In this document: one piece after another, positions 1-64,000 of the stretch
Position numbering within the stretch: position 1 is the stretch's first letter
Layout of the letters: each line of letters starts with the position of its first letter
Assembly (NCBI GenBank): GCA_965225855.1
Contig: CBDDCK010000004.1
Coordinates: 32,001 to 96,000, forward strand
From: Spirochaetia bacterium
Lineage (GTDB): Bacteria > Spirochaetota > Spirochaetia > SP-2023
DNA: 64,000 nucleotides
Direction of reading: 5' to 3'
Made by a program: the position numbers and the translations under genes
Notes under the pieces: generated by a model
Told to the model about the DNA's origin: nothing
The model's database searches: none
The model's input: the letters and a program-made list of their open reading frames with translations, nothing else

Positions 1-806
1 TTTGGAGTGAGTATGCTAAGTTTTATCATGCTGAATGTTATTACGATCATGATAATGGGTGTAATAATACTGACAAATTCAAAACCTATAAAATGAACTA
101 CAGTAAGGGCTATTAGCTGATATAATAAGCCAATCGTAATAGCAAAAGGTAAAACTTCGATAAAGGTTTTATAGCTCTTTTTATTTGAAGTATTGGCTAT
201 TATTAATGTAGCAACCAATATAGTCGGTATCAAAAAACCGCAAAGTAAATCAATTTGTACTAGTTTTTGGGCTATTTCTAACAAACTTTCTTTGCTTATT
301 TGTATATTGGATAAACCTACTTGAATTGGAGTCCCCACCGCACCAAATGAAACTGGCACACTGTCGGCAATTAAAGCAATGGCTGCACTAATAATTGGTT
401 GAAACCCTAAAGCTAGTAATAATGGGGCCACAACTACAGCAGGTGTACCAAAACCACTGACACCTTCAATCAAGCTACCCAATAGAAAGGCAATCAATAT
501 TACTTGTAAGCGCATGTCTTTGGTCAAATCACAAAACCGTTGGTTAATAGCTTCCATAGCTCCGGTTAGTTTTAACACATTTAATAATATAATAGCCCCA
601 AACAAAATCAATAATATTCCCAAAGATTTATGTATGCCTTGTATAATAGAAGCAAAGATAATTCCTAAGTCCATACCCCAATAGAAATAGCTAGCAATAC
701 TAACCACTATAAAGGTAATCAACATACCATTGCGTGCCGAGGTCTTTAGGAATACTAATAATACTAAAGGCAATATAATCGGTAAAAAGCTGATTGCTAA
801 GTACAT
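1..806 (-). CDS. lctP: L-lactate permease (LctP family), 5' part; runs off the window start
   Basis: Not in ORF track. Manual translation from ATG at 806 (RBS AAGGAG): MYLAISFLPIILPLVLLVFLK...LIEGVSGFGTPAVVVAPLLLALGF...ADSVPVSFGAVGTP, matching the LctP EG.SGFGTP and FGAVGTP motifs. Confidence 0.85.
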   Translation of the reverse strand, partial: MYLAISFLPIILPLVLLVFLKTSARNGMLITFIVVSIASYFYWGMDLGIIFASIIQGIHKSLGILLILFGAIILLNVLKLTGAMEAINQRFCDLTKDMRLQVILIAFLLGSLIEGVSGFGTPAVVVAPLLLALGFQPIISAAIALIADSVPVSFGAVGTPIQVGLSNIQISKESLLEIAQKLVQIDLLCGFLIPTILVATLIIANTSNKKSYKTFIEVLPFAITIGLLYQLIALTVVHFIGFEFVSIITPIIMIVITFSMIKLSILTP

Positions 807-1124
807 AAAATAGCTCCTTAAAGTCAATTTTCTATATTTTTATCTTAGAATTTAGATTATTATAGCTTGATCCTAAGATATAAATTTTATAAAGGTTTGC
901 TAGTTATCTATAGAAAGTATAATATAACAAATTGATAAAAATTATTCAACCAGTAATAAATTTAATAATTTTTTAGCTAAGCTATGGTTTTCGCAAAATA
1001 ATTCTATAATTTAGGTTTTTTTATGTAATCAAGGGTTGTATGTTTTTTTATTTTTTTTAATATCCATTTACTCGATAATATAGATTAGAGTACAACAATA
1101 ATCATCAGTAAAGGAATTGATTTT

Positions 1125-2111
1125 ATGAAATTACCAAATAGTTTGCACCGTTTGCAAATAACAGCAATAGCAAGCATATTGGCGGTATTATTGGTTTTAG
1201 GGTCTTGTGTATCGAATAAAAATTCTCGTATAAAGCAACCTGCAGAAAACCAACCATCAGACCCGCAATATACTGCAGAACAACAGAAAATTATTGAACA
1301 ATATCATAAAACTGAAATAAAACTCGCTGGAGCATCGAAAGATTTGGCCCGCACTTATAGAGCTTTTGGCAATCCGGAAGCCGAAAAAGTAGTTATCTAT
1401 AATCAAGGTGGCCCCGTCCCAATTTTAGAGATTGATGATATGGCTTTCTTGGCCCATGACTTTGGCGTAGATATGCAAGATGTGCTCATTATTCACATGC
1501 TACAGCAAAATATGTTGCAAGCAGAACAACTAGCCAATCAAAGCATTAGCTTTGAACAAGCAAAACAAATTGGCCAAAACAGCTTACAGATGTTACATAA
1601 TGTAGTTATCTTTTTGCAAAGTAAAAACCGCCAAGTTTCTTTATGGGGTAGTTCTTACGGGGCATTTCTAACAGCCGGCTATTTAGCTACTTATGATAAC
1701 AATCTACATACGATAGTTATGGCTGTAGGACGCCTAGATATGCCTGCCGAAGTTTGGCAGCCGTTTAGTGAAGGTAGTTATGTTCACTTTGCCGAAGATG
1801 GTCAAACCATTATCTTAGAACCAGAGGAAGAGCTGGAAGAAACCGATGCCACGCCCTATTTGCATAGTAATTTAGCCAAAATTGCTGCAGGTTTTGGCTA
1901 CAGACGTTTTACTAAAGAGCTTGCCGGTAAACAGCTTAGCAATGTGCTATATATATATTCTTTAGTCGATCAAAGTGTTGGCAAACTTACCGAAGCTGAA
2001 CTAGCATTTTTAAAAGATCATAATGTTGAGGTTATTCCATCGAATAAAAGCCATTCAGAAGCTGAATTAGAACATGCCGAACAATTGATAAATTTCTTAT
2101 TGGGTAACTAG
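1125..2111 (+). CDS. Lipoprotein with alpha/beta-hydrolase fold
   Basis: Lipobox-like LGSC; QGGP oxyanion-like motif, GSSYG nucleophile elbow, Asp (LVDQSV) and C-terminal His (KSH); RBS AAGGA. Confidence 0.65.
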   Translation: MKLPNSLHRLQITAIASILAVLLVLGSCVSNKNSRIKQPAENQPSDPQYTAEQQKIIEQYHKTEIKLAGASKDLARTYRAFGNPEAEKVVIYNQGGPVPILEIDDMAFLAHDFGVDMQDVLIIHMLQQNMLQAEQLANQSISFEQAKQIGQNSLQMLHNVVIFLQSKNRQVSLWGSSYGAFLTAGYLATYDNNLHTIVMAVGRLDMPAEVWQPFSEGSYVHFAEDGQTIILEPEEELEETDATPYLHSNLAKIAAGFGYRRFTKELAGKQLSNVLYIYSLVDQSVGKLTEAELAFLKDHNVEVIPSNKSHSEAELEHAEQLINFLLGN

Positions 2112-2324
2112 ACCGTAAATAATAAATATTAAACCATAAAGAATATAATATTTTCTTTTGTCTTTGTTATATAATTTTTATTATGGTTTTATATAATATT
2201 TTTACTCTTTTTGAAAGGTAGTTTTTGTTTTGGAAATACCATATTTAAAAAACGAAACTATCTTATTTTTGTTTTATTGCAAACAATATTTGTGCTCGAT
2301 AAATATAAAATAGATGTTTTGATT

Positions 2325-2975
2325 ATGGTATTAAATAGTATTACAGGTATTTTAACGCAGAAACAAAGTAGCTTTGCTTGTTGTCAGGTTGGCGGTATTG
2401 AATGGTTGCTAGCTATGAGTGAGCAAAGCTTGTCTATGCTACCGGCTATCGGTAGTGAAGTTTGTATTTATACCCAACTTAAATTGAGTGAAAATAGTAT
2501 TGTCCTTTATGGCTTTACTAGCTATCAAGAACGCAGTTTGTTTGAATCTTTGGTGTCGGTTTCGGGTATTGGGCCTAAAGCGGCATTGGCTATGCTTTCT
2601 AAAGCCAAAGTAGGAAATTTGGCGGCTGCAATTATTGAAGGTGATGCCCAGTTTTTAAGTACATTGCCGGGCTTAGGTACGAAGACCGCACAAAAAATTA
2701 TCTTACAATTGGGGGATAAACTAGCCAAACAGCTTTTGCAACATAGCCCCAACCAAGCGGAAACTATAGATAACAAAGCCGCAAATAAACAATTACCAGA
2801 GTATTACCAAAAGCAAACTGAATATACAGAATTATTGAATGCCTTAGTGGCGATGGGCTATGCAGAGCCAAACTGCCGTAAAGTGCTAGACCAACTATCC
2901 AATCATTGGCAACAAAATAAGCCAGAAGAAGGTGAGCAATTACGCCAAGCCATTGTCGGTTTAAGTAGTGTATGA
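2325..2975 (+). CDS. ruvA: Holliday junction branch-migration protein RuvA
   Basis: LYGF...ERSLFESLVSVSGIGPKAAL, PGLGTKTAQKIILQL HhH motifs, C-terminal ALVAMGY; ATG 2325 preferred over TTG 2211. Confidence 0.93.
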   Translation: MVLNSITGILTQKQSSFACCQVGGIEWLLAMSEQSLSMLPAIGSEVCIYTQLKLSENSIVLYGFTSYQERSLFESLVSVSGIGPKAALAMLSKAKVGNLAAAIIEGDAQFLSTLPGLGTKTAQKIILQLGDKLAKQLLQHSPNQAETIDNKAANKQLPEYYQKQTEYTELLNALVAMGYAEPNCRKVLDQLSNHWQQNKPEEGEQLRQAIVGLSSV

Positions 2976-4264
2976 ATCAAAAACAACTATATCAATTGCC
3001 GCCTTGGTTTTATTTGAGCAGTGAGGCTTTGCATAAACTGGAGCGAAATTTACTGCGTTTTGCCCGCAGTTTTCGTTTGAGCCATAGCCAAATAGAGCAA
3101 CTCTGTAAAATGGCAAAAGATTTATCAGATTGGGGGGAAGTTAGTTCCTTAAAAGAATTTTTAAGGACTCAAGCCGAAAGTTTGCGTAGTTGTGATTGGG
3201 ATAATCCACAACCCAACAAGCGAAACCCACAACAACGCAAGCAGGCAATGGCTGACTTGGCTAGCTTTTATCAAAGTAAGCAACAGCTATTACCGAATTT
3301 TCAACGCAGTGTGCCCAAACCCAAGGTGCCCAAATATCGTTTTGAGGTCTTGGAACAAAAGGGCCAGATACTTGGTTCTTGCCCAGTGGCTTCGGTCAAA
3401 ACTCGTTGTTGTAACTTGCTAACTTTAGATGCCATACAACAATGTGGCTTTGGTTGTAGTTACTGTGCTATTCAACATTTCTACGATGATAAAGCTATCC
3501 AATTCCGAGGAGACTTTAGCCAAAAGCTAGAACAATTAGAGCTGGACCCGGAAAAATATTATCATATCGGTACCGGTCAATCATCGGATTCACTGTTGTG
3601 GATTGAAGGTTCCGGAGTGCTAGAACCATTGCTTAACTTTGCCCGTAAGTATCCCCGCGCTATACTGGAATTTAAGAGCAAGTCTGCCAATATCAAGACT
3701 TTTCTGCAAAAAGATCTAGCCCCGAACATGCTTTTTACTTGGTCTTTAAATCCGGATAGCTTTATTCGCCATGAGGAAGCCCTTACCGCACCGTTAGATG
3801 CTCGTTTGCGCGCAGCCCGGCAAATGGCTGACCGAGGGGCAAAAGTTGGTTTCCACTTCCACCCAATTGTACGCTATCAGGGTTGGAAAACCGAATATCG
3901 CGAGCTGGCCCAAAGAGTAGGAGAGTTATTTGATTCTAATGAAGTAGTTACAATTTCCTTAGGTACACTTACGTTTAGTAAGTCTGCCTTAAAGACCATA
4001 CGGCAGAAAGCCGAGCAAACCCAGATATTGCGCTTTGCGATGGAAGAAATTGCCGGCAAGTTTTCTTATAGTTATCAGGCTAAAAAACAAATGTTTTCTC
4101 TAGTGTACCAAGCTTTGCAGCCTTGGCATCAAAAGGTATTTTTCTACCTATGCATGGAAGACCCCGCCCTATGGCCCGATGTTTTTGGCTACCAATACCC
4201 CAACAACCACGCCTTTGAACAAGATATGCTCACCAGCTACGCCGATAAAATGGGTTTAACTTAA
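2972..4264 (+). CDS. Radical SAM protein, spore photoproduct lyase (SplB)-like
   Basis: CGFGCSYC cluster motif, HIGTGQSSDSL, LEFKSKS, WSLNP, GFHFHPI, YLCME; ATGA overlap with ruvA stop. Confidence 0.8.
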   Translation: MNQKQLYQLPPWFYLSSEALHKLERNLLRFARSFRLSHSQIEQLCKMAKDLSDWGEVSSLKEFLRTQAESLRSCDWDNPQPNKRNPQQRKQAMADLASFYQSKQQLLPNFQRSVPKPKVPKYRFEVLEQKGQILGSCPVASVKTRCCNLLTLDAIQQCGFGCSYCAIQHFYDDKAIQFRGDFSQKLEQLELDPEKYYHIGTGQSSDSLLWIEGSGVLEPLLNFARKYPRAILEFKSKSANIKTFLQKDLAPNMLFTWSLNPDSFIRHEEALTAPLDARLRAARQMADRGAKVGFHFHPIVRYQGWKTEYRELAQRVGELFDSNEVVTISLGTLTFSKSALKTIRQKAEQTQILRFAMEEIAGKFSYSYQAKKQMFSLVYQALQPWHQKVFFYLCMEDPALWPDVFGYQYPNNHAFEQDMLTSYADKMGLT

Positions 4265-4488
4265 AGTATAATTCAACTCTACTTTATCTAGTTACTAATC
4301 TATTTATATGATACTTTATTCATCTATATATCTAATATAATTTTTTAATATATGATTAAACTAATATTAAAGTATTATACTTCATTTTTAATAATAAATA
4401 AAAATGAAATTTTTATGATGATTTTTTGTAAAAATGTCTTTATTCATTTTTGATTTAACCGATAATATCCACAACAAACTTAAAGGAG
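4202..4488 (+). repeat. Direct repeat L, copy 1 (radical-SAM gene 3' end + AT-rich leader + RBS)
   Basis: Aligns with 7960-8290; the last 43 bp (4446-4488) are identical to 8248-8290. Confidence 0.9.
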
Positions 4489-4494
4489 ATTTTT

Positions 4495-4725
4495 ATGAAA
4501 GGTATAAATTTAGATAGGGTAATTAAATCAATAGGAAAATCATGTTTGATTGATTGTTATGAAATAGCAAGTCGTAAAGGTGAGAATTTAACCATAGATG
4601 ACTTAATTCAATATCACCAAATACTAAAAGGTCAAAAATATAGTGGTCTTTGTACTCGTCTATCTCAAATAAAAAGGCTTTATCGAGAAAGGCTTTTAGA
4701 TAGTGCTATATCTAGGGTGAAGTAA
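4495..4725 (+). CDS. Hypothetical 76-aa protein
   Basis: ATG with strong AAAGGAG RBS; no recognised family. Confidence 0.6.
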   Translation: MKGINLDRVIKSIGKSCLIDCYEIASRKGENLTIDDLIQYHQILKGQKYSGLCTRLSQIKRLYRERLLDSAISRVK

Positions 4726-4786
4726 TTGATAAATTGGGATAATAGGAAATATGAACGTTACATAATTAAATTTTTAAGAGGGTTAA

Positions 4787-6145
4787 ATGAAAGACTTTTT
4801 ATGTGTAAAGATTACTAAGACTAATTTTAAGGAAAAAATACTTCCTTATGAAGATTTGTTAAAATATGAAATCTTGTATAAATGGAAATCAAAACGAGAT
4901 ATTGATTATGTTGTAGGCATATATGATAATATGATTCAAGCTGTATATAAGGTTTCTGGTTATGATATTGAATATGCTAATGAAGGAGAATATAAAGGTG
5001 AGCGGAGAAATTATTATCCTTATGGTGAACTAGATATAGATTTGACAAGAGAATTATCTGGCCGAAATGCATATGAATTAGTGCAAGGAAAGCAAAATCC
5101 AGTTAGTTATCATTCTTTAGAAATATTAAGTAAATTGCCAATATTAGACCCATCTTTTTGGCAAATCGTAATTAAAGAAGGTAAAGATTATATAAGCACA
5201 ACCCAAACACTAAAAGAGCAGCTCAAAGAATTAGTTAGAGCTAACCACAACCTAGTATTAACCGGAGCACCGGGTACGGGTAAAACCTATCTGGCAAAAG
5301 AAATTGCAAAGGAAATTACCGAAGGTGTAGATGGTGCAATTGGTTTTGTGCAGTTTCATAGTTCCTATGATTATACCGACTTTGTCGAAGGTTTGCGGCC
5401 GTTTATTACCAAAGATGGGCAAAATAGTTTCAAATTGCAAGACGGTATATTTAAGGATTTCTGTAAACGAGCAGCAAAAAATGAAAACCAAAAGCAGAAA
5501 TATGTATTTATTATTGACGAAATAAACCGAGCCGAACCGAGTAGAGTTTTGGGTGAATTATTCTTTGCCATAGAGCCCGGCTATCGTGGTGTAGAGGGCA
5601 AAGTAAAGACTCAATACGCCAACTTAAACCAAGAAAAAGATAGAATGTCTTATAAAACAGAAGGCAAACTTGAAAAATTAGAGCCCGGTTATTTCTATAT
5701 ACCGGAAAATGTCTTTATAATTGGCACGATGAATGATATAGACCGCAACGTCGATAGTATGGACTTTGCCATGCGCCGGCGCTTTGTTTGGAAGGAGATT
5801 CTAGCTAGTGAGACAACCGAAATGTTGGATAGCACAGATGAAGACAATCGAAGAATCTTAACGCCTGAATTAGCCCAGCAAGCCAAAAACCGTATGACGA
5901 ACCTGAACAACAATATAACCGAGGTTTTGGGAAGTACGGCTTTTCATATTGGCGCAAGTTATTTCTTAAAGCTAAAAAATTATAGTGGCGACTTTGGCCA
6001 TTATAATGGCGACTTTGGCCAATTATGGGATCTACACCTAAAGCCCTTACTTTCCGAGTATTTACGCGGTATGCCGGATTCTGAAGATAAGTTAAAGACT
6101 TTGAAAAACAGCTATGATGGCATAGTAGAAAATCAAGATAGTTAG
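4787..6145 (+). CDS. mcrB: McrB-family AAA+ GTPase, copy 1
   Basis: GAPGTGKT Walker A, VQFHSSYDYTDFVEG, IIDEINRA Walker B, GTMNDIDR (McrB NxxD), DFAMRRRF, IGASYF. Confidence 0.92.
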   Translation: MKDFLCVKITKTNFKEKILPYEDLLKYEILYKWKSKRDIDYVVGIYDNMIQAVYKVSGYDIEYANEGEYKGERRNYYPYGELDIDLTRELSGRNAYELVQGKQNPVSYHSLEILSKLPILDPSFWQIVIKEGKDYISTTQTLKEQLKELVRANHNLVLTGAPGTGKTYLAKEIAKEITEGVDGAIGFVQFHSSYDYTDFVEGLRPFITKDGQNSFKLQDGIFKDFCKRAAKNENQKQKYVFIIDEINRAEPSRVLGELFFAIEPGYRGVEGKVKTQYANLNQEKDRMSYKTEGKLEKLEPGYFYIPENVFIIGTMNDIDRNVDSMDFAMRRRFVWKEILASETTEMLDSTDEDNRRILTPELAQQAKNRMTNLNNNITEVLGSTAFHIGASYFLKLKNYSGDFGHYNGDFGQLWDLHLKPLLSEYLRGMPDSEDKLKTLKNSYDGIVENQDS

Positions 6146-6222
6146 TAATTGTAAAAATATTTCTAACCCAATTATTACATATTCTTTGTTTAGAAATATC
6201 TAATAATTGGATTGCTGGTATT
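6141..6222 (+). repeat. Direct repeat R, copy 1 (post-mcrB imperfect hairpin)
   Basis: Aligns with 9659-9740; CCAATTATT...AATAATTGG inverted arms. Confidence 0.8.
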
Positions 6223-6326
6223 TTGTTTATGGATTGATTATTAACTACTTTACAGTAGATAACAAGGTATATTTAAAATCAATAGAGCAGATTAATAGGT
6301 AGCTAGTTACTTTAAGCCATAGGTTT

Positions 6327-7397
6327 TTATTGTTGTTTGTTGGTTTGTATGCCTAAAGATTGGAGTATACAATTTGTATCATCATTGGGTAGGCAATAAT
6401 CTTTGATAAGCGGTTTTAATTTATTTTGTTTTAAATAAGCCTTTCTTTGTGCCTTGTTAATTAGCTTGTAGTGAAACAAGGTATTGAGAATACATTCCAT
6501 AGAAATAGTATATTTTTTGTAGGTTTGTACTAAAGTTTGTTCTAGTTGTTGGTTGGTTTGCAGTGGCTTGGTTGTATTTAGTTGGTCTTGCGTTAGTAAT
6601 AAGTAACCGGCAAATTTATTGGCAAAGTCTTCATTATCATCAAATAGCAGGTGGTACAGTTCATGCCCTATGGTGAAAAATATTCTGCGTAAATGTTCGG
6701 TATAATTAGAATAGACAATAATAGTAGGAATATTGCCATTACAGGCAAAGCCCGATAGACCATCAATACAAGGGTGCGGCGCTTTGCTTTTAGATAATAA
6801 AGCAATGCCATATTGAGCTAAAAACTGGCGGATATACCTAAGGAAGCCTTTATTAGCACGATTGATTTGGTTGGCAAAGTTCTTAATGGCGTTCTCAAAT
6901 TTTTGATAATCTAAGTTAATGCAATTTTGCGCTTGCTGCTTTAATAGTTTAAATGCAGCCCCATCTATGTTAGATTCTAATTGCTTGGCTTGTTGGGCAA
7001 TATCGGCTTTTTGTTGTTCTGTGAGTATTTCATAGATATTGAGCTCTAAGTTTTTCAATGTTCGGGCATTGATATTGGCAAAATCTTGATGCTGTAAGTC
7101 GATACTTTTATCGCGGTTGTATTGAATGGCAATATCGTAATCATAAGTTTTGTACTTATCTTTGATTTGTCCTAGATATTGATGGAATTGAAGATTGCGA
7201 AATAAACTTTTATTGTTGTACCATACTTCATAGTTTTCTATAATTTCTTCATCTTCATAATCAAAGTAGCGATCTTTGTAGAAACCTACTTGAAAATCTT
7301 TACAACCAGTTTGCTGGGCATAGTCTTTTAGTTCAGAACAAACAGCATAGATAGTTTGGAACATCTTTTGTTTTTTGGCTAATTTAGTAACAGGCAT
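6327..7397 (-). CDS. ImmA/IrrE-family zinc metallopeptidase domain protein with uncharacterised N-terminal region
   Basis: IDGLS...PTIIV...RRIFFTIGHELYHLL...EDFANKFAGYLLL is the typical ImmA/IrrE (DUF955) HExxH and E..AN.FA signature; no N-terminal HTH seen. Confidence 0.8.
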   Translation of the reverse strand: MPVTKLAKKQKMFQTIYAVCSELKDYAQQTGCKDFQVGFYKDRYFDYEDEEIIENYEVWYNNKSLFRNLQFHQYLGQIKDKYKTYDYDIAIQYNRDKSIDLQHQDFANINARTLKNLELNIYEILTEQQKADIAQQAKQLESNIDGAAFKLLKQQAQNCINLDYQKFENAIKNFANQINRANKGFLRYIRQFLAQYGIALLSKSKAPHPCIDGLSGFACNGNIPTIIVYSNYTEHLRRIFFTIGHELYHLLFDDNEDFANKFAGYLLLTQDQLNTTKPLQTNQQLEQTLVQTYKKYTISMECILNTLFHYKLINKAQRKAYLKQNKLKPLIKDYCLPNDDTNCILQSLGIQTNKQQ

Positions 7398-7828
7398 TAT
7401 GATTTATCCTTTTCTGGCAAGCTAAAATCTTTAAAGCATTCTAGTTTATTTAATAAATTGAGTATAGCAATACATTTTCCCCAAGTTTCTTTATCGTTTT
7501 CCAAAATACTGGGCTTATAGTCGGCAAGGTTTCGATATTTTTTGAGTCTTTCAATATTATCTTTGTGTTTTGCATATTGATTTGGATTTTGTTGGCAAAA
7601 AGTTTCTATTATATTATGGTGGGTTTTCTTTTTAGCCTTTTTTTGGTTAGTGGTTTGGTTATCTGGTGTTTGCTGCTCACTCACTACAAAGCATATTCTT
7701 TGATACACAGCATAATACAACCGACTAATGGCAATATGATATTGTTGCTGTGTTATAGCCCAACAACAAACCCCAAAGCTATCTTGAGATTTTTGTCTTA
7801 AATCTATTTTATTGTGCATAATAATCAA
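7397..7828 (-). CDS. HEPN-domain protein (putative RNase toxin)
   Basis: AISRLYYAVYQ, THH and LKKYRNLADY match the small HEPN family pattern SR.YYA...H...R..ADY; stop overlaps the next ATG (TAATG). Confidence 0.78.
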   Translation of the reverse strand: MIIMHNKIDLRQKSQDSFGVCCWAITQQQYHIAISRLYYAVYQRICFVVSEQQTPDNQTTNQKKAKKKTHHNIIETFCQQNPNQYAKHKDNIERLKKYRNLADYKPSILENDKETWGKCIAILNLLNKLECFKDFSLPEKDKS

Positions 7829-7959
7829 ATACTATACCATATCTATAATAACAATCAAATGGAAATTTTCTTGTATTTTATAAAATATCAAGATTCTTTA
7901 ATACATTACATAATATAACTTACTGATAGAAATATAGTATTATTACTATGTTATAAACT

Positions 7960-8290
7960 AACAATCACGCCTTTGAACAATATATGCTAAGCAGCTATGC
8001 CGATAAAATGGGCTTACATTAAATTATAATTTAAGCCTATTATATTAAACTACTAATCTAATTATTCAATACTTTACTAAGCTATATGCCTAATATTGCC
8101 TTTAAAGATATGATTAAACTAAACTAAAACTATTATAAAGCTACTATACTTAGCCATTAAAAATAAAATCAAAATATCATCATTGGTTTCTGAAAATAAT
8201 TTAAAATAGAATTTTTATGATAATTTTTTGTAAAAATATCTTCATTTATTTTTGATTTAACCGATAATATCCACAACAAACTTAAAGGAG
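7960..8290 (+). repeat. Direct repeat L, copy 2; begins with an orphan copy of the radical-SAM gene 3' end
   Basis: 7960-8022 reads NNHAFEQYMLSSYADKMGLH* versus NNHAFEQDMLTSYADKMGLT* at 4202-4264. Confidence 0.9.
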
Positions 8291-8297
8291 CTTTCTA

Positions 8298-9659
8298 ATG
8301 GAAACAGAATATATTAACAATCTTAATAATATAGTAAATGGTAATGAGCAGACAATTGCTGTATATTCAAGACTTAAAGATCAGAAAAAATTTATATATA
8401 ATGGTTCTAATCGCAAGGTCTATGATAAGGATAATAAAGGTGATGGTTATACAGGTTGTTGGAATATAAGTAAAGATGCAGTTTCAAATATTATTGAGAA
8501 AGATTATAGATATTCATTCATTATTATTTATATGGAAGAAGAATCTAAAAACGTTATTTATAAAGCTGTTATATGTAAACTTGAACTTGATAATCCAAAC
8601 TATTATTTAATCCGCTTTAAATCATGTAAACGTTTAGGTACAACTAAACAAAATTGGTTAAAATTTTCAGGAGATAGAGAACCTATAAAATACTTTCCGA
8701 TCAAAGATATTGGCAACCCACAACCAAAACAAATTCAACCCCAAACACTAAAAGAGCAGCTCAAAGAATTAGTTAGAGCTAACCACAACCTAGTATTGAC
8801 TGGGGCACCGGGTACCGGTAAAACTTTTTTGGCAAGGGAAATTGCAGAGGAATTGACTCAAGATTATGATGGTGCAATTGGTTTTGTGCAGTTTCATAGT
8901 TCTTATGACTATACCGACTTTGTCGAAGGTTTGCGTCCAGTAGCTAGTAATGAGCAAGGTGGGGCAAATGGTTTTGCCTTGCAAGATGGTATATTTAAGG
9001 CCTTTTGTAAAAAAGCTGCCAAAGACCACAATAACAAATATGTATTTATTATTGACGAAATAAACCGAGCCGAACCGAGTAGAGTTTTGGGTGAATTATT
9101 CTTTGCCATAGAGCCCAGCTATCGTGGTGTAAAAGGCAAAGTACAAACTCAATACGCCAACTTAAATAAAAAACCAATGGCTTGGTATGATGATAAAGAA
9201 GGCAAACTTGAAAAATTAGAACCGGGTTATTTCTATGTACCGAAAAATGTCTATATTATTGGCACGATGAATGATATAGACCGCAATGTCGATAGTATGG
9301 ACTTTGCCATGCGCCGGCGTTTTGTTTGGAAAGAGATTCTAGCTAGTGAGACAACCGAAATGTTGGATAGCACAGATGAAGACAATCAAAGAATCTTAAC
9401 GCCTGAACTAGCCCAGCAAGCCAAAAACCGTATGGCTAACCTGAACAACAAAATAACCGAGGTTTTGGGAAGTACGGCTTTTCATATTGGCGCAAGCTAT
9501 TTCTTAAAGCTAAAAAATTATAGTGGCGACTTTGGCCAATTATGGGATTTGCATATAAAGCCCTTACTTTCAGAGTATTTACGCGGTATGCCAGAGTTTG
9601 AAAATAGACTAGAAACTTTGGAAAAATCCTATAATGGCATAGTAGAAAATCAAGGATAA
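8298..9659 (+). CDS. mcrB: McrB-family AAA+ GTPase, copy 2
   Basis: Same motifs as copy 1; closely similar from QTLKEQLKELVRANHNL onward, unrelated first ~145 aa. Confidence 0.92.
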   Translation: METEYINNLNNIVNGNEQTIAVYSRLKDQKKFIYNGSNRKVYDKDNKGDGYTGCWNISKDAVSNIIEKDYRYSFIIIYMEEESKNVIYKAVICKLELDNPNYYLIRFKSCKRLGTTKQNWLKFSGDREPIKYFPIKDIGNPQPKQIQPQTLKEQLKELVRANHNLVLTGAPGTGKTFLAREIAEELTQDYDGAIGFVQFHSSYDYTDFVEGLRPVASNEQGGANGFALQDGIFKAFCKKAAKDHNNKYVFIIDEINRAEPSRVLGELFFAIEPSYRGVKGKVQTQYANLNKKPMAWYDDKEGKLEKLEPGYFYVPKNVYIIGTMNDIDRNVDSMDFAMRRRFVWKEILASETTEMLDSTDEDNQRILTPELAQQAKNRMANLNNKITEVLGSTAFHIGASYFLKLKNYSGDFGQLWDLHIKPLLSEYLRGMPEFENRLETLEKSYNGIVENQG

Positions 9660-9740
9660 TTAGTAATTCTTGGATATATTCTAACCCAATTATTATTTAT
9701 TTTCTATTTAGAAATATCGAATAATTGGGTTGCTGGTATT
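9659..9740 (+). repeat. Direct repeat R, copy 2 (hairpin between mcrB and mcrC)
   Basis: AACCCAATTATT...AATAATTGGGTT 12-bp arms at 9683-9731. Confidence 0.8.
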
Positions 9741-9811
9741 GGTTTTTTAGATACTTAGTATCTAGTTTTGGTTTTGATTTTATTGTATAAATTGTATTTG
9801 GGAAATATACT

Positions 9812-11200
9812 ATGCCATTGATAACAAACAAAGACAATTCACAAAAATTTATTGAAGACATAGAACAATCGAAAGATTTTCTTGAAAAATTTAATAATAA
9901 AACTCTGGATAATATTAGGAATGAGCATAAAGATTTAATTATTTGTGATGCAAAAGATTTTAGTAGTAATTCCCAAAAAGCTAGTGAAAAGGGCAATAGC
10001 CAAAAGATTTGGAACTTAAAAGATAATACTCTCCAGACCCATAATATAGTGGGTATAGTCGGAGATGGCCAAACCACAGTGCAGATCAATTCTCGTTTTG
10101 ATACAGAAACATCATTCAATTTTCTTCATTATATGTTGGCTAAGGTATTCCAGCCCAATATATTGGACTCAAAATTACCGTATGGCCACTCTAGTATATT
10201 CGATCTATTGCCGTATTTATTACCTGCTAAATACCAGCAAGCCTATAGTCGGCAGGGTTTATATAGAGAATATCGCACTTTGGAATATAATGATACCAAA
10301 CCGCAGGGGGCTTTGGATATAGCCCGCCATATCAAACAGAATATGCCGTTTGGCGCTAGTATCTGCTATAGAAAAAGAAGCCGTGAATATGATAACCCGA
10401 TAACTCGGCTTTTACAGTGTAGTTTTGCCTATGTAAAAACAACATACCCGGGGCTTGATTTTAGCAATAGCCGTACTCTAAATAATCTACCATTGCGAGA
10501 GGCTATTACCGAATTGCAACGCCATATACCGTATATTAGCCCTTCCGATATTGATAGGCAAATCCCCAAAATATTACAGGCTACGGCTAAATCTATACGC
10601 TCTCCGTATTTTAGTATCTATGAACCGCTTCGCCAACTATGTAGAGCCATACTGCAACAACAGAAAATCCAGCCTCAAAACCCAAAACAAGCAGGGCCAA
10701 TACACGGTATTTTGTTTGACGCAGCTTGGCTTTGGGAAGAATATCTAACTACATTGATGCCCCAAAATACCAAACATGCTTACGCGCGAATTAAAGATGG
10801 CATAAAGATTTTTAGCGAAGGTGGAAGTGGTTGTATCTATCCCGATTTTTATGATCAAGATAATCATATAGTGCTAGATGCCAAATATAAAAGGCTAGAT
10901 AACCATACCATAGGTCGGGAAGACCGTTACCAGATGATTAGTTATCTATATATCTTAAAGGCCAATCAAGCCATATTACTATACCCCAGCCAAACAGAAG
11001 GGCAGCAAGAACCGAATAATTTTTATGGTAAACTCAATGGTTATGGGGGAACATTGCAAACTTACGGCTTAAAAATTCCCCAGTCGCAAGGCGATTCAAT
11101 GGACTTTAGGGAATTTAGCGAGCAAATGAAGCAGACGGAAAAACAATTTATAGAAGATTATCATACAATATGTGGAGACACACAGGCAAAAGTAAGCTAA
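9812..11200 (+). CDS. mcrC: McrC-family PD-(D/E)xK endonuclease subunit
   Basis: NIVGIV, INSRF, FLHYML, GLYREY, LFDAAWLWEEY, IYPDF...VLDAKYK, REDRYQMISY; directly after mcrB. Confidence 0.92.
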   Translation: MPLITNKDNSQKFIEDIEQSKDFLEKFNNKTLDNIRNEHKDLIICDAKDFSSNSQKASEKGNSQKIWNLKDNTLQTHNIVGIVGDGQTTVQINSRFDTETSFNFLHYMLAKVFQPNILDSKLPYGHSSIFDLLPYLLPAKYQQAYSRQGLYREYRTLEYNDTKPQGALDIARHIKQNMPFGASICYRKRSREYDNPITRLLQCSFAYVKTTYPGLDFSNSRTLNNLPLREAITELQRHIPYISPSDIDRQIPKILQATAKSIRSPYFSIYEPLRQLCRAILQQQKIQPQNPKQAGPIHGILFDAAWLWEEYLTTLMPQNTKHAYARIKDGIKIFSEGGSGCIYPDFYDQDNHIVLDAKYKRLDNHTIGREDRYQMISYLYILKANQAILLYPSQTEGQQEPNNFYGKLNGYGGTLQTYGLKIPQSQGDSMDFREFSEQMKQTEKQFIEDYHTICGDTQAKVS

Positions 11201-11211
11201 TATAGCCTACT

Positions 11212-11757
11212 ATGAATCCATACTTGAATAATGACCAAACTTGCCTAACCAAACCATTGGTGCAAGCCGTGCTAAAAAGCTTCCATATGAACCCCTATCA
11301 TAGTATTCATGGGATTTCTCACTGGATGCGGGTGCGGTATAACGGCCTTTTGGTGGCAGAATATAGCGCTGCCGACCCCAAAATTATCGAATTGTTCTCT
11401 TTGTTTCACGATTGTTGTCGTCAAAATGATGGTATAGACCCCGGGCATGGTAGGCGTGGTGGCTTGCTAGCTAAGGATTTTTTTGACCGTGGACAATTAG
11501 ATTGCAACGCCAAACAATTACAAATCATTATCGAGGCTTGCAATAATCATACTTCCGGTTATAACCATACCGACCCCAATATTGCTAGTTGTTGGGATGC
11601 CGACCGTTTAGATTTGCCTAGAGTGGGTATAGATATAGACCCTCAATACCTTTCTACCGACTTTGCAAAAAAGCAACCAGTAATCCTACAAGCTAGTATA
11701 CGCGCAAAAAATCAAGAAAATCATCTAGGCGATATACCGTATCTTTGGGACCAATAA
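11212..11757 (+). CDS. HD-domain phosphohydrolase
   Basis: HGISHWMRV, FHD, DPGHG, CWDADRLDL; starts 11 bp after mcrC. Confidence 0.85.
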   Translation: MNPYLNNDQTCLTKPLVQAVLKSFHMNPYHSIHGISHWMRVRYNGLLVAEYSAADPKIIELFSLFHDCCRQNDGIDPGHGRRGGLLAKDFFDRGQLDCNAKQLQIIIEACNNHTSGYNHTDPNIASCWDADRLDLPRVGIDIDPQYLSTDFAKKQPVILQASIRAKNQENHLGDIPYLWDQ

Positions 11758-11946
11758 TTGGATATAATTATTGGTATATCATAAACATCATGCTTAGATT
11801 ATATCGAAATAAATATCCTTAGATACTATCATTATAGTCTTGAATATAGATATTTTCTACTGAAAATATTATATTTTGCTACTTGATTCTATGATTATTT
11901 ACACCATAAATATAGTTATCGTATAACCAGGTATACGGGGTTTGGT

Positions 11947-12444
11947 ATGAACTATTGGCTAATGAAATCAGAACCGGCTGTATTTAGTATAGACGATTTA
12001 CAAATCAATACTGAAAAATATGCTAAAGAAATTTGGGACGGAGTACGGAATTACCAAGCCCGAAACTATCTAAAACAAATGCAACAACATGATTGGGCTT
12101 TTTTCTATCATTCTAATTGCAAGGTACCGGGTATCTATGGATTGATGAAGATTGTCGAGCAAAATATCGTAGACCCTAGCCAGTTTGACCCTCAAAGTAA
12201 GTATTTTGATCGGAAATCCAAGCCAGATAACCCACGCTGGCATACGGTATCGGTAGCTTTTTTACAAAAGTATTCGAGTCCGGTTACTTTAGAACAGCTA
12301 AAGCAACAATATCCTGAACAACAATATGGTAAGGATTTTGCACTCATAAAACGCGCAACTAGGCTTTCGGTAATGCCGGTGCCTAAAGAAATATTCAATG
12401 ATATTTGTCAAAGCATTATAGAAATATCCGAGCCATTATCATGA
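11947..12444 (+). CDS. EVE-domain protein (PUA superfamily, Thy28-like)
   Basis: MNYWLMKSEP, WDGVRNYQARNY, FFYHSNC, DPSQFDP, RLSVMPV. Confidence 0.93.
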   Translation: MNYWLMKSEPAVFSIDDLQINTEKYAKEIWDGVRNYQARNYLKQMQQHDWAFFYHSNCKVPGIYGLMKIVEQNIVDPSQFDPQSKYFDRKSKPDNPRWHTVSVAFLQKYSSPVTLEQLKQQYPEQQYGKDFALIKRATRLSVMPVPKEIFNDICQSIIEISEPLS

Positions 12445-13428
12445 TATTGATAGAATATGTATGATGATATTGATCTGTATTTCGCTTTACTTATTTCAGT
12501 CTGATTATGGTAATCAAAGATTCTATATAGTAGTTTATTCTCATCATCATTACCAACAATAAGCTGTTCTATAGAATTGATATAATTACCATAGCAAATT
12601 GCTATAGTCCGATCAATATAGCATAGCTATTATATGATGATAATATATATAATCTAAACTAAAATTATAGACATCAATATTTATAGAACAAATTGGAACA
12701 TTTATTGTATCATTCACGGTACTATAAAGGTACAAATAGCTATAAACTATCTAAGTTTTCCATAAAAACTATGGATATTGTAGTTTATATCTTCCATATT
12801 ACCATTCTACTAATATGATAATTATACTTATAAAAATACATAATATCAATATACTGCAAATATTGCGATAGAAAGGATTATAGATAATAAAACATATATA
12901 AAATATATTTTGCTATATTATTATATTTAATAAATATAACTTTATCTATATATTTACATAATATATGAAATATATAGATAAATTCTGTTTGTATCAATAT
13001 ATTTTAGTAATATCTATAATGAAAGAATCTAATTTATATAGAGCCTTTCATGAATGTTAATTCTATTGCCAAGGTAGAACTATATATTGTATTGTCGAAT
13101 ATAAAAGACTAAAATTGTTAATTACTTTCTTCAAGAGGAATCTTAATAACATCAAAACCCTAACTCTATAATATGGAGATATAAAAATTTTTTCTTTAGC
13201 ACTTCTATCTATGTTTTTCAGGAAAGTATGAATTGAGTTAAAGTTATTATATGTTGTTTGTAAGTAACTTTAGCCAAATATTTTTAGAATAATAAAGCAT
13301 TGTTGGCGGATTGTTTGGGATAGAAATTTGTTTTTATGGTAACAAAGATAACTATGCTAGATAGCCCTTGCTTATTATAAGCAAATTCGCTATCTTTATC
13401 ACCATTGTTCGATATTTTAGGAGCTACT

Positions 13429-14040
13429 ATGCCAAAATCAGAAAAAAAAGACCACGACAAAGCCTTCCAAAACAATGAAGATAGCCTATTGGCTGTACTT
13501 TTGAAAGGACGCAATATTTTATTGACAGGGGAAGTCAACAAAGAAATGACCGATCGGGTATGTAAACAATTGTTGTTGCTAAATCAAGAATCAGCAACCC
13601 AGCCCATTAAAATTTACATAGACTCACCTGGGGGTGATGCAGATGCGGGTTACGCTATTTTTGATATGATCCGCTTTATTGATGCTCCGGTTTATACTAT
13701 TGGTTTAGGCTTAGTTGCCAGTGCCGGGGCTTTGATTTTAATAGCTCCGGCTAAAGAACAACGTATTTCCATGCCCAATTCTCACTATATGATACACCAA
13801 CCACTTAGTGGTATTCGGGGTGTAGCATCAACTATTGAGATTCATGCAAAGGAAGTAGAGAAGCTGCGGGAGCGTATTAACAACCATATAGCAGAAGCTA
13901 CCGGACAACCAATACAGCAAGTAGCAAAAGATACAGACCGTGATTACTGGTTGAGTGCTGAAGAGGCTCTTGCCTATGGTTTAGTGTGTAAGGTTGTAAA
14001 CAATATGCAGGAGCTGCAAGAACATTTAGGCCAAACTTAG
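13429..14040 (+). CDS. clpP: ATP-dependent Clp protease proteolytic subunit
   Basis: IDSPGG, GLVASAG (Ser), MIHQP (His), TDRDYWLSAEEALAYGL; ATG 13429 with AGGAG RBS. Confidence 0.93.
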   Translation: MPKSEKKDHDKAFQNNEDSLLAVLLKGRNILLTGEVNKEMTDRVCKQLLLLNQESATQPIKIYIDSPGGDADAGYAIFDMIRFIDAPVYTIGLGLVASAGALILIAPAKEQRISMPNSHYMIHQPLSGIRGVASTIEIHAKEVEKLRERINNHIAEATGQPIQQVAKDTDRDYWLSAEEALAYGLVCKVVNNMQELQEHLGQT

Positions 14041-14070
14041 GGAATATCAAATATAATAGTAGAGGTTTTT

Positions 14071-14391
14071 ATGAAATTGCGTTCCTATGAATATTGTGCC
14101 TGTATAGGGTTTTCAAACAATAAGGCCATAGTAAACAAAGCCGCAGCCCGCCAATATAAAAGTTATGACGTGGCAAAGTTTTTACAAAAAGGTTTGTTTA
14201 AGCAAGCTTTTAGTCTGGCCTATTTTCATGATAGCCAAGAACAAATGGAACAAGTCCTCAAAGAATTACAATCTAAGTTTCAAGAAGTGGGTTTACCCGA
14301 TCGCAATATTCCTAACAGTGTGGTTGATTTAGTTAAATTATTTGGTAATATTCCTGCAACCCAGAATTTAAATGGTATTTTGTATGTCTAG
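14071..14391 (+). CDS. Hypothetical protein
   Basis: 106-aa ORF with GAGG RBS, co-oriented after clpP. Confidence 0.65.
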   Translation: MKLRSYEYCACIGFSNNKAIVNKAAARQYKSYDVAKFLQKGLFKQAFSLAYFHDSQEQMEQVLKELQSKFQEVGLPDRNIPNSVVDLVKLFGNIPATQNLNGILYV

Positions 14392-14397
14392 CTTTCT

Positions 14398-15168
14398 ATG
14401 GCAGAAGAATTCCCTATTCCTCTAATTATTTATCGAGTTTGTCCTGAAGAGGCTTATCAATTAGGGATATTGAGCCAGACAATAACCGATATTAGTGACT
14501 TGAGCCGCTATCAATCTATGTCTATGAAAACCATAGAAGTACCTATTCTAAAGCCAATTGCGGCTTTGAGTAATACAAAGGGGATAGCACGAAGTAAAGA
14601 AGACGGTTGCCTTTGGTTACTACATCCACAGTGTAGGGAATTGCGCCCCTATCGTGGAAATCCGCCTTTATTAGCTTTGGAAGATTGTTATGGTTTTTGC
14701 GAAGCCTATTTGCCCCACACAAGTTCTGCCGTACCCCATGAATGGGATAATGAACATAGCCAAGCTAAGTTGCCATTAAAGGAAGCTGCGCAATCTATAT
14801 TCGCATTGAGCGAACCCCGTTTGTTGGACAATGGAAAAAAGCAAAACTTACTTGATATATTGTTCAATCAGTTTTGCCATTGGAAAGCTCAAGGGAAGAG
14901 TTTATCGTATTCCAAACCCCATAATATTTCGGTTGTTGTTCCTGAAAAAGAAATGGCAAAGCTGCCACTAGAAGGTAGGGGTTTTGTTTGGTTAGAGACA
15001 GCGATTACTTCTTTAATATCTTTGGCTAAATTACAAAAGCAAAACAAACAAGAAATTAGATATTCTGAAGTTACGGAATACTTTGCCCAGGGTTTGTGGT
15101 CTTTATTAGCAGCTTTGGTAACTTCATATTTCCAGCCAGAAATTGTATTGGAAAAACTTTCGGCTTGA
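14398..15168 (+). CDS. Hypothetical protein
   Basis: 256-aa ORF, 6 bp after the previous stop. Confidence 0.65.
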   Translation: MAEEFPIPLIIYRVCPEEAYQLGILSQTITDISDLSRYQSMSMKTIEVPILKPIAALSNTKGIARSKEDGCLWLLHPQCRELRPYRGNPPLLALEDCYGFCEAYLPHTSSAVPHEWDNEHSQAKLPLKEAAQSIFALSEPRLLDNGKKQNLLDILFNQFCHWKAQGKSLSYSKPHNISVVVPEKEMAKLPLEGRGFVWLETAITSLISLAKLQKQNKQEIRYSEVTEYFAQGLWSLLAALVTSYFQPEIVLEKLSA

Positions 15169-15174
15169 TTTGAT

Positions 15175-15423
15175 TTGGAACAAAACAATCAAAAAAAGGG
15201 AGAGGAAAATTTAAATTTTCCAGATGATATTACTATTAGAGGACAAACTAACTTAAAAAATACAGCTCATCAAGAATTATGTCATCAACCACTTATAATT
15301 AACAGAAGCGAACAACAACAAGTAATTGAAAATTCTAGTGATAGCCACAATAAGGGTTGGGATTTGGAATTAAAAGCTTGGCGTTCTCATTTATACGGCC
15401 AGCAAAATTTAATAGCGTTCTAG
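15175..15423 (+). CDS. Hypothetical protein
   Basis: 82-aa TTG-start ORF in operon-like spacing. Confidence 0.35.
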   Translation: MEQNNQKKGEENLNFPDDITIRGQTNLKNTAHQELCHQPLIINRSEQQQVIENSSDSHNKGWDLELKAWRSHLYGQQNLIAF

Positions 15424-15545
15424 CATATCTTCGATTTTCTTGAATAAAGTATTTTATTTACAGAGTTCTTGCCATTGATGGCAATTCATGATAGAAGAAC
15501 AGTTTGATTTTTTTTGTTATTTGCATACAAAGTGGGGAGGGCTTA

Positions 15546-16759
15546 ATGCAGATCATAGCCATTGCCAGTGGAAAAGGCAAAATGGGGTGTACTATGCTTA
15601 CTGCTAACTTAGCAGTTACTTTGGGGCATTATGGTAAGCGGGTTCTTGTAGTAGACCTTAGCCCAAGTAATTATGATTTGCATACTATCTTGGGGCTAAC
15701 CGATTATCGCCAAGGTTTAGCAACGTATGTAGAGAATTTGAATTTAAATTTGGCAGCCAAATTACAACACATAACCTACCAAACTTATTATGAAAACCTT
15801 TTCTTGATACCAGCGGGTCCAGGCAATTATGATATTGCTAATGTTGCACCAGAAATCAAACAGTATTTGCTCTATGATTTAAAGCAGCAAGATTATGATT
15901 GCATGTTGCTTGATTTAGGCCCCAGAAGAGTAGTAGTTACCATATGATGGATTTTTTTTTATTATCGGGCTGTGGTATTGTGGTTATTGAGCCGGCAGCA
16001 ATTTTAAATGCCTATCTTTTTTTGAAAAATAGTATATTTCGCATTATGGCTTCCAGTTTTGGCGAAAACAGCACAGTATACCATTATTTGAAGGAACTTA
16101 AAAAAGATGGTATTTCATTACAAAAAATATATTTAGCAAAACTTTTAGAGCAGGCTAGGCAAATTGATTATCCGTCTTATCAAGAGCTGGAAGCCAAAAT
16201 GAAATTATTTCAGCCCCAAATCGTACTCAATATACTGCGGCAGTCCAGTGATATGCAGCGTGCAGATAAATTTTGCCATTCTTGCCACCAATATTTAAGG
16301 GTTAATTTAGAGCATTTGGGGGTTATTTATTATGATGAAGTGCAAATGCAAGCTACGAAAGCGCAGCTTCCTGTGGTGGTCTACCAACCCCAAGCTATTA
16401 TGTCCCAAGCTATTTATTGTTTAGCAGATAAAATTCTAGCTATGGAGCATTCTCATAATTTATCACCGCTATATGATGTGAGTGGGGCAGATTTTGCAAT
16501 GGAGGGAGTGTTTGCGGATTCTTCAAGAAATTCAGATACTTTGAGGGTCGAGGTTGGCAATAATGACCAAAATGCTCAAATGCTTTATCAGAGTACTAGC
16601 CCTCAATCAAATATTTACAACAGTAGGGGCTTGCTGGAGAATATTCAATATCAACAATTGAATATTCAGCAACTAAAGTTGGAAAACCAGTATTTGAAAA
16701 AAAAGCTTTTGGATAATATGGCCAAGCAAAAAGAGGCATTATGGTCAAAGAGCGGATGA
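15546..16759 (+). pseudogene. MinD/ParA (FlhG-like) P-loop NTPase split by a frameshift near 15920, with a degenerate Walker A
   Basis: MQIIAIASGKGKMGCT...VLVVDL...LDLG in one frame continues as SSSYHMMDFFLLS...LNAYLFLKN in the -1 frame. Confidence 0.7.
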
Positions 16760-19095
16760 GTTTGATGGAAGTAGTTAGTGCGCTGGAAAAACAGCAGATT
16801 GTGCTACCACTTTTTCAACGGCCTTTCATTTGGTCTGAAGAGCAAGTTTGCGATCTATTTGACTCTTTGTGGCAAGGCTATCCTATTGGTGAAATATTGT
16901 TGTTGGAGCAAATCCCCCCAGATTTAAAGCAACGGCTACAGTGTTCGCCATTTAGTTCCCAAGCGGGTAGCCAATTTTTAAAAGAAATTGTGCAGCAAAG
17001 GCGCAGTGAAGCGCGCATTTTTGAAGAAGTCAAGCAGGCTAGCCATTTGGTGTTGGATGGCCAGCAAAGGCTCTTTGCCTTTTATATAGGAGTTACGGGA
17101 AGATATTTGCGTCCGGCAATGCCCAGTTCATATGAAAGTGCAAAATTATATTTTGATCTATATCCTTTAGTAAAATTGTTTTTTGAAAGTGATGGAGATA
17201 TAGATAATTTGCGCACAGCACATCATCAGTTTCGCTTTTACAGTGAGGCCCAACTTGTGCGTTACAGTCAAGATATCCAGCAGGAATTCCTTGTTGATCA
17301 AGTAAAAAATTTGGACTTAGCTTCGTTCCCGTTGCTTTCGCTCGATTTGCTGCAAAATTGGGGGCGAGATAGGCGTACGGCAAAATCAGAAATTCGGCGT
17401 TTCCTGAAACCTTTATCCAGTTTGCCAAAAATTTTGGTCGATGAATTTGAGGATATGTTGGACAATTTGCATAATTATTTATGGGTAGATAAAGCCATTA
17501 AAAATACCACGGTGAGCCCTGCTAGTAGTTATGATTTGCTGGAAATTTTTAGCCGTTTAAATCAAGGAGCTAGTTTTCAAGCTAGTGACTTGCATTATGC
17601 TGTAACGATTATTTTTCCGGAAAATTCTAGCAGGGCGGGGCATTCAAACCATTATTTTAGCTATTATCTTGAAAAACAGCAAGAAAGTGATACGCTGCCA
17701 GAGTCTGCAGCAAATTTAGAAAACCTTTCAGATAGTTCTTTGCATAATTTTTTGGAGACAAGTTCTGAATTAGCCGCAAAGCCATTGCTAAAGCATCAGC
17801 ATTTGACTACTGAAGAATTGGCAGAATTTTCTGCACAAGAATGGCGTTCGGAAATTTTTCATGAATTGAACCCAGAAAAAAATAATCAAGCAGCTATGAA
17901 GGGAACAGCAGGGGGAGATTTTGAAGAAAATTATGAACGATTGTTAGAAGCCGCTGATGACTTGAAAATTAGTTTGGATTTTTTATATCATTGTTATTTG
18001 TTTTGTGAAGCCGAGGAGCCCGAAAAAATATCGGAGAATATTCGTAAAAGGGAAGGTGCCCTAGCTCTGCGCAACAATGGCAACCATCTGCTACATTTTG
18101 CTGAAGTCCTTGATGATTTGCGCGATGCAGTGGACTCTTGCAATTTTATTGTGAGGCATTGGTTTAGCGATTCTTTGCGCACTGAATATGTGTTGTTACC
18201 CGTTATTTATTATTTGTATAAACAACTAAACCAGTATCTCGACCCTCTCAACGATTTAGAGAATGTCGATCTTTCTCGCATTGTGCGCTGGATAGCGCTA
18301 AACGAAGTGGCGCCCTCGATATTTCGCGGGGGAATGCAACAGCTTGCTGCTCTTTGGCCACTTTTGCATCGCTGCATGCAAAATGCCATGAATCGCGCAA
18401 AAGATGAGCCTGAAAGCAAGAATTATTTTCCCTTGCAACAGTTGCAACAAGATTTGCAGTTGGGGTTTCAGCCTGAAAGTTCCCGTTCGGTGGCAAACGG
18501 CAAAGTAAATGAAGCCATCAAGGAAGAATTGCGTAGCTTAGCCTTACATGATAAAGATATTGATCAATTGTTAGACCATACCAAAATCAAACACCGTGCC
18601 TGTGTACCTTTGATGGCGTTGTTGTATTCCCACCCGCAACGAATTTCGTTGATGCAGCGTTATGAAGAGCGGCAAATTGATTTTATCCAACCACATAAAT
18701 TGCTTAGCAAGCGTATGTTAAAAACCTATGGTTTGACGGAAGCACAAGTCGAGTTATTTTTTTCTTTTCGTGAAAGTATACTTAATTTACAGTGGGTGCC
18801 CAAGCGTTTGCAAACGGAAAAAGGTGATATTCCGTTTCAGCAGTGGCTGAGCAATAGCCAACAATTACAATTACTGGGGGAACAAAATCAATTCCAAAAA
18901 AAGCAATTGTTGATCAATTTTATGCGATTTCATCATATCAAAACTGAAGATGGCATTTATACTTTAAACGCTTTTGAGCGTTTTTTGGCAGAACGCAAAC
19001 AATTGCTGCGTAAATCTTTAAAACGATACAGCCAAGATTTTGGCGATTGGGATTTACAGCTTAAATTGACGAAAATAGCCTATGCTGCTTTTTAG
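16741..19095 (+). CDS. DUF262 (GmrS/ParB-Srx fold) domain protein with degenerate DUF1524-like C-terminus
   Basis: LPLFQRPFIW, LFDSLWQGYPIG, VLDGQQRL, IFSRLN; C-terminal IDFIQP...ILNLQWV...EKGD. Confidence 0.8.
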   Translation: MVKERMSLMEVVSALEKQQIVLPLFQRPFIWSEEQVCDLFDSLWQGYPIGEILLLEQIPPDLKQRLQCSPFSSQAGSQFLKEIVQQRRSEARIFEEVKQASHLVLDGQQRLFAFYIGVTGRYLRPAMPSSYESAKLYFDLYPLVKLFFESDGDIDNLRTAHHQFRFYSEAQLVRYSQDIQQEFLVDQVKNLDLASFPLLSLDLLQNWGRDRRTAKSEIRRFLKPLSSLPKILVDEFEDMLDNLHNYLWVDKAIKNTTVSPASSYDLLEIFSRLNQGASFQASDLHYAVTIIFPENSSRAGHSNHYFSYYLEKQQESDTLPESAANLENLSDSSLHNFLETSSELAAKPLLKHQHLTTEELAEFSAQEWRSEIFHELNPEKNNQAAMKGTAGGDFEENYERLLEAADDLKISLDFLYHCYLFCEAEEPEKISENIRKREGALALRNNGNHLLHFAEVLDDLRDAVDSCNFIVRHWFSDSLRTEYVLLPVIYYLYKQLNQYLDPLNDLENVDLSRIVRWIALNEVAPSIFRGGMQQLAALWPLLHRCMQNAMNRAKDEPESKNYFPLQQLQQDLQLGFQPESSRSVANGKVNEAIKEELRSLALHDKDIDQLLDHTKIKHRACVPLMALLYSHPQRISLMQRYEERQIDFIQPHKLLSKRMLKTYGLTEAQVELFFSFRESILNLQWVPKRLQTEKGDIPFQQWLSNSQQLQLLGEQNQFQKKQLLINFMRFHHIKTEDGIYTLNAFERFLAERKQLLRKSLKRYSQDFGDWDLQLKLTKIAYAAF

Positions 19096-19166
19096 CTTTC
19101 TGAAAAATGGAATAAAGATTTTTCAGATGATTTGTATTTTTTGATAATGTGGGAAAGTATTGGATT

Positions 19167-20057
19167 ATGAAATTTTTATCACTGTTGTTGAACATCTCTA
19201 TATTTTTATTTTCTTGTGCTAGTAGTAGTACACAAAAGCGTAGTTTGGCAGAACGCTATTATAATATTGCCACAGATTATTATAATGAAGAAAATTACGC
19301 ACAGGCTGTAGCGTATTATAAATTGGCGCAAGCAGAAGATCCTAATTTAAAAGTACTTTTGTTGAATTACGGTTTGGCATTGATTGAAGAAGGGGATTAC
19401 CAATTGGCCGAACAACAGTTAAAGCAAGCTCATGCGATCAATTCGCGCAATACTTTATGCTTATCTGCTTTAGGTTATTTGAAATTTCGTTCAAAACAAT
19501 ACAAAGAAGCTGCGGCTTGGTATCAGCAATCTAGCATGGCCAACCCCTATAATCCGCAAACTTTTTATAATTTAGGTATTGTTCAACAATATATTGGCAA
19601 CTATCAAGCCTCCCAACAGGCTTTTGACAAAGTAGCTGAATTACAGGACCCCAAAAAACAACCGAATGAATTGCGGCGTTTTGCTGCTTTGAACCAGCTT
19701 CATCTTGGCGATGAAGAAAAGGCTATGGAACTTTATGGTGAATATTTTTCAGAGCGTGGTAGCAATGAACAAATATTTCAAGATATTTATGACTTTTACA
19801 GTAAAACCCAGCAATATGACAAATTACAAGAAACCTTCCGTTTGTTTGAAAAATCGCTTAGTGGGAATCCGTTGGCCTCATTTTTGCTGGCCCAGTTGTA
19901 TTACTTTCAATTAGCCGATCGAAAGCAAGGCCGAGAACATTTGAAAAATGCCATCGAGCGGCGATTTCGCGATATAGAGCGCATGCAAAATTTGGTCAAA
20001 AAATTAAAAGGGCAAGAACGTCAATTGGCACAAAAACTTTTAGATTCTAAGGAATAA
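19167..20057 (+). CDS. TPR-repeat lipoprotein
   Basis: Lipobox LFSC; repeated TPR helices (YYNIA, LNYGLAL, FYNLG). Confidence 0.8.
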   Translation: MKFLSLLLNISIFLFSCASSSTQKRSLAERYYNIATDYYNEENYAQAVAYYKLAQAEDPNLKVLLLNYGLALIEEGDYQLAEQQLKQAHAINSRNTLCLSALGYLKFRSKQYKEAAAWYQQSSMANPYNPQTFYNLGIVQQYIGNYQASQQAFDKVAELQDPKKQPNELRRFAALNQLHLGDEEKAMELYGEYFSERGSNEQIFQDIYDFYSKTQQYDKLQETFRLFEKSLSGNPLASFLLAQLYYFQLADRKQGREHLKNAIERRFRDIERMQNLVKKLKGQERQLAQKLLDSKE

Positions 20058-20394
20058 TTTTCTGTTTTTCGTTTGTTGAATGTTAATCTCTGGCTTTTTT
20101 GTGGAAAATTTATTGGGTTGAACAAAAGCTGGGAGCTTATGAGGTATTGTTGTTTTCCAATAAATAAAAAAATTTTTGTTTTGGCCATATTGCTAGGGTT
20201 TTTTCCTATGTCTTATCGGCCCAAAAAGGCCCAAAAAGGATATATGTACAGCCTTTTGCGCTCCTACTTATTGTAACGGCGCACGCAAAATAAAACGACT
20301 ATTGCTAGCCATAGTACTCACCAAAAAGGCAAGCAAGGCTTGGCCAAAGTTTATCTTGTTACAAAAAATTCTTGTTAGTTATTAAGAAACTCTG

Positions 20395-20431
20395 TTGTTG
20401 GGCATTAAGAGACTCTCTTAATGCCCAACAA
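20395..20431. terminator. 18-bp perfect inverted repeat between convergent genes
   Basis: TTGTTGGGCATTAAGAGA-C-TCTCTTAATGCCCAACAA. Confidence 0.7.
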
Positions 20432-20473
20432 TAGGCCAACCAAGCATTGCTTACAGAAACAACCAAACCCTAC

Positions 20474-22678
20474 TTACCAAACTGATGTAACTTGAATAGC
20501 ATTGTTTAGGTCTTCTGCGCTACCAGGTACAAATTCTGCTGCTGCTTCCAGGTTATATGCACCATTATTATCACTTTTACCAGCCTTAAACAGTATAGCA
20601 TTGGCTTTGGCTTTTACATTACCGCTTAAAGTAATCCTTACGCTTGTTGCACCTGCACGAGAACCTGTGGCTGTGTTTTCACCTACAGTTGAGTGCCGGG
20701 GTAATGTGTACTTCTTCTTACCATCACCGGATACAAGCGTCAATTTGCTAAAGTCCCAGTCTGCAACTGTTTCCGGTAACCTGCTACCTACAATCAATAA
20801 CTTGCCTTCTATAAAAGAGTAGTATGCGTCACCGATGCTGGCTGTATACCCACTAACGGTAATCGGGTTGCTTGTGTCTTCTGCGCTACCACCTGCAAAG
20901 CCTGCTGCTGCTTCCAGGTTGTATGCACCATTAGCATCACGAAGACCTTCCTTAACCAGTATCTTCTCGGCTTCCGCTTTTACACTACCGCTTAAAGTAA
21001 TACTTAAGTAGGCTGCACCTGCTGCAGTACCTGTGGCTGTGTTTTCACCTGCAGTTGAGTGCTGGGGTAATGGGTATCTCTTAGTACCATCACCGGATAC
21101 AATCGTCAATTTGCTAAAGTCCCAGTCTGCAACTGCTCTCGGTAACTTGATACCAATAATATATAACACGCCTGTATTAGCATCGTAGGTTGCTTTGTCG
21201 ATGCTGGCTACATACCCACTAACGGTAATAGGGTTGGTTGTGTCTTCTGCGCTACCACCTGCAAATCCTGCTGCTGCTTCCAGGTTGTATGCACCATTAG
21301 CATCACTATCACCATCGTTAACCAGTATCTTATCGGCTTCCGTTTTTACACTACCCTTTAAATTAATCTGTAAGCTTGTTGCACTTGCACGAGAACCTGT
21401 GGCGGAGTTTCTACCTGAAAATGAGTCGTGCTGTGGTAATGTGTATCTCTTACGACCATTACCTGCGACAAACCTCAATTTGGTGAAGTCCCAGCCCCAC
21501 ACTGATGACGGTAAATTAGTACCTGTAATCTCTAAGAAGCCTATAGTAACATCATAGGTTGCACGGGTAATTGCGGGTGGGTTTCCACTAACGGCCAAGG
21601 CTTTGGCTGTATCTAAACCCGCCCAACTACCAGTGCTAGTAAGCAACCCATCTTTTAGACCATTGCTATCCATACCTGTCTTGCCATTCAGAGTAGCTTT
21701 ATCGGTATCGGTAAGGTAAAGCCAAAGCGCTGTGCCATCGCTTTTCATACGGTACTTACCTTTTGCCAGATCGCGACTATCTGGCCCAATGGCTGTGCCA
21801 TCTGCAATATAGGAACTTAAGGCTAGGCCATCTACCACGATGGTTTGGATTTGGGCTTGGGTCGCACTACCTAAGTCAGTACCTTGTACAGTTAGCAGAG
21901 CCGTGCCAACATTGTAGCTTGCACTGGTAATTGCAGCTTTAGGCGACTCTTCTTCAGCTTGTTCGACTTGTTTGTCTTTAGGTTGCTTAGGCGACTGATC
22001 TTCGGCTTCGATCTTAGACTGCTTATCTTCAGTTTGCTTAGGCGACTCTTCTTCAGCTTGTTCGACTTGTTCGGCTTTAGCTTGCTTAGGCGACTCTTCT
22101 TCAGCTTGTTCGTCTTGTTCGTCTTTAGGTTGCTTAGGCGACTGCTCTTCGACTTGTTCAGCTTGTTCGTCTTTAGGTTGCTTAGGCGACTGCTCTTCAG
22201 CTTGTTCAGCTTGTTCGGGTATATACTTAAAGACCAAGTCTTTGGCTGTATTTAAACCCGCCCAAGCACCAGTGCTAACGCTAAGCAACCCTTTTTTTAG
22301 ACTATCGCTATCCATACCCACCTTGGCCTCAAGAGTAGCTTTATGTTGATTGGTAAGTTTCAGCCAAAGCGCTGTGCCATCGCTTTTAATACGGTACTTA
22401 CCTTGTTCAAGACCGTTACTATTTACCCCAGTGGCATCGTCATCTGCAGTATAGGAACTTAAGGCTACGCCATCTACCACGATGGTTTGGATTTGGGCTT
22501 CTGTAGGACTTAAGTTCGTGCCTTGTACAGTTAAGATAGCCGTGCCAACATCGTAGATGGCGTTCTTGATAGTCGGCCCAGAAGACAGCGCATCATCGTC
22601 ATCGGGTGGGGCGCAGGCCAAGGCCATAAAGGCCAGTAGCCAGGCTACAGGCAATAAAAATAGTTTGAGCTTATACAT
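20474..22678 (-). CDS. Modular repeat surface lipoprotein, locus 1 (A-linker-A-B-B-B)
   Basis: ATG 22678 with GGAGGT RBS, signal peptide ending ALAC; two ~120-aa A domains, acidic repeat linker, three ~122-aa B domains; paralog at 58278-60092. Confidence 0.88.
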   Translation of the reverse strand: MYKLKLFLLPVAWLLAFMALACAPPDDDDALSSGPTIKNAIYDVGTAILTVQGTNLSPTEAQIQTIVVDGVALSSYTADDDATGVNSNGLEQGKYRIKSDGTALWLKLTNQHKATLEAKVGMDSDSLKKGLLSVSTGAWAGLNTAKDLVFKYIPEQAEQAEEQSPKQPKDEQAEQVEEQSPKQPKDEQDEQAEEESPKQAKAEQVEQAEEESPKQTEDKQSKIEAEDQSPKQPKDKQVEQAEEESPKAAITSASYNVGTALLTVQGTDLGSATQAQIQTIVVDGLALSSYIADGTAIGPDSRDLAKGKYRMKSDGTALWLYLTDTDKATLNGKTGMDSNGLKDGLLTSTGSWAGLDTAKALAVSGNPPAITRATYDVTIGFLEITGTNLPSSVWGWDFTKLRFVAGNGRKRYTLPQHDSFSGRNSATGSRASATSLQINLKGSVKTEADKILVNDGDSDANGAYNLEAAAGFAGGSAEDTTNPITVSGYVASIDKATYDANTGVLYIIGIKLPRAVADWDFSKLTIVSGDGTKRYPLPQHSTAGENTATGTAAGAAYLSITLSGSVKAEAEKILVKEGLRDANGAYNLEAAAGFAGGSAEDTSNPITVSGYTASIGDAYYSFIEGKLLIVGSRLPETVADWDFSKLTLVSGDGKKKYTLPRHSTVGENTATGSRAGATSVRITLSGNVKAKANAILFKAGKSDNNGAYNLEAAAEFVPGSAEDLNNAIQVTSVW
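21939..22217 (-). repeat. Coding tandem repeat, 48-bp period (EQAEQxEEQSPKQPKD)
   Basis: TTAGGCGACT recurs at 21939, 21987, 22038, 22086, 22134, 22182. Confidence 0.9.
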
Positions 22679-23399
22679 AAGCAATACCTCCAAAAAGGGA
22701 TTGAGATTAGCCAACCCATACGGGCTAGTCTGTAAATCCCCATTTTGCTAGGGGGGGTGTTGCGTCAAGGCCTATATAAGGCTTTTTGTAAGTTTTTTTG
22801 TGCTTTTTTTATGTTTGGGCACTTTTTTTGTGTCTTAGTGTTGTTTTGTGTTGTAAGGTGGTTAAAATCCATGCCAATCAAAAGGCTTAAGGCTATGCGA
22901 TAGCAAGCACAACGCCAACCATGCCAACCATGCCAAGCGTTGGGTGGTATGAATATATCCCAGTTGGGGTCATCGGCCCGCAATATATAGCCAGATATTG
23001 TGCAAGTCGTCTAAAATGCCAGCATTGACGCTGTGGGCTACGGTGAAAGAATGGACATACTGGCCCTATTTGAGGTCGTCCCAGTTTTGGCTTTCTACGA
23101 TGTTGTTGCGTTTTAGGAAGTCTATGGCCTGCTTATTTTTATGGTTTTTAGTGCCTTGCTATGATACATCTTTCCGCCTTCGATCAATACCTTACTCCAA
23201 TGCGGATCAAGGCCTTGATCCAAGGCGGAGTAAGACATTACACCAACGCGGAAAGCTATATTGCAGCAAGACAGGCGATGACTTGTAGATTCTAATCGGC
23301 AAACCAATTGCCCAATTGCCCAATTGGGTTTGTATGGCTATTTCGGTTTGTTGCTTTGGCTTGTTGGTTGGGGCTGGGGCAGTTATTGGGTGGGGTGGG
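22679..23399. repeat. Conserved upstream region of lipoprotein locus 1 (homologous to 60093-60787)
   Basis: Long near-identical blocks, e.g. 22961-23210 vs 60359-60608; similarity resumes at the G-rich tract. Confidence 0.88.
22743..22768 (-). promoter_or_regulatory. Putative sigma70 promoter with C7 tract in the spacer, locus 1
   Basis: Minus strand TTGACG-caacaCCCCCCCtag-CAAAAT (15-nt spacer); identical at locus 2. Confidence 0.45.
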
Positions 23400-23465
23400 C
23401 TCCAGTATTTTGGAGAGGCTTTTATTGGAATATTGCTGAATTTTTAAGCTTCATTGTTTATCTAA

Positions 23466-24647
23466 TTAGTCTATTGGTGTTTTAAAACAGTAGAGGCTAA
23501 GAGCTGATTGTGTTAGAGATTGTACTATTGATTTTAAGGGTGCTGTGGCTGCCAGCTGGCTCCATTTGGGTAAGCAATGATCTTGTTGGTTATTTTGCAG
23601 CTGGTTGGCAAATTCTTTGGCACTGCAAGCATTTTTATTTTGGCGTTGCAGTTGCCATATGGCCAAAATGCCATCGCCAGTGGAAACCAATAGGCAACCG
23701 CTAGGGTGTAGGGCTAACAAGGAACCTGGCGATATGAATTTGCTTTGTTGGTTTTCTGTTTGAGTTATTTCTAGCCTGGATTGCATTGTTTCTTTGGTTG
23801 GTTGCCAAATTTCAGCATCTAAAATATTGATTTGCAAATAAGTTTCTTGGTTTGCCCCTTTACCTGTTTGCCAGCGCAACCAAGTGTGGGCCTTGGGCCA
23901 GGCGACATAGGCTCGGCACTGGAGGCTGATTTGTAAAGCAGAATTGTTCCAATTTAAACGGCCATCATCTTTTTTGAGCATTTGGCAGTAACTAGCTTGT
24001 TGGTGTTGTTGAGGACGGGCTGTATTTAAATAGCTTTGGTATCCTGTTGGGCAGGCTTGATTTTGCTGTAATAAATTTTCACAGCAGCGGCGCAGCAAGC
24101 TTGCCCCCTCTTTAGCCACAAGTTCTGCTGCAAAAAAATAATTTGCCCCCGGTGGCAGCGGATATGCTTCTTGCTCCAGAATGTCTCCCGCATCCATTTC
24201 CAGGGAAATGCGCTGGATGCTAATCGTTAAATTTGTTGCTCCTGCTAGTAACTGGGCTTCAATTGGGCTAGGGCCGCGCCATTGTGGCAGAGCAGAAGGG
24301 TGTAAATTTATTCCTCCCAAAGGGAATAAATCGAGGAACCTTTGGTGAAAGATTTTGCCATAGGCAAAAACGGCTAGCAAATCTGGTTGTAATGCGGCTA
24401 TTTCGTGCCTAACTGAAGCTGTGAGTTTTTCTGGGGTGATGAGCTTTCCCTGCCAGCCTTTAGCTAGCAATTTCAAAGTGTGGGCTTTGATAGGGCTGGG
24501 TTGTAGTATACGCTTGCGCCCTACAGCTTGGTCGGGCTTTGTCAATACGGCAATAAGGCAAATATCCCCTTGCTTTTCCAGTTCAAACAGAGTTTGTAAA
24601 CTAGGACAGGCTAAATCAGGGGTAGCAGCAAATATAATTTTTAGCAC
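23466..24647 (-). CDS. fmt: Methionyl-tRNA formyltransferase
   Basis: IIFAATP, TKPD, AYGKI, INLHPSALPQWRGPSP, MDAGDI; adjacent to def. Confidence 0.92.
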   Translation of the reverse strand: MLKIIFAATPDLACPSLQTLFELEKQGDICLIAVLTKPDQAVGRKRILQPSPIKAHTLKLLAKGWQGKLITPEKLTASVRHEIAALQPDLLAVFAYGKIFHQRFLDLFPLGGINLHPSALPQWRGPSPIEAQLLAGATNLTISIQRISLEMDAGDILEQEAYPLPPGANYFFAAELVAKEGASLLRRCCENLLQQNQACPTGYQSYLNTARPQQHQQASYCQMLKKDDGRLNWNNSALQISLQCRAYVAWPKAHTWLRWQTGKGANQETYLQINILDAEIWQPTKETMQSRLEITQTENQQSKFISPGSLLALHPSGCLLVSTGDGILAIWQLQRQNKNACSAKEFANQLQNNQQDHCLPKWSQLAATAPLKSIVQSLTQSALSLYCFKTPID

Positions 24648-24736
24648 AGATAATTCCTAACAATAGAAAATTTATAGGTTTATTACTGAAAGTTTTTTAT
24701 TTATACAAGGAATGATAACGCAGCAGCTATGAGCAG

Positions 24737-25303
24737 CTATGAATTGTGGACTTTGTCTTGTTGTTTTTTAAAGTGTTTCATGACTTTTTTCTGTTGGCTT
24801 CGATGCAAATAGTCTGTAAATAGAATCCCATCCAGATGGTCATTTTCATGTTGTGCACAAACTGCATCAAGGCCTTCTAAATACAATTTAAATGTTTTTC
24901 CATAAGGATTTTGGGCTTTTAATTCAACAGATGGGTAACGCTCGACATCGGCATAAATCCCCGGAATACTAAGGCAGCCTTCTTCACCCAATTCTTTAAT
25001 TACAGAAGTAGGCTGAATGACTGGATTGATCACAATTAAAGGGGGCTGGCTCTCATCTAATTGTGTTACAAAAATACGCTGTAAAACCCCCATTTGAACT
25101 GCAGCTAGGCCAATGCCTTTTTCTGCAGCCATATGCTCAACCAGAGCTTGGCAAAATTGCTTTAATTCTTTACCAAAAATACCAACTTCAGCTGATTTAT
25201 AGCGTAATTTTTCTTCCTCTTGTTCTGATTTGATGGTGAGCAAGCGCAGCTGTGGAATCAGCGTAAGCCAGTCTTGTGGCTTATGGACTTGAGTGGTGTT
25301 CAT
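24737..25303 (-). CDS. def: Peptide deformylase
   Basis: GIGLAAVQ, EGCLS, QHENDHLDG motifs; ATG 25303 preferred. Confidence 0.95.
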   Translation of the reverse strand: MNTTQVHKPQDWLTLIPQLRLLTIKSEQEEEKLRYKSAEVGIFGKELKQFCQALVEHMAAEKGIGLAAVQMGVLQRIFVTQLDESQPPLIVINPVIQPTSVIKELGEEGCLSIPGIYADVERYPSVELKAQNPYGKTFKLYLEGLDAVCAQHENDHLDGILFTDYLHRSQQKKVMKHFKKQQDKVHNS

Positions 25304-25434
25304 GTTTCCCCTTTTTATTTTTAGTTGCAAAAAATAGGGTGCCAATCATATTCAATTTTTTAACTCAAGTCTACTTACTTAAATTATAAAGCCTTTGCTT
25401 TTTATATTGCTTTATGAGTTTTGTTGGTAATGCC

Positions 25435-25463
25435 TTGACGTTTCTACTAACAATCAATACATT
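25435..25463 (+). promoter_or_regulatory. sigma70-type promoter for tRNA-Ser
   Basis: TTGACG-17 nt-TACATT, 17 bp upstream of the tRNA. Confidence 0.65.
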
Positions 25464-25480
25464 GTGCTACCAGATATAAA

Positions 25481-25565
25481 GGAGAGGTGGTCGAGCGGTC
25501 GAAGGCTCTGGTCTTGAAAACCAGCGTAGGGCAACCTACCGTGGGTTCGAATCCCACCCTCTCCG
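25481..25565 (+). tRNA. tRNA-Ser (anticodon TGA); CCA not encoded
   Basis: GGAGAGG/CCTCTCC acceptor stem, CTGGT-CTTGAAA-ACCAG anticodon arm, long variable arm GTAGG-GCAA-CCTAC, GGTTCGAATCC T-loop, discriminator G. Confidence 0.97.
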
Positions 25566-25739
25566 TTACATTGCGTAAGCTAATTATTTGTAGTTATGTT
25601 TTTTATAAATTGGTACTATTCAGATGGTTGATTTTTGGTTGGTAATTGGCTGTGTTGACTTTAATACCAACGTTTTTGGTTGTGCTTCAGTAAGTAATAT
25701 CCCCCAATTTATTATGAATCCTATTGAGATTATGTGTTA

Positions 25740-26051
25740 ATGGCAGAAATCAAAGATAATGAACAAGATGCAGGGGTTGCCATAGATACTGTAATTCATC
25801 ATCCAAAATCTTACCAAGTTTTCATGTACAATGATGATTACACTTCTCAGGATTTTGTTGTCAAAGTTTTAATTGAGATTTTTCGCAAAAGCCAGCCAGA
25901 AGCAATCGTATTAATGCTAAAAATTCACAATGAAGGCCATGCCTTAGTAGGAATTTATTCTTATGATATTGCTGTTAGTAAAGTAAAGAAAACCACAATT
26001 TTAGCACGTAAAGAAGGTTTTCCGTTGCGTTGTTCTATTGAAGAAGTATAG
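25740..26051 (+). CDS. clpS: Clp protease adaptor ClpS
   Basis: YQVFMYNDDYTSQDFVV...IHNEG...GFPLRC; upstream of clpA. Confidence 0.95.
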   Translation: MAEIKDNEQDAGVAIDTVIHHPKSYQVFMYNDDYTSQDFVVKVLIEIFRKSQPEAIVLMLKIHNEGHALVGIYSYDIAVSKVKKTTILARKEGFPLRCSIEEV

Positions 26052-26155
26052 GCTGCAATTGACGCTTTTTGGTTATTGATGTTTTATGTATCTGAGGTAT
26101 TTAAAGAATTGACAAAATTTAAGCTCAATTGTCAGTTTATAAGGAGTATTCTATT

Positions 26156-28672
26156 ATGATGGAATTAAATAAAGAAGCTCATATAGTTATGTCTGCGGCT
26201 TATAAATTGGCGGTTGATAACGGCCATGATCATTTGACGCCAGAACATATTTTATTTGCGGCGCTCCGCTTTGGCCCGTCTCGGCAATTGATTATAGACT
26301 GTGATGTCGATGTTGAGACAGTGGAAAAAAAATTGCTAATTTATTTTGAACAGCATTTAACTAAATCAGATGAAGAGAATGAAGAAAATGTTCCAGAGCA
26401 ATCTCATTCATTCAAAAATGTGATCGAGCGTACTATGTTTCATCTTTCTGCTGCTGGCAAAACAGAAATTCAAGTGGGCGATCTCCTTGTTGCCGTATTC
26501 GATGAGCCTGAAAGTCATGCTGCATATTTTCTTAAAAGCAGCGGTTTGGATCGTTTAACTCTGCTAGAACAGGTTATGATGCAAAAGCAAGAAAGTTCAG
26601 ACGGGCGTGATAGCTTAACCCAGCTTTGGAGTGAATCGAAAGGTGAGCGTCCTGCTAGTAATAATTTGGGGCTTAGGAAAAAGCCTGGAAGTGAAAAACG
26701 CCAGAAGCAGGAAAATGCGGAAATGGGTGGTAAACGCCAGAGCTTATTGGCACAATTTACTGTTTGTTTGACAGAAATGGCGCGCAATGATGAGTTAGAG
26801 CCTTTAATTGGGCGCGATGAAATATTAGATCGGACCATTCAAGTTTTGGCCCGCCGTTTGAAAAACAATCCGGTGCATGTTGGTGAACCCGGGGTTGGGA
26901 AAACGGCCATAACAGAAGGCTTGGCCCAGCGTATTATCGCAGGAAAGGTGCCGAGTACTTTGCAAAATATGGAATTATATTCTCTTGATATAGCGGGATT
27001 GATTGCGGGTACTCGCTATCGCGGAGATTTTGAAGAGCGCATGAAATCCTTGGTGAAAGAGCTTAGTGAGCGTGGTAACGGTATTTTGTTTATTGATGAG
27101 ATACATACCATTATTGGTGCAGGTTCGGTTTCTAGCGGCAGTATGGATGTTTCCAATTTGCTCAAACCTGCTTTAATTCGCGGGCAGATACGATGTATTG
27201 GCTCTACGACTTATGATGAATTTAAGAAAACTTTTTCCAAAGATCATGCTTTGGCTAGGCGTTTTCAAAAAGTGGAGGTGCCTGCTACCAGTCGCGAAGA
27301 AACGCTGGAAATTCTCGAAGGGATCAAACACAAGTATGAAGCTTTTCACAAAGTTTCATACACTCAAGAAAGTTTAGAAAGTGCGGTAGACCTTTCCGAC
27401 CAATATATTAATGAACGCCAGCTGCCAGATAAAGCGATTGATGTAATAGATGAAGTTGGTGCTTGGGCCCGTATCCGGTTTGAAAATTTGGCTAATAGTT
27501 CCAGCCTAGAGCAAGAAGAGGCAAATTGGCATGAATTAGGACAGCCAGAAATTAGCATGGTGAATATCGAGCAAGTGGTTTCTTCCATCGCTCTTATTCC
27601 GCAAAAGACGGTTGAGACCGATGAGAAACAACGTCTGCGATATTTGGAGGAGCATTTGCTAAAATATATTCATGGACAAGATCAGGCGGTAAAAATTATT
27701 AGTGAATCCATAAAACGTTCTCGGGTAGGGTTTCGTGCGCTGAACAAACCTGTGGCCAATTTGTTGTTTGTTGGCCCTACAGGTGTGGGGAAAACGGAGC
27801 TAGCTCGCCAGCTTGCCAAAGAATTGGGTGTTAGTCTGCATCGCTTTGATATGAGCGAATATCAAGAAGGACATTCCATTGCGCGTTTAATTGGTTCTCC
27901 CCCTGGGTATGTTGGTTACGAAGAAGGTGGTTTGCTCACCGATACTTTGCGTAAATCTCCCCATTCTGTTTTGTTGCTCGATGAAATTGAAAAAGCACAT
28001 AGTAGGATTTATAATATACTGCTGCAAATGATGGATTATGCCACACTTACGGATAACCAAGGGCGTCAGGCTGATTTGCGCAATGTGATTATTATTATGA
28101 CCTCAAATGCTGGGGCATATCGTATTGGCCAAAGTCGCATCGGTTTTGGTGATAAGCTAATCAGTGAAGATGCGATTGATGATGCATTGAAAAATATTTT
28201 TACTCCAGAATTTCGCAATCGCTTGGATAAGGTTGTTCCTTTTAATGCATTAGATAATAAAGTTATTCGCCGTATAGCAAAGAAAGAATTAGAAGATTTT
28301 GCTAGCATTTTGGCAGAAAAAAATATTCGATTGAAATACAGTGATAAAGTTTTAGATTATCTTTGTGAGCACGGTTATTCGTTAGAATTTGGGGCCCGCA
28401 ATTTGAATCGCTTTGTTGAAGATGAGATTAAAGGGCACTTAATTGATGAAGTGCTGTATGGTAGCCTTTCTGATGGTGGGGACGTCTCTTTGCTTATACG
28501 AAATGATAAATTACAGTTTCGTTTTTTGAGCTTGAAAGATAAAGAGGAACGCAAGCTTGCCAGAGCTAATTCCAAAGGTAATTCCAAGGGAACGAAAGAT
28601 AATTCCGATGAGGAAACAAAGCCTCAAAAAAACAAGCGCGGTAAAACTGAAGTTGCCATGATTGAGGCGTAA
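26156..28672 (+). CDS. clpA: ATP-dependent Clp protease ATP-binding subunit ClpA
   Basis: Clp N-domain, two AAA modules (GEPGVGKT, GPTGVGKT), no M-domain, follows clpS; RBS AAGGAG. Confidence 0.92.
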   Translation: MMELNKEAHIVMSAAYKLAVDNGHDHLTPEHILFAALRFGPSRQLIIDCDVDVETVEKKLLIYFEQHLTKSDEENEENVPEQSHSFKNVIERTMFHLSAAGKTEIQVGDLLVAVFDEPESHAAYFLKSSGLDRLTLLEQVMMQKQESSDGRDSLTQLWSESKGERPASNNLGLRKKPGSEKRQKQENAEMGGKRQSLLAQFTVCLTEMARNDELEPLIGRDEILDRTIQVLARRLKNNPVHVGEPGVGKTAITEGLAQRIIAGKVPSTLQNMELYSLDIAGLIAGTRYRGDFEERMKSLVKELSERGNGILFIDEIHTIIGAGSVSSGSMDVSNLLKPALIRGQIRCIGSTTYDEFKKTFSKDHALARRFQKVEVPATSREETLEILEGIKHKYEAFHKVSYTQESLESAVDLSDQYINERQLPDKAIDVIDEVGAWARIRFENLANSSSLEQEEANWHELGQPEISMVNIEQVVSSIALIPQKTVETDEKQRLRYLEEHLLKYIHGQDQAVKIISESIKRSRVGFRALNKPVANLLFVGPTGVGKTELARQLAKELGVSLHRFDMSEYQEGHSIARLIGSPPGYVGYEEGGLLTDTLRKSPHSVLLLDEIEKAHSRIYNILLQMMDYATLTDNQGRQADLRNVIIIMTSNAGAYRIGQSRIGFGDKLISEDAIDDALKNIFTPEFRNRLDKVVPFNALDNKVIRRIAKKELEDFASILAEKNIRLKYSDKVLDYLCEHGYSLEFGARNLNRFVEDEIKGHLIDEVLYGSLSDGGDVSLLIRNDKLQFRFLSLKDKEERKLARANSKGNSKGTKDNSDEETKPQKNKRGKTEVAMIEA

Positions 28673-28762
28673 TTCTTTGTGCTATGAATAATCGTAGTTT
28701 TCGTTGTTTAAGCCTCCAGCCAAAGATTGGTACAAAACACATTTTGTTGGGGAGTAATCGTT

Positions 28763-29896
28763 GTGCCTACAAATAAGAATATGTTGCCTGTAGGCATGGT
28801 TGGTGCCGGTAAAATTTCCATAGCCCATCGCATTGCTTTAAGCATGGATAATCTTTTTCGTTTAGAAGCTGGTGTTTTTTCCCGCGGTGCGGAGCGTTCA
28901 CAGCAATTAGCGATTGAATTAGGGGTAGAGCGCAGTTACGTTAGTTATGAAGAAATGGCCAAAAATGAGGCCTATCGCCGAGAAAATAAGCTAGAGGCAA
29001 TACAATTTGTTGTTGTGGTTACCCATGATCAATTGCATTATCAAATCTGCAAATGCTTTTTGGAATATGGCTTTCACGTCGTTTGCGATAAGCCGCTGAC
29101 ACATGACTTAGAGCAAGCGTTGGAGTTGCAAGAGCTTGCTAAGCGGAATAATTGTGTTTTAGCTTTAACCCATAATTATTCAGCTTATGCTATGGTGCGA
29201 GAAGCTCGTTCTCGTGTTTTGTGCGGTGAGCTGGGGGAAATCCATTTGGTTATGGCAGAACATGCAGCGGGTAGTTTGTATTGGAAAGCTCCTGAAGAGT
29301 TGTTGGATAAATGGCGCTATCGTGCTGATGATTCAAACTATTACGGTATGATTTTTGATATAGGTACCCATGCGCATCATTTGTTGCGTTTTATTACGGG
29401 CGTTGAAATAGAAAGTTTATCGGCTCAAGTACAGAACCTTAGTTTGCGGACAAAAATTTACGACAATGCTTTGATACAAGCTCGGCTCACGAATCATGCT
29501 GCAGCCAATATTTGGGTGAGTCGGGTTGCCACAGGGCATGCTCATGGCCTGCGTATTCGGGTTTATGGTGATAAAGGTTCGCTCGAATGGCAGCAAGAAG
29601 ACCCTTGCCAATTGTATTTACGCGATAGCAAGGGAACGCTAAAGCGTTTGAGCCAAGGCTCTATGCTATTGGCGCCAGATGTTCAGGCATTGAGTCGGAT
29701 TAGTATTGGCCACCCGGAAGGTTTTTTTAGTTCATTTGCCAATTTGTATTGTGAATTATACTTGCATCTTTGTGGACAAAATGAAAATCCTCTTTTCCCA
29801 CAGGCTACCGATGGGGTGGCTGCCGTGCGTTTTGTCTATGCAGTTCGCTCTTCTGCCGAGAGTAGGGGAGCTTGGCAAACATTGGCAAACACTTGA
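28763..29896 (+). CDS. Gfo/Idh/MocA-family oxidoreductase
   Basis: GMVGAG, HVVCDKP, DIGTHA, GHPEGF; GTG 28763 with GGAG RBS. Confidence 0.88.
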   Translation: MPTNKNMLPVGMVGAGKISIAHRIALSMDNLFRLEAGVFSRGAERSQQLAIELGVERSYVSYEEMAKNEAYRRENKLEAIQFVVVVTHDQLHYQICKCFLEYGFHVVCDKPLTHDLEQALELQELAKRNNCVLALTHNYSAYAMVREARSRVLCGELGEIHLVMAEHAAGSLYWKAPEELLDKWRYRADDSNYYGMIFDIGTHAHHLLRFITGVEIESLSAQVQNLSLRTKIYDNALIQARLTNHAAANIWVSRVATGHAHGLRIRVYGDKGSLEWQQEDPCQLYLRDSKGTLKRLSQGSMLLAPDVQALSRISIGHPEGFFSSFANLYCELYLHLCGQNENPLFPQATDGVAAVRFVYAVRSSAESRGAWQTLANT

Positions 29897-30007
29897 AGGT
29901 GTGAGCTTGATGGAATAAAAGCCACTTTAGCAGCGATGTTCCCAAAAAAACAATTTAGCAACAGGCAAATTCCTTGCTTGCTACTTCAAAGAGTTAGTAA
30001 GGTTTTC

Positions 30008-30055
30008 AAAAATGCTAGTAAGGTTTTGGCTAAAAACCTTACTAGCATTTTTTAT
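30008..30055. terminator. Intrinsic terminator, 20-bp perfect stem
   Basis: AAAAATGCTAGTAAGGTTTT-GGCTA-AAAACCTTACTAGCATTTTT followed by Ts. Confidence 0.75.
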
Positions 30056-30227
30056 TTGCAAGCTGGGAATCTCTGAAAGATAGTAATTATATACAATGGT
30101 TTATGGTAAAGTACCATCGAACCATTGTTTGGACAAATGTAAATAAATACAGCAGAATATAGACATTTCCCATGATTTTTATACGATACTCGTTGCGAGA
30201 AAACTATGTTTTAGGGAGTATTCTATT

Positions 30228-30949
30228 ATGTACAGAATGCGTTTATTTTCCGCTTTTATAGCGGTTTTATTATTATTGGGTTCCGGTTTTTATATGCCCA
30301 GGAAGAAGGAGAAAAAGATCGTTCCAAACAAGAAGCTAGCTCTAAAGAAGATAAAGATTCTTCCTTAGATATGGATAATACAGAAGGAGCGGAGCAAAAA
30401 GCTAAAACTATTTGGTTCGATAGAATGGGCCTAGGCCTTAGCTATAGCGGTGCAGTTGTAACATTCGACAAAGATGTTAATACGGATATAGGCCCTGATA
30501 ATAAGGTAAATTCATTCCCGAATGAAATATCTTCTATTAGTTTTCATATTCCGAAAACTCCTATATTTCTTAATTTCGGTATCGTTGGTTCTAAATCTTT
30601 ATCGTATAGTCGCAATCTCAATGATGTTTTTGGCAACGATATTGGCGGTAATCTAAGCATTGATTTTATGTTATTGAGCCATTTCGCTGCTAAATGGTTT
30701 GAGCTGCGCTTATCATTGGGGACGACTACTTCTATTTTTAGCTATGATGATGGCAGTCTAATTGGGCTTTCTATGGGCTTGCGTTTGCCTCTCGGTATGA
30801 GTTTTTGGATAGGGAAGAAAACGAAAGTTGTCGAAATTTTCTTGCAAGCGTTACCAACGCTTGGCTTTGGCCTTGGCTTTGACAAGCCTATAAAAAGCTG
30901 GCTCCACTTGGATACCCCAGCTGAGTTGGGCGTGCGTTTCTGGTTTTAA
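30228..30949 (+). CDS. Putative outer-membrane beta-barrel protein (DUF3996/BAPKO_0422-like), frameshifted at T5 30287-30291
   Basis: Alternating beta-strand pattern, GLRLPLG, C-terminal GVRFWF; signal peptide from ATG 30228 is out of frame by one base. Confidence 0.65.
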
Positions 30950-30972
30950 ATTTGATTATTATATAGTTAGCG

Positions 30973-31010
30973 AAAGTGGAGCAGACAAATATTTGTCTGC
31001 TCCACTTTTT
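30973..31010. terminator. 36-bp perfect palindrome plus T-tract
   Basis: AAAGTGGAGCAGACAAAT|ATTTGTCTGCTCCACTTT. Confidence 0.8.
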
Positions 31011-31057
31011 TATTTAAAAATAATTTTGGTTTATCTATCCGATTTGTCATAATATTG

Positions 31058-31086
31058 TTGACATTCTTTATCATTTTCCCAATAAT
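31058..31086 (+). promoter_or_regulatory. sigma70 promoter overlapped by a Fur-box-like 7-1-7 element
   Basis: TTGACA-17 nt-AATAAT; TGACATT-C-TTTATCA (31059-31073) matches 11/14 of TGATAAT-N-ATTATCA; upstream of iron-binding proteins. Confidence 0.55.
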
Positions 31087-31120
31087 AGCCCGAGTATTCC
31101 AATTTAAGAGAGAGGACTCT

Positions 31121-32113
31121 ATGCGTAAATTTTATCGCTTTTTTGTATTTGCTTTGTTCGTGGTTACTTTGTTTAACTGCCAGAAAAAGTCGGAAGTGGT
31201 GCAGGCAGATGCTTCCGAAGGTAGCCAGCAGGAAGGAGAAACTTCCAATTTTCCCCTGACCATAGAGCACAAGTTTGGCACTACGGTAATTGAGCGCAAG
31301 CCAGAACGGGTAGCTTCGTTAGATTATGAAGGTGCGGATAACTTGCTGGCTTTGGGTGTCCAGCCGGTGGTTATCCGCTATTGGTTTGGTGATTACCCGC
31401 GTACGGTTTGGCCTTGGGCAGAGCCCTTGCTACAAACAGAGCCAGCCGTAATACAAAGCGGTGATTTAAACTATGAACAAATCGCTGCGGAAAACCCTGA
31501 TGTAATTATTGCGTTGTGGTCTGGTATTGATGAAGAGGCTTACAAAAAACTTAGTAGCATTGCGCCCGTAGTGGCGGTTCCCGAAGGGGTGGGAGATTAT
31601 TCGCTGCCTTGGGACAAAAGGGCTATTCGGACTGGTCTTGTAATTGGGGAAGAAGCTAAAGCTCGGGCAATGGTGCAGGATATTGAACGAAAATTGGCAG
31701 ATATTCGCCAAGGCTACCCCCAGTGGCAGGGGAAGACCGCTGCGGTTGCCTTTTTCTGGGGCGACCTGCCAGGAGCTTATAGCTCTGAAGATGTTCGCCC
31801 GCAGTTCTTGCAGGAAATGGGCTTTCGCACTCCTGCGGCCATTGATGAGCTGGCGGGTGAGAAGTTTTACGTAAGTCTAAGTGAAGAGAAATTAAACTTG
31901 ATTGATAGCGACTTGATCGCTTGGGTTACCACCGATGATAACTGGGAGAAAATTGAAGGCTTAAAGACGCGTAAATTTTTAAAAGCAAATCAAGAAGGGC
32001 GAGAAATCTTTGTGAATGCGCTAATTACCGGGGCTTTTAGTCATAATTCTTTGCTTAGCATTCCGTACGCTCTTGATGCCATGATAGAGCTAATTGAAGA
32101 AGTCATACCATAA
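31121..32113 (+). CDS. Iron-siderophore ABC transporter substrate-binding lipoprotein, copy 1
   Basis: LFNC lipobox, FPLTIEHKFGTT, PERVASL, LNYEQIAAENPDVII, YKKLSSIAPVV, SLLSIPYALD. Confidence 0.9.
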   Translation: MRKFYRFFVFALFVVTLFNCQKKSEVVQADASEGSQQEGETSNFPLTIEHKFGTTVIERKPERVASLDYEGADNLLALGVQPVVIRYWFGDYPRTVWPWAEPLLQTEPAVIQSGDLNYEQIAAENPDVIIALWSGIDEEAYKKLSSIAPVVAVPEGVGDYSLPWDKRAIRTGLVIGEEAKARAMVQDIERKLADIRQGYPQWQGKTAAVAFFWGDLPGAYSSEDVRPQFLQEMGFRTPAAIDELAGEKFYVSLSEEKLNLIDSDLIAWVTTDDNWEKIEGLKTRKFLKANQEGREIFVNALITGAFSHNSLLSIPYALDAMIELIEEVIP

Positions 32114-32189
32114 GGGGGCACTTTATAGTAGCTCCCAATATTGCCAACATATTCCCGAAATACCCTAATTTAAGAGAGAGAGAGGACTC

Positions 32190-33209
32190 ATGCGTAAATT
32201 TTATCGCTTTTTTGTATTTTGCTTGTTTGTTACTGGTTGGTTTGCTTTGTTTAACTGCCAGAAAAAGTCGGAAGTGGTGCAGGCAGATGCTTCCGAAGGT
32301 AGCCAGCAGGAAGGAGAAACTTCCAATTTTCCCCTGACCATAGAGCACAAGTTTGGCACTACGGTAATTGAGCGCAAGCCCCAACGGATAGCTTCGCTAG
32401 ATTTTGAAGGTGCGGACAATTTATTGGCTCTGGGCGTCCAGCCAGTGGTTATCCGCTATTGGTATGGTGATTACCTACGTAGAGTTTGGCCTTGGGCAGA
32501 GCCCTTGTTACAAACAGAGCCAAGCGTACTAGAGAATGGCGATTTAAACTATGAACAAATCGCTGCGGAAAACCCTGATGTAATTATTGCGTTGTGGTCT
32601 GGTATTGATGAAGAGGCTTATACCAAACTTAGTAGCATTGCGCCCGTAGTGGCGGTTCCCGAAGGGGTGGAAGATTATTCTTTGCCTTGGGACAAAAGGG
32701 CTATTAGAACCGGTCTGGCCATTGGGGAAGAAGCTAAGGCTCGGGAAATGGTGCAGGGTATTGAACAAAAACTAGAAGGTATTCGGCAAGCCTACCCGCA
32801 GTGGCAAGGGAAGACGTTTGGCTATGTCCAGTTTTGGCAGAATCTACCGGGAGCTTATACTTCTTTAAGTCCTCGCATACAGTTTTTTCAGAAAATGGGT
32901 TTTCGCACTCTTCCAGCCATTGACGAACTGGCGAAGAAGCAGGGAGGCAATAAGTATTACGTAAATCTAAGTGAAGAGAAATTGAATTTGATTGATGGCG
33001 ACTTAATCGTTTGGGTTACCAGCAATGATAAGGAGAATTGGGAGGGGATTAAAGGCTTAAAGGCGCGCAAGTTCTTAAAGGCACATCAAGAAGGGCGAGA
33101 AATTTTTGTGAATGCGCTAATTGCAGGGGCTTTTGCCCATAGTTCTTTACTTAGCATTCCGTACGCACTTGATGCCATGGTAGAGCTAATAGAAGAAGTC
33201 ATACTATAA
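32190..33209 (+). CDS. Iron-siderophore ABC transporter substrate-binding lipoprotein, copy 2
   Basis: Tandem paralog of 31121-32113, including a duplicated RBS region. Confidence 0.9.
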   Translation: MRKFYRFFVFCLFVTGWFALFNCQKKSEVVQADASEGSQQEGETSNFPLTIEHKFGTTVIERKPQRIASLDFEGADNLLALGVQPVVIRYWYGDYLRRVWPWAEPLLQTEPSVLENGDLNYEQIAAENPDVIIALWSGIDEEAYTKLSSIAPVVAVPEGVEDYSLPWDKRAIRTGLAIGEEAKAREMVQGIEQKLEGIRQAYPQWQGKTFGYVQFWQNLPGAYTSLSPRIQFFQKMGFRTLPAIDELAKKQGGNKYYVNLSEEKLNLIDGDLIVWVTSNDKENWEGIKGLKARKFLKAHQEGREIFVNALIAGAFAHSSLLSIPYALDAMVELIEEVIL

Positions 33210-33223
33210 GGGGTTGCTATACA

Positions 33224-34339
33224 ATGGGAGTTTTGGAAACGCTAAAATCGAAAATTTTTGATGTAATTATTGTTGGCGCAGGGCCTTCGGGCCTGTTTGC
33301 CGCATTCTATAGTGGTATGCGGGGCATGGATACTGCTGTTATGGAATGTCAGCCTATGGTCGGTGGCAAGCTAAATTTCTATGGGGAAAAAATTGTTTGG
33401 GATGCGGGTGGGCATCCGCCTATTTTGGCAAGTCAACTATGCCGGCAGTTATCGGAACAAGCGCAAATTTTTGAACCACAGATTTTATTTGGAGAAAAGA
33501 TTGTCCAGGTTTCTCAAAGTGCGCCATATGATAGTCATGACAACAATACCGCAATTGGCACTTGTTTCCGCCTGTCTTCGGAAACGGGTCGTGATTTTTA
33601 TAGCCGCTCTGTAATTATGGCGATTGGTAGTGGGGTGGTGAAACCCAAACTTTTATCCTTTGATGAAGGCCATCAAGCTGGCCAAAGGTTTGCAGAAGGC
33701 AATATAGCGAACCTTCATTATAGGGTTTCGCGGCTAGATGATTTTATTGGTAAGGTGGTTATGATTTCTGGCGGAGGGCATTCGGCTCTGGACTGGGCTG
33801 GAGAAATCTCTCAGGTAGCGAGAGCCGTTCACTTAGTTTATCGCAAAGCAGAGTTTGAAGGCCACGAAAATTTGGTTCAGCGGTTAAAATCGAGTATCCA
33901 TTGCTATTTGGAAACAAGCATAGTTGGGTTGGAATTAAATAAAAAGGATTTAATTGAAGCAGTGCAATTGGAAAGCCTCCATAGTGGTTCGAGTTTTTCG
34001 ATATTGGTGGACTGTCTGCTCGTTAGCCATGGTTTTGATCGTGATGATAGTTTATTACAGCAAAGCCCTTTACCGAATTTGAATTTAGATGAAGGGCGTA
34101 TTGCCGGTGATGCTTTAGCACAGACCGGGCAGGAAGGAATCTTTGCTGCCGGCGATGTGCTAAGATTTCCGGGTAAGGTTAATTTACTAGCTGGCTGTTT
34201 TCAAGATGCTGTCAATGCGGTGAATCGGGCTAAATCTTATATAGACCCTGCCGCAAATGGGAAGGCCAGGGTTTCCAGCCATAATGCGGTATTTGAAGAG
34301 CGCAATGCGATTTTGTTTGCTGCCAAAAAACAGAGATAA
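33224..34339 (+). CDS. Thioredoxin-reductase-type ferredoxin/flavodoxin-NADP+ reductase (YumC/YcgT-like)
   Basis: GAGPSGLFAAFY, YGEKIVWDAGG, GGGHSALDW, GIFAAGD, C-terminal VSSH; no CxxC. Confidence 0.82.
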   Translation: MGVLETLKSKIFDVIIVGAGPSGLFAAFYSGMRGMDTAVMECQPMVGGKLNFYGEKIVWDAGGHPPILASQLCRQLSEQAQIFEPQILFGEKIVQVSQSAPYDSHDNNTAIGTCFRLSSETGRDFYSRSVIMAIGSGVVKPKLLSFDEGHQAGQRFAEGNIANLHYRVSRLDDFIGKVVMISGGGHSALDWAGEISQVARAVHLVYRKAEFEGHENLVQRLKSSIHCYLETSIVGLELNKKDLIEAVQLESLHSGSSFSILVDCLLVSHGFDRDDSLLQQSPLPNLNLDEGRIAGDALAQTGQEGIFAAGDVLRFPGKVNLLAGCFQDAVNAVNRAKSYIDPAANGKARVSSHNAVFEERNAILFAAKKQR

Positions 34340-34350
34340 ATAGTAAAAAG

Positions 34351-34389
34351 GCTCTTTGCTCAACTTACTTTAAGAATTGGGCAAAGAGC
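34351..34389. terminator. Probable bidirectional terminator
   Basis: GCTCTTTGCTCAA...TTGGGCAAAGAGC between convergent genes, flanked by A and T runs. Confidence 0.7.
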
Positions 34390-34414
34390 TCTTTCTTGTT
34401 CTATTTACAATAAA

Positions 34415-35017
34415 TTACGATGCATTATCCAATTTTTCAGCAACATATTCCCAATTGACTAAATTATTTACAAAAGCTTCTAAATATTTAGGGCGGGCAT
34501 TTCTGTAGTCAATATAGTAAGAATGCTCCCATACATCGCAGCCAAGTAAAGCCTCGCCACCGTGAACCAGCGGATTTTCTCCGTTGGCTGTTTTGGTTAT
34601 TTCCAATTTACCGCTGCTGTTTAGAATCAACCATGCCCAGCCAGAACCAAATTGTGTTGCACCTGCAGTACAAAAGGCTTGCTTAAAAGCATCGACCGAG
34701 CCAAAATCTGCTACAAGCTTTGTTTCAAGCTTTCCCGGTATTTTACCATTGGCCTTAGAAGCCATCATTTTCCAAAATTCAATGTGGTTCCAATGTTGGG
34801 CAGCATTATTGAACAGACCAGTTAAATTTTGCTTCCAAGCCTCTTTAACTATTTCTCCCAAAGATTTATTTTCTAGACTAGTGTCTTCTAATAATTTATT
34901 GCCGTTTACGACATAAGCATTGTGGTGCTTGTCGTGATGAAATTCTAAGGTTTCTGCAGACATATGCGGCTCAAGCGCATCGTATGCATAGGGCAAATCG
35001 GGTAAAGTAAAAGCCAT
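34415..35017 (-). CDS. sodB: Fe/Mn-family superoxide dismutase (Fe-type signature)
   Basis: HHDKHH, FNNAAQHWNH, QFGSGWAW, DVWEHSYYIDY. Confidence 0.93.
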   Translation of the reverse strand: MAFTLPDLPYAYDALEPHMSAETLEFHHDKHHNAYVVNGNKLLEDTSLENKSLGEIVKEAWKQNLTGLFNNAAQHWNHIEFWKMMASKANGKIPGKLETKLVADFGSVDAFKQAFCTAGATQFGSGWAWLILNSSGKLEITKTANGENPLVHGGEALLGCDVWEHSYYIDYRNARPKYLEAFVNNLVNWEYVAEKLDNAS

Positions 35018-35124
35018 TTCTATTTCCTCCTAAGAAATAAAGTTCGATTAAAGTTAGGCCATATTGCCTGAAATGTAAAAAAAAGTCTATATAGAATGAA
35101 GCCGCAGGCCAATTAATCGCCCCG

Positions 35125-36249
35125 CTATTTTTGTTCCGAATTAAATGTAGGGTTAAATTGTTGTTCTACTTTGACAAACGTTGCTCTTTTGCTAATTTGT
35201 TTGAGTGTTGATGCGCCTATATAGGTACAGGTTGAGCGGACACCACCCAAGATATTGAGAATTGTACCTTCTACTTTGCCACGGAAAGGAACCACTACTG
35301 TTTTGCCTTCCGATGAACGGTATTGTGCCACACCTCCTGCATATTTTTTCATTGCTGTATCCGATGACATGCCATAGAACTTCATCACTTTTTTTTCAAG
35401 AACTTTTGGTTCCGATGATAAAACCGAACCATCTTCATTTAATTTTATTTCTACTTCGTCTGTAGTGTAATAGGTTGTCTCAATTTCACCGCTACATTCT
35501 TCGTGGCCAGCCAGCATACCACCTAGCATTACAAAATCAGCTCCCCCTGCAAAAGCTTTGGCTACATCGCCAGGGCAGGCACAACCGCCGTCTCCACATA
35601 CTAAACCACCTAAACCGTGGGCTGCATCAGCGCATTCCATAATTGCCGATAGCTGGGGCATTCCTACGCCTGTTTGTATGCGTGTAGTACATACTGAACC
35701 GGGCCCTATACCTACTTTTATTATGTCTGCTCCACGCAAAATTAGCTCTTCTGTCATTTCACCCGTTACTACATTCCCTGTAATGATGGTAGTTTCTGGG
35801 TATGTCTTGTGGAAGTTTGATACCAGATCGCTAAACCTTTGAGTATAGCCATTGGCAACATCAATGCACAAAAACTTGACGCTACCTTTGGGAACTCTCG
35901 TATAAAAATCTTGCCACTTAGCTACGTCTCTTTGTACAATTCCCATTGAATAAGCAACATATTCGGTGTTGGTTTCTGGAGCCGTAAAGAATTTTACTAA
36001 TTCGTCCGTACTGTAGTGCTTATGTAAGCAAGTCATTACATTGTGCTTAGCTAACTCTCTTTGCATTTCCATGGTGCCTGTTGTGTCCATATTGGCTGAC
36101 ATAATAGGCACACCCGTCCAAGTATTACCAGAATTTTTAAATTTAAATGTACGGTTTAAGTCCACTTCCTTGCGAGAGTTTAACGTGGAACGTTTGGGGC
36201 GAAGCAATACACTTTTAAAGTCAAGTTTATTATCTGGAATAATATGCAT
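35125..36249 (-). CDS. guaC: GMP reductase
   Basis: ANMDTTGT, IDVANGY, KVGIGPGSVCTTR, FYGMSS, YRSSEGK, LGGVRSTCTY; no CBS domains. Confidence 0.93.
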   Translation of the reverse strand: MHIIPDNKLDFKSVLLRPKRSTLNSRKEVDLNRTFKFKNSGNTWTGVPIMSANMDTTGTMEMQRELAKHNVMTCLHKHYSTDELVKFFTAPETNTEYVAYSMGIVQRDVAKWQDFYTRVPKGSVKFLCIDVANGYTQRFSDLVSNFHKTYPETTIITGNVVTGEMTEELILRGADIIKVGIGPGSVCTTRIQTGVGMPQLSAIMECADAAHGLGGLVCGDGGCACPGDVAKAFAGGADFVMLGGMLAGHEECSGEIETTYYTTDEVEIKLNEDGSVLSSEPKVLEKKVMKFYGMSSDTAMKKYAGGVAQYRSSEGKTVVVPFRGKVEGTILNILGGVRSTCTYIGASTLKQISKRATFVKVEQQFNPTFNSEQK

Positions 36250-36781
36250 AGTTCCCTCGCAATTACAATATTTATCTGCACTATTGGCCCATTGACGCTA
36301 ATAATCCCAGCGGGGTAATATAGAGCTATTGGGCAAAATTGGCAACTATTTTTTACCCTTTTTTGGTGATAGTTTCATTATTGTCATAGTTGCTAAATCG
36401 AGCTTATTAGAATAGCAAACCCAAGCCCGCCAGTTTTATCGTTCGATCCGGGACTACCCTTTGATAGGGAACTGGCATACAGATATTGAGAACAAAGCCA
36501 AAAACGAGTTTTAAAAAACATGAAAAATGGCCAAAAATATAAAGCTTGTTTTTACTAGACGAATTGCATACAGATAAGTATACTGCCACCAATCCCTTGT
36601 GGATTGCATTCTCAACTATTGCAAGCAGGTTACAATTGCTTATAGCAGAGCATATTATTGCGTCAATCTTAGCCGGTAAGCTTTAAACAAACTATGTTTT
36701 TTATAGTAGATACTTTTCTCAAATATGGCCCTTCTTCTAAACCATTTTCCAGCTAGCTGGTGAAGCCCGTTATTTAGATAC

Positions 36782-37816
36782 ATGAACGATTGTTCAAAAG
36801 AAAATACAAAAAAAGGCTCTGCTTTGTTTTCTTCATCTGATGTTTTAGAGAATCTCGGCCAATTAGAAATTGTCAATGAGCACCTAGCTTCCCTTTGTGG
36901 GCCCAATGACCATAATTTGGAAGTAATAGCTGCTTTATTTGATTGCCGAATATCTTGTATAGGGAATCAAGTGAGCCTGCACAGCCCAGATGCGGATGTA
37001 CAAAAATTATTCCAGTTATTTTTGGCAAGGCTACTATCTTATATGGAGCAGGGCATAGAAATTCAAGCCGACTTACTCGATGCCTTGTACTGTGCCATAA
37101 AAGATGAATACCAAACCGATGACTCAATGTACAATCCCAAGGATTCAGCCTTAGCCCTTAATGGTAGAACTATCCTGCCGCGAAATTATCGCCAACATCA
37201 ATTACTACAACAATTATTTCACTGCGATATTATTTTTGCGCTGGGCCCTTCCGGTACGGGCAAAACCTTTCTAGCGGTAGCCTATGGCCTTAACCAACTA
37301 CTTGCAGGCAAAACCAACCTACTATTACTTTCTCGTCCAGTTGTTGAAGCAGGGGAAAACCTAGGTTTTTTGCCAGGAGATTTTGCCCAAAAGATTGAAC
37401 CATATATGCTGCCTATCTATGATGCTATACGCTATCTCATCAAAGCAGAACAACTAGCAGCATTAGAAACCAAGAAAATGATTGAAATTGCCCCTTTAGC
37501 CTATATGCGTGGCCGAAGCCTGCGCGATGCGGTTATCATTTTGGACGAGGCTCAAAATGCAACAAAGCAACAAGTAAAAATGTTATTGACTCGCTTGGGT
37601 GAAGGTTCTAAAGCGATATTAACAGGCGACCCTAGCCAAAGTGATTTAGACAAAAAACCAGGGTCTTGTTCAGGGCTTGCCCAAACATCAAAATTTTTAG
37701 CCAAAGTAGAAGGAGTCGGCGTTCAGTATTTTCGCAACGAAGATGTGGTGCGAAGTGCTTTAGTACGCCGCATTGTAAAAGCTTACGAAGCAAATGAGAA
37801 AAAGATAAAAGGATAG
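36782..37816 (+). CDS. phoH: PhoH-family ATPase
   Basis: GPSGTGKT, RPVVEAGENLGFLPGD, AYMRGRSL, DEAQN, GDPSQSD. Confidence 0.92.
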   Translation: MNDCSKENTKKGSALFSSSDVLENLGQLEIVNEHLASLCGPNDHNLEVIAALFDCRISCIGNQVSLHSPDADVQKLFQLFLARLLSYMEQGIEIQADLLDALYCAIKDEYQTDDSMYNPKDSALALNGRTILPRNYRQHQLLQQLFHCDIIFALGPSGTGKTFLAVAYGLNQLLAGKTNLLLLSRPVVEAGENLGFLPGDFAQKIEPYMLPIYDAIRYLIKAEQLAALETKKMIEIAPLAYMRGRSLRDAVIILDEAQNATKQQVKMLLTRLGEGSKAILTGDPSQSDLDKKPGSCSGLAQTSKFLAKVEGVGVQYFRNEDVVRSALVRRIVKAYEANEKKIKG

Positions 37817-37827
37817 GAGCCAAAATT

Positions 37828-38373
37828 TTGGAACAAGTCCATATCTTTGTACAAATTGATGATGCAAGTATCCCTGAATTGGAACAGTGTGCAAAAACGA
37901 TCAACTCAAATTTAACCGAGCTTTCGCAACAATGCCACAAAATGCTGGAAGAATTGTTTGGCAAAATATTTCAAGATAGCGAGTTTCAAGCTTTGCTGAA
38001 CAAAGAAGGGCTAGCTCAAACAAAAGTATTCGAGTCTAGCTGGGAAATAACTTTGCTACTTTGTTCAGATATTCGCATGGCCCAATGGAATAACCAGTTT
38101 CGCAATTTAAACGAAACTACCGATATCTTGTCTTTTCCATCGCAAGAGCCGTATGGCGGAGATTTATTATTGTCATTAGATTCTTGGCAAGAAAATTGCC
38201 GAGAATTTGGCTGTGATTTGGTTGAAGAATTGAGGCGTTTACTATTACATGGTCTATTGCATTTAGCTGGTCTCGATCACTATCCAGACGAAGAACCCGA
38301 GAGCCCAAGGAGCCTTATGTTATTATATCAAGAAAACTTACTGAAACAGTATATAGAGAGTTATATTGTATGA
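37828..38373 (+). CDS. ybeY: rRNA maturation RNase YbeY
   Basis: TDILSF, HGLLHLAGLDH. Confidence 0.92.
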   Translation: MEQVHIFVQIDDASIPELEQCAKTINSNLTELSQQCHKMLEELFGKIFQDSEFQALLNKEGLAQTKVFESSWEITLLLCSDIRMAQWNNQFRNLNETTDILSFPSQEPYGGDLLLSLDSWQENCREFGCDLVEELRRLLLHGLLHLAGLDHYPDEEPESPRSLMLLYQENLLKQYIESYIV

Positions 38374-39296
38374 GAATATTTGGGAAACGCAGCAGAAAAA
38401 ATGACGATGAGGAACTTTATAGTCAAAACAACCTCAAGCATCGAATCTGGTTTGGCCGAAGAAAGCAAGATGAAAAAAAGGGAAATGATGGGTCTGGTTT
38501 GACAGAAAATACCCAGCGGATTCTCGATGGCGTGCGTAGTTTACAAGAGATTAGTGCCAAGGAATTGATGATTCCCAGAGTAGATGTTGATTTCCTAGAC
38601 AAAAATAGCAGTGTGGAAGAATTGGAATTGGCATTGACCCGCTCTAACCATTCCCGATTTCCAGTGTACGAAGATACGACCGACAGAATTATTGGTATCC
38701 TTTATGCTAAAGATTTGATACCTTACTGGGTCGAAAAGAAATTATTTGATGTTGCAGAAACTTGTCGCAAACCATATTTTGTGCCCGAGAGCATGAAGGT
38801 TGATGCCCTGCTAGCCGAATTTCAGTACCGCCATGTTCATATTGCGATGGTAGTCGATGAGTATGGCGGCATATCGGGAATTATCTGCTTGGAAGATATT
38901 TTAGAAGAGATTGTTGGTGATATTCAAGACGAATTTGATGAAGAAATTGAAAAGATTATTACTTTAGAAGAAGGCGTTTATGTTTGTGATGCCCGCTTAA
39001 ATATCACTAACTTGAATGAAGAACTGAATATAGATTTACCTACCGATGATTGTGATACTGTGGGTGGTTTTGTTTTCTCTCATTTGGGCAAAATCCCTAG
39101 CCTCTATGAAAAAATTCACTACAAAAATATTCAGTTTGTCGTTCAGAAATTGGAGGGACACCGCATTGAATCCATTAAAATTATCCTTTCAGGGGGAACG
39201 ATTACGGCAAACCAATCAACAGATTCGGCAAAATTTGCCAAATCTAACAAACTTACAAAATCTAGCGGAGAATTGGAGAGTATCTCTTCATCATAA
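38370..39296 (+). CDS. CBS-pair/CorC (hemolysin C-like) protein
   Basis: MIPRVD, HSRFPVY, VVDEYGG, EDILEEIVGDIQDEFD, CorC_HlyC C-terminus. Confidence 0.88.
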   Translation: MRIFGKRSRKNDDEELYSQNNLKHRIWFGRRKQDEKKGNDGSGLTENTQRILDGVRSLQEISAKELMIPRVDVDFLDKNSSVEELELALTRSNHSRFPVYEDTTDRIIGILYAKDLIPYWVEKKLFDVAETCRKPYFVPESMKVDALLAEFQYRHVHIAMVVDEYGGISGIICLEDILEEIVGDIQDEFDEEIEKIITLEEGVYVCDARLNITNLNEELNIDLPTDDCDTVGGFVFSHLGKIPSLYEKIHYKNIQFVVQKLEGHRIESIKIILSGGTITANQSTDSAKFAKSNKLTKSSGELESISSS

Positions 39297-39303
39297 TTTA
39301 TTT

Positions 39304-41340
39304 ATGCATTTGAAATTGATTTTTAAATTATCTAGCTTTTTATTCAGCTTGTTGCTACATAGCTTTTTCAATATAATGCTGATAGCCCAAACCGGTAGAA
39401 CCGGTGGCGATCAGCATTATAATATAGACGAAGCCCGTGCAGAAGAGCTGGAGCAGAAAACACTTTTTTACGATGCGATTGAAATCTGGCAGCGTGTTTT
39501 AAATAAAAGCCCAAATAACAGTCGAGCCTATTTTGGAATTGCTCGCGGTTACATGCGTTTAGGGCACTACAAGCAAGCTTTGGACTTTGTGGAAAAAGCT
39601 TTATTGCTGGCCAACCAGAACTACCAAATCGGCATCTTGAAAAGTCGCGTTCAAATGGGTCTTGAGCAATATGAAAAAGCCAAAGCCACACTACTGGAAT
39701 TAAAAGAAAAACATTCTAATTATCAAATAGATTTAGCTTTGTCTGAACTTTTTGCTGTTTTGGGAGATTTAGCTACCAGCGTAAAATATCTGAATGCAAT
39801 TAAAGAATTTGCCAGTGAAGATTTAAATTTTCAATTAACTTCGCTGATGATTTACGAAGAAGCCGGTAAAATTGACACTGCCAATACTTATTTGCAAAAA
39901 GCCTTAGATGCCTACTATAATGAGCCTGTAGTGCATAAGTTAGCCGCAGCTTATTATTTGCGCCGGGGGCTTTACGACAAAATTCAGCAAGAAATTGATA
40001 TTCTGAAATCTTTGGGAATTGATACTGAAGAATTGAATTTGCTCAATTTGGAAGCAGCTTACTTAAACGGCGATTACGAACTAGCCAGTAATTTGGCAAA
40101 AGCACTGCTCGAAACCTATCCTAAAAATGCCAAAGCATGGTATATGCTAGGTCTATCTTACAGCAATGCAGGAAACATGGAAAAGGCCCTAGATGCCTTG
40201 AACACTGCTAGACGCATTACACCGAATGATGAATTGATAAAAATTGTAATTGCGGATATACTTCGTAAAAAATATAATTACCCTTCCCAATGGCATAAAA
40301 AAGAAGCGATGTACTATATTGCTAATGCTGTAAAAAAACACGATGATTTACTATATGAAGAGGCTTTGCAAAATTATCGCTTCGCTTTACAGATCGATCC
40401 TTTGAATAGCGAAAATTGGATGGCCTTTGCTTCTGTGTTTCGAGATAGGGGAAATTATGCCAAATATTTGGATAAACTGTATTCTTGGAAAGAATTTTAT
40501 GTTAAAAAAGGAGACTCATCTCCAGAGCTTGAAGGACTGATACGCCTTTATGAAGCTTCAACCCCGCAAAGCGTTGCCTATAAATGGGGTATAGAACAAT
40601 TTTTCTACCATAACAATTTCTACCCAATACAGTTTTTTGTTATTCAGGGGAGTAGTCGTCATGTTGAAATTGCTGGTGAACTTGGTTCGCATTTCATCAA
40701 TATTTTACAATGGTATGAGCAGCCTTTTGTCATCGATGAAGTAAAAAATGTTTTTGATGATTTGGAAGCTCAAAAACTAGCATACAATAATAGAAATAAC
40801 AGTGATTATTATATTATTTTAAATTTTACAAAATCGATAAATGGCAGTTTTCGTTTTGAATTTGACTTGTATTTGAGTGCTACGGGGAAGCATATCAAAC
40901 AATATGTTATTGAACGAGTTTCTAATGGCAACATCTATCGTTCTTTTGTCTCTTTGGCAAAACAATTAAATCAGCTATTCCCACAAAAAGCTAGAATCAT
41001 CAAAGCAAAAGTAAATCGCGCGGTAATGAGCTTGGGTAGTTTAGACGGAATCAAGAAAGGCCAAGAATGGCTAATCCTATCGAATACCGATGGATACTTT
41101 GGTGAATATAAAAATAGCGATGTGATTGGGATTTTAACGGTAGATGCCGTTGACGAGAAAGTGAGCGAAGGCACGGTAAAGTTGCGCTCTTTGGTAAACC
41201 GAGTGCAAACAGATTACATTGTTTTGCCGTCACAACCAAAAGAAGAAGTTGCAGAACAAGTAGCGCCAAAGAATACGATCGTATTGCAAGAGCCAAATAT
41301 CGATTTAAAAATGCGTTTGTTTGAGCTGGATAATAGATAA
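39304..41340 (+). CDS. Exported TPR-repeat protein
   Basis: Hydrophobic leader from ATG 39304 (preferred over 39046, which overlaps the previous gene); multiple TPRs. Confidence 0.8.
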   Translation: MHLKLIFKLSSFLFSLLLHSFFNIMLIAQTGRTGGDQHYNIDEARAEELEQKTLFYDAIEIWQRVLNKSPNNSRAYFGIARGYMRLGHYKQALDFVEKALLLANQNYQIGILKSRVQMGLEQYEKAKATLLELKEKHSNYQIDLALSELFAVLGDLATSVKYLNAIKEFASEDLNFQLTSLMIYEEAGKIDTANTYLQKALDAYYNEPVVHKLAAAYYLRRGLYDKIQQEIDILKSLGIDTEELNLLNLEAAYLNGDYELASNLAKALLETYPKNAKAWYMLGLSYSNAGNMEKALDALNTARRITPNDELIKIVIADILRKKYNYPSQWHKKEAMYYIANAVKKHDDLLYEEALQNYRFALQIDPLNSENWMAFASVFRDRGNYAKYLDKLYSWKEFYVKKGDSSPELEGLIRLYEASTPQSVAYKWGIEQFFYHNNFYPIQFFVIQGSSRHVEIAGELGSHFINILQWYEQPFVIDEVKNVFDDLEAQKLAYNNRNNSDYYIILNFTKSINGSFRFEFDLYLSATGKHIKQYVIERVSNGNIYRSFVSLAKQLNQLFPQKARIIKAKVNRAVMSLGSLDGIKKGQEWLILSNTDGYFGEYKNSDVIGILTVDAVDEKVSEGTVKLRSLVNRVQTDYIVLPSQPKEEVAEQVAPKNTIVLQEPNIDLKMRLFELDNR

Positions 41341-41362
41341 ACAGAGAGGTGAAAATTAAGTA

Positions 41363-42397
41363 TCAATAGCTGCGGAATTGCTGTAGAAAAGCCAAATTGC
41401 CACTGTGAAAATGACGTATATCATTGATGCGGTAGCGCATCATCACTAAACGGTCTAAGCCTAAGCCAAAAGCAAAACCACGATAGTGTCTAGCATCAAT
41501 ACCACCATACTCTAAAACTTTGGGATGGACCATACCACAGGGGAGTAATTCCAGCCAACCGCTGCGCTTGCAAACTGAACAGCCCTCACCTTCGCAAACA
41601 AGGCAAATAGTATCCAGTTCAAAACCGGGCTCAACAAAAGGAAAATAACCAGGACGCAAACGAATTTTTACTTGCTTTTGAAAAATCTCGCTCAATAATT
41701 GTTTCATAAAATAAATTAAATGGGATACAGAAATATCTTCGGCAACCATCATTCCTTCCATTTGATGGAACACAGCTTCATGGGAAGCATCGATGGCTTC
41801 ACAACGAAAAACCTTGCCGGGCGCAACAAATTGAAACGGTGGCTGCTCGGCTTCCATTCCGCGCACTTGAATGCTAGAGGTATGGGTACGCAACAAATGC
41901 TTCATATCTTGAAACCAGAATGTATCTTGCATGTCGCGGGCAGGGTGATTCTGTGGAATATTTAAAGCTTCAAAATTGTGATAGTCGTCTTCAACATGTG
42001 GCCCATCTAAAATTTGGAAGCCCATAGACAAAAAAATATCTTCAAGTTCCTGCTGAACAAAACTGATAGGGTGCATGGCCCCACTCAATTCGCCCCAATA
42101 TTCTTCGCTAAGGCTATAGTCAAACCAATCTTGTTTTAGCTTGCTGTCGAGCTCGCTGTACTCAACTTGTTGTTGTTTGCGTTTGATCTGTTCTTCAAAA
42201 AGTACTTTCAGCTTATTACTCTTTTGACCCACAGCCTTTTTTTCTTCTAAACTCAATTCTTTTAGGTTTTGAGTCAGGGCACGCAATTTCCCTTTTTTGC
42301 CCAAATACGCCGCTTTTAGCTGGGAAAGCGCAGCCGTATTAAGCTCTGTTTGGGCCAAATCTTGTTGAAATTCTTGCTCTAATACATAAATATTCAT
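41363..42397 (-). CDS. pheS: Phenylalanyl-tRNA synthetase alpha subunit (bacterial type)
   Basis: YLGKKG N-terminal coil, NFEALN...HPARDMQDTF, LRTHTS, FHQMEG, YFPFVEP, GFAFGLGLDR. Confidence 0.96.
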   Translation of the reverse strand: MNIYVLEQEFQQDLAQTELNTAALSQLKAAYLGKKGKLRALTQNLKELSLEEKKAVGQKSNKLKVLFEEQIKRKQQQVEYSELDSKLKQDWFDYSLSEEYWGELSGAMHPISFVQQELEDIFLSMGFQILDGPHVEDDYHNFEALNIPQNHPARDMQDTFWFQDMKHLLRTHTSSIQVRGMEAEQPPFQFVAPGKVFRCEAIDASHEAVFHQMEGMMVAEDISVSHLIYFMKQLLSEIFQKQVKIRLRPGYFPFVEPGFELDTICLVCEGEGCSVCKRSGWLELLPCGMVHPKVLEYGGIDARHYRGFAFGLGLDRLVMMRYRINDIRHFHSGNLAFLQQFRSY

Positions 42398-42485
42398 GGA
42401 ATTTCCTTTCTAACCAGCGAGATTCTACCAGCATCGCCCAAAAAAGTGAATAGACTTAACAGACGGAAGACAAGGAAATTTGCAT

Positions 42486-42524
42486 AAAAAAAGGCCCAAT
42501 ATCAATACTAATAATTGGGCCTTT
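42486..42524 (-). terminator. Intrinsic terminator after groES
   Basis: AAAGGCCCAAT...ATTGGGCCTTT stem with T-run on the minus strand. Confidence 0.7.
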
Positions 42525-42545
42525 AGAATCAATTACTGTTTATCT

Positions 42546-42809
42546 TTAGCTAATGATAGCAATAATATCATCATTTTTGACAATCAAATGCTCAGCACCT
42601 TCGATTTTCACAGAAGAGCCTGCGTACTTATCGTACATCACTTTTTGCCCAGCTTTAACAACAATGTCTTTGTCTTCGCCTATGGCAACGACAGTGCCTG
42701 TTTGCGTTTTTTCTTGGGCGGTATCGGGGATATAGAGCCCAGAAGCAGTTTTTGTTTCAGCTTCTTGAATTTTAATCAGCACACGGCTACCAAGTGGTTC
42801 TAAAGCCAT
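42546..42809 (-). CDS. groES: Co-chaperonin GroES
   Basis: [32 protein letters not shown] 42809 with AAGGAG RBS. Confidence 0.95.
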
Positions 42810-42940
42810 AAATGTCTCCTTCACTTTAAAAGTTTGTTTACTTGTTTTAGTATGGTGAATATAGCTATAAGTGCTAGCAAACGTCAAGGAAAAATTTTAT
42901 CAGTGTATACACACGCACCGATGTTTTTGCCAAAACAAGC

Positions 42941-44224
42941 TTGACCTGTACCAAAAATACTATTATTTTTGCTATCCAAAAAATGCACATGGGGATATAT
43001 GTTTTGGGAGGTTTTAATAACAAAACACCAATAGCAATTGCAACCATATTTATACTGAGCTGTATTGTTTATAGTCTGTTCGTTTATGCCCCTATTCGTC
43101 AAAGTAGCCAAAATTTTGTGCAAGGGCGTTCGGAAGATTCGCTAAAGGTTTTTGCTACGTTTAGTATTGTTAAGGGCGTAATTGAAGCTGCCAAAGCAAT
43201 ACCGAAAATCAACATTCTGGCAAAACGAATTGAGCCTGTAGAACAAATTGTCGATATGTTGTGGTACTTTAGTTTGCTTTCCTATATATTCAATCAAATT
43301 TTAGACTTTTATATTTCTACTGGTTCTATTTTTACGCTGTCAATATTTGCCATTATCATTTACCAACTATTAAAAATAGTGTACTTGTGGAAAAATTGGC
43401 AAATCATGGCGGGAATATTGGATACCCCTATATTTCGGCTAGTCTATAGAGGGGCTTTATTGTTTGCTTTGATCTTGCCGTTATATATTTTTATTAGCGT
43501 GAATACCTACCAATGGTTCGATCAAGAATTTGTTGCACCTGAATATAAAGCTATTGTTTTAATGTTTTCCGAGGTGGAAGCTGTAGAAAAGAGCATTGAC
43601 AATAAAGAAAAGCTCCGCCAAACTCAATTGAAAAAACTAGAGCTAGATATACAAAATCAAAAATCCAAACTAGCTGAAATGACGAGCCAAATGGACACAT
43701 TACAAACCAAAATACAGCCTCTTAAAGCCGAGCGCTGGTTTTTTCAACGGTGGTTTTCATTTGGGGAGAGTAAGGAAGAACAAAAGTTAGCTAGCGAATA
43801 TGATTTGGTTGCAGAACGAGCAGAAAAACTACAGCAAAGCATTGAGAGTGCTGAAAAAAATTTGGCAACGATACAGAGCAAGGGCTGGTGGGGATTATGG
43901 AATAGAACAAAAGATTACGTAACCCAAAGTATAGATTATTCTGTAGCCTATACTAAGGGGTTTATGCTCCTTATGGGCAGTGAGGGTAGGCAAAGGCTAC
44001 GCAACTATGCCCTCAATAGCATTGCTTTATTTGTAATCTACTTTGCGGTATTTCCCATCGCCTTGCTCTTGGTGGTGCGCAGTTTGTTCGAAAACAATGA
44101 GTCGCAAGAGATAAGACTATTGCTCCAAGAATTAAAACTCTTGCGCTTGCAATCCACAGTGAAGGATATTAAAGCTACTCCGCAGCTACCAAGCAATAAG
44201 TTAGAAGACAAGCAGACAGAATAG
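42941..44224 (+). CDS. Hypothetical multi-pass membrane protein with coiled-coil segment
   Basis: Several hydrophobic segments flanking a heptad-rich region; start uncertain. Confidence 0.7.
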   Translation: MTCTKNTIIFAIQKMHMGIYVLGGFNNKTPIAIATIFILSCIVYSLFVYAPIRQSSQNFVQGRSEDSLKVFATFSIVKGVIEAAKAIPKINILAKRIEPVEQIVDMLWYFSLLSYIFNQILDFYISTGSIFTLSIFAIIIYQLLKIVYLWKNWQIMAGILDTPIFRLVYRGALLFALILPLYIFISVNTYQWFDQEFVAPEYKAIVLMFSEVEAVEKSIDNKEKLRQTQLKKLELDIQNQKSKLAEMTSQMDTLQTKIQPLKAERWFFQRWFSFGESKEEQKLASEYDLVAERAEKLQQSIESAEKNLATIQSKGWWGLWNRTKDYVTQSIDYSVAYTKGFMLLMGSEGRQRLRNYALNSIALFVIYFAVFPIALLLVVRSLFENNESQEIRLLLQELKLLRLQSTVKDIKATPQLPSNKLEDKQTE

Positions 44225-44363
44225 TGAAAGTAAACAGCAAACATTGCTAAGAAAGTAAATCACAAAATCTTATTTTCTGCTGGCTTATTTGTTAGAATGT
44301 GGCTCTTCAGGGGGTAAAGCTAAAGATAAAACAATAAAGCACAATCAAGCAGGAGGATAATCA

Positions 44364-45497
44364 ATGGCGAAAAAGGCAGCCGTACAGGGGGTAACCAACC
44401 TGGAATCCACGGAAGAAAAGAACAAAGCCCTGGGGGTTGTTTTAGAGCAAATCGAAAAACAATATGGCAAGGGCTCGCTTATGCGCATGAGCGAAGACCA
44501 AAAACTGGAAGTAGAGGTGGTCCCTAGTGGGTCCATTTTGTTAGATGAGGCTCTGGGGGTCGGGGGCTACCCCAAAGGCCGAATTATTGAAGTGTATGGC
44601 CCCGAGTCCTCGGGTAAAACCACTTTGACTTTACATGCCATTGCAGAGTGTCAAAAGCAGGGGGGCACCGCTGCTTTTATTGATGCAGAGCACGCTCTCG
44701 ACCCACAGTATGCTAAAAAGCTGGGGGTAAAAATTGAGGAGCTGTGGGTTTCTCAACCCGATAGCGGTGAGCAAGCTTTGGAAATAGCCGATACCTTGGT
44801 GCGCTCTGGGGCTGTGGACATTGTGGTGGTGGACTCGGTGGCGGCTTTAACTCCTAGTGCCGAGATTACCGGCGAAATGGGTGATTCCCATGTAGGCCTG
44901 CAAGCTCGATTGATGAGCCAAGCCTTGCGCAAATTGACCGCCAATATATCAAAGTCTGGCTGCATTGTGTTCTTTATCAACCAAATCCGCATGAAGATTG
45001 GTGTAGTGTTCGGCAGTCCAGAGACTACAGCAGGCGGTAATGCCCTGAAATTCTATTGTTCTGTACGCTTGGACGTGCGGCGTATTGAAACCCTTTCCAA
45101 GGGTGCCGATGATGCTTATGGCAATCGGGTGCGCGTCAAAGTGGTAAAGAATAAAGTGGCCCCGCCCTTCCGCAAGTGTGAGTTTGATATTATCTTTGGC
45201 AAGGGTATTTCCACTCAAGGGTGTTTGGTCGATGCTGCGCTGAAGTGTGAACTCATCAAAAAGAGCGGTAGCTGGTTTTCCCGCATCACAGCTAGCGGGG
45301 AAGAGAAGATCGGCCAAGGTCGGGACAATGTAATAGCATTCCTAGACCAGAACCCACAGATAGCTAATGAACTAGAAACGGCTGTACGGTTGCAACTGTT
45401 TGGAGAAGAGCAACCAGAGGCAAAAGCCCCTGAAAAGCCTGAAAAGAAGAGTGCCGATAAAAAAGCTACAGAAAAGCCTAAAGCGGGCTTGCTATAG
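44364..45497 (+). CDS. recA: Recombinase RecA
   Basis: [52 protein letters not shown]. Confidence 0.98.
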
Positions 45498-45850
45498 TGA
45501 TTAGCCTCTAGCCAAGTTGCTATCAAACCTTCTACCCAAGGAAAATTATAGCACAAAGGGCTAGCCCAAACTACGGACTAAGGCTAACCCTTTCGATTAA
45601 AAGCCAACAAATACCATTCAAGCTATACAGTAGCTATCTTAGAACGAACCACACAGTAATATCCAAACTACAAGTAATTCTCTGGACGGGCGATAAGAAT
45701 AGATATTATAGAGCCTAACGAATAAAAGAGTACCAATTGGATAAACTTTCAAAGCTGTAAGCCATTTTTACCTATTGCTAACAAAAAGTCTAGACATAGC
45801 TAGCCCTTTATGCTATCGTTTGGCCCAGAACAAATGCACATTGTGTAGAG

Positions 45851-46025
45851 GAGGATTGGACGTCCATGCATCGGGCTGTTATCAGTGGCCTTAAGAAAGA
45901 GTGAAAGTGCTACTAAAAGCAGGTGCCGATATTAATGCCAAAAGTAGCGATGGCCTTAGCTGCCTAGGCGTGGCTTTAGAAAGAGGGCAGCACAAGATAG
46001 TAGAGTATCTGTGTTCGAAAGGGGG
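45851..46025 (+). pseudogene. Ankyrin-repeat gene remnant (frameshifted)
   Basis: EDWTSMHRAVISGLKKE* then, in another frame, VKVLLKAGADINAKSSDGLSCLGVALERGQHKIVEYLCSKG. Confidence 0.7.
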
Positions 46026-46111
46026 CCCAGTAGCCCCAACTTCAAATCACTTAACAACCAGGGGCCAGCTTAGGCCCCAGCAAAATAAAACAAATGAAAA
46101 CAGGAGCTTTT

Positions 46112-46822
46112 ATGTTGCAATACCATTTACGTCCAGCCCATTTGCAAGGGCTAGACGACAAATACCTAGCGCAGGCAGAAAATGTCCACAGCTACGAGCT
46201 AGAAGAAATTCTACAGTTGATGAACAAAGAGGAGTCTGTACTCAATCCTGGCTTGAGTCGCCTAGCCTTGTCTACTTTTACCAAAGTGATGGCCGGTATT
46301 GTGGAAGAGGGTGGGGCAATCAACTTGCCGTTTTTCAAGATGTACCCCACCATTACGGGTACTTTTGACTCGCCCGAAACGCCATTTACCCAAGGTGAGC
46401 ATCAGGTGCAGATGAGTCTCAACTTAAGCAAAGAACTGCAAGAGGTACTGCCCAATGTCAAGGTGCAGAAAGAAATCTTTACGCCCAGCTTGCCCATAAT
46501 TAACAAAATACTGGATACGAGCAGTGGCAGCAAAAACGGCAATATTAGCGCAGGTGGTGCGATAAAAATTAGTGGTTCGCGCCTGAAAATAAAAGGCAGC
46601 GACTCGAACAACGGTGTCTACTTTGTGGCTGAAGATGGTAGCAACCAAACCAAAGTAACTACTGCTCTTATCCAGAACCGCCCTAGTGAGATCATTGTGA
46701 ATGTACCTAACTTCAATGTGGGGGATAAATACACTCTTAAAGTGGTAACCCAATATAGCGGTTCTAGCATGTTGAAGAATCCGCGGACTGGCACATCAAA
46801 TATTGTATTGACAGTAATTTAG
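46112..46822 (+). CDS. HU-like DNA-binding domain + DUF4469 Ig-like domain protein
   Basis: GGAINLPFFKMYPTITGTF, GGAIKISGSRLKI, GVYFV, NRPSEIIV, LKVVTQYSG...PR; AGGAG RBS before ATG 46112. Confidence 0.75.
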   Translation: MLQYHLRPAHLQGLDDKYLAQAENVHSYELEEILQLMNKEESVLNPGLSRLALSTFTKVMAGIVEEGGAINLPFFKMYPTITGTFDSPETPFTQGEHQVQMSLNLSKELQEVLPNVKVQKEIFTPSLPIINKILDTSSGSKNGNISAGGAIKISGSRLKIKGSDSNNGVYFVAEDGSNQTKVTTALIQNRPSEIIVNVPNFNVGDKYTLKVVTQYSGSSMLKNPRTGTSNIVLTVI

Positions 46823-46841
46823 CATTTCTAGCTTGGGCTGT

Positions 46842-46869
46842 GATACTCTTATAGGCCTATAAGAGTATC
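46842..46869. terminator. 28-bp perfect palindrome between convergent genes
   Basis: GATACTCTTATAGG|CCTATAAGAGTATC. Confidence 0.6.
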
Positions 46870-46952
46870 TTTGGACGGCCTATGAGAGTTTTACTGTATT
46901 CCTTAGCTGATCTATAGCGTATGGCTTGTGAGAGGTACATACTAATAACTGG

Positions 46953-48344
46953 TTAAAATAAGTTGGTAGGAAACATTGATATTCCTTCGATTTCCATCTG
47001 TATATCTAGTTTCTCATTGAATGCATCACTATTCACAATGCCTGCTTTGCCTATCATGAACGGGGGCACATAACGCAGAAGGGTACTGTTCCTATTATTG
47101 ATTCTTAATAGGAATGTCAGCTCTTGACTATCCTGAAAAACAAAAGTGAGTATTTGGTTGTATTTATGCTGTAGGTTTGGGCCTAGTTGATAGGGGAAAA
47201 ACAAAGTGCCCTTTCGTGGGCTACCCTTGAGTACATTTTGCTCTGTAAGCGTATCGGTGTTCGACCAAGAGAACCTGCCATCATTTTGCAAGCGAATGTT
47301 GCCATATAGCTGGGCAGAGCTCAGCTGGCTACCATATTGGAGAATGGTAGAAAGTGCGAACCTCCGCTGCTCCAAAGCTTTTTGTTTGTAATATTCCAAC
47401 TTGTCCGGAAGAACCTTCTGCAATTCAATAATGCTCTCTTTACCTTGATTGCGGAAATATAGAGAAATCTCATCGACCTGGATAAAAACAACTCGGATTT
47501 GGTTGCCATTGAAAGCTAGTTCAGCAGCTACATTAGTAACCTTGTTTACCTCATAGGGGAAGATATGGCTAGCTTGGGCTGAATGCTTTAAATACAGCTC
47601 TAACTGTTGTTTGCTTTGATTGAGGTAGAGCTGGCCTAATGGCAACATTAATAGCCGTAAGTCAATATGGCGCCCGCTCTGTAGTAACTGCGTATATTCC
47701 TTTTTGTACCAAATTCCGTTCAGGCTATTTAAGTCTACATTGAGCTCATCTCGGCTTTGTTCAAATATGGCAAGCTTTACCACCTGCTGTGCTCGTTTGG
47801 CTCGGTTTTCAATCCTCAAATAATAATCAAAAGCAAAGCCTCTAACTCCATCTTCTGTAAGAACTTCATACCAACGGCCTTCTATATTCCCTAAAACAAC
47901 ATTGGACGAAGCTTGAGCCAAAATTTTTACCGTTTGCTGGGGCCGCAAACGATACACTTGGTCGGCCTTACTTGTTGCTGCAGAACGAATGACAAGGCCA
48001 CTCGGGTGCATATTGACCGCATACCAATGTTGATATTGCATAAACTGTTGGCGGTATTCTTCTGCATTCGGTAAGTGGCGGAAAAAAGCAATCCGACTGG
48101 TAGAAATGGGATATTTTTTATTTTGAAAAGAGACTACATAGCTATCAGTAACTTTAGATCCACCTATGATTGTTATAATTTGGCCGTTATCTAATTGAGA
48201 ATTGGTTTCGCTCCAAAGTAAAACACCGTAACCTAAATGGCTAGAGCAAGATGGAAAAAGCGATAACAAAAGTATTACCTTAAAAATACAAAAGATGTTT
48301 TGGAAGGTCATTGATACAAAAAATTTACCATGCACAATCCGCAT
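46953..48344 (-). CDS. SH3-domain putative lipoprotein
   Basis: FPSC lipobox-like, LGYGVLLWS, GLVIRS...VYRLR...GRWYEVLTEDGVRGFAF (SH3b-like); start uncertain (48344 or 48311). Confidence 0.7.
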   Translation of the reverse strand: MRIVHGKFFVSMTFQNIFCIFKVILLLSLFPSCSSHLGYGVLLWSETNSQLDNGQIITIIGGSKVTDSYVVSFQNKKYPISTSRIAFFRHLPNAEEYRQQFMQYQHWYAVNMHPSGLVIRSAATSKADQVYRLRPQQTVKILAQASSNVVLGNIEGRWYEVLTEDGVRGFAFDYYLRIENRAKRAQQVVKLAIFEQSRDELNVDLNSLNGIWYKKEYTQLLQSGRHIDLRLLMLPLGQLYLNQSKQQLELYLKHSAQASHIFPYEVNKVTNVAAELAFNGNQIRVVFIQVDEISLYFRNQGKESIIELQKVLPDKLEYYKQKALEQRRFALSTILQYGSQLSSAQLYGNIRLQNDGRFSWSNTDTLTEQNVLKGSPRKGTLFFPYQLGPNLQHKYNQILTFVFQDSQELTFLLRINNRNSTLLRYVPPFMIGKAGIVNSDAFNEKLDIQMEIEGISMFPTNLF

Positions 48345-48535
48345 CTTTTCACAAAATATTTTAGACTGGCAAATAAGTCTAGTGTAATCAAATAGTTTTT
48401 CTCCATAAAATAATGAATCCAACATTCCCAACATTTTAAGGGAAGAGGGAAGCTGGAAAAAATTCCAATTCCATGCAAAAGCTTTGTAAGCAAAATTTAT
48501 TGACTCACAATAAAAATCAAATCCAAAATGGCGCA

Positions 48536-49717
48536 TCAATTTTGTTTTGGCACATCAAACATCTTCATAGTTTTGCCAGAGCTAATAAAAACAGCGATTG
48601 ATTTTAAGCCTTTGATATGATTTGCGGTAATGCGCAAAATTTCTAACATGGGAACCGCAAGAAACATGCCGATAACCCCCCATAAATATCCCCAGAACGC
48701 CAAAGAAATGAGTATCAACAGTGGGCTTAAATCCAGTTTGTCGCCTTGCAACTTAGGGTCGAGAATATTGCCAATTAAAATTTGGATTCCTGTAATAGAC
48801 AAGCCAACGATTATTGGAACATTCCATGTAGGGTAAAACTGAATGATACTGATCAGTGTAATCAATATCGTAATTGCTACGGAACCGATATTGGGAATAA
48901 AATTAAAAGCAAATGTAAAGAAGGCCCATGTTAAAGGGTTTTGCACTTGGTAAAAATTTAGCAAGAGCCAAACAAGCAAAGAAGTGAGAAAACTGATAAT
49001 AAATTTTAATTGTAAGTACTTGGAAATCTTTTTTGAAATAATGTTGATGTTTGCAATAATAGATTCATACATTTCTTGTTTTAATATGGATTTGAGCTTT
49101 AAAGATGTGTCTTTTGCTTCGCTGAGAATAAAAAAGACAAATATAAATACGAGCAAAGCCCCCGATAAAAACGTAAGAAAATTATTCGCACTGTTTAGAT
49201 AAAAGTCAAAGCTAACACTACTAAAAATGTAATCACGTATATTAAAACGCGGCTGTGTTATTTTATTTGGCAAAATATCATGATTAAAACCATTAATTGT
49301 ATTATTAAAACGAGAGATAATATCATTGATAATTTCGTTGAGCTGGTTTTCATAAGAATTAATATTACTGAAAAAATACAGTAAATTATTGAGAATAATC
49401 CAGCTAAAAAAAACCAAAATAATAGCATAGATAAAAGAAATTATGGCGGAAATAAACATTCTATTCAAATTGGTTTTCAAGACAATAAAATCAATAATCG
49501 GCAAAAGCATAAAACAAGAAAACATAGATAGAGTAATGGCGATGAAGATAAACTTGAATGTTTTTAAAATCCAAAACAACAAGATAATAAGCCCCAAGCC
49601 ATAAAACATATTTTGCAAGGGCAATTGCAAAAGCAATCTAGGGGGGATATTCTCGGTTGGCTCTTTTTCAAGAATCGTTTCGTATGGTCGCCGAAATATT
49701 TTTTTGAAACGGAACAT
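48536..49717 (-). CDS. AI-2E-family transporter
   Basis: FNFIPNIGS, GNILDPKLQGDKLDLSPL, FWGYLWGVIGMFLAVP; ATG 49717 with GAGG RBS. Confidence 0.9.
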   Translation of the reverse strand: MFRFKKIFRRPYETILEKEPTENIPPRLLLQLPLQNMFYGLGLIILLFWILKTFKFIFIAITLSMFSCFMLLPIIDFIVLKTNLNRMFISAIISFIYAIILVFFSWIILNNLLYFFSNINSYENQLNEIINDIISRFNNTINGFNHDILPNKITQPRFNIRDYIFSSVSFDFYLNSANNFLTFLSGALLVFIFVFFILSEAKDTSLKLKSILKQEMYESIIANINIISKKISKYLQLKFIISFLTSLLVWLLLNFYQVQNPLTWAFFTFAFNFIPNIGSVAITILITLISIIQFYPTWNVPIIVGLSITGIQILIGNILDPKLQGDKLDLSPLLILISLAFWGYLWGVIGMFLAVPMLEILRITANHIKGLKSIAVFISSGKTMKMFDVPKQN

Positions 49718-49748
49718 ATAATCCTCACTATTTGGGATATACGGAATT

Positions 49749-50513
49749 TTATTCTTCTGCTTGGTATATTTGAGAAATTTGCGAAACTTGCGAAAATAAA
49801 GGTAGCTGGAGAAAGAATTTCTTTTCCCTTCCCCCAGTTCGTATAAGAATATCCAAACCATCATTATTAGGCTTGTTTTTTGTATTGTTTAGCATTTCTT
49901 TATAAGGAATTAAAAAAAGTGCATAGCTGACAGGAGAACCCATTTTTGGCATAGGGCGTTCTTCTTGCAAAAGTAACAGCCCACGGTGTTTGATTTCAAT
50001 TTGAAACTCCTCTTTTAGTTTGCCTTGCTCGCTTTTTTGGGCTTGTTGCTGGGTTTGAGTCAGTCGTTCAATTTTGGCAACAACATTGATCATGAGAGCT
50101 TTTTTGTCAAAACTTTGCTTCAAACTAAAACGATAACCATTTAATTTGCCACTGGTTTGCAGTCTGCGCAGTGAAGGATAAATCACACCGAGGATAACAA
50201 TAAACAAAACAATGTCTGCCAAAATAATGAAGCGCATCCGCTTTTGCATGATTTTTCTATTTACCATATCCGCAAGGCGCGGCTTGGCAAGGCGCACGCG
50301 CTCTTCTTTAGAACTAAAAAATTCTGGTTTATTATTCAGCAATGGCTTGCTATAGGGATATTGCCGGATAAAATATTCCTCTTCCAATATTTGTTCGTCC
50401 AAAGTGGCCGTAATTTTTGTATCTTCAGGATGTAAAATATTTTTTATATCCATATCGTTTAAAGTGTCTTCTTGAAAAATACTTTGTTTTTGTTCTATTT
50501 TATTGTCATTCAT
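49749..50513 (-). CDS. Hypothetical single-pass membrane protein
   Basis: 254-aa ORF with one hydrophobic segment, operon-like spacing. Confidence 0.65.
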   Translation of the reverse strand: MNDNKIEQKQSIFQEDTLNDMDIKNILHPEDTKITATLDEQILEEEYFIRQYPYSKPLLNNKPEFFSSKEERVRLAKPRLADMVNRKIMQKRMRFIILADIVLFIVILGVIYPSLRRLQTSGKLNGYRFSLKQSFDKKALMINVVAKIERLTQTQQQAQKSEQGKLKEEFQIEIKHRGLLLLQEERPMPKMGSPVSYALFLIPYKEMLNNTKNKPNNDGLDILIRTGGREKKFFLQLPLFSQVSQISQIYQAEE

Positions 50514-50522
50514 GTATAAAAT

Positions 50523-51716
50523 CTAAAAAGATAATACTTTATCCAGTAATTGATCGGTACGCCACCAAGTAACAACCACTTCGTCTTCGTAAAAATTTAG
50601 TGCACTAACTAGGCCATTGGGAGCAAGGTAGAGTTTGTATGGTATATTCGGTTCAGTATCAATAAAAACAGTGTATTGCTGCCTCCCTTTATCATTGCGA
50701 TAGACCAAAGCATTTTGACCATTTGAGTAGGTTTTCAGAAAAACTAAAAAATCATTACTCGTAATGCCCATCAATTGTTCGCCATAAATCTGGCGTATTT
50801 CCGCATTCTCTGAACTAAAATCTCTTACTGTAAAATGTTTTTTTAAAATTTGAGAATTGCGCTCAGTTTGAATACTATAAATATCATATTTATTGGATTT
50901 TATCTCTCTTGTTTTGGAAGTTGCATCGTTGATTTTTGCGATATAACTATACAATTCAAAAAATAACAATTTGCCATCGTAAGAAAAATTTGGGCTCATA
51001 ATTTCAAAAAACATATCTCTTTGTTTTCTATTTTGGTTTTGAAAAAATTTATCCTGCAAAATGGTTTGGCGAACTGATAGCTGAAAACGATTAATCAATA
51101 TACCATCACCAGAAAATTGGTAAATTTGATACATTTCTGGACCGCGTAAAATAACAAAAAGATTATTTTGGCTATCTATAAACAATTTGGTAATTTGATA
51201 GTGAAAATATTGCCCACCGATACCCTCTTTGCCAATCCAGTAGAGGAATTTCCCTTTTTTGTCAAAAGTTAAAATAACTTGGGCGTACAAACTATTGAGC
51301 TCTGCTACATTTTGATCGATGGTTGAAGTTACATAAAGCTTATCCATGTTTGCTGCTATTTCTGAAATTTCGCCAAATGGATATGTTCTATCCAGATATT
51401 TTGGATTTCCTTGATCGCTATCATAACGGTATTCAGGATTATAAATAATATAGCTCAATTTGCCATAATTCGTGTAATGAAAAATCTTGCGAGATAAGTG
51501 GTCAGCAATAAAATAACTACCCAATGGGGTTAATGTAAAACTATTATTGTCATTATATAGAAAATTATTTATAGAAAATAAATTTATTTCTTTGCGCATC
51601 ATACCTATTGGAATGCTAAAGATTCTTTCGGAATTGAAATTCGCTGTTTGCGCGCGACAGCTAAGCAAAAAAATACAAAATACAATGAGAAGGATATATC
51701 GGTTTACAAAAAGCAT
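50523..51716 (-). CDS. Putative lipoprotein, beta-propeller-like
   Basis: LLSC lipobox, IGKEGIGG, C-terminal WWRTD. Confidence 0.7.
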   Translation of the reverse strand: MLFVNRYILLIVFCIFLLSCRAQTANFNSERIFSIPIGMMRKEINLFSINNFLYNDNNSFTLTPLGSYFIADHLSRKIFHYTNYGKLSYIIYNPEYRYDSDQGNPKYLDRTYPFGEISEIAANMDKLYVTSTIDQNVAELNSLYAQVILTFDKKGKFLYWIGKEGIGGQYFHYQITKLFIDSQNNLFVILRGPEMYQIYQFSGDGILINRFQLSVRQTILQDKFFQNQNRKQRDMFFEIMSPNFSYDGKLLFFELYSYIAKINDATSKTREIKSNKYDIYSIQTERNSQILKKHFTVRDFSSENAEIRQIYGEQLMGITSNDFLVFLKTYSNGQNALVYRNDKGRQQYTVFIDTEPNIPYKLYLAPNGLVSALNFYEDEVVVTWWRTDQLLDKVLSF

Positions 51717-51746
51717 AATGATATTTGTACTATTTCCATAAATTCT

Positions 51747-52520
51747 TTATTTTTTAGAGGCTTCGCGCGTATCAACCAAAAGCCTGGTAAAGGCTTCATC
51801 TTGTTTTTTATAAAATTCTATGTCAAAAAAATCATGGCCAGTAACAAAGCCGAGTTCAACAATGGCACGGGTAATCCGAATTGCATTTTCTAAACATGCT
51901 AAAGATCGGTTTTGGGCAAAAAATTTCTGCTGCTTTGCTATCTGATCGTCAGCATAATGGTGAAATATTGTTAGTTGTTCGCGCCTGAGGTTAGATATAT
52001 AATTATTGACGCCAAGCTGTGGGCGCAAATTTTTACACAAAATACTATTGCGAAGGATCGCTGTAAATTGGTATTCATAATTCAGAATAATGAGATAACT
52101 GCTGCTTTTTTGGGCATAATTGGCAAACGAACTCAACGCTAAACCCAAGGCACGTATATCAATAAGCCAACTTTCTTCGTGCTTCAAATCTATAAGTTCT
52201 ATTTGTTTTGTTACATCTTGCATGGGGTAGGGTATTTTCGGCAAAAATAATTTTTGGTAAATGTCAATAATTTTAGCAAATTTATTGCGAAAAATCGTGA
52301 TCTGCTTTTCCACCAATTTTATTTGCAAAGACATTTGAATTTTTACAATCTGCACTTCATATAGTATCTGGTTTATACGAAAATGGGCCGCTAGTAATAG
52401 TGCCGAAATTTCTTCACTTTTTTCTGCAGCCGCAATCTTTTTATTTAGCTCTTTGCATTGTTCTATATATTTTGTGCAATGGATACTAATAATTTGGTTA
52501 TCAACGATAATATCAGACAT
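51747..52520 (-). CDS. Hypothetical protein
   Basis: 257-aa ORF in a co-oriented run. Confidence 0.6.
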   Translation of the reverse strand: MSDIIVDNQIISIHCTKYIEQCKELNKKIAAAEKSEEISALLLAAHFRINQILYEVQIVKIQMSLQIKLVEKQITIFRNKFAKIIDIYQKLFLPKIPYPMQDVTKQIELIDLKHEESWLIDIRALGLALSSFANYAQKSSSYLIILNYEYQFTAILRNSILCKNLRPQLGVNNYISNLRREQLTIFHHYADDQIAKQQKFFAQNRSLACLENAIRITRAIVELGFVTGHDFFDIEFYKKQDEAFTRLLVDTREASKK

Positions 52521-52651
52521 ATAAGACTGCCAAGTAAATAGAGTAGAAAAATCAATTTAAATATTGCTTTTATAGTATATAATAAAAGCACCAAAAATAA
52601 AAGTGCCAAACGGCTATTGTATTAAACAAACCAATTGTAACATATAAAGAC

Positions 52652-54355
52652 TTATAAATATCGGTTTAAAAGTTGTTCAGCATGCGCTAAAGATACAGGA
52701 TTTTTTGTATCTCCAGAGAGCATGCGCGCTAATTCTGCAGGCCGTTTTTCTGGAGTTAATTCATAAATACTTATCTTCGTATTATTTGTATCGTATAATT
52801 TATCAATTTTGATGTGGGTACTGGCACTGGCTGCAATGGAAGCCAAATGGGTTACACAGAGTATTTGTTTATGCTGGCTCAATTGGTGAATATGTTGGGC
52901 CAATTTGCTACCCGTTTCTCCACCAATACCCGTATCAATTTCGTCAAAAATGATCGATTCGATACTGCTATTACCAGCCCTTTGAGCTGGTTCACTTTTT
53001 ATCGCCAGCATGATGCGAGATATTTCGCCACCAGAAGCAACTTGCTGTACTTCATGAAAATTTTCTCCGGAATTGGCAGCTAGCATAAATCGAGCTTTGT
53101 CAATGCCATAACTCTGGCATAAAATATGGCCATTTTCGTTACTTCGGTGCGATAATTCAATCTGAAATTTTGCCTGCCCCATACCCAAATTATGAAGATT
53201 TTCTTCAATACGCTGCGAAAGCATTGCTGCGTATTTTTTGCGCTGCTGGCTCAAAAATTGTGCTTCCTGCATGAGTTGCTTTTCCCAAGTCTGAAGTTGT
53301 TCTTTTTGTTGAACAATAAAATCTCCGCTATTTTCCAAGGAAGTCAGTTTATTTGCTGCTTCACGGCCAAATTGAACCGCTTCATTCAGTGAAGAATTGC
53401 CATATTTACGGCTCAAGAGAATGAGTTTGCTCAAACGCTGATCAAGCTGTTGCAATTGTTCTGGATTAACTTGCAGCTTATTTTTTTCTTCTTTACAGCT
53501 ATCTAATATATCTTCAATTTCAATATAAGCGGACTGAAGCCGAGGCAGCAATTCAGCAACAGAGCCCAATTTTTTTGCCAAAGAAGTCAGTTGCGACTGG
53601 CTGCGATCGAGTAAAATCAATGCCTCTCGGCCGACTTTGATAAATTGATCAAATTGCTGCAGGAGGCTTTCGGCATTGCTAAGCAGCTCAATTTGCTCAC
53701 TAAGATTTTGATCTTCATTTTCTTGTGGCTTTAGTTCTTCCATTTCTTCAATTGCTTTACGCAAATAAGCAATTTGTTCTTGCTCTTTACCGGCCATTAG
53801 CTCCGCGTCAGCCAATTCTTTTTTCTTTTGATTGAGCTCTTGAAAGGTTTTGCCAAATTGTTCCACCCGAGAATTCAATTGCGCATAATTGTCCAACAAC
53901 CGCAATTGCTGGCGACTATGGTATAGAGATTGGTTTTGGTGTTGCCCGTGTAAATCAAAAAGCAAAGCCATAAATTCTGCCAATTTATTCCTTGCCATAG
54001 GAATATGTTGGATATAGCAAGAATTTTTGCCATTGTCCTTCAAAATGCGCCGCACTGTCAATTCTGAAGCTTCGTTTGGAATTTCACTTTCTAACGGAAT
54101 TTCATAACTTTTCAACCAATCGTTGGCTTCTCTATTTTTTGCTTCGATGCTCAAAAGCCCAATAACTTCAGCTTCACTGCACCCTTTGCGGACAAAAGCA
54201 CTATCCCCTTTATGGCCTAAAATTAGACCTATAGCACCCACGAGCAAAGATTTACCTGCACCAGTCTCACCGGTGAAGACATTAAACCTAGGTCCCAATT
54301 GAACACAAACATTTTCAAAAAGGGCGTAGTTGCGAATATGAAGCTCTTTTAACAT
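52652..54355 (-). CDS. recN: DNA repair protein RecN
   Basis: TGETGAGKS, DLHGQHQ, coiled coil, ASGGEISRIMLA, IFDEIDTGIGG, VTHL, ELARML. Confidence 0.96.
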   Translation of the reverse strand: MLKELHIRNYALFENVCVQLGPRFNVFTGETGAGKSLLVGAIGLILGHKGDSAFVRKGCSEAEVIGLLSIEAKNREANDWLKSYEIPLESEIPNEASELTVRRILKDNGKNSCYIQHIPMARNKLAEFMALLFDLHGQHQNQSLYHSRQQLRLLDNYAQLNSRVEQFGKTFQELNQKKKELADAELMAGKEQEQIAYLRKAIEEMEELKPQENEDQNLSEQIELLSNAESLLQQFDQFIKVGREALILLDRSQSQLTSLAKKLGSVAELLPRLQSAYIEIEDILDSCKEEKNKLQVNPEQLQQLDQRLSKLILLSRKYGNSSLNEAVQFGREAANKLTSLENSGDFIVQQKEQLQTWEKQLMQEAQFLSQQRKKYAAMLSQRIEENLHNLGMGQAKFQIELSHRSNENGHILCQSYGIDKARFMLAANSGENFHEVQQVASGGEISRIMLAIKSEPAQRAGNSSIESIIFDEIDTGIGGETGSKLAQHIHQLSQHKQILCVTHLASIAASASTHIKIDKLYDTNNTKISIYELTPEKRPAELARMLSGDTKNPVSLAHAEQLLNRYL

Positions 54356-54382
54356 AGGAAGTCCCCAATCTTATACAAAAAG

Positions 54383-55570
54383 TTAGCAACGGAGTACACT
54401 GTGCCAACCTAGTTTCGTACGGATATTCTCAAAATAACTATTGTTGTGCGACATAGCTAGAAACTGAATGCGTTCTTCACTGCTTGTAATGTAGACACTT
54501 TCTCCGGGATAAAGTTCCCCTAGTGGCCAACCATCTATCGCTACAGAAAGAGGATAGGTACTTCGGTCATAGAGCTCTTGAGTATATTTTTCTGTCGTTT
54601 GCGTTTTCTGCTCTTTAGGTATGTTGTAAGGCATAGGATTGGGCATAGATTTGACGATAGGCCCTGGAGGTGTAATAGCTGAATTGCGTATAAACAAGTA
54701 GACATCGCTAGGCACCACCACGGGCCGGGTGGCCAATGAAAAAGGAGAAACAGAAGTAATAATTAGCGCATCCATTTCCGCATCAACAATGGGACCACCG
54801 GCAGCCAGAGAATATGCGGTGGAACCCGTAGGCGTTGCCACAATAATTCCATCACCTTGAATGGGAATACTAGAATTGCCAACTTGTAGTTCAATGTCGG
54901 CCACCAAGCCAGCACGATAGGTAGAAATAGCTACTTCATTGAGGGCAAAAAGGCTTCGGTGATGCTTAGGATTTTGATAGGCATCTAATGTCCATGCTTT
55001 CAACATCATTCGAGAACTGTAGACAAAGGCCCCAGAAAAAATGCTTGCCATAGAAGCTTTCATATTGTGAAAGGAAATACTGGTAATATAGCCAAGCGTA
55101 CCGGTGTTGATCGGCAAAATGGGAATTTGGCGGAACGGGGAATAACAAAGGTATTTTAGTACCGTACCATCGCCACCAATCGTAATAACCAAATCAAAAA
55201 TTTCTTGAATATTTATACCGAACAAAAGTTCATCAAGATGCTGCTCATAATATTCTGAAGGCTGAGATTGTAAAGGGATATGTAGGTAATGGGCAATATA
55301 TTCGAGCAAATGCGCACGTGAAGGCGCAAATTCGCTATACACCAAAGACTCAATACCTTTGCTTTTTAAGATGGATAAAAGCTCTTTTAAGCAAGAGTAT
55401 GTTTTGGCTTTACTAGGATTTGCGTAAATGAATACACGGCGGATAATTTTGTTTGTGCCCTTATCGACAATACAAAAATGGTTTTCATTAGCAGGCTCCA
55501 GCGGAAATAATGTAGGTTCTTGAGGCTGGCTAAATTCTGTAAATAAAATATTTTGTTCGGTTTTTGACAT
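54383..55570 (-). CDS. nadK: NAD(+) kinase
   Basis: IGGDGT, GTLGY, LNE, GDGIIVATPTGSTAYSLAAGGP; upstream of recN. Confidence 0.93.
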   Translation of the reverse strand: MSKTEQNILFTEFSQPQEPTLFPLEPANENHFCIVDKGTNKIIRRVFIYANPSKAKTYSCLKELLSILKSKGIESLVYSEFAPSRAHLLEYIAHYLHIPLQSQPSEYYEQHLDELLFGINIQEIFDLVITIGGDGTVLKYLCYSPFRQIPILPINTGTLGYITSISFHNMKASMASIFSGAFVYSSRMMLKAWTLDAYQNPKHHRSLFALNEVAISTYRAGLVADIELQVGNSSIPIQGDGIIVATPTGSTAYSLAAGGPIVDAEMDALIITSVSPFSLATRPVVVPSDVYLFIRNSAITPPGPIVKSMPNPMPYNIPKEQKTQTTEKYTQELYDRSTYPLSVAIDGWPLGELYPGESVYITSSEERIQFLAMSHNNSYFENIRTKLGWHSVLRC

Positions 55571-55658
55571 TATACCAATGAGTTTGCTACTTGTAAATTC
55601 TTTCTACAGTAATACTATTTAAGCGATGCAACCAAGCTTTTTGTAAAGAGCACTTGTA

Positions 55659-57086
55659 GTGGAATCTACCCTATCATACAAGTATACTGCTGCTATGACT
55701 ATTCCTTTATTAGCATCTATTTCTTTTATTTCCCTTATACCGCATGAAAGCCAATTGTCTAAAAAGATTCAGCCCCAAATGGAAATCACAGAATTTGCAA
55801 TTTACAATGCGAAGCAGTACCAAAACTTTTTCGCAGCTAAAGCGTCTTTCGGCTCTACTTCATTTTTACAATCGGCTTTTTGGGGCCAATTTAAAAGTAA
55901 ACAAGGCTGGAGGCCGCATTATTTTTATGGCAAGATACACGAAAGCAAAAACTTTGAATATAAAGAAGAATATGAATTCGCATTTTTAGTGTTAAGCCGT
56001 TCTTTATTACCCAAAGCACTTCCTGCATTGTTTTCTATTGCTTATATTCCTTTTGGTCCTATATTTTCACACCCGCAAAATGCTTCCTGCGAATTTTCAA
56101 AACTAGTTGAATCATGGAATCCTTTTGCCGATAGTCAGCAGTATTTTACTATATGCCGACTAATTGGGCAAAAATTATTGGGCTATATTCCTCTTTCTTG
56201 TTTTTTTATTCGCTTGGATAGCAATTATTTATTGCGTTGGCAGCCCGCTTTGCCAAGCCGAGCCCATGCCGCAGAGGCCAAAGAGCAAGCAGAGGTACCG
56301 AAAAAATCGCAAACAAAGTTAGACACAGAACAACCAATGGGGCAGGAATTTGGTTTTTGCCGGGCCATTCAGCGAGTCCAAGTTCCCACTACCGTATTGC
56401 TGGAAATCCATTGCAGTGAAGAGCAATTATTATCGCAGATGCATAAAAAACATCGCTACAATATTCGCCTAGCGCAAAAAAAAGGGGTAGAAATCCATTG
56501 CATTGCTGCTTGGGGAAATGGGCAAGATGAGCAAAATTGGCAAGAAAGTTTGGAAGAATGGTACCGTCTTTACCAAATTACTGCCGAGCGAGATCAAATT
56601 GGTATTCATAAATTTTCTTATTACCGAAGTTTGTTTGAGCAACAACGCGAAGATGCTCAATTATTTTTGTATTTGGCCTACAGCCGGCAAAATGCTAGAT
56701 CACAAGATGTAGAAGAAACGGCTAGACAAATTTTGGCTGGTATTATTGTATTGCACTGTGGGCAAACAGCCACATATTTATACGGGGCTTCTGCCAATGA
56801 ACATCGCAAGCTAATGCCCAATTATTTACTGCAATGGCAGGCCATTTGCCAAGCGCGCACGGCGGGGCTGCAATACTATGATTTTTTTGGTATACCAGCC
56901 CATGCTGACCCGAAAGACCCTTTGCATGGGCTGTATCGTTTTAAAGTGGGTTTTGGTGGCTATTTAATTCAGCGCAGCGGAGCGTGGGATTTAGCTTACA
57001 GCAAGGTTTTTTATGGCCTGTACCGCTTATTGGAAAAAATCCGTTTGCTGCTTTATCATTTGCGCCACCGTGGCCATCGTAGGTAA
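55659..57086 (+). CDS. FemAB/FemX-family peptidoglycan peptidyltransferase
   Basis: FLQSAFWGQFK, YIPFGP, KHRYNIRLAQKKGV, YLYGAS, YDFFG, GLYRFKVGFGG; true start possibly ATG 55779. Confidence 0.9.
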   Translation: MESTLSYKYTAAMTIPLLASISFISLIPHESQLSKKIQPQMEITEFAIYNAKQYQNFFAAKASFGSTSFLQSAFWGQFKSKQGWRPHYFYGKIHESKNFEYKEEYEFAFLVLSRSLLPKALPALFSIAYIPFGPIFSHPQNASCEFSKLVESWNPFADSQQYFTICRLIGQKLLGYIPLSCFFIRLDSNYLLRWQPALPSRAHAAEAKEQAEVPKKSQTKLDTEQPMGQEFGFCRAIQRVQVPTTVLLEIHCSEEQLLSQMHKKHRYNIRLAQKKGVEIHCIAAWGNGQDEQNWQESLEEWYRLYQITAERDQIGIHKFSYYRSLFEQQREDAQLFLYLAYSRQNARSQDVEETARQILAGIIVLHCGQTATYLYGASANEHRKLMPNYLLQWQAICQARTAGLQYYDFFGIPAHADPKDPLHGLYRFKVGFGGYLIQRSGAWDLAYSKVFYGLYRLLEKIRLLLYHLRHRGHRR

Positions 57087-57452
57087 GTAAATAACGGCTA
57101 AAAAATTCTAGGCAATCTTGACCTTTTGTTTTTCAATCCCCAAGAATCTCCCTAAGAAAAGCTACTGAAAGGAAAATTATGGCTAAAATACTGTCAATTT
57201 AGATTTGGACAGGGTCTAAAATATAATTTATGGATTGCTATCAAGTTTGTTTAAGTATAGATACGGAAAAGTAACAATTATGGATTGGGTAATTCCATTA
57301 GATAAGCCCATGGCTAAGGAATTAGTTAAAATACTTTAAGAGTTTATTGCTAAGACTTAGAAAATGAATAGACAGTAGAGAAACAACCTTTAGCCAGCCA
57401 TAGCTATTGCCAGCCATAGCCTTTTACAATACACTCCCTATAAATAAAGGGT

Positions 57453-58169
57453 ATGATAATGGCTAAAATATGCGGGGTTCTGGCAATGCAAGGTGATTAT
57501 GCCAAACATTGCGAGGCTCTATCACATTGCGGTGTAGAAAGCTTGGAAGTACGCAATCTAGCAGATTTGCGCCGCTGTGAACGCTTGATTATACCGGGAG
57601 GTGAAAGCACCACCATCTACCGCTTGCTAAGCAAACAAGGCCTATGTCAGCCATTGTTGGAACGGGTGCAAGCGGGCATGCCGATGTTTGGAACATGTGC
57701 TGGCATGATACTACTTTCGCGCAATATTATCGCTAGCGGACAGGCATTCCAATATACCGACCAGCCTACTTTAGCTGTTATGGACTTGACCATACAGCGC
57801 AATGCCTATGGCCCTCAAATCGCTAGTTTTTGCACCGAACTAAGCCTAGCAGAACAAGGTTTAGAAAGCCCTTTGTTCCAGCGCTTTCTACAAAAGAGAC
57901 CAGAGCAGACAACGCTACCTTTAGTGTTTATTCGCGCTCCTATTGTGCTTAGCTGGGGTACTAGTGTACAAGTGTTATTGCGCTGCCCTCCTCCAAAGCA
58001 ACTTTGGCGACTTTGGCCACTTTGGCAATCAAGGCAAGATAGCCAAGCTCCAAACTCTGCACAAGCTCACCAAGCAGTATGCTTTCAGCAAAACAATATA
58101 CTGGCTTGTAGCTTCCACCCTGAATTAGAGCACAATACCCTGTTACATGAATACTTTTTAAGTTTGTGA
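57453..58169 (+). CDS. pdxT: Pyridoxal 5'-phosphate synthase glutaminase subunit
   Basis: GVLAMQG, PGGEST, GTCAG, RNAYG, FIRAP, FHPE. Confidence 0.93.
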   Translation: MIMAKICGVLAMQGDYAKHCEALSHCGVESLEVRNLADLRRCERLIIPGGESTTIYRLLSKQGLCQPLLERVQAGMPMFGTCAGMILLSRNIIASGQAFQYTDQPTLAVMDLTIQRNAYGPQIASFCTELSLAEQGLESPLFQRFLQKRPEQTTLPLVFIRAPIVLSWGTSVQVLLRCPPPKQLWRLWPLWQSRQDSQAPNSAQAHQAVCFQQNNILACSFHPELEHNTLLHEYFLSL

Positions 58170-58277
58170 AACTGGTACAAATTAGACTATACCCAGGCTG
58201 TAATTGGCAAAAGCAGCCTTGATAAAAAACTTACCAAGGCTGCAATTGGCCAATGCAAGCGTTGCAACAACCAAACC

Positions 58278-60092
58278 CTACCTTACAACACTAATACTAG
58301 TGCTTAGGTTTTCTGGACTACCAGGTACAAATTCTGCTGCTGTTTCCAGGTTGTATGCACCATTATTATCACTTTTACCCCCCTTAACCAGTATCTTATC
58401 GACTTCCGCTTTTACACTACCCCTTAAAGTAATATTTAATCTTGTTGTACTTGCACTAGAACCTGTGGCTCTGTTTACACCTTCATTTGCGTGCCGGGGT
58501 AATGGGTATCTCTTCTTACCATCACCGGATACAATCGTCAATTTGCTAAAGTCCCAGTCTGTAACTGCTCTCGGTAACCTGACACCTCTAATAGTTAACT
58601 CGCCTCCATAATAATCGTAGACTGCACTGGTGATGCTGGCTACATACCCACTAACGGTAATCGGGTTGCTTGGGTCTTCTGCGCTACCACCTGCAAAGCC
58701 TGCTGCTGCTTCCAGGTTGTATGCACCATTAGCATCACGAACACCTTCCTTAACCAGTATCTTCTCGGCTTCCGCTTTTACACTACCGCTTAAAGTAATA
58801 CTTAAGTAGGTTGTACCTGCACGAGAACCTGTGGCTGTGTTTTCACCTGCAGTTTCGTGCCGGGGTAATGGGTATCTCTTACTACCATCACCGGATACAA
58901 TCGTCAATTTGCTAAAGTCCCAGTCTGCAACTGCTCTCGGTAACTTGATACCTCTAATATATAACTCGCCTGTATTAGCATTGTAGGTTGCACTGGTGAT
59001 GCTGGCTGTATACCCGCTAACGGTAATAGGATTGGTTGTGTCTTCTGCGCTACCACCTGCAAAGCCTGCTGCTGCTTCCAGGTTGTATGCACCATTAGCA
59101 TCACTATCACCATCGTTAACCAGTATCTTCTCGGCTTCCGTTTTTACACTACCGATTAAAGTAATCTGTAAGCCTGTTGCACTTGCACGAGAACCTATGG
59201 CTCTGTTTCTACTTTCAAAACCTACGGCTCTGTTTTCTGGCCGGGGTAATGTGTATCTCTTACTACCATCACCGGATACAATCGTCAATTTGCTAAAGTC
59301 CCAGCCTCTAACTGCTGCTGGTAAATTAGTACCTGTAATCACTAACAAGCCTAAAGTAACATTGTAGGTTGCACGGGTAATTGCGGGGTCGGGTAGCTTA
59401 GGCGATTCATCATCGACTTGTTCGACTTGTTCAGCTTGTTCGTCTTTAGGTTGCTTAGGCGACTGATCTTCGGTTTCAGTCTTAGACTGCTTATCTTCGA
59501 CTTCTTCGGTTTGTTCGGCTTCGGGTAGTTCAGGCGACTGATCTTCAGCTTGTTCAGCTTGTTCGTCTTCAGTTTGCTTACGCGATTGATCATCGACTTG
59601 TTCGGCTGCGGGTATATTCCTAACGGTTAAGTCTTTGGCTGTATCTAAACCCGCCCAACTACCAGAGCTAACGCTAAGCAAGCCTTTTTTTAGACCATTG
59701 CTACCCACCTTGCCATTCAGAGTAGCTTTATCGGCATCGGTAAGTCTAAGCCAAAGTGCTGTGCCATCGCTTTTAATACGGTACTTACCTTGTTCAAGAC
59801 CGTTACTATTTACCCCAGTGGGTTTGGCATCTGCAGTATAGGCACTGAAGGCTACACCATTTGTTCGGCTTCCTACCCTGATAGTTTGGATTTGCGCTTG
59901 TTTCACACTGGTAGGACTTAAGTCAGTACCTTGTACGGTTAACAGAGCCGTAGCAAAGTCGTAGATAGCGTTATTGATAGTCGGCCCAGACGGCCCAGAA
60001 GATGGTGCATCGTCATCGGGTGGGGCGCAGGCCAAGGCCATAAAGGCCAGTAGCCAGGCTACAGGCAATAAAAATAGTTTGAGCTTATACAT
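58278..60092 (-). CDS. Modular repeat surface lipoprotein, locus 2 (A-linker-B-B-B)
   Basis: Signal peptide identical to locus 1; one A domain, acidic linker, three B domains. Confidence 0.88.
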   Translation of the reverse strand: MYKLKLFLLPVAWLLAFMALACAPPDDDAPSSGPSGPTINNAIYDFATALLTVQGTDLSPTSVKQAQIQTIRVGSRTNGVAFSAYTADAKPTGVNSNGLEQGKYRIKSDGTALWLRLTDADKATLNGKVGSNGLKKGLLSVSSGSWAGLDTAKDLTVRNIPAAEQVDDQSRKQTEDEQAEQAEDQSPELPEAEQTEEVEDKQSKTETEDQSPKQPKDEQAEQVEQVDDESPKLPDPAITRATYNVTLGLLVITGTNLPAAVRGWDFSKLTIVSGDGSKRYTLPRPENRAVGFESRNRAIGSRASATGLQITLIGSVKTEAEKILVNDGDSDANGAYNLEAAAGFAGGSAEDTTNPITVSGYTASITSATYNANTGELYIRGIKLPRAVADWDFSKLTIVSGDGSKRYPLPRHETAGENTATGSRAGTTYLSITLSGSVKAEAEKILVKEGVRDANGAYNLEAAAGFAGGSAEDPSNPITVSGYVASITSAVYDYYGGELTIRGVRLPRAVTDWDFSKLTIVSGDGKKRYPLPRHANEGVNRATGSSASTTRLNITLRGSVKAEVDKILVKGGKSDNNGAYNLETAAEFVPGSPENLSTSISVVR

Positions 60093-60787
60093 AAGCAATA
60101 CCTCCAACAATGGATAAAGATTAACCAACCCATACGGGCTAGTCTGTAAATCCCCATTTTGCTAGGGGGGGTGTTGCGTCAAGGCCTATATAAGCTTTTT
60201 GTAAGTTTTTTGTGCTTTTTTTGTGTCTTAGTGTTGTAAGGTGGTTCAAAATCCATGCCAATCAAAAGGCTTGGGGGTATGCGATAGCAGGCGCAACGCC
60301 AACTATGCCAACCGTGCCAACCCAACCATGCCAACCATTGGGCGGTATCAATATATCGCAGTTGGGGTCATCGGCCCGCAATATATAGCCAGATATTGTG
60401 CAAGTCGTCTAAAATGCCAGCATTGATGCTGTGGGCTACGGTGAAAGCATCGGCATACTGGCCCTATTTGAGGTCGTCCCAGTTTTGGCTTTCTACGATG
60501 TTGTTGGGTTTTAGGAAGTCTATGGCTTGCTTATTTTTATGGTTTTTAGTGCCTTGCTATGATACATCTTTCCGCCTTCGATCAATACCTTACTCCAATG
60601 CGGATCAATACCTTGCTCCAATGCGGAACAAGGCATTACTCCAACTTGCTATAATATATTGTAGATGGCCTTATTAATAGTCGGCCCAGACGTCCCATAC
60701 GGCCCAGAAGAAGGCGCATCGTCATCGGGTGGGGTGTTGGTTGGAGGTGGGGCAGTTATTGGTTGGGTGTTGGGGTGGGTTATAGGG
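60093..60787. repeat. Conserved upstream region of lipoprotein locus 2
   Basis: Homologous to 22679-23399. Confidence 0.88.
60650..60733 (-). pseudogene. Silent fragment encoding a variant lipoprotein mature N-terminus
   Basis: Minus strand reads PPDDDAPSSGPYGTSGPTINKAIYNIL*; no signal peptide or start codon upstream. Confidence 0.8.
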
Positions 60788-60848
60788 ATTGATACCCAAC
60801 CAAAGGGAAAACAAAGAGAAACCCAAATAAAAACGCTTTAAATTCTAG

Positions 60849-62525
60849 CTAACGATTTCGATAGACAAATGCATCTTTATAGCCAGCTATACGAACTCGG
60901 CGCAGTATATCAGTAACTTGGGATTCATTCAAATTGCCAATCAAACAGCGGTAATATTTCTTGCCGTTAATATTTGCTGGAACCACATTCATTTTATATT
61001 TGTTGGTAAACCGCTCATAAACTTGGCGAGTTTTAAGTATATCTTGGAATGATGCTAATTGAATATAATAGCCATCGGGTAAATGCAAATTGTTTAGGTT
61101 GACAATTTTTTGCGGTATGCGCGTTGCAACTACAGGCGAAGGTTGTGCTTGGTTGAGAATTTGATCAAGAGTTTTAGACCGTGTTCCCCCTGCCGATGGC
61201 ATGGCAGAAGGGGTAGTCGGTTGCTTTTCATCTGGTTCAAAAGATGGACTGGTTTCAATTGTCGCATCATTTGGCTCTGCGGGCGTGCTTCTTTTTGGCA
61301 CTATCCTTGGGATTCTATTTAGGCTGCCACTAGGGGGTGGATTCATATCGGCTATAGTAGGAAAGTAGATTTCTGGCTTTTTGGGAATATTTGAAGGTTG
61401 AGGCGGGTTAGCTGTTTTCGGTGTATGCCCCCATTCTTGCTTGGTAGAAGAATTTTCTGGAGCTTCGTAAGAAGGACGATTTTGGCTTAGCTTTTTTGAC
61501 GGTGTCGGAATTAAATCACCAGGCCTACTGCGGGCTTCGCTTTTTCCTTCTGTAGTTTCAGTTTTTGCCGTGTCTTTATCGGCAAATCCACGGAAAGGCG
61601 TGGGGCCTGCATCACTCCTCGGTGGTATTGTTTCTTCGAGAGCAGGTTTTGGTTCTTCGCTAGTAATGTCTTTTATCAAAAGAGGTTCATCGGCTTCCTG
61701 AATCGATTCTAGCTCATTGGGATTGGGCTTTGCTGTAGGGGCAATGATATTGAGCCTCGGTTTTTCTATTTCTTGGGGTGGTGTATTTCTACTGGGAACA
61801 TGTTTATACGATGGAGGGCTGGTTTGGCTTTCACGATTGTACTGTCTATTTTTAGGTGCAAAAGGTTCTTCCGCAGGCGTTTGGGCTACAGGCGGGATTT
61901 CTGCCCTAGGGGGGAGGCCAGTAACTATAGCACTTTCGGTAAACAGTTCAGCTTCACCATTTTTGGGGATTGTGCTTAAAGCTTGGGTTTCCACAGAATC
62001 TGTAAAACCATTGGGGCTATCAGAATTTTGCGGGGGATAGTTTCTCGTATTCTGGATAGGAATTCTTGAGCCTGTTGGATTTTCTGGAATATTGATAGGC
62101 TTAGTTGGCGTTTCTTCCATAGCACGAGGCAGAATATCTGTCGTTTCAACTGGGCTTGCAATAATGCCTTTGTATTCCACGGCAGGGTTTACTTCCGCAT
62201 TATTGCCATTCAGGGCTAACTGAACAATGCGCACTTCGGCAATACTGCCCTCTCCTAGCTCCAAGCGACTAGATGCTTCTGGTGAAAGTGCGATTTTTCG
62301 ACCTATTATTTTCCGTTGCTGTACGGTAAAAACTTCAGTTCGGCCTGAATCTGGATTGGTTATACTTACCCAACTATTCCCTGGAAATAGATTTACCAGT
62401 GCTATTGAGTCATTCAAATTTGAGTCGATTAAAACGGGAAGATGGTAAATACCGTTTGCAAATAGTAGCTGTTGAGCTGTATTTATAGAGCCCCATAGAA
62501 AAAGGGCTAAAAGAACTTTTTTCAT
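60849..62525 (-). CDS. SPOR-domain protein with degenerate RlpA-like N-terminus and Pro-rich linker
   Basis: Signal peptide; FPGNSWVSITNPDSGRT...LSPEASSRL; C-terminal YYIQLASF...YRCLIG...GYKDAFV. Confidence 0.8.
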   Translation of the reverse strand: MKKVLLALFLWGSINTAQQLLFANGIYHLPVLIDSNLNDSIALVNLFPGNSWVSITNPDSGRTEVFTVQQRKIIGRKIALSPEASSRLELGEGSIAEVRIVQLALNGNNAEVNPAVEYKGIIASPVETTDILPRAMEETPTKPINIPENPTGSRIPIQNTRNYPPQNSDSPNGFTDSVETQALSTIPKNGEAELFTESAIVTGLPPRAEIPPVAQTPAEEPFAPKNRQYNRESQTSPPSYKHVPSRNTPPQEIEKPRLNIIAPTAKPNPNELESIQEADEPLLIKDITSEEPKPALEETIPPRSDAGPTPFRGFADKDTAKTETTEGKSEARSRPGDLIPTPSKKLSQNRPSYEAPENSSTKQEWGHTPKTANPPQPSNIPKKPEIYFPTIADMNPPPSGSLNRIPRIVPKRSTPAEPNDATIETSPSFEPDEKQPTTPSAMPSAGGTRSKTLDQILNQAQPSPVVATRIPQKIVNLNNLHLPDGYYIQLASFQDILKTRQVYERFTNKYKMNVVPANINGKKYYRCLIGNLNESQVTDILRRVRIAGYKDAFVYRNR

Positions 62526-62976
62526 AATAAAATTTTACACAACCAGTGGTTATGCTTTCCCCTCCAAAGCTGCAAAATATAAGGCCACCAGCCTAAATTC
62601 GCACCACCTAACTCTAACTAAGATTGCAGGGGCTGACAAAGAAAAATTTATGTTTTTTTAGAAAAATGCAATTTTGGTTTCAAAACGGGAAGTGCATGAT
62701 CAAACAGTTGAGGCTTATAACTAAAAATAAAAAGATTAGCCGCTTAGTTTGCATTCTAAAATATGAAAATGATATAATAACAATTTTTATCAGGACTTGT
62801 TAAGCATAAAAACTTAATCACAATAATCAACCTTATGGTTTAGGCCAATTCAGTACTTGTATGGATAGCCTTGTAATGATTGGAATTTTATACTCGGGCA
62901 AACAGCAATGCAGAAAATGTAGCAAATTACTCGTAACCCAATTTACCAATTTATTAAAACAAAACGGAGATTCTAT

Positions 62977-63786
62977 ATGCAACAAATTACACTCTTTAAT
63001 CGCCTCTTCTGTAGGCGCCATATTAGGCAAACAATGGCCCTGTTCTTAATAATAACAGGGTTACTAATCAATAGTATAAATATTCATTCTCAAAATTTAT
63101 CAGATAAAGCACAAAGCCAAGCCGATAAAATTATGGCGATGCTCAAGCAATCTTCAGAAGATATTTGGCAATTTCAAGTACAAGCAAAATTATTATCATA
63201 CAACCCCGGAACTGGTGAAAATATCAAAACAGAATTATTGATCTATGCTGATCGCAATAAAGGTAAAACAAAAAGTTTGGCAAAAGTTTTAGCACCAGAA
63301 CGTAGCGAAGGCCAAATCTTCCTCAACAATATCAATGTATATTGGGTTTTCTACCCCAAGTTACAACGTTCGCTAGCCCTTTCGCCGCTATCTACTTTAG
63401 CCGGTGATGTAAGTATTGGCGATATTTTAGCCCCCCCACCATTGCAAATTTACAAACCCAAAGTATTGGAAAGTGATGGCAAAAAACTCGTACTAGAACT
63501 GATAAAAATGGTGCGGAATGCTCCTTATACCAAAGTTATCCAATATTACGAAGGTGATATTCTAAAAAATGCTGAATTTTACGGTGGTCAAAGCGGAAAA
63601 ATTTTAATGAAACGGGCACAGTATCTAAAGCCCATAAAAAACAGAGATGACTATTTTTATACTCAAGTCAAGATTCTCAATGAGTTACAAAAAGGAAGAT
63701 ACACTATTATCGCCTTTAGCCAGCCACGGGATATTAAAATTCCTACAGCTTGGTTTAATCCCAATAATTTAACCAAAGTACCATGA
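62977..63786 (+). CDS. Outer-membrane lipoprotein-sorting (LolA-like/DUF1329-type) protein
   Basis: APERSEGQIFL, WVFYP, LAGDVSIGD, C-terminal IPTAWFNPNNL; start uncertain. Confidence 0.7.
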   Translation: MQQITLFNRLFCRRHIRQTMALFLIITGLLINSINIHSQNLSDKAQSQADKIMAMLKQSSEDIWQFQVQAKLLSYNPGTGENIKTELLIYADRNKGKTKSLAKVLAPERSEGQIFLNNINVYWVFYPKLQRSLALSPLSTLAGDVSIGDILAPPPLQIYKPKVLESDGKKLVLELIKMVRNAPYTKVIQYYEGDILKNAEFYGGQSGKILMKRAQYLKPIKNRDDYFYTQVKILNELQKGRYTIIAFSQPRDIKIPTAWFNPNNLTKVP

Positions 63787-64000
63787 TCATCTATTTTTTT
63801 TGGAGAAAAGCTTTATTTTTTAGACCATCGTTTGGGATTTTCTTAGCTTTATTATCGTTAGGTTTATTGTCTTTAATAAGTGGGTTTACAGCTCAAGAAA
63901 CCATGGAAATTAAAGACCCTTTTGCAGCCATTCCCGATTTAGATTTTACAGATAATGCTGAAGAGAGCGAAGTTAGTGCGGCTTTTGGTGACATTGAAAA
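63783..64000 (+). CDS. Hypothetical exported protein, 5' part; runs off the window end
   Basis: ATGA overlap with the previous stop; open frame MIIYFFWRK...LALLSLGLLSLISGFTAQE... Confidence 0.55.
   Translation, partial: MIIYFFWRKALFFRPSFGIFLALLSLGLLSLISGFTAQETMEIKDPFAAIPDLDFTDNAEESEVSAAFGDIE

Follow-up and report, generated by a model that had tools for sequence, protein, structure and literature searches.

Organisation of the McrBC locus

The window, i.e. the whole 64,000-nucleotide stretch of DNA that was analysed, contains a chromosomal McrBC-type Type IV restriction locus with a duplication, in which two co-oriented McrB open reading frames, mcrB1 (4787–6145, plus strand, 452 aa) and mcrB2 (8298–9659, plus strand, 453 aa), lie upstream of a single mcrC. 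The features of the locus are as follows:

2972–4264, plus strand: SPL-like radical-SAM gene, directly upstream of leader 1 (PF20903, E 3.5e-16)
4199–4264, plus strand: 3′ end of the SPL-like gene, left edge of repeat unit 1 (from the unit alignment and translation)
4265–4494, plus strand: leader 1, holding 4446–4488, with an AAGGAG site before 4495
4495–4725, plus strand: orf76, 76 aa, opens variable stretch 1; no known family
4787–6145, plus strand: mcrB1, consisting of N1 (4787–5201) and an AAA+ GTPase core (5202–6145)
6154–6224, plus strand: imperfect conserved hairpin after mcrB1, then a T-rich run (−16.8 kcal/mol, z −1.85)
6327–7397, minus strand: ImmA/IrrE-like protein, 356 aa, HELYH motif, outside the repeat unit
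7397–7828, minus strand: weakly HEPN-like protein, 143 aa, upstream partner of the 356-aa gene
7957–8022, plus strand: relic of the last 21 codons and stop of the SPL-like gene, left edge of repeat unit 2
8023–8297, plus strand: leader 2, holding 8248–8290, with an AAGGAG site before 8298
8298–9659, plus strand: mcrB2, consisting of N2 (8298–8739) and an AAA+ GTPase core (8740–9659)
9683–9731, plus strand: conserved hairpin after mcrB2, then GGUUUUUU (−24.9 kcal/mol, z −3.6)
9812–11200, plus strand: mcrC (PF10117, E 2.9e-44 over 74–392), with a PD...DAK nuclease motif
11212–11757, plus strand: 181-aa open reading frame with a weak HD-domain match (PF01966, E 0.0041, 17.8 bits against a cut-off of 22)

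Alignment of the two units showed a diverged direct duplication of about 2 kb, with its borders (about 4199–6234 versus 7957–9752). Each repeat unit consists of the 3′ end of the SPL-like gene, a leader, an mcrB gene and a hairpin, and the right ends of units 1 and 2, at about 6234 and 9752, lie past their hairpins. The relic at the left edge of unit 2 translates as TNNHAFEQYMLSSYADKMGLH followed by a stop, and the true end of the SPL-like gene as PNNHAFEQDMLTSYADKMGLT followed by a stop, 17 of the 21 residues being the same. The copies are not adjacent, as two minus-strand genes (7397–7828 and 6327–7397) lie between them. An initial annotation of this DNA had described two mcrB genes in direct repeat, which the two reading frames bear out; it had also placed the shared DNA in the leader and core, and both are indeed shared, but the real unit is longer and starts inside the SPL-like gene.

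The two leaders share exactly 43 identical nucleotides (4446–4488 = 8248–8290). This stretch had been described as an identical leader and ribosome-binding site (RBS) of the mcrB genes; the identity is exact, but in copy 1 it precedes orf76 and not mcrB1. There, the shared leader and RBS serve orf76, and mcrB1, which starts 61 nt beyond orf76 directly after an in-frame TAA, has its own RBS. The orf76 product is on record as a called protein in a singleton cluster; it had no family match in Pfam or PHROG, and no homologue was found beside 81 other McrBC loci. A promoter and terminator scan of 4100–12700 returned 49 promoter-like sites against 44.1 expected, none of them in the conserved leader.

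The mcrC gene gave the only PF10117 match in the assembled genome, which is 94% complete, in agreement with the single mcrC annotated initially. Its nuclease motif, IYPDF...LDAKYK, was aligned and conserved with 12 relatives; a sequence search of the PDB with McrC gave nothing at E 0.001, and in a metagenome scan with this protein none of the 177 pattern matches was a relative. On the same strand, 152 nt holding the hairpin separate mcrB2 from mcrC. The mcrB1 gene lies 3.6 kb upstream of mcrC with a hairpin and two opposite-strand genes between them, so that mcrB1 and mcrC are on no common transcript. In 75 of 79 McrBC loci from other genomes, an mcrC match was present in the available stretch, with an adjoining core in nearly all. 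The 181-aa HD-like open reading frame starts 12 nt after mcrC and is likely co-transcribed with it; no homologue was found beside 81 other McrBC loci.

Within the genus, the RuvA-SPL arrangement is kept in all three genomes, with nothing else of the McrBC locus following it, and the borders of the island could not be set from synteny across these three genomes. EVE was considered as a third reader and rejected, its homologues (59–62% identical) lying in unrelated contexts in genomes G002 and G003; no McrB was found in G003 with the query used.

Two intact McrB cores

Both McrB proteins matched AAA_5 (E 4.8e-18 for mcrB1 and 1.9e-18 for mcrB2) and the McrB model NF008457 (E 2.2e-39, 135 bits, and E 1.5e-41, 143 bits), with scores below the equivalog cut-off of 637 bits for that model; the McrB core matched E. 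coli McrB (6hz4) at E 3.8e-37. In an alignment of both copies with six relatives (8 proteins), the Walker A motif GAPGTGKT is followed by an aromatic Y/F, and the Walker B motif (F)IIDEINR, the consensus loop TMNDIDR and RRRF are invariant. Both copies accordingly have the P-loop with its aromatic residue, the Walker B motif, the NxxD loop and the adjacent arginines of a McrB-type AAA+ core, hallmarks that include, as part of a preprint sets out, an NxxD consensus loop replacing sensor I (bioRxiv 10.64898/2026.08.31.748284).

BLASTP of mcrB1 against mcrB2 showed 254 of 313 residues to be identical (81%) from Q140/Q149 to the C-terminal end. At the DNA level, similarity between the copies begins at 5202/8740 with 58 identical bases and continues at 76–97% to the stop, which bears out the abrupt onset, at about 5203 and 8741, noted in the initial annotation. 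With dN/dS at 0.35 between the cores (pS 0.24, pN 0.09), both are catalytically intact in their motifs and under purifying selection. The two genes are each other's closest kin: the next-closest protein among 5.8 billion searched is 58% identical, and the best matches across the 60 related genomes searched reach 61% and 58%. Silent differences between the copies form a mosaic, affecting 17 of 77 codons at 5204–5500 and 9 of 137 at 5500–5985 (Fisher p 0.0017).

Unrelated N-terminal regions

Ahead of the cores, the first 139 codons of mcrB1 (N1) and the first 148 of mcrB2 (N2) showed no significant BLASTP similarity to each other. The GC content of these regions is 0.28 and 0.27, compared to 0.39 in the cores. 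GC3 is 0.156 in orf76, 0.173 in N1 and 0.162 in N2; it is 0.38 and 0.34 in the mcrB cores and 0.32–0.41 in host genes. The break in codon usage is sharp and falls exactly at the junction in both copies. BLASTP, GC and GC3 thus uphold the earlier description of the N-terminal ~140 codons as unrelated and AT-rich. Conservation across eight family members starts at L149, ten residues past the swap point Q140.

Several sequence searches returned no relatives of N1, which is an orphan, while N2 has five relatives, all of them small stand-alone proteins without a known function. Neither region had a match in Pfam, PHROG or the PDB, and neither matched any solved McrB N-domain by sequence. A word-based search of 5.8 billion proteins with N1 or N2 alone, in which candidates were limited to proteins of about 250–790 residues, returned only the query's own protein, and tblastn of both regions against plasmids and phages gave no match. 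Six-frame searches of 400 genomes of the class yielded two marginal matches for N1 (E about 0.008–0.009) and a match in one genome for N2 (E 0.003), all taken as chance. The best ESM Atlas scores (0.84 for N1, 0.85 for N2) fell within the range of shuffled sequences and were hence rejected, and a PUA-like label carried by 13% of one ESM Atlas cluster was at noise level. Single-sequence AlphaFold2 models were unusable for both regions (pLDDT 33.1 for N1 and 46.4 for N2). For metagenome scans, the full alignment of the N2 family offered no sufficiently conserved stretch; a three-protein alignment returned two loci, and in the longer one (L140) the small N2-like gene is flanked by tamB and an integrase/transposase, McrBC being absent.

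In studied McrB proteins, the variable N-terminal domain is responsible for target recognition. Since the variable domain has that role there, N1 and N2 are predicted to be target-recognition domains, the sole argument being their position ahead of the core. They may represent new DNA-recognition folds, N1 being an orphan and N2 coming from a small stand-alone family.

Relation to known McrBC systems

The locus resembles McrBC of E. coli K-12 in its AAA+ GTPase core with the same motifs, in the N-terminal region ahead of this core, and in a downstream McrC with PF10117 and a PD-(D/E)xK motif. E. coli has one mcrB gene, overlapping mcrC, from which both a long and a short product are made. The locus described here instead has two genes whose N-regions are unrelated; each gene has a leader and a hairpin to itself, and mcrB2 and mcrC are separated by a 152-nt gap.

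In Bacillus anthracis, one McrC-type nuclease has been proposed to pair with either of two McrB proteins (McrBP/McrB3P), giving two specificities (PMC4722110). The second McrB is encoded there at a separate locus (BA_2283 versus BA_0927/0928) and, in the part of that report dealing with it, is not described as a recent shared-core duplicate (PMC4722110), whereas here two paralogs lie in tandem, with cores that are 81% identical and a swap point in common; the pairing is a proposal in both cases. Alleles of mcrB in Campylobacter jejuni combine a conserved C-terminal GTPase with a strongly divergent N-terminal part at one locus, a divergence that the authors read as different target specificity (PMC8713573). 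Those forms occur in different strains, one per genome and one of them a pseudogene (PMC8713573, as far as the relevant part of that study goes), and the two forms described here lie side by side in a single genome.

Tandem McrB cores were found in 2 of the 79 McrBC loci from other genomes, both from Anaerobiospirillum metagenome-assembled genomes: L069, with two tandem McrB cores, and L077, where one mcrC (PF10117, E 1.6e-44) precedes three McrB genes that share an orientation. Unlike in our locus, mcrC comes first in L077 and the paralogs are alike throughout (N-regions 53–63% and cores 76–79% identical), which is divergence of one reader fold and not replacement by unrelated regions. In the three-gene LlaI/BsuMI systems, DNA targeting and the McrB-type motor reside in separable modules: according to the portion of the preprint that describes them, DNA-binding R1 is separate and the motor lacks an N-domain, and the authors, who stress the N-linker, speculate that McrBC diversified by gene shuffling (bioRxiv 10.64898/2026.08.31.748284). 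Here, both motors carry 139–148 fused residues ahead of the core, unlike the three-gene type. The general ideas of variable McrB N-domains and of one McrC for two McrBs are thus already in print, and the locus varies an arrangement that is already known and does not define a new type of system.

Two McrB paralogs and one McrC

We favour, as the probable explanation, a duplication of about 2 kb that produced two intact McrB paralogs with a common motor and linker but unrelated N-regions, likely both using the single McrC and thereby widening the target range. Two readers sharing one nuclease had been proposed in the initial annotation, and the anatomy fits: the paralogs are intact, under purifying selection and each other's closest kin, and there is one McrC. 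On these sequence grounds, the McrC nuclease is likely shared by both McrBs. Each paralog would form GTP-dependent hexamers that recruit McrC, in separate or mixed rings; mixed McrB1/McrB2 hexamers could form because the cores are 81% identical. Recombination at the linker may have brought in the N-regions from a source richer in AT, with later gene conversion between the copies homogenising parts of the leader and core. Each mcrB would be transcribed from a separate promoter within the conserved leader and be followed by a hairpin; mcrC would then be reached by transcripts reading through from mcrB2, or have a dedicated promoter.

If both paralogs do use one McrC, the locus represents a compact means of widening the range of a Type IV system that needs no further nuclease. 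The pair also amounts to a natural experiment, in which 81%-identical motors have been fused, at exactly one and the same linker residue, to N-regions that are unrelated. Engineered McrB fusions need careful linker design, as discussed in part of the LlaI preprint (bioRxiv 10.64898/2026.08.31.748284), and the mcrB1/mcrB2 pair shows where nature places the joint between N-region and motor.

Alternatively, orf76 and mcrB1 may be a redundant, diverging leftover or a modulator that does not deliver DNA to McrC, which we consider unlikely. In this case McrB1 would at most titrate McrC or enter McrB2 rings, tuning activity. The short McrB-S form is said to tune activity in E. coli. Such a role would suit the hairpin and two opposite-strand genes that part mcrB1 from mcrC, the use of the shared RBS by orf76, an in-frame 21-nt tandem repeat (5979–6020) in the C-terminal part of mcrB1, and an N1 with no relatives anywhere searched. 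However, the mcrB1 frame is open over 452 codons with all catalytic motifs kept, and dN/dS is 0.35 despite a pS of 0.24, where a functionless gene would be expected to have decayed; a modulator, in turn, would have no need for a 139-residue N-region.

Proposed recombination at the shared flanks

Exchange of specificity by recombination between the conserved flanks had also been proposed initially. What is supported of this is recombination in the past, as indicated by the codon-usage break, the 43-nt and 58-nt flanks and the mosaic divergence, and not an operating exchange. In an operating cassette system, which we consider decidedly improbable, the leader and linker identities would be recombination anchors that swap reader modules between strains or between copies. 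Perfect 43-nt and 58-nt identities do flank the variable stretches, the neighbouring DNA being 76–88% identical; both cassettes have foreign-looking codon usage, variable stretch 1 holds a whole extra gene (orf76) between the same flanks, and the silent divergence is a mosaic. The conserved C-terminal and divergent N-terminal parts of C. jejuni mcrB alleles, as reported in the part of that study concerned with them, point the same way (PMC8713573). Yet the identical stretches could equally be gene-conversion tracts or constrained regulatory or linker sequence.

The layout of the locus also argues against such a system. The genome was found to contain just two copies of each flank and of the hairpin, no recombinase was found among 12 neighbouring open reading frames scanned against Pfam, and the repeats are direct, not inverted, so that recombining them causes loss or homogenisation instead of new diversity; swapping between two resident copies would merely exchange or lose readers. 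Programmed switching loci such as shufflons and phase-variable hsdS keep spare cassettes silent, carry inverted repeats where exchange takes place and encode a site-specific recombinase close by. The locus described here differs from these in having two copies per flank, direct repeats and no recombinase in the 12 open reading frames.

An alignment across relatives had been suggested as a check on this proposal. Of the locus, RuvA-SPL alone is common to the three genus genomes, and no strain-level relative, in which other cassettes at these junctions might show, was found; of 9 proteins of the locus looked up, the 7 on record each form a singleton cluster at 90% identity, and the other two are not in the collection. 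That no other cassette was seen at these junctions thus follows from the singleton proteins and from the little that the genus genomes (n = 3) share. Parts of the locus (SPL, the middle genes, mcrC, the HD-like open reading frame and EVE) were matched at about 87–99% identity in runs X4 and X5, which carry another organism label and come from another study; at 80% likeness their contigs covered neither the cassettes nor most of the cores and, being of low depth, are not evidence on this point. Run X6, with the same species label, had no contig matching the locus, which is not proof of absence.

A broader version of the idea, which we regard as quite unlikely, is that the leader and the 19-codon N-linker are fixed docking points of a population-wide module system, of which two cassettes have been caught here. 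Any cassette, even one with a helper gene like orf76, would then recombine homologously onto the same McrB motor. Were this true, it would constitute a natural plug-and-play design for retargeting the McrBC motor.

Middle genes and linkage of the two units

The genes between the two units match phage-related families: the 356-aa ImmA/IrrE-like protein matched phrog_2439 (E 1.8e-14), an spr1629 antitoxin model (E 5.6e-5) and, weakly, PADLOC capP and RmrA, and the 143-aa protein matched phrog_5176 (E 5.8e-7), its HEPN match having an E of merely 0.11. These weak antitoxin and defence matches, and the closeness of the genes, could suggest that mcrB1 works in a separate system with orf76 and the HEPN-like and ImmA-like genes and does not use McrC. 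This is very improbable, as the middle genes run in the opposite direction and are not included in the repeat unit, no homologue of them or of orf76 was found beside 81 other McrBC loci, and the mcrB1 core resembles mcrB2 much more closely than any other protein.

Contigs of run X1, a public run that may be the source sample of the genome assembly so that this check of linkage is not independent, match the locus with 0 differences and show tandem linkage of both units on one molecule. One contig runs from the mcrB1 tail (5971) through the middle genes to 7513, and a second, overlapping the first by 30 nt, continues to leader 2 (8277). The contigs break inside the 43-nt and 58-nt identities, and the assignment of cassettes to positions cannot be read from them. 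A misassembly stacking two strain haplotypes, raised as an alternative in the initial annotation, is extremely improbable, for although the locus is repetitive, with identical stretches that exceed the word length of short-read contigs, an mcrB tail followed by a second leader requires two units on one molecule, and copies that differ by 3–24% along their length are not collapsed reads. Further X1 contigs connect SPL with leader 1 and, over 9509–12600, the mcrB2 tail with mcrC.

A duplicated McrB gene beside a single mcrC

The locus carries two genes for the McrB motor, mcrB1 and mcrB2, together with one mcrC (window coordinates):

2211-2975 and 2972-4264, RuvA / SPL-like (radical-SAM) gene pair, on the left; the + strand carries the locus to its right
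4495-4725, +, orf76, a 76-aa ORF
4787-6145, +, mcrB1, 452 aa
6327-7397, -, 356-aa gene, HELYH motif
7397-7828, -, 143-aa gene, weakly HEPN-like
8298-9659, +, mcrB2, 453 aa
9812-11200, +, mcrC, PF10117 (E 2.9e-44)
11212-11757, +, 181-aa ORF, weak sub-threshold HD match (E 0.0041)
11947-12444, EVE-domain gene for a stand-alone protein, PF01878 (E 1.5e-50), on the right

Bearing out the initial annotation, mcrC is the sole PF10117 gene of the 2.7-Mb, 94%-complete assembly, and the two mcrB genes were the only ones found there with the McrB query used. McrB1 and McrB2 are 81% identical across 313 residues, from Q140/Q149 to the C-terminus, with no detectable protein similarity upstream of these residues. 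At the DNA level, the likeness begins at 5202/8740, where the first 58 bases are identical; the N-terminal parts have a GC content of 0.28 and 0.27 versus 0.39 in the AAA+ GTPase cores, and an exact 43-mer is common to both leaders (4446-4488 = 8248-8290). The abrupt onset of similarity, the unrelated, AT-rich N-termini and the identical 43-bp leader described initially are thus real and were accurately reported, while the extent of the repeat, a relic of the SPL-like gene, two hairpins and orf76 had been overlooked.

Global alignment of both units showed a repeat of ~2 kb (4199-6234 versus 7957-9752). Its left edge lies within the SPL-like gene, a 21-codon relic of which precedes copy 2 (TNNHAFEQYMLSSYADKMGLH-stop, versus PNNHAFEQDMLTSYADKMGLT-stop at the true gene end), and its right edge lies past a conserved hairpin that ends in a T-rich tail (-16.8 and -24.9 kcal/mol in copies 1 and 2; z -1.85 and -3.6). 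In copy 1, the gene served by the common leader and AAGGAG site is orf76, and mcrB1 starts 61 nt past this ORF, right behind an in-frame TAA and with its own purine-rich site; variable stretch 1 therefore consists of a small gene plus the N-terminal region N1 (708 nt), and variable stretch 2 of the N-terminal region N2 alone (443 nt). A perfect-frame 21-nt tandem repeat at 5979-6020 (ATTATAGTGGCGACTTTGGCC / ATTATAATGGCGACTTTGGCC) gives mcrB1 seven extra residues, GDFGHYN, absent from mcrB2.

Both McrB copies appear intact

Neither copy departs from six relatives in Walker A and the aromatic residue after it, in Walker B, in the MNDIDR loop or in RRRF, and the core matched E. coli McrB at E 3.8e-37. 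McrC retains a PD...DAK motif in an alignment with 12 relatives. Divergence between the cores amounts to pS 0.24 and pN 0.09 (dN/dS 0.35); judged from these sequences, selection has maintained both mcrB copies through a long divergence. We favour, with some reserve, a duplicated-reader McrBC locus in which one McrC probably serves both McrB paralogs. A review on B. anthracis proposes that a single McrC-like protein may partner either of two McrB homologues (PMC4722110).

Among 79 McrB-relative loci of other genomes, mcrC was seen in 75 within the stretch examined, and more than one full McrB core in two. One of these loci, from an Anaerobiospirillum MAG (2198-9151 of that locus), resembles ours in carrying McrB paralogs beside mcrC: mcrC and a 178-aa ORF are followed by three tandem paralogs of 525-565 aa, with identities of 53-63% between their N-regions and 76-79% between their cores; variability is greatest in the mid N-region. 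A term search of the main text of an McrBC census (PMC11090510) found no mention of two, second, multiple or tandem McrB or of a paralog, and its supplementary tables might list such loci; in a literature search on McrB with hetero- or mixed hexamers, no McrB paper was among the matches listed. In 10 of the 79 relatives (L038, L063, L064, L068, L072, L078, L085, L088, L092 and L094), the core match is interrupted by an insertion just past the Walker A helix, leaving a gap of about 670-820 nt in nine loci and about 260 nt in L063; L092 encodes one 671-aa ORF in which about 230 added residues separate GAPGTGKTYLAKQIAKEIV from the FHPSYDYTDF strand.

N1 and N2 are candidate DNA readers

N1 and N2 are putative DNA readers. 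Nothing related to N1 turned up in Pfam, PHROGs or the PDB, by word-based searching, or in plasmids, phages and 400 genomes of the class. For N2, a full HMMER search covering 1.84 billion representatives yielded seven matches at E <=0.001. Five of these are stand-alone proteins, 113-124 aa long, that align to N2 residues 6-133 (E 4.8e-8 to 1.6e-5). Thirteen positions are invariant in the family alignment, aromatic residues occupying eight of them, and the small proteins (P0130-P0134; L140 5989-6363) conserve G..G.W, IYKA, F.NC and NW..F....P.(R/K)Y motifs, with no match in Pfam or the PDB. In L140, the one longer locus recovered, the N2-type gene adjoins an integrase fragment and an IS1595-type transposase, not McrBC. 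Single-sequence structure models of N1 and N2 were both unusable.

History of the two copies

The two cores are far closer to each other than to anything else: the next of 5.8 billion proteins is 58% identical, and the best matches in 60 related genomes reached 61% (same genus, different locus) and 58%. In both copies, codon usage shifts precisely at the junction (GC3 0.156 in orf76, 0.173 in N1 and 0.162 in N2, versus 0.38 and 0.34 in the cores, 0.335 in mcrC and 0.32-0.41 in host genes), and family-wide conservation likewise starts there. Silent differences are uneven along the cores: at 5204-5500 they affect 17 of 77 comparable codons, compared with 9 of 137 at 5500-5985 (Fisher p 0.0017 for these two intervals), and at 5985-6145 they affect 6 of 32; the longest silent-identical run, tested by itself, gave P 0.07. 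We infer, the order of steps being tentative, that the unit was duplicated or that a diverged allele of this SPL-mcrB junction was captured; AT-rich N-terminal modules would then have joined at the linker, with gene conversion between the copies, in patches, coming last.

Cassette exchange and assembly

Exchange of cassettes at the population level is possible. C. jejuni strains have mcrB alleles with a conserved C-terminal and a divergent N-terminal part (PMC8713573). A preprint on LlaI draws attention to the N-linker and raises gene shuffling as a speculation (10.64898/2026.08.31.748284). Seven of nine locus proteins looked up are singleton clusters at 90% identity, the other two being absent from the collection, and three other genomes of the genus have only RuvA-SPL in common, at about 70% DNA identity. 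Ongoing exchange of specificity cassettes, as initially proposed, is improbable: leader, junction and hairpin have no additional copy anywhere in the genome, the repeats are in direct orientation, and a Pfam scan of 12 neighbouring ORFs found no recombinase. If the resident copies recombined with each other, the result would be deletion, swapping or homogenisation, not diversity.

An assembly artefact is very unlikely in view of contigs of a public sequencing run (X1, possibly the sample the genome came from) that agree with the stretch at 0 differences, since an mcrB tail running on to a second leader needs two units on one molecule:

3000-4475, SPL to leader 1
4459-5231, leader 1 to cassette 1 to core
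5971-7513, mcrB1-specific tail to the middle genes
7484-8277, through the relic to leader 2, with a 30-nt overlap with contig 5971-7513
8261-8769, leader 2 to N2 to core
9509-12600, mcrB2 tail to mcrC and further

Because these contigs end within identical stretches, they do not assign each cassette to its position.

Neighbouring genes

The middle two-gene module (6327-7828, minus strand) has the look of a defence-islet pair of toxin-antitoxin or abortive-infection type. The 356-aa protein matched the phage family phrog_2439 (E 1.8e-14) and, weakly, ImmA/IrrE, spr1629-antitoxin, CapP and RmrA models. The HEPN motif is Rx4-6H; the 143-aa protein, which matched the phage family phrog_5176, carries RNLADY at that site. 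Low-depth X1 contigs (2 versus about 12) differ in this gene (7540-7842) by base changes at 7540 and 7548, a skip of 113 nt (7578-7692) and a back-step of 86 nt (7842-7757), and may represent a minor variant or error.

The 181-aa HD-like ORF, beginning 12 nt past the mcrC stop, could be an additional effector or a passenger with no link to the system. No homologue of orf76, the middle genes, the HD-like ORF or EVE occurred at the 81 McrBC loci examined. Two genomes of the genus have EVE homologues in unrelated surroundings without McrBC (McrB was not found in one of these genomes), so we regard EVE as a neighbour, not a system part, its adjacency being probably chance. Between the EVE gene and clpP, the non-coding DNA of 12450-13350 (about 900 nt) is very AT-rich (GC 0.17-0.25), has no + strand ORF of at least 60 aa and contains several short repeats, both direct and inverted (D17, I1, I4).
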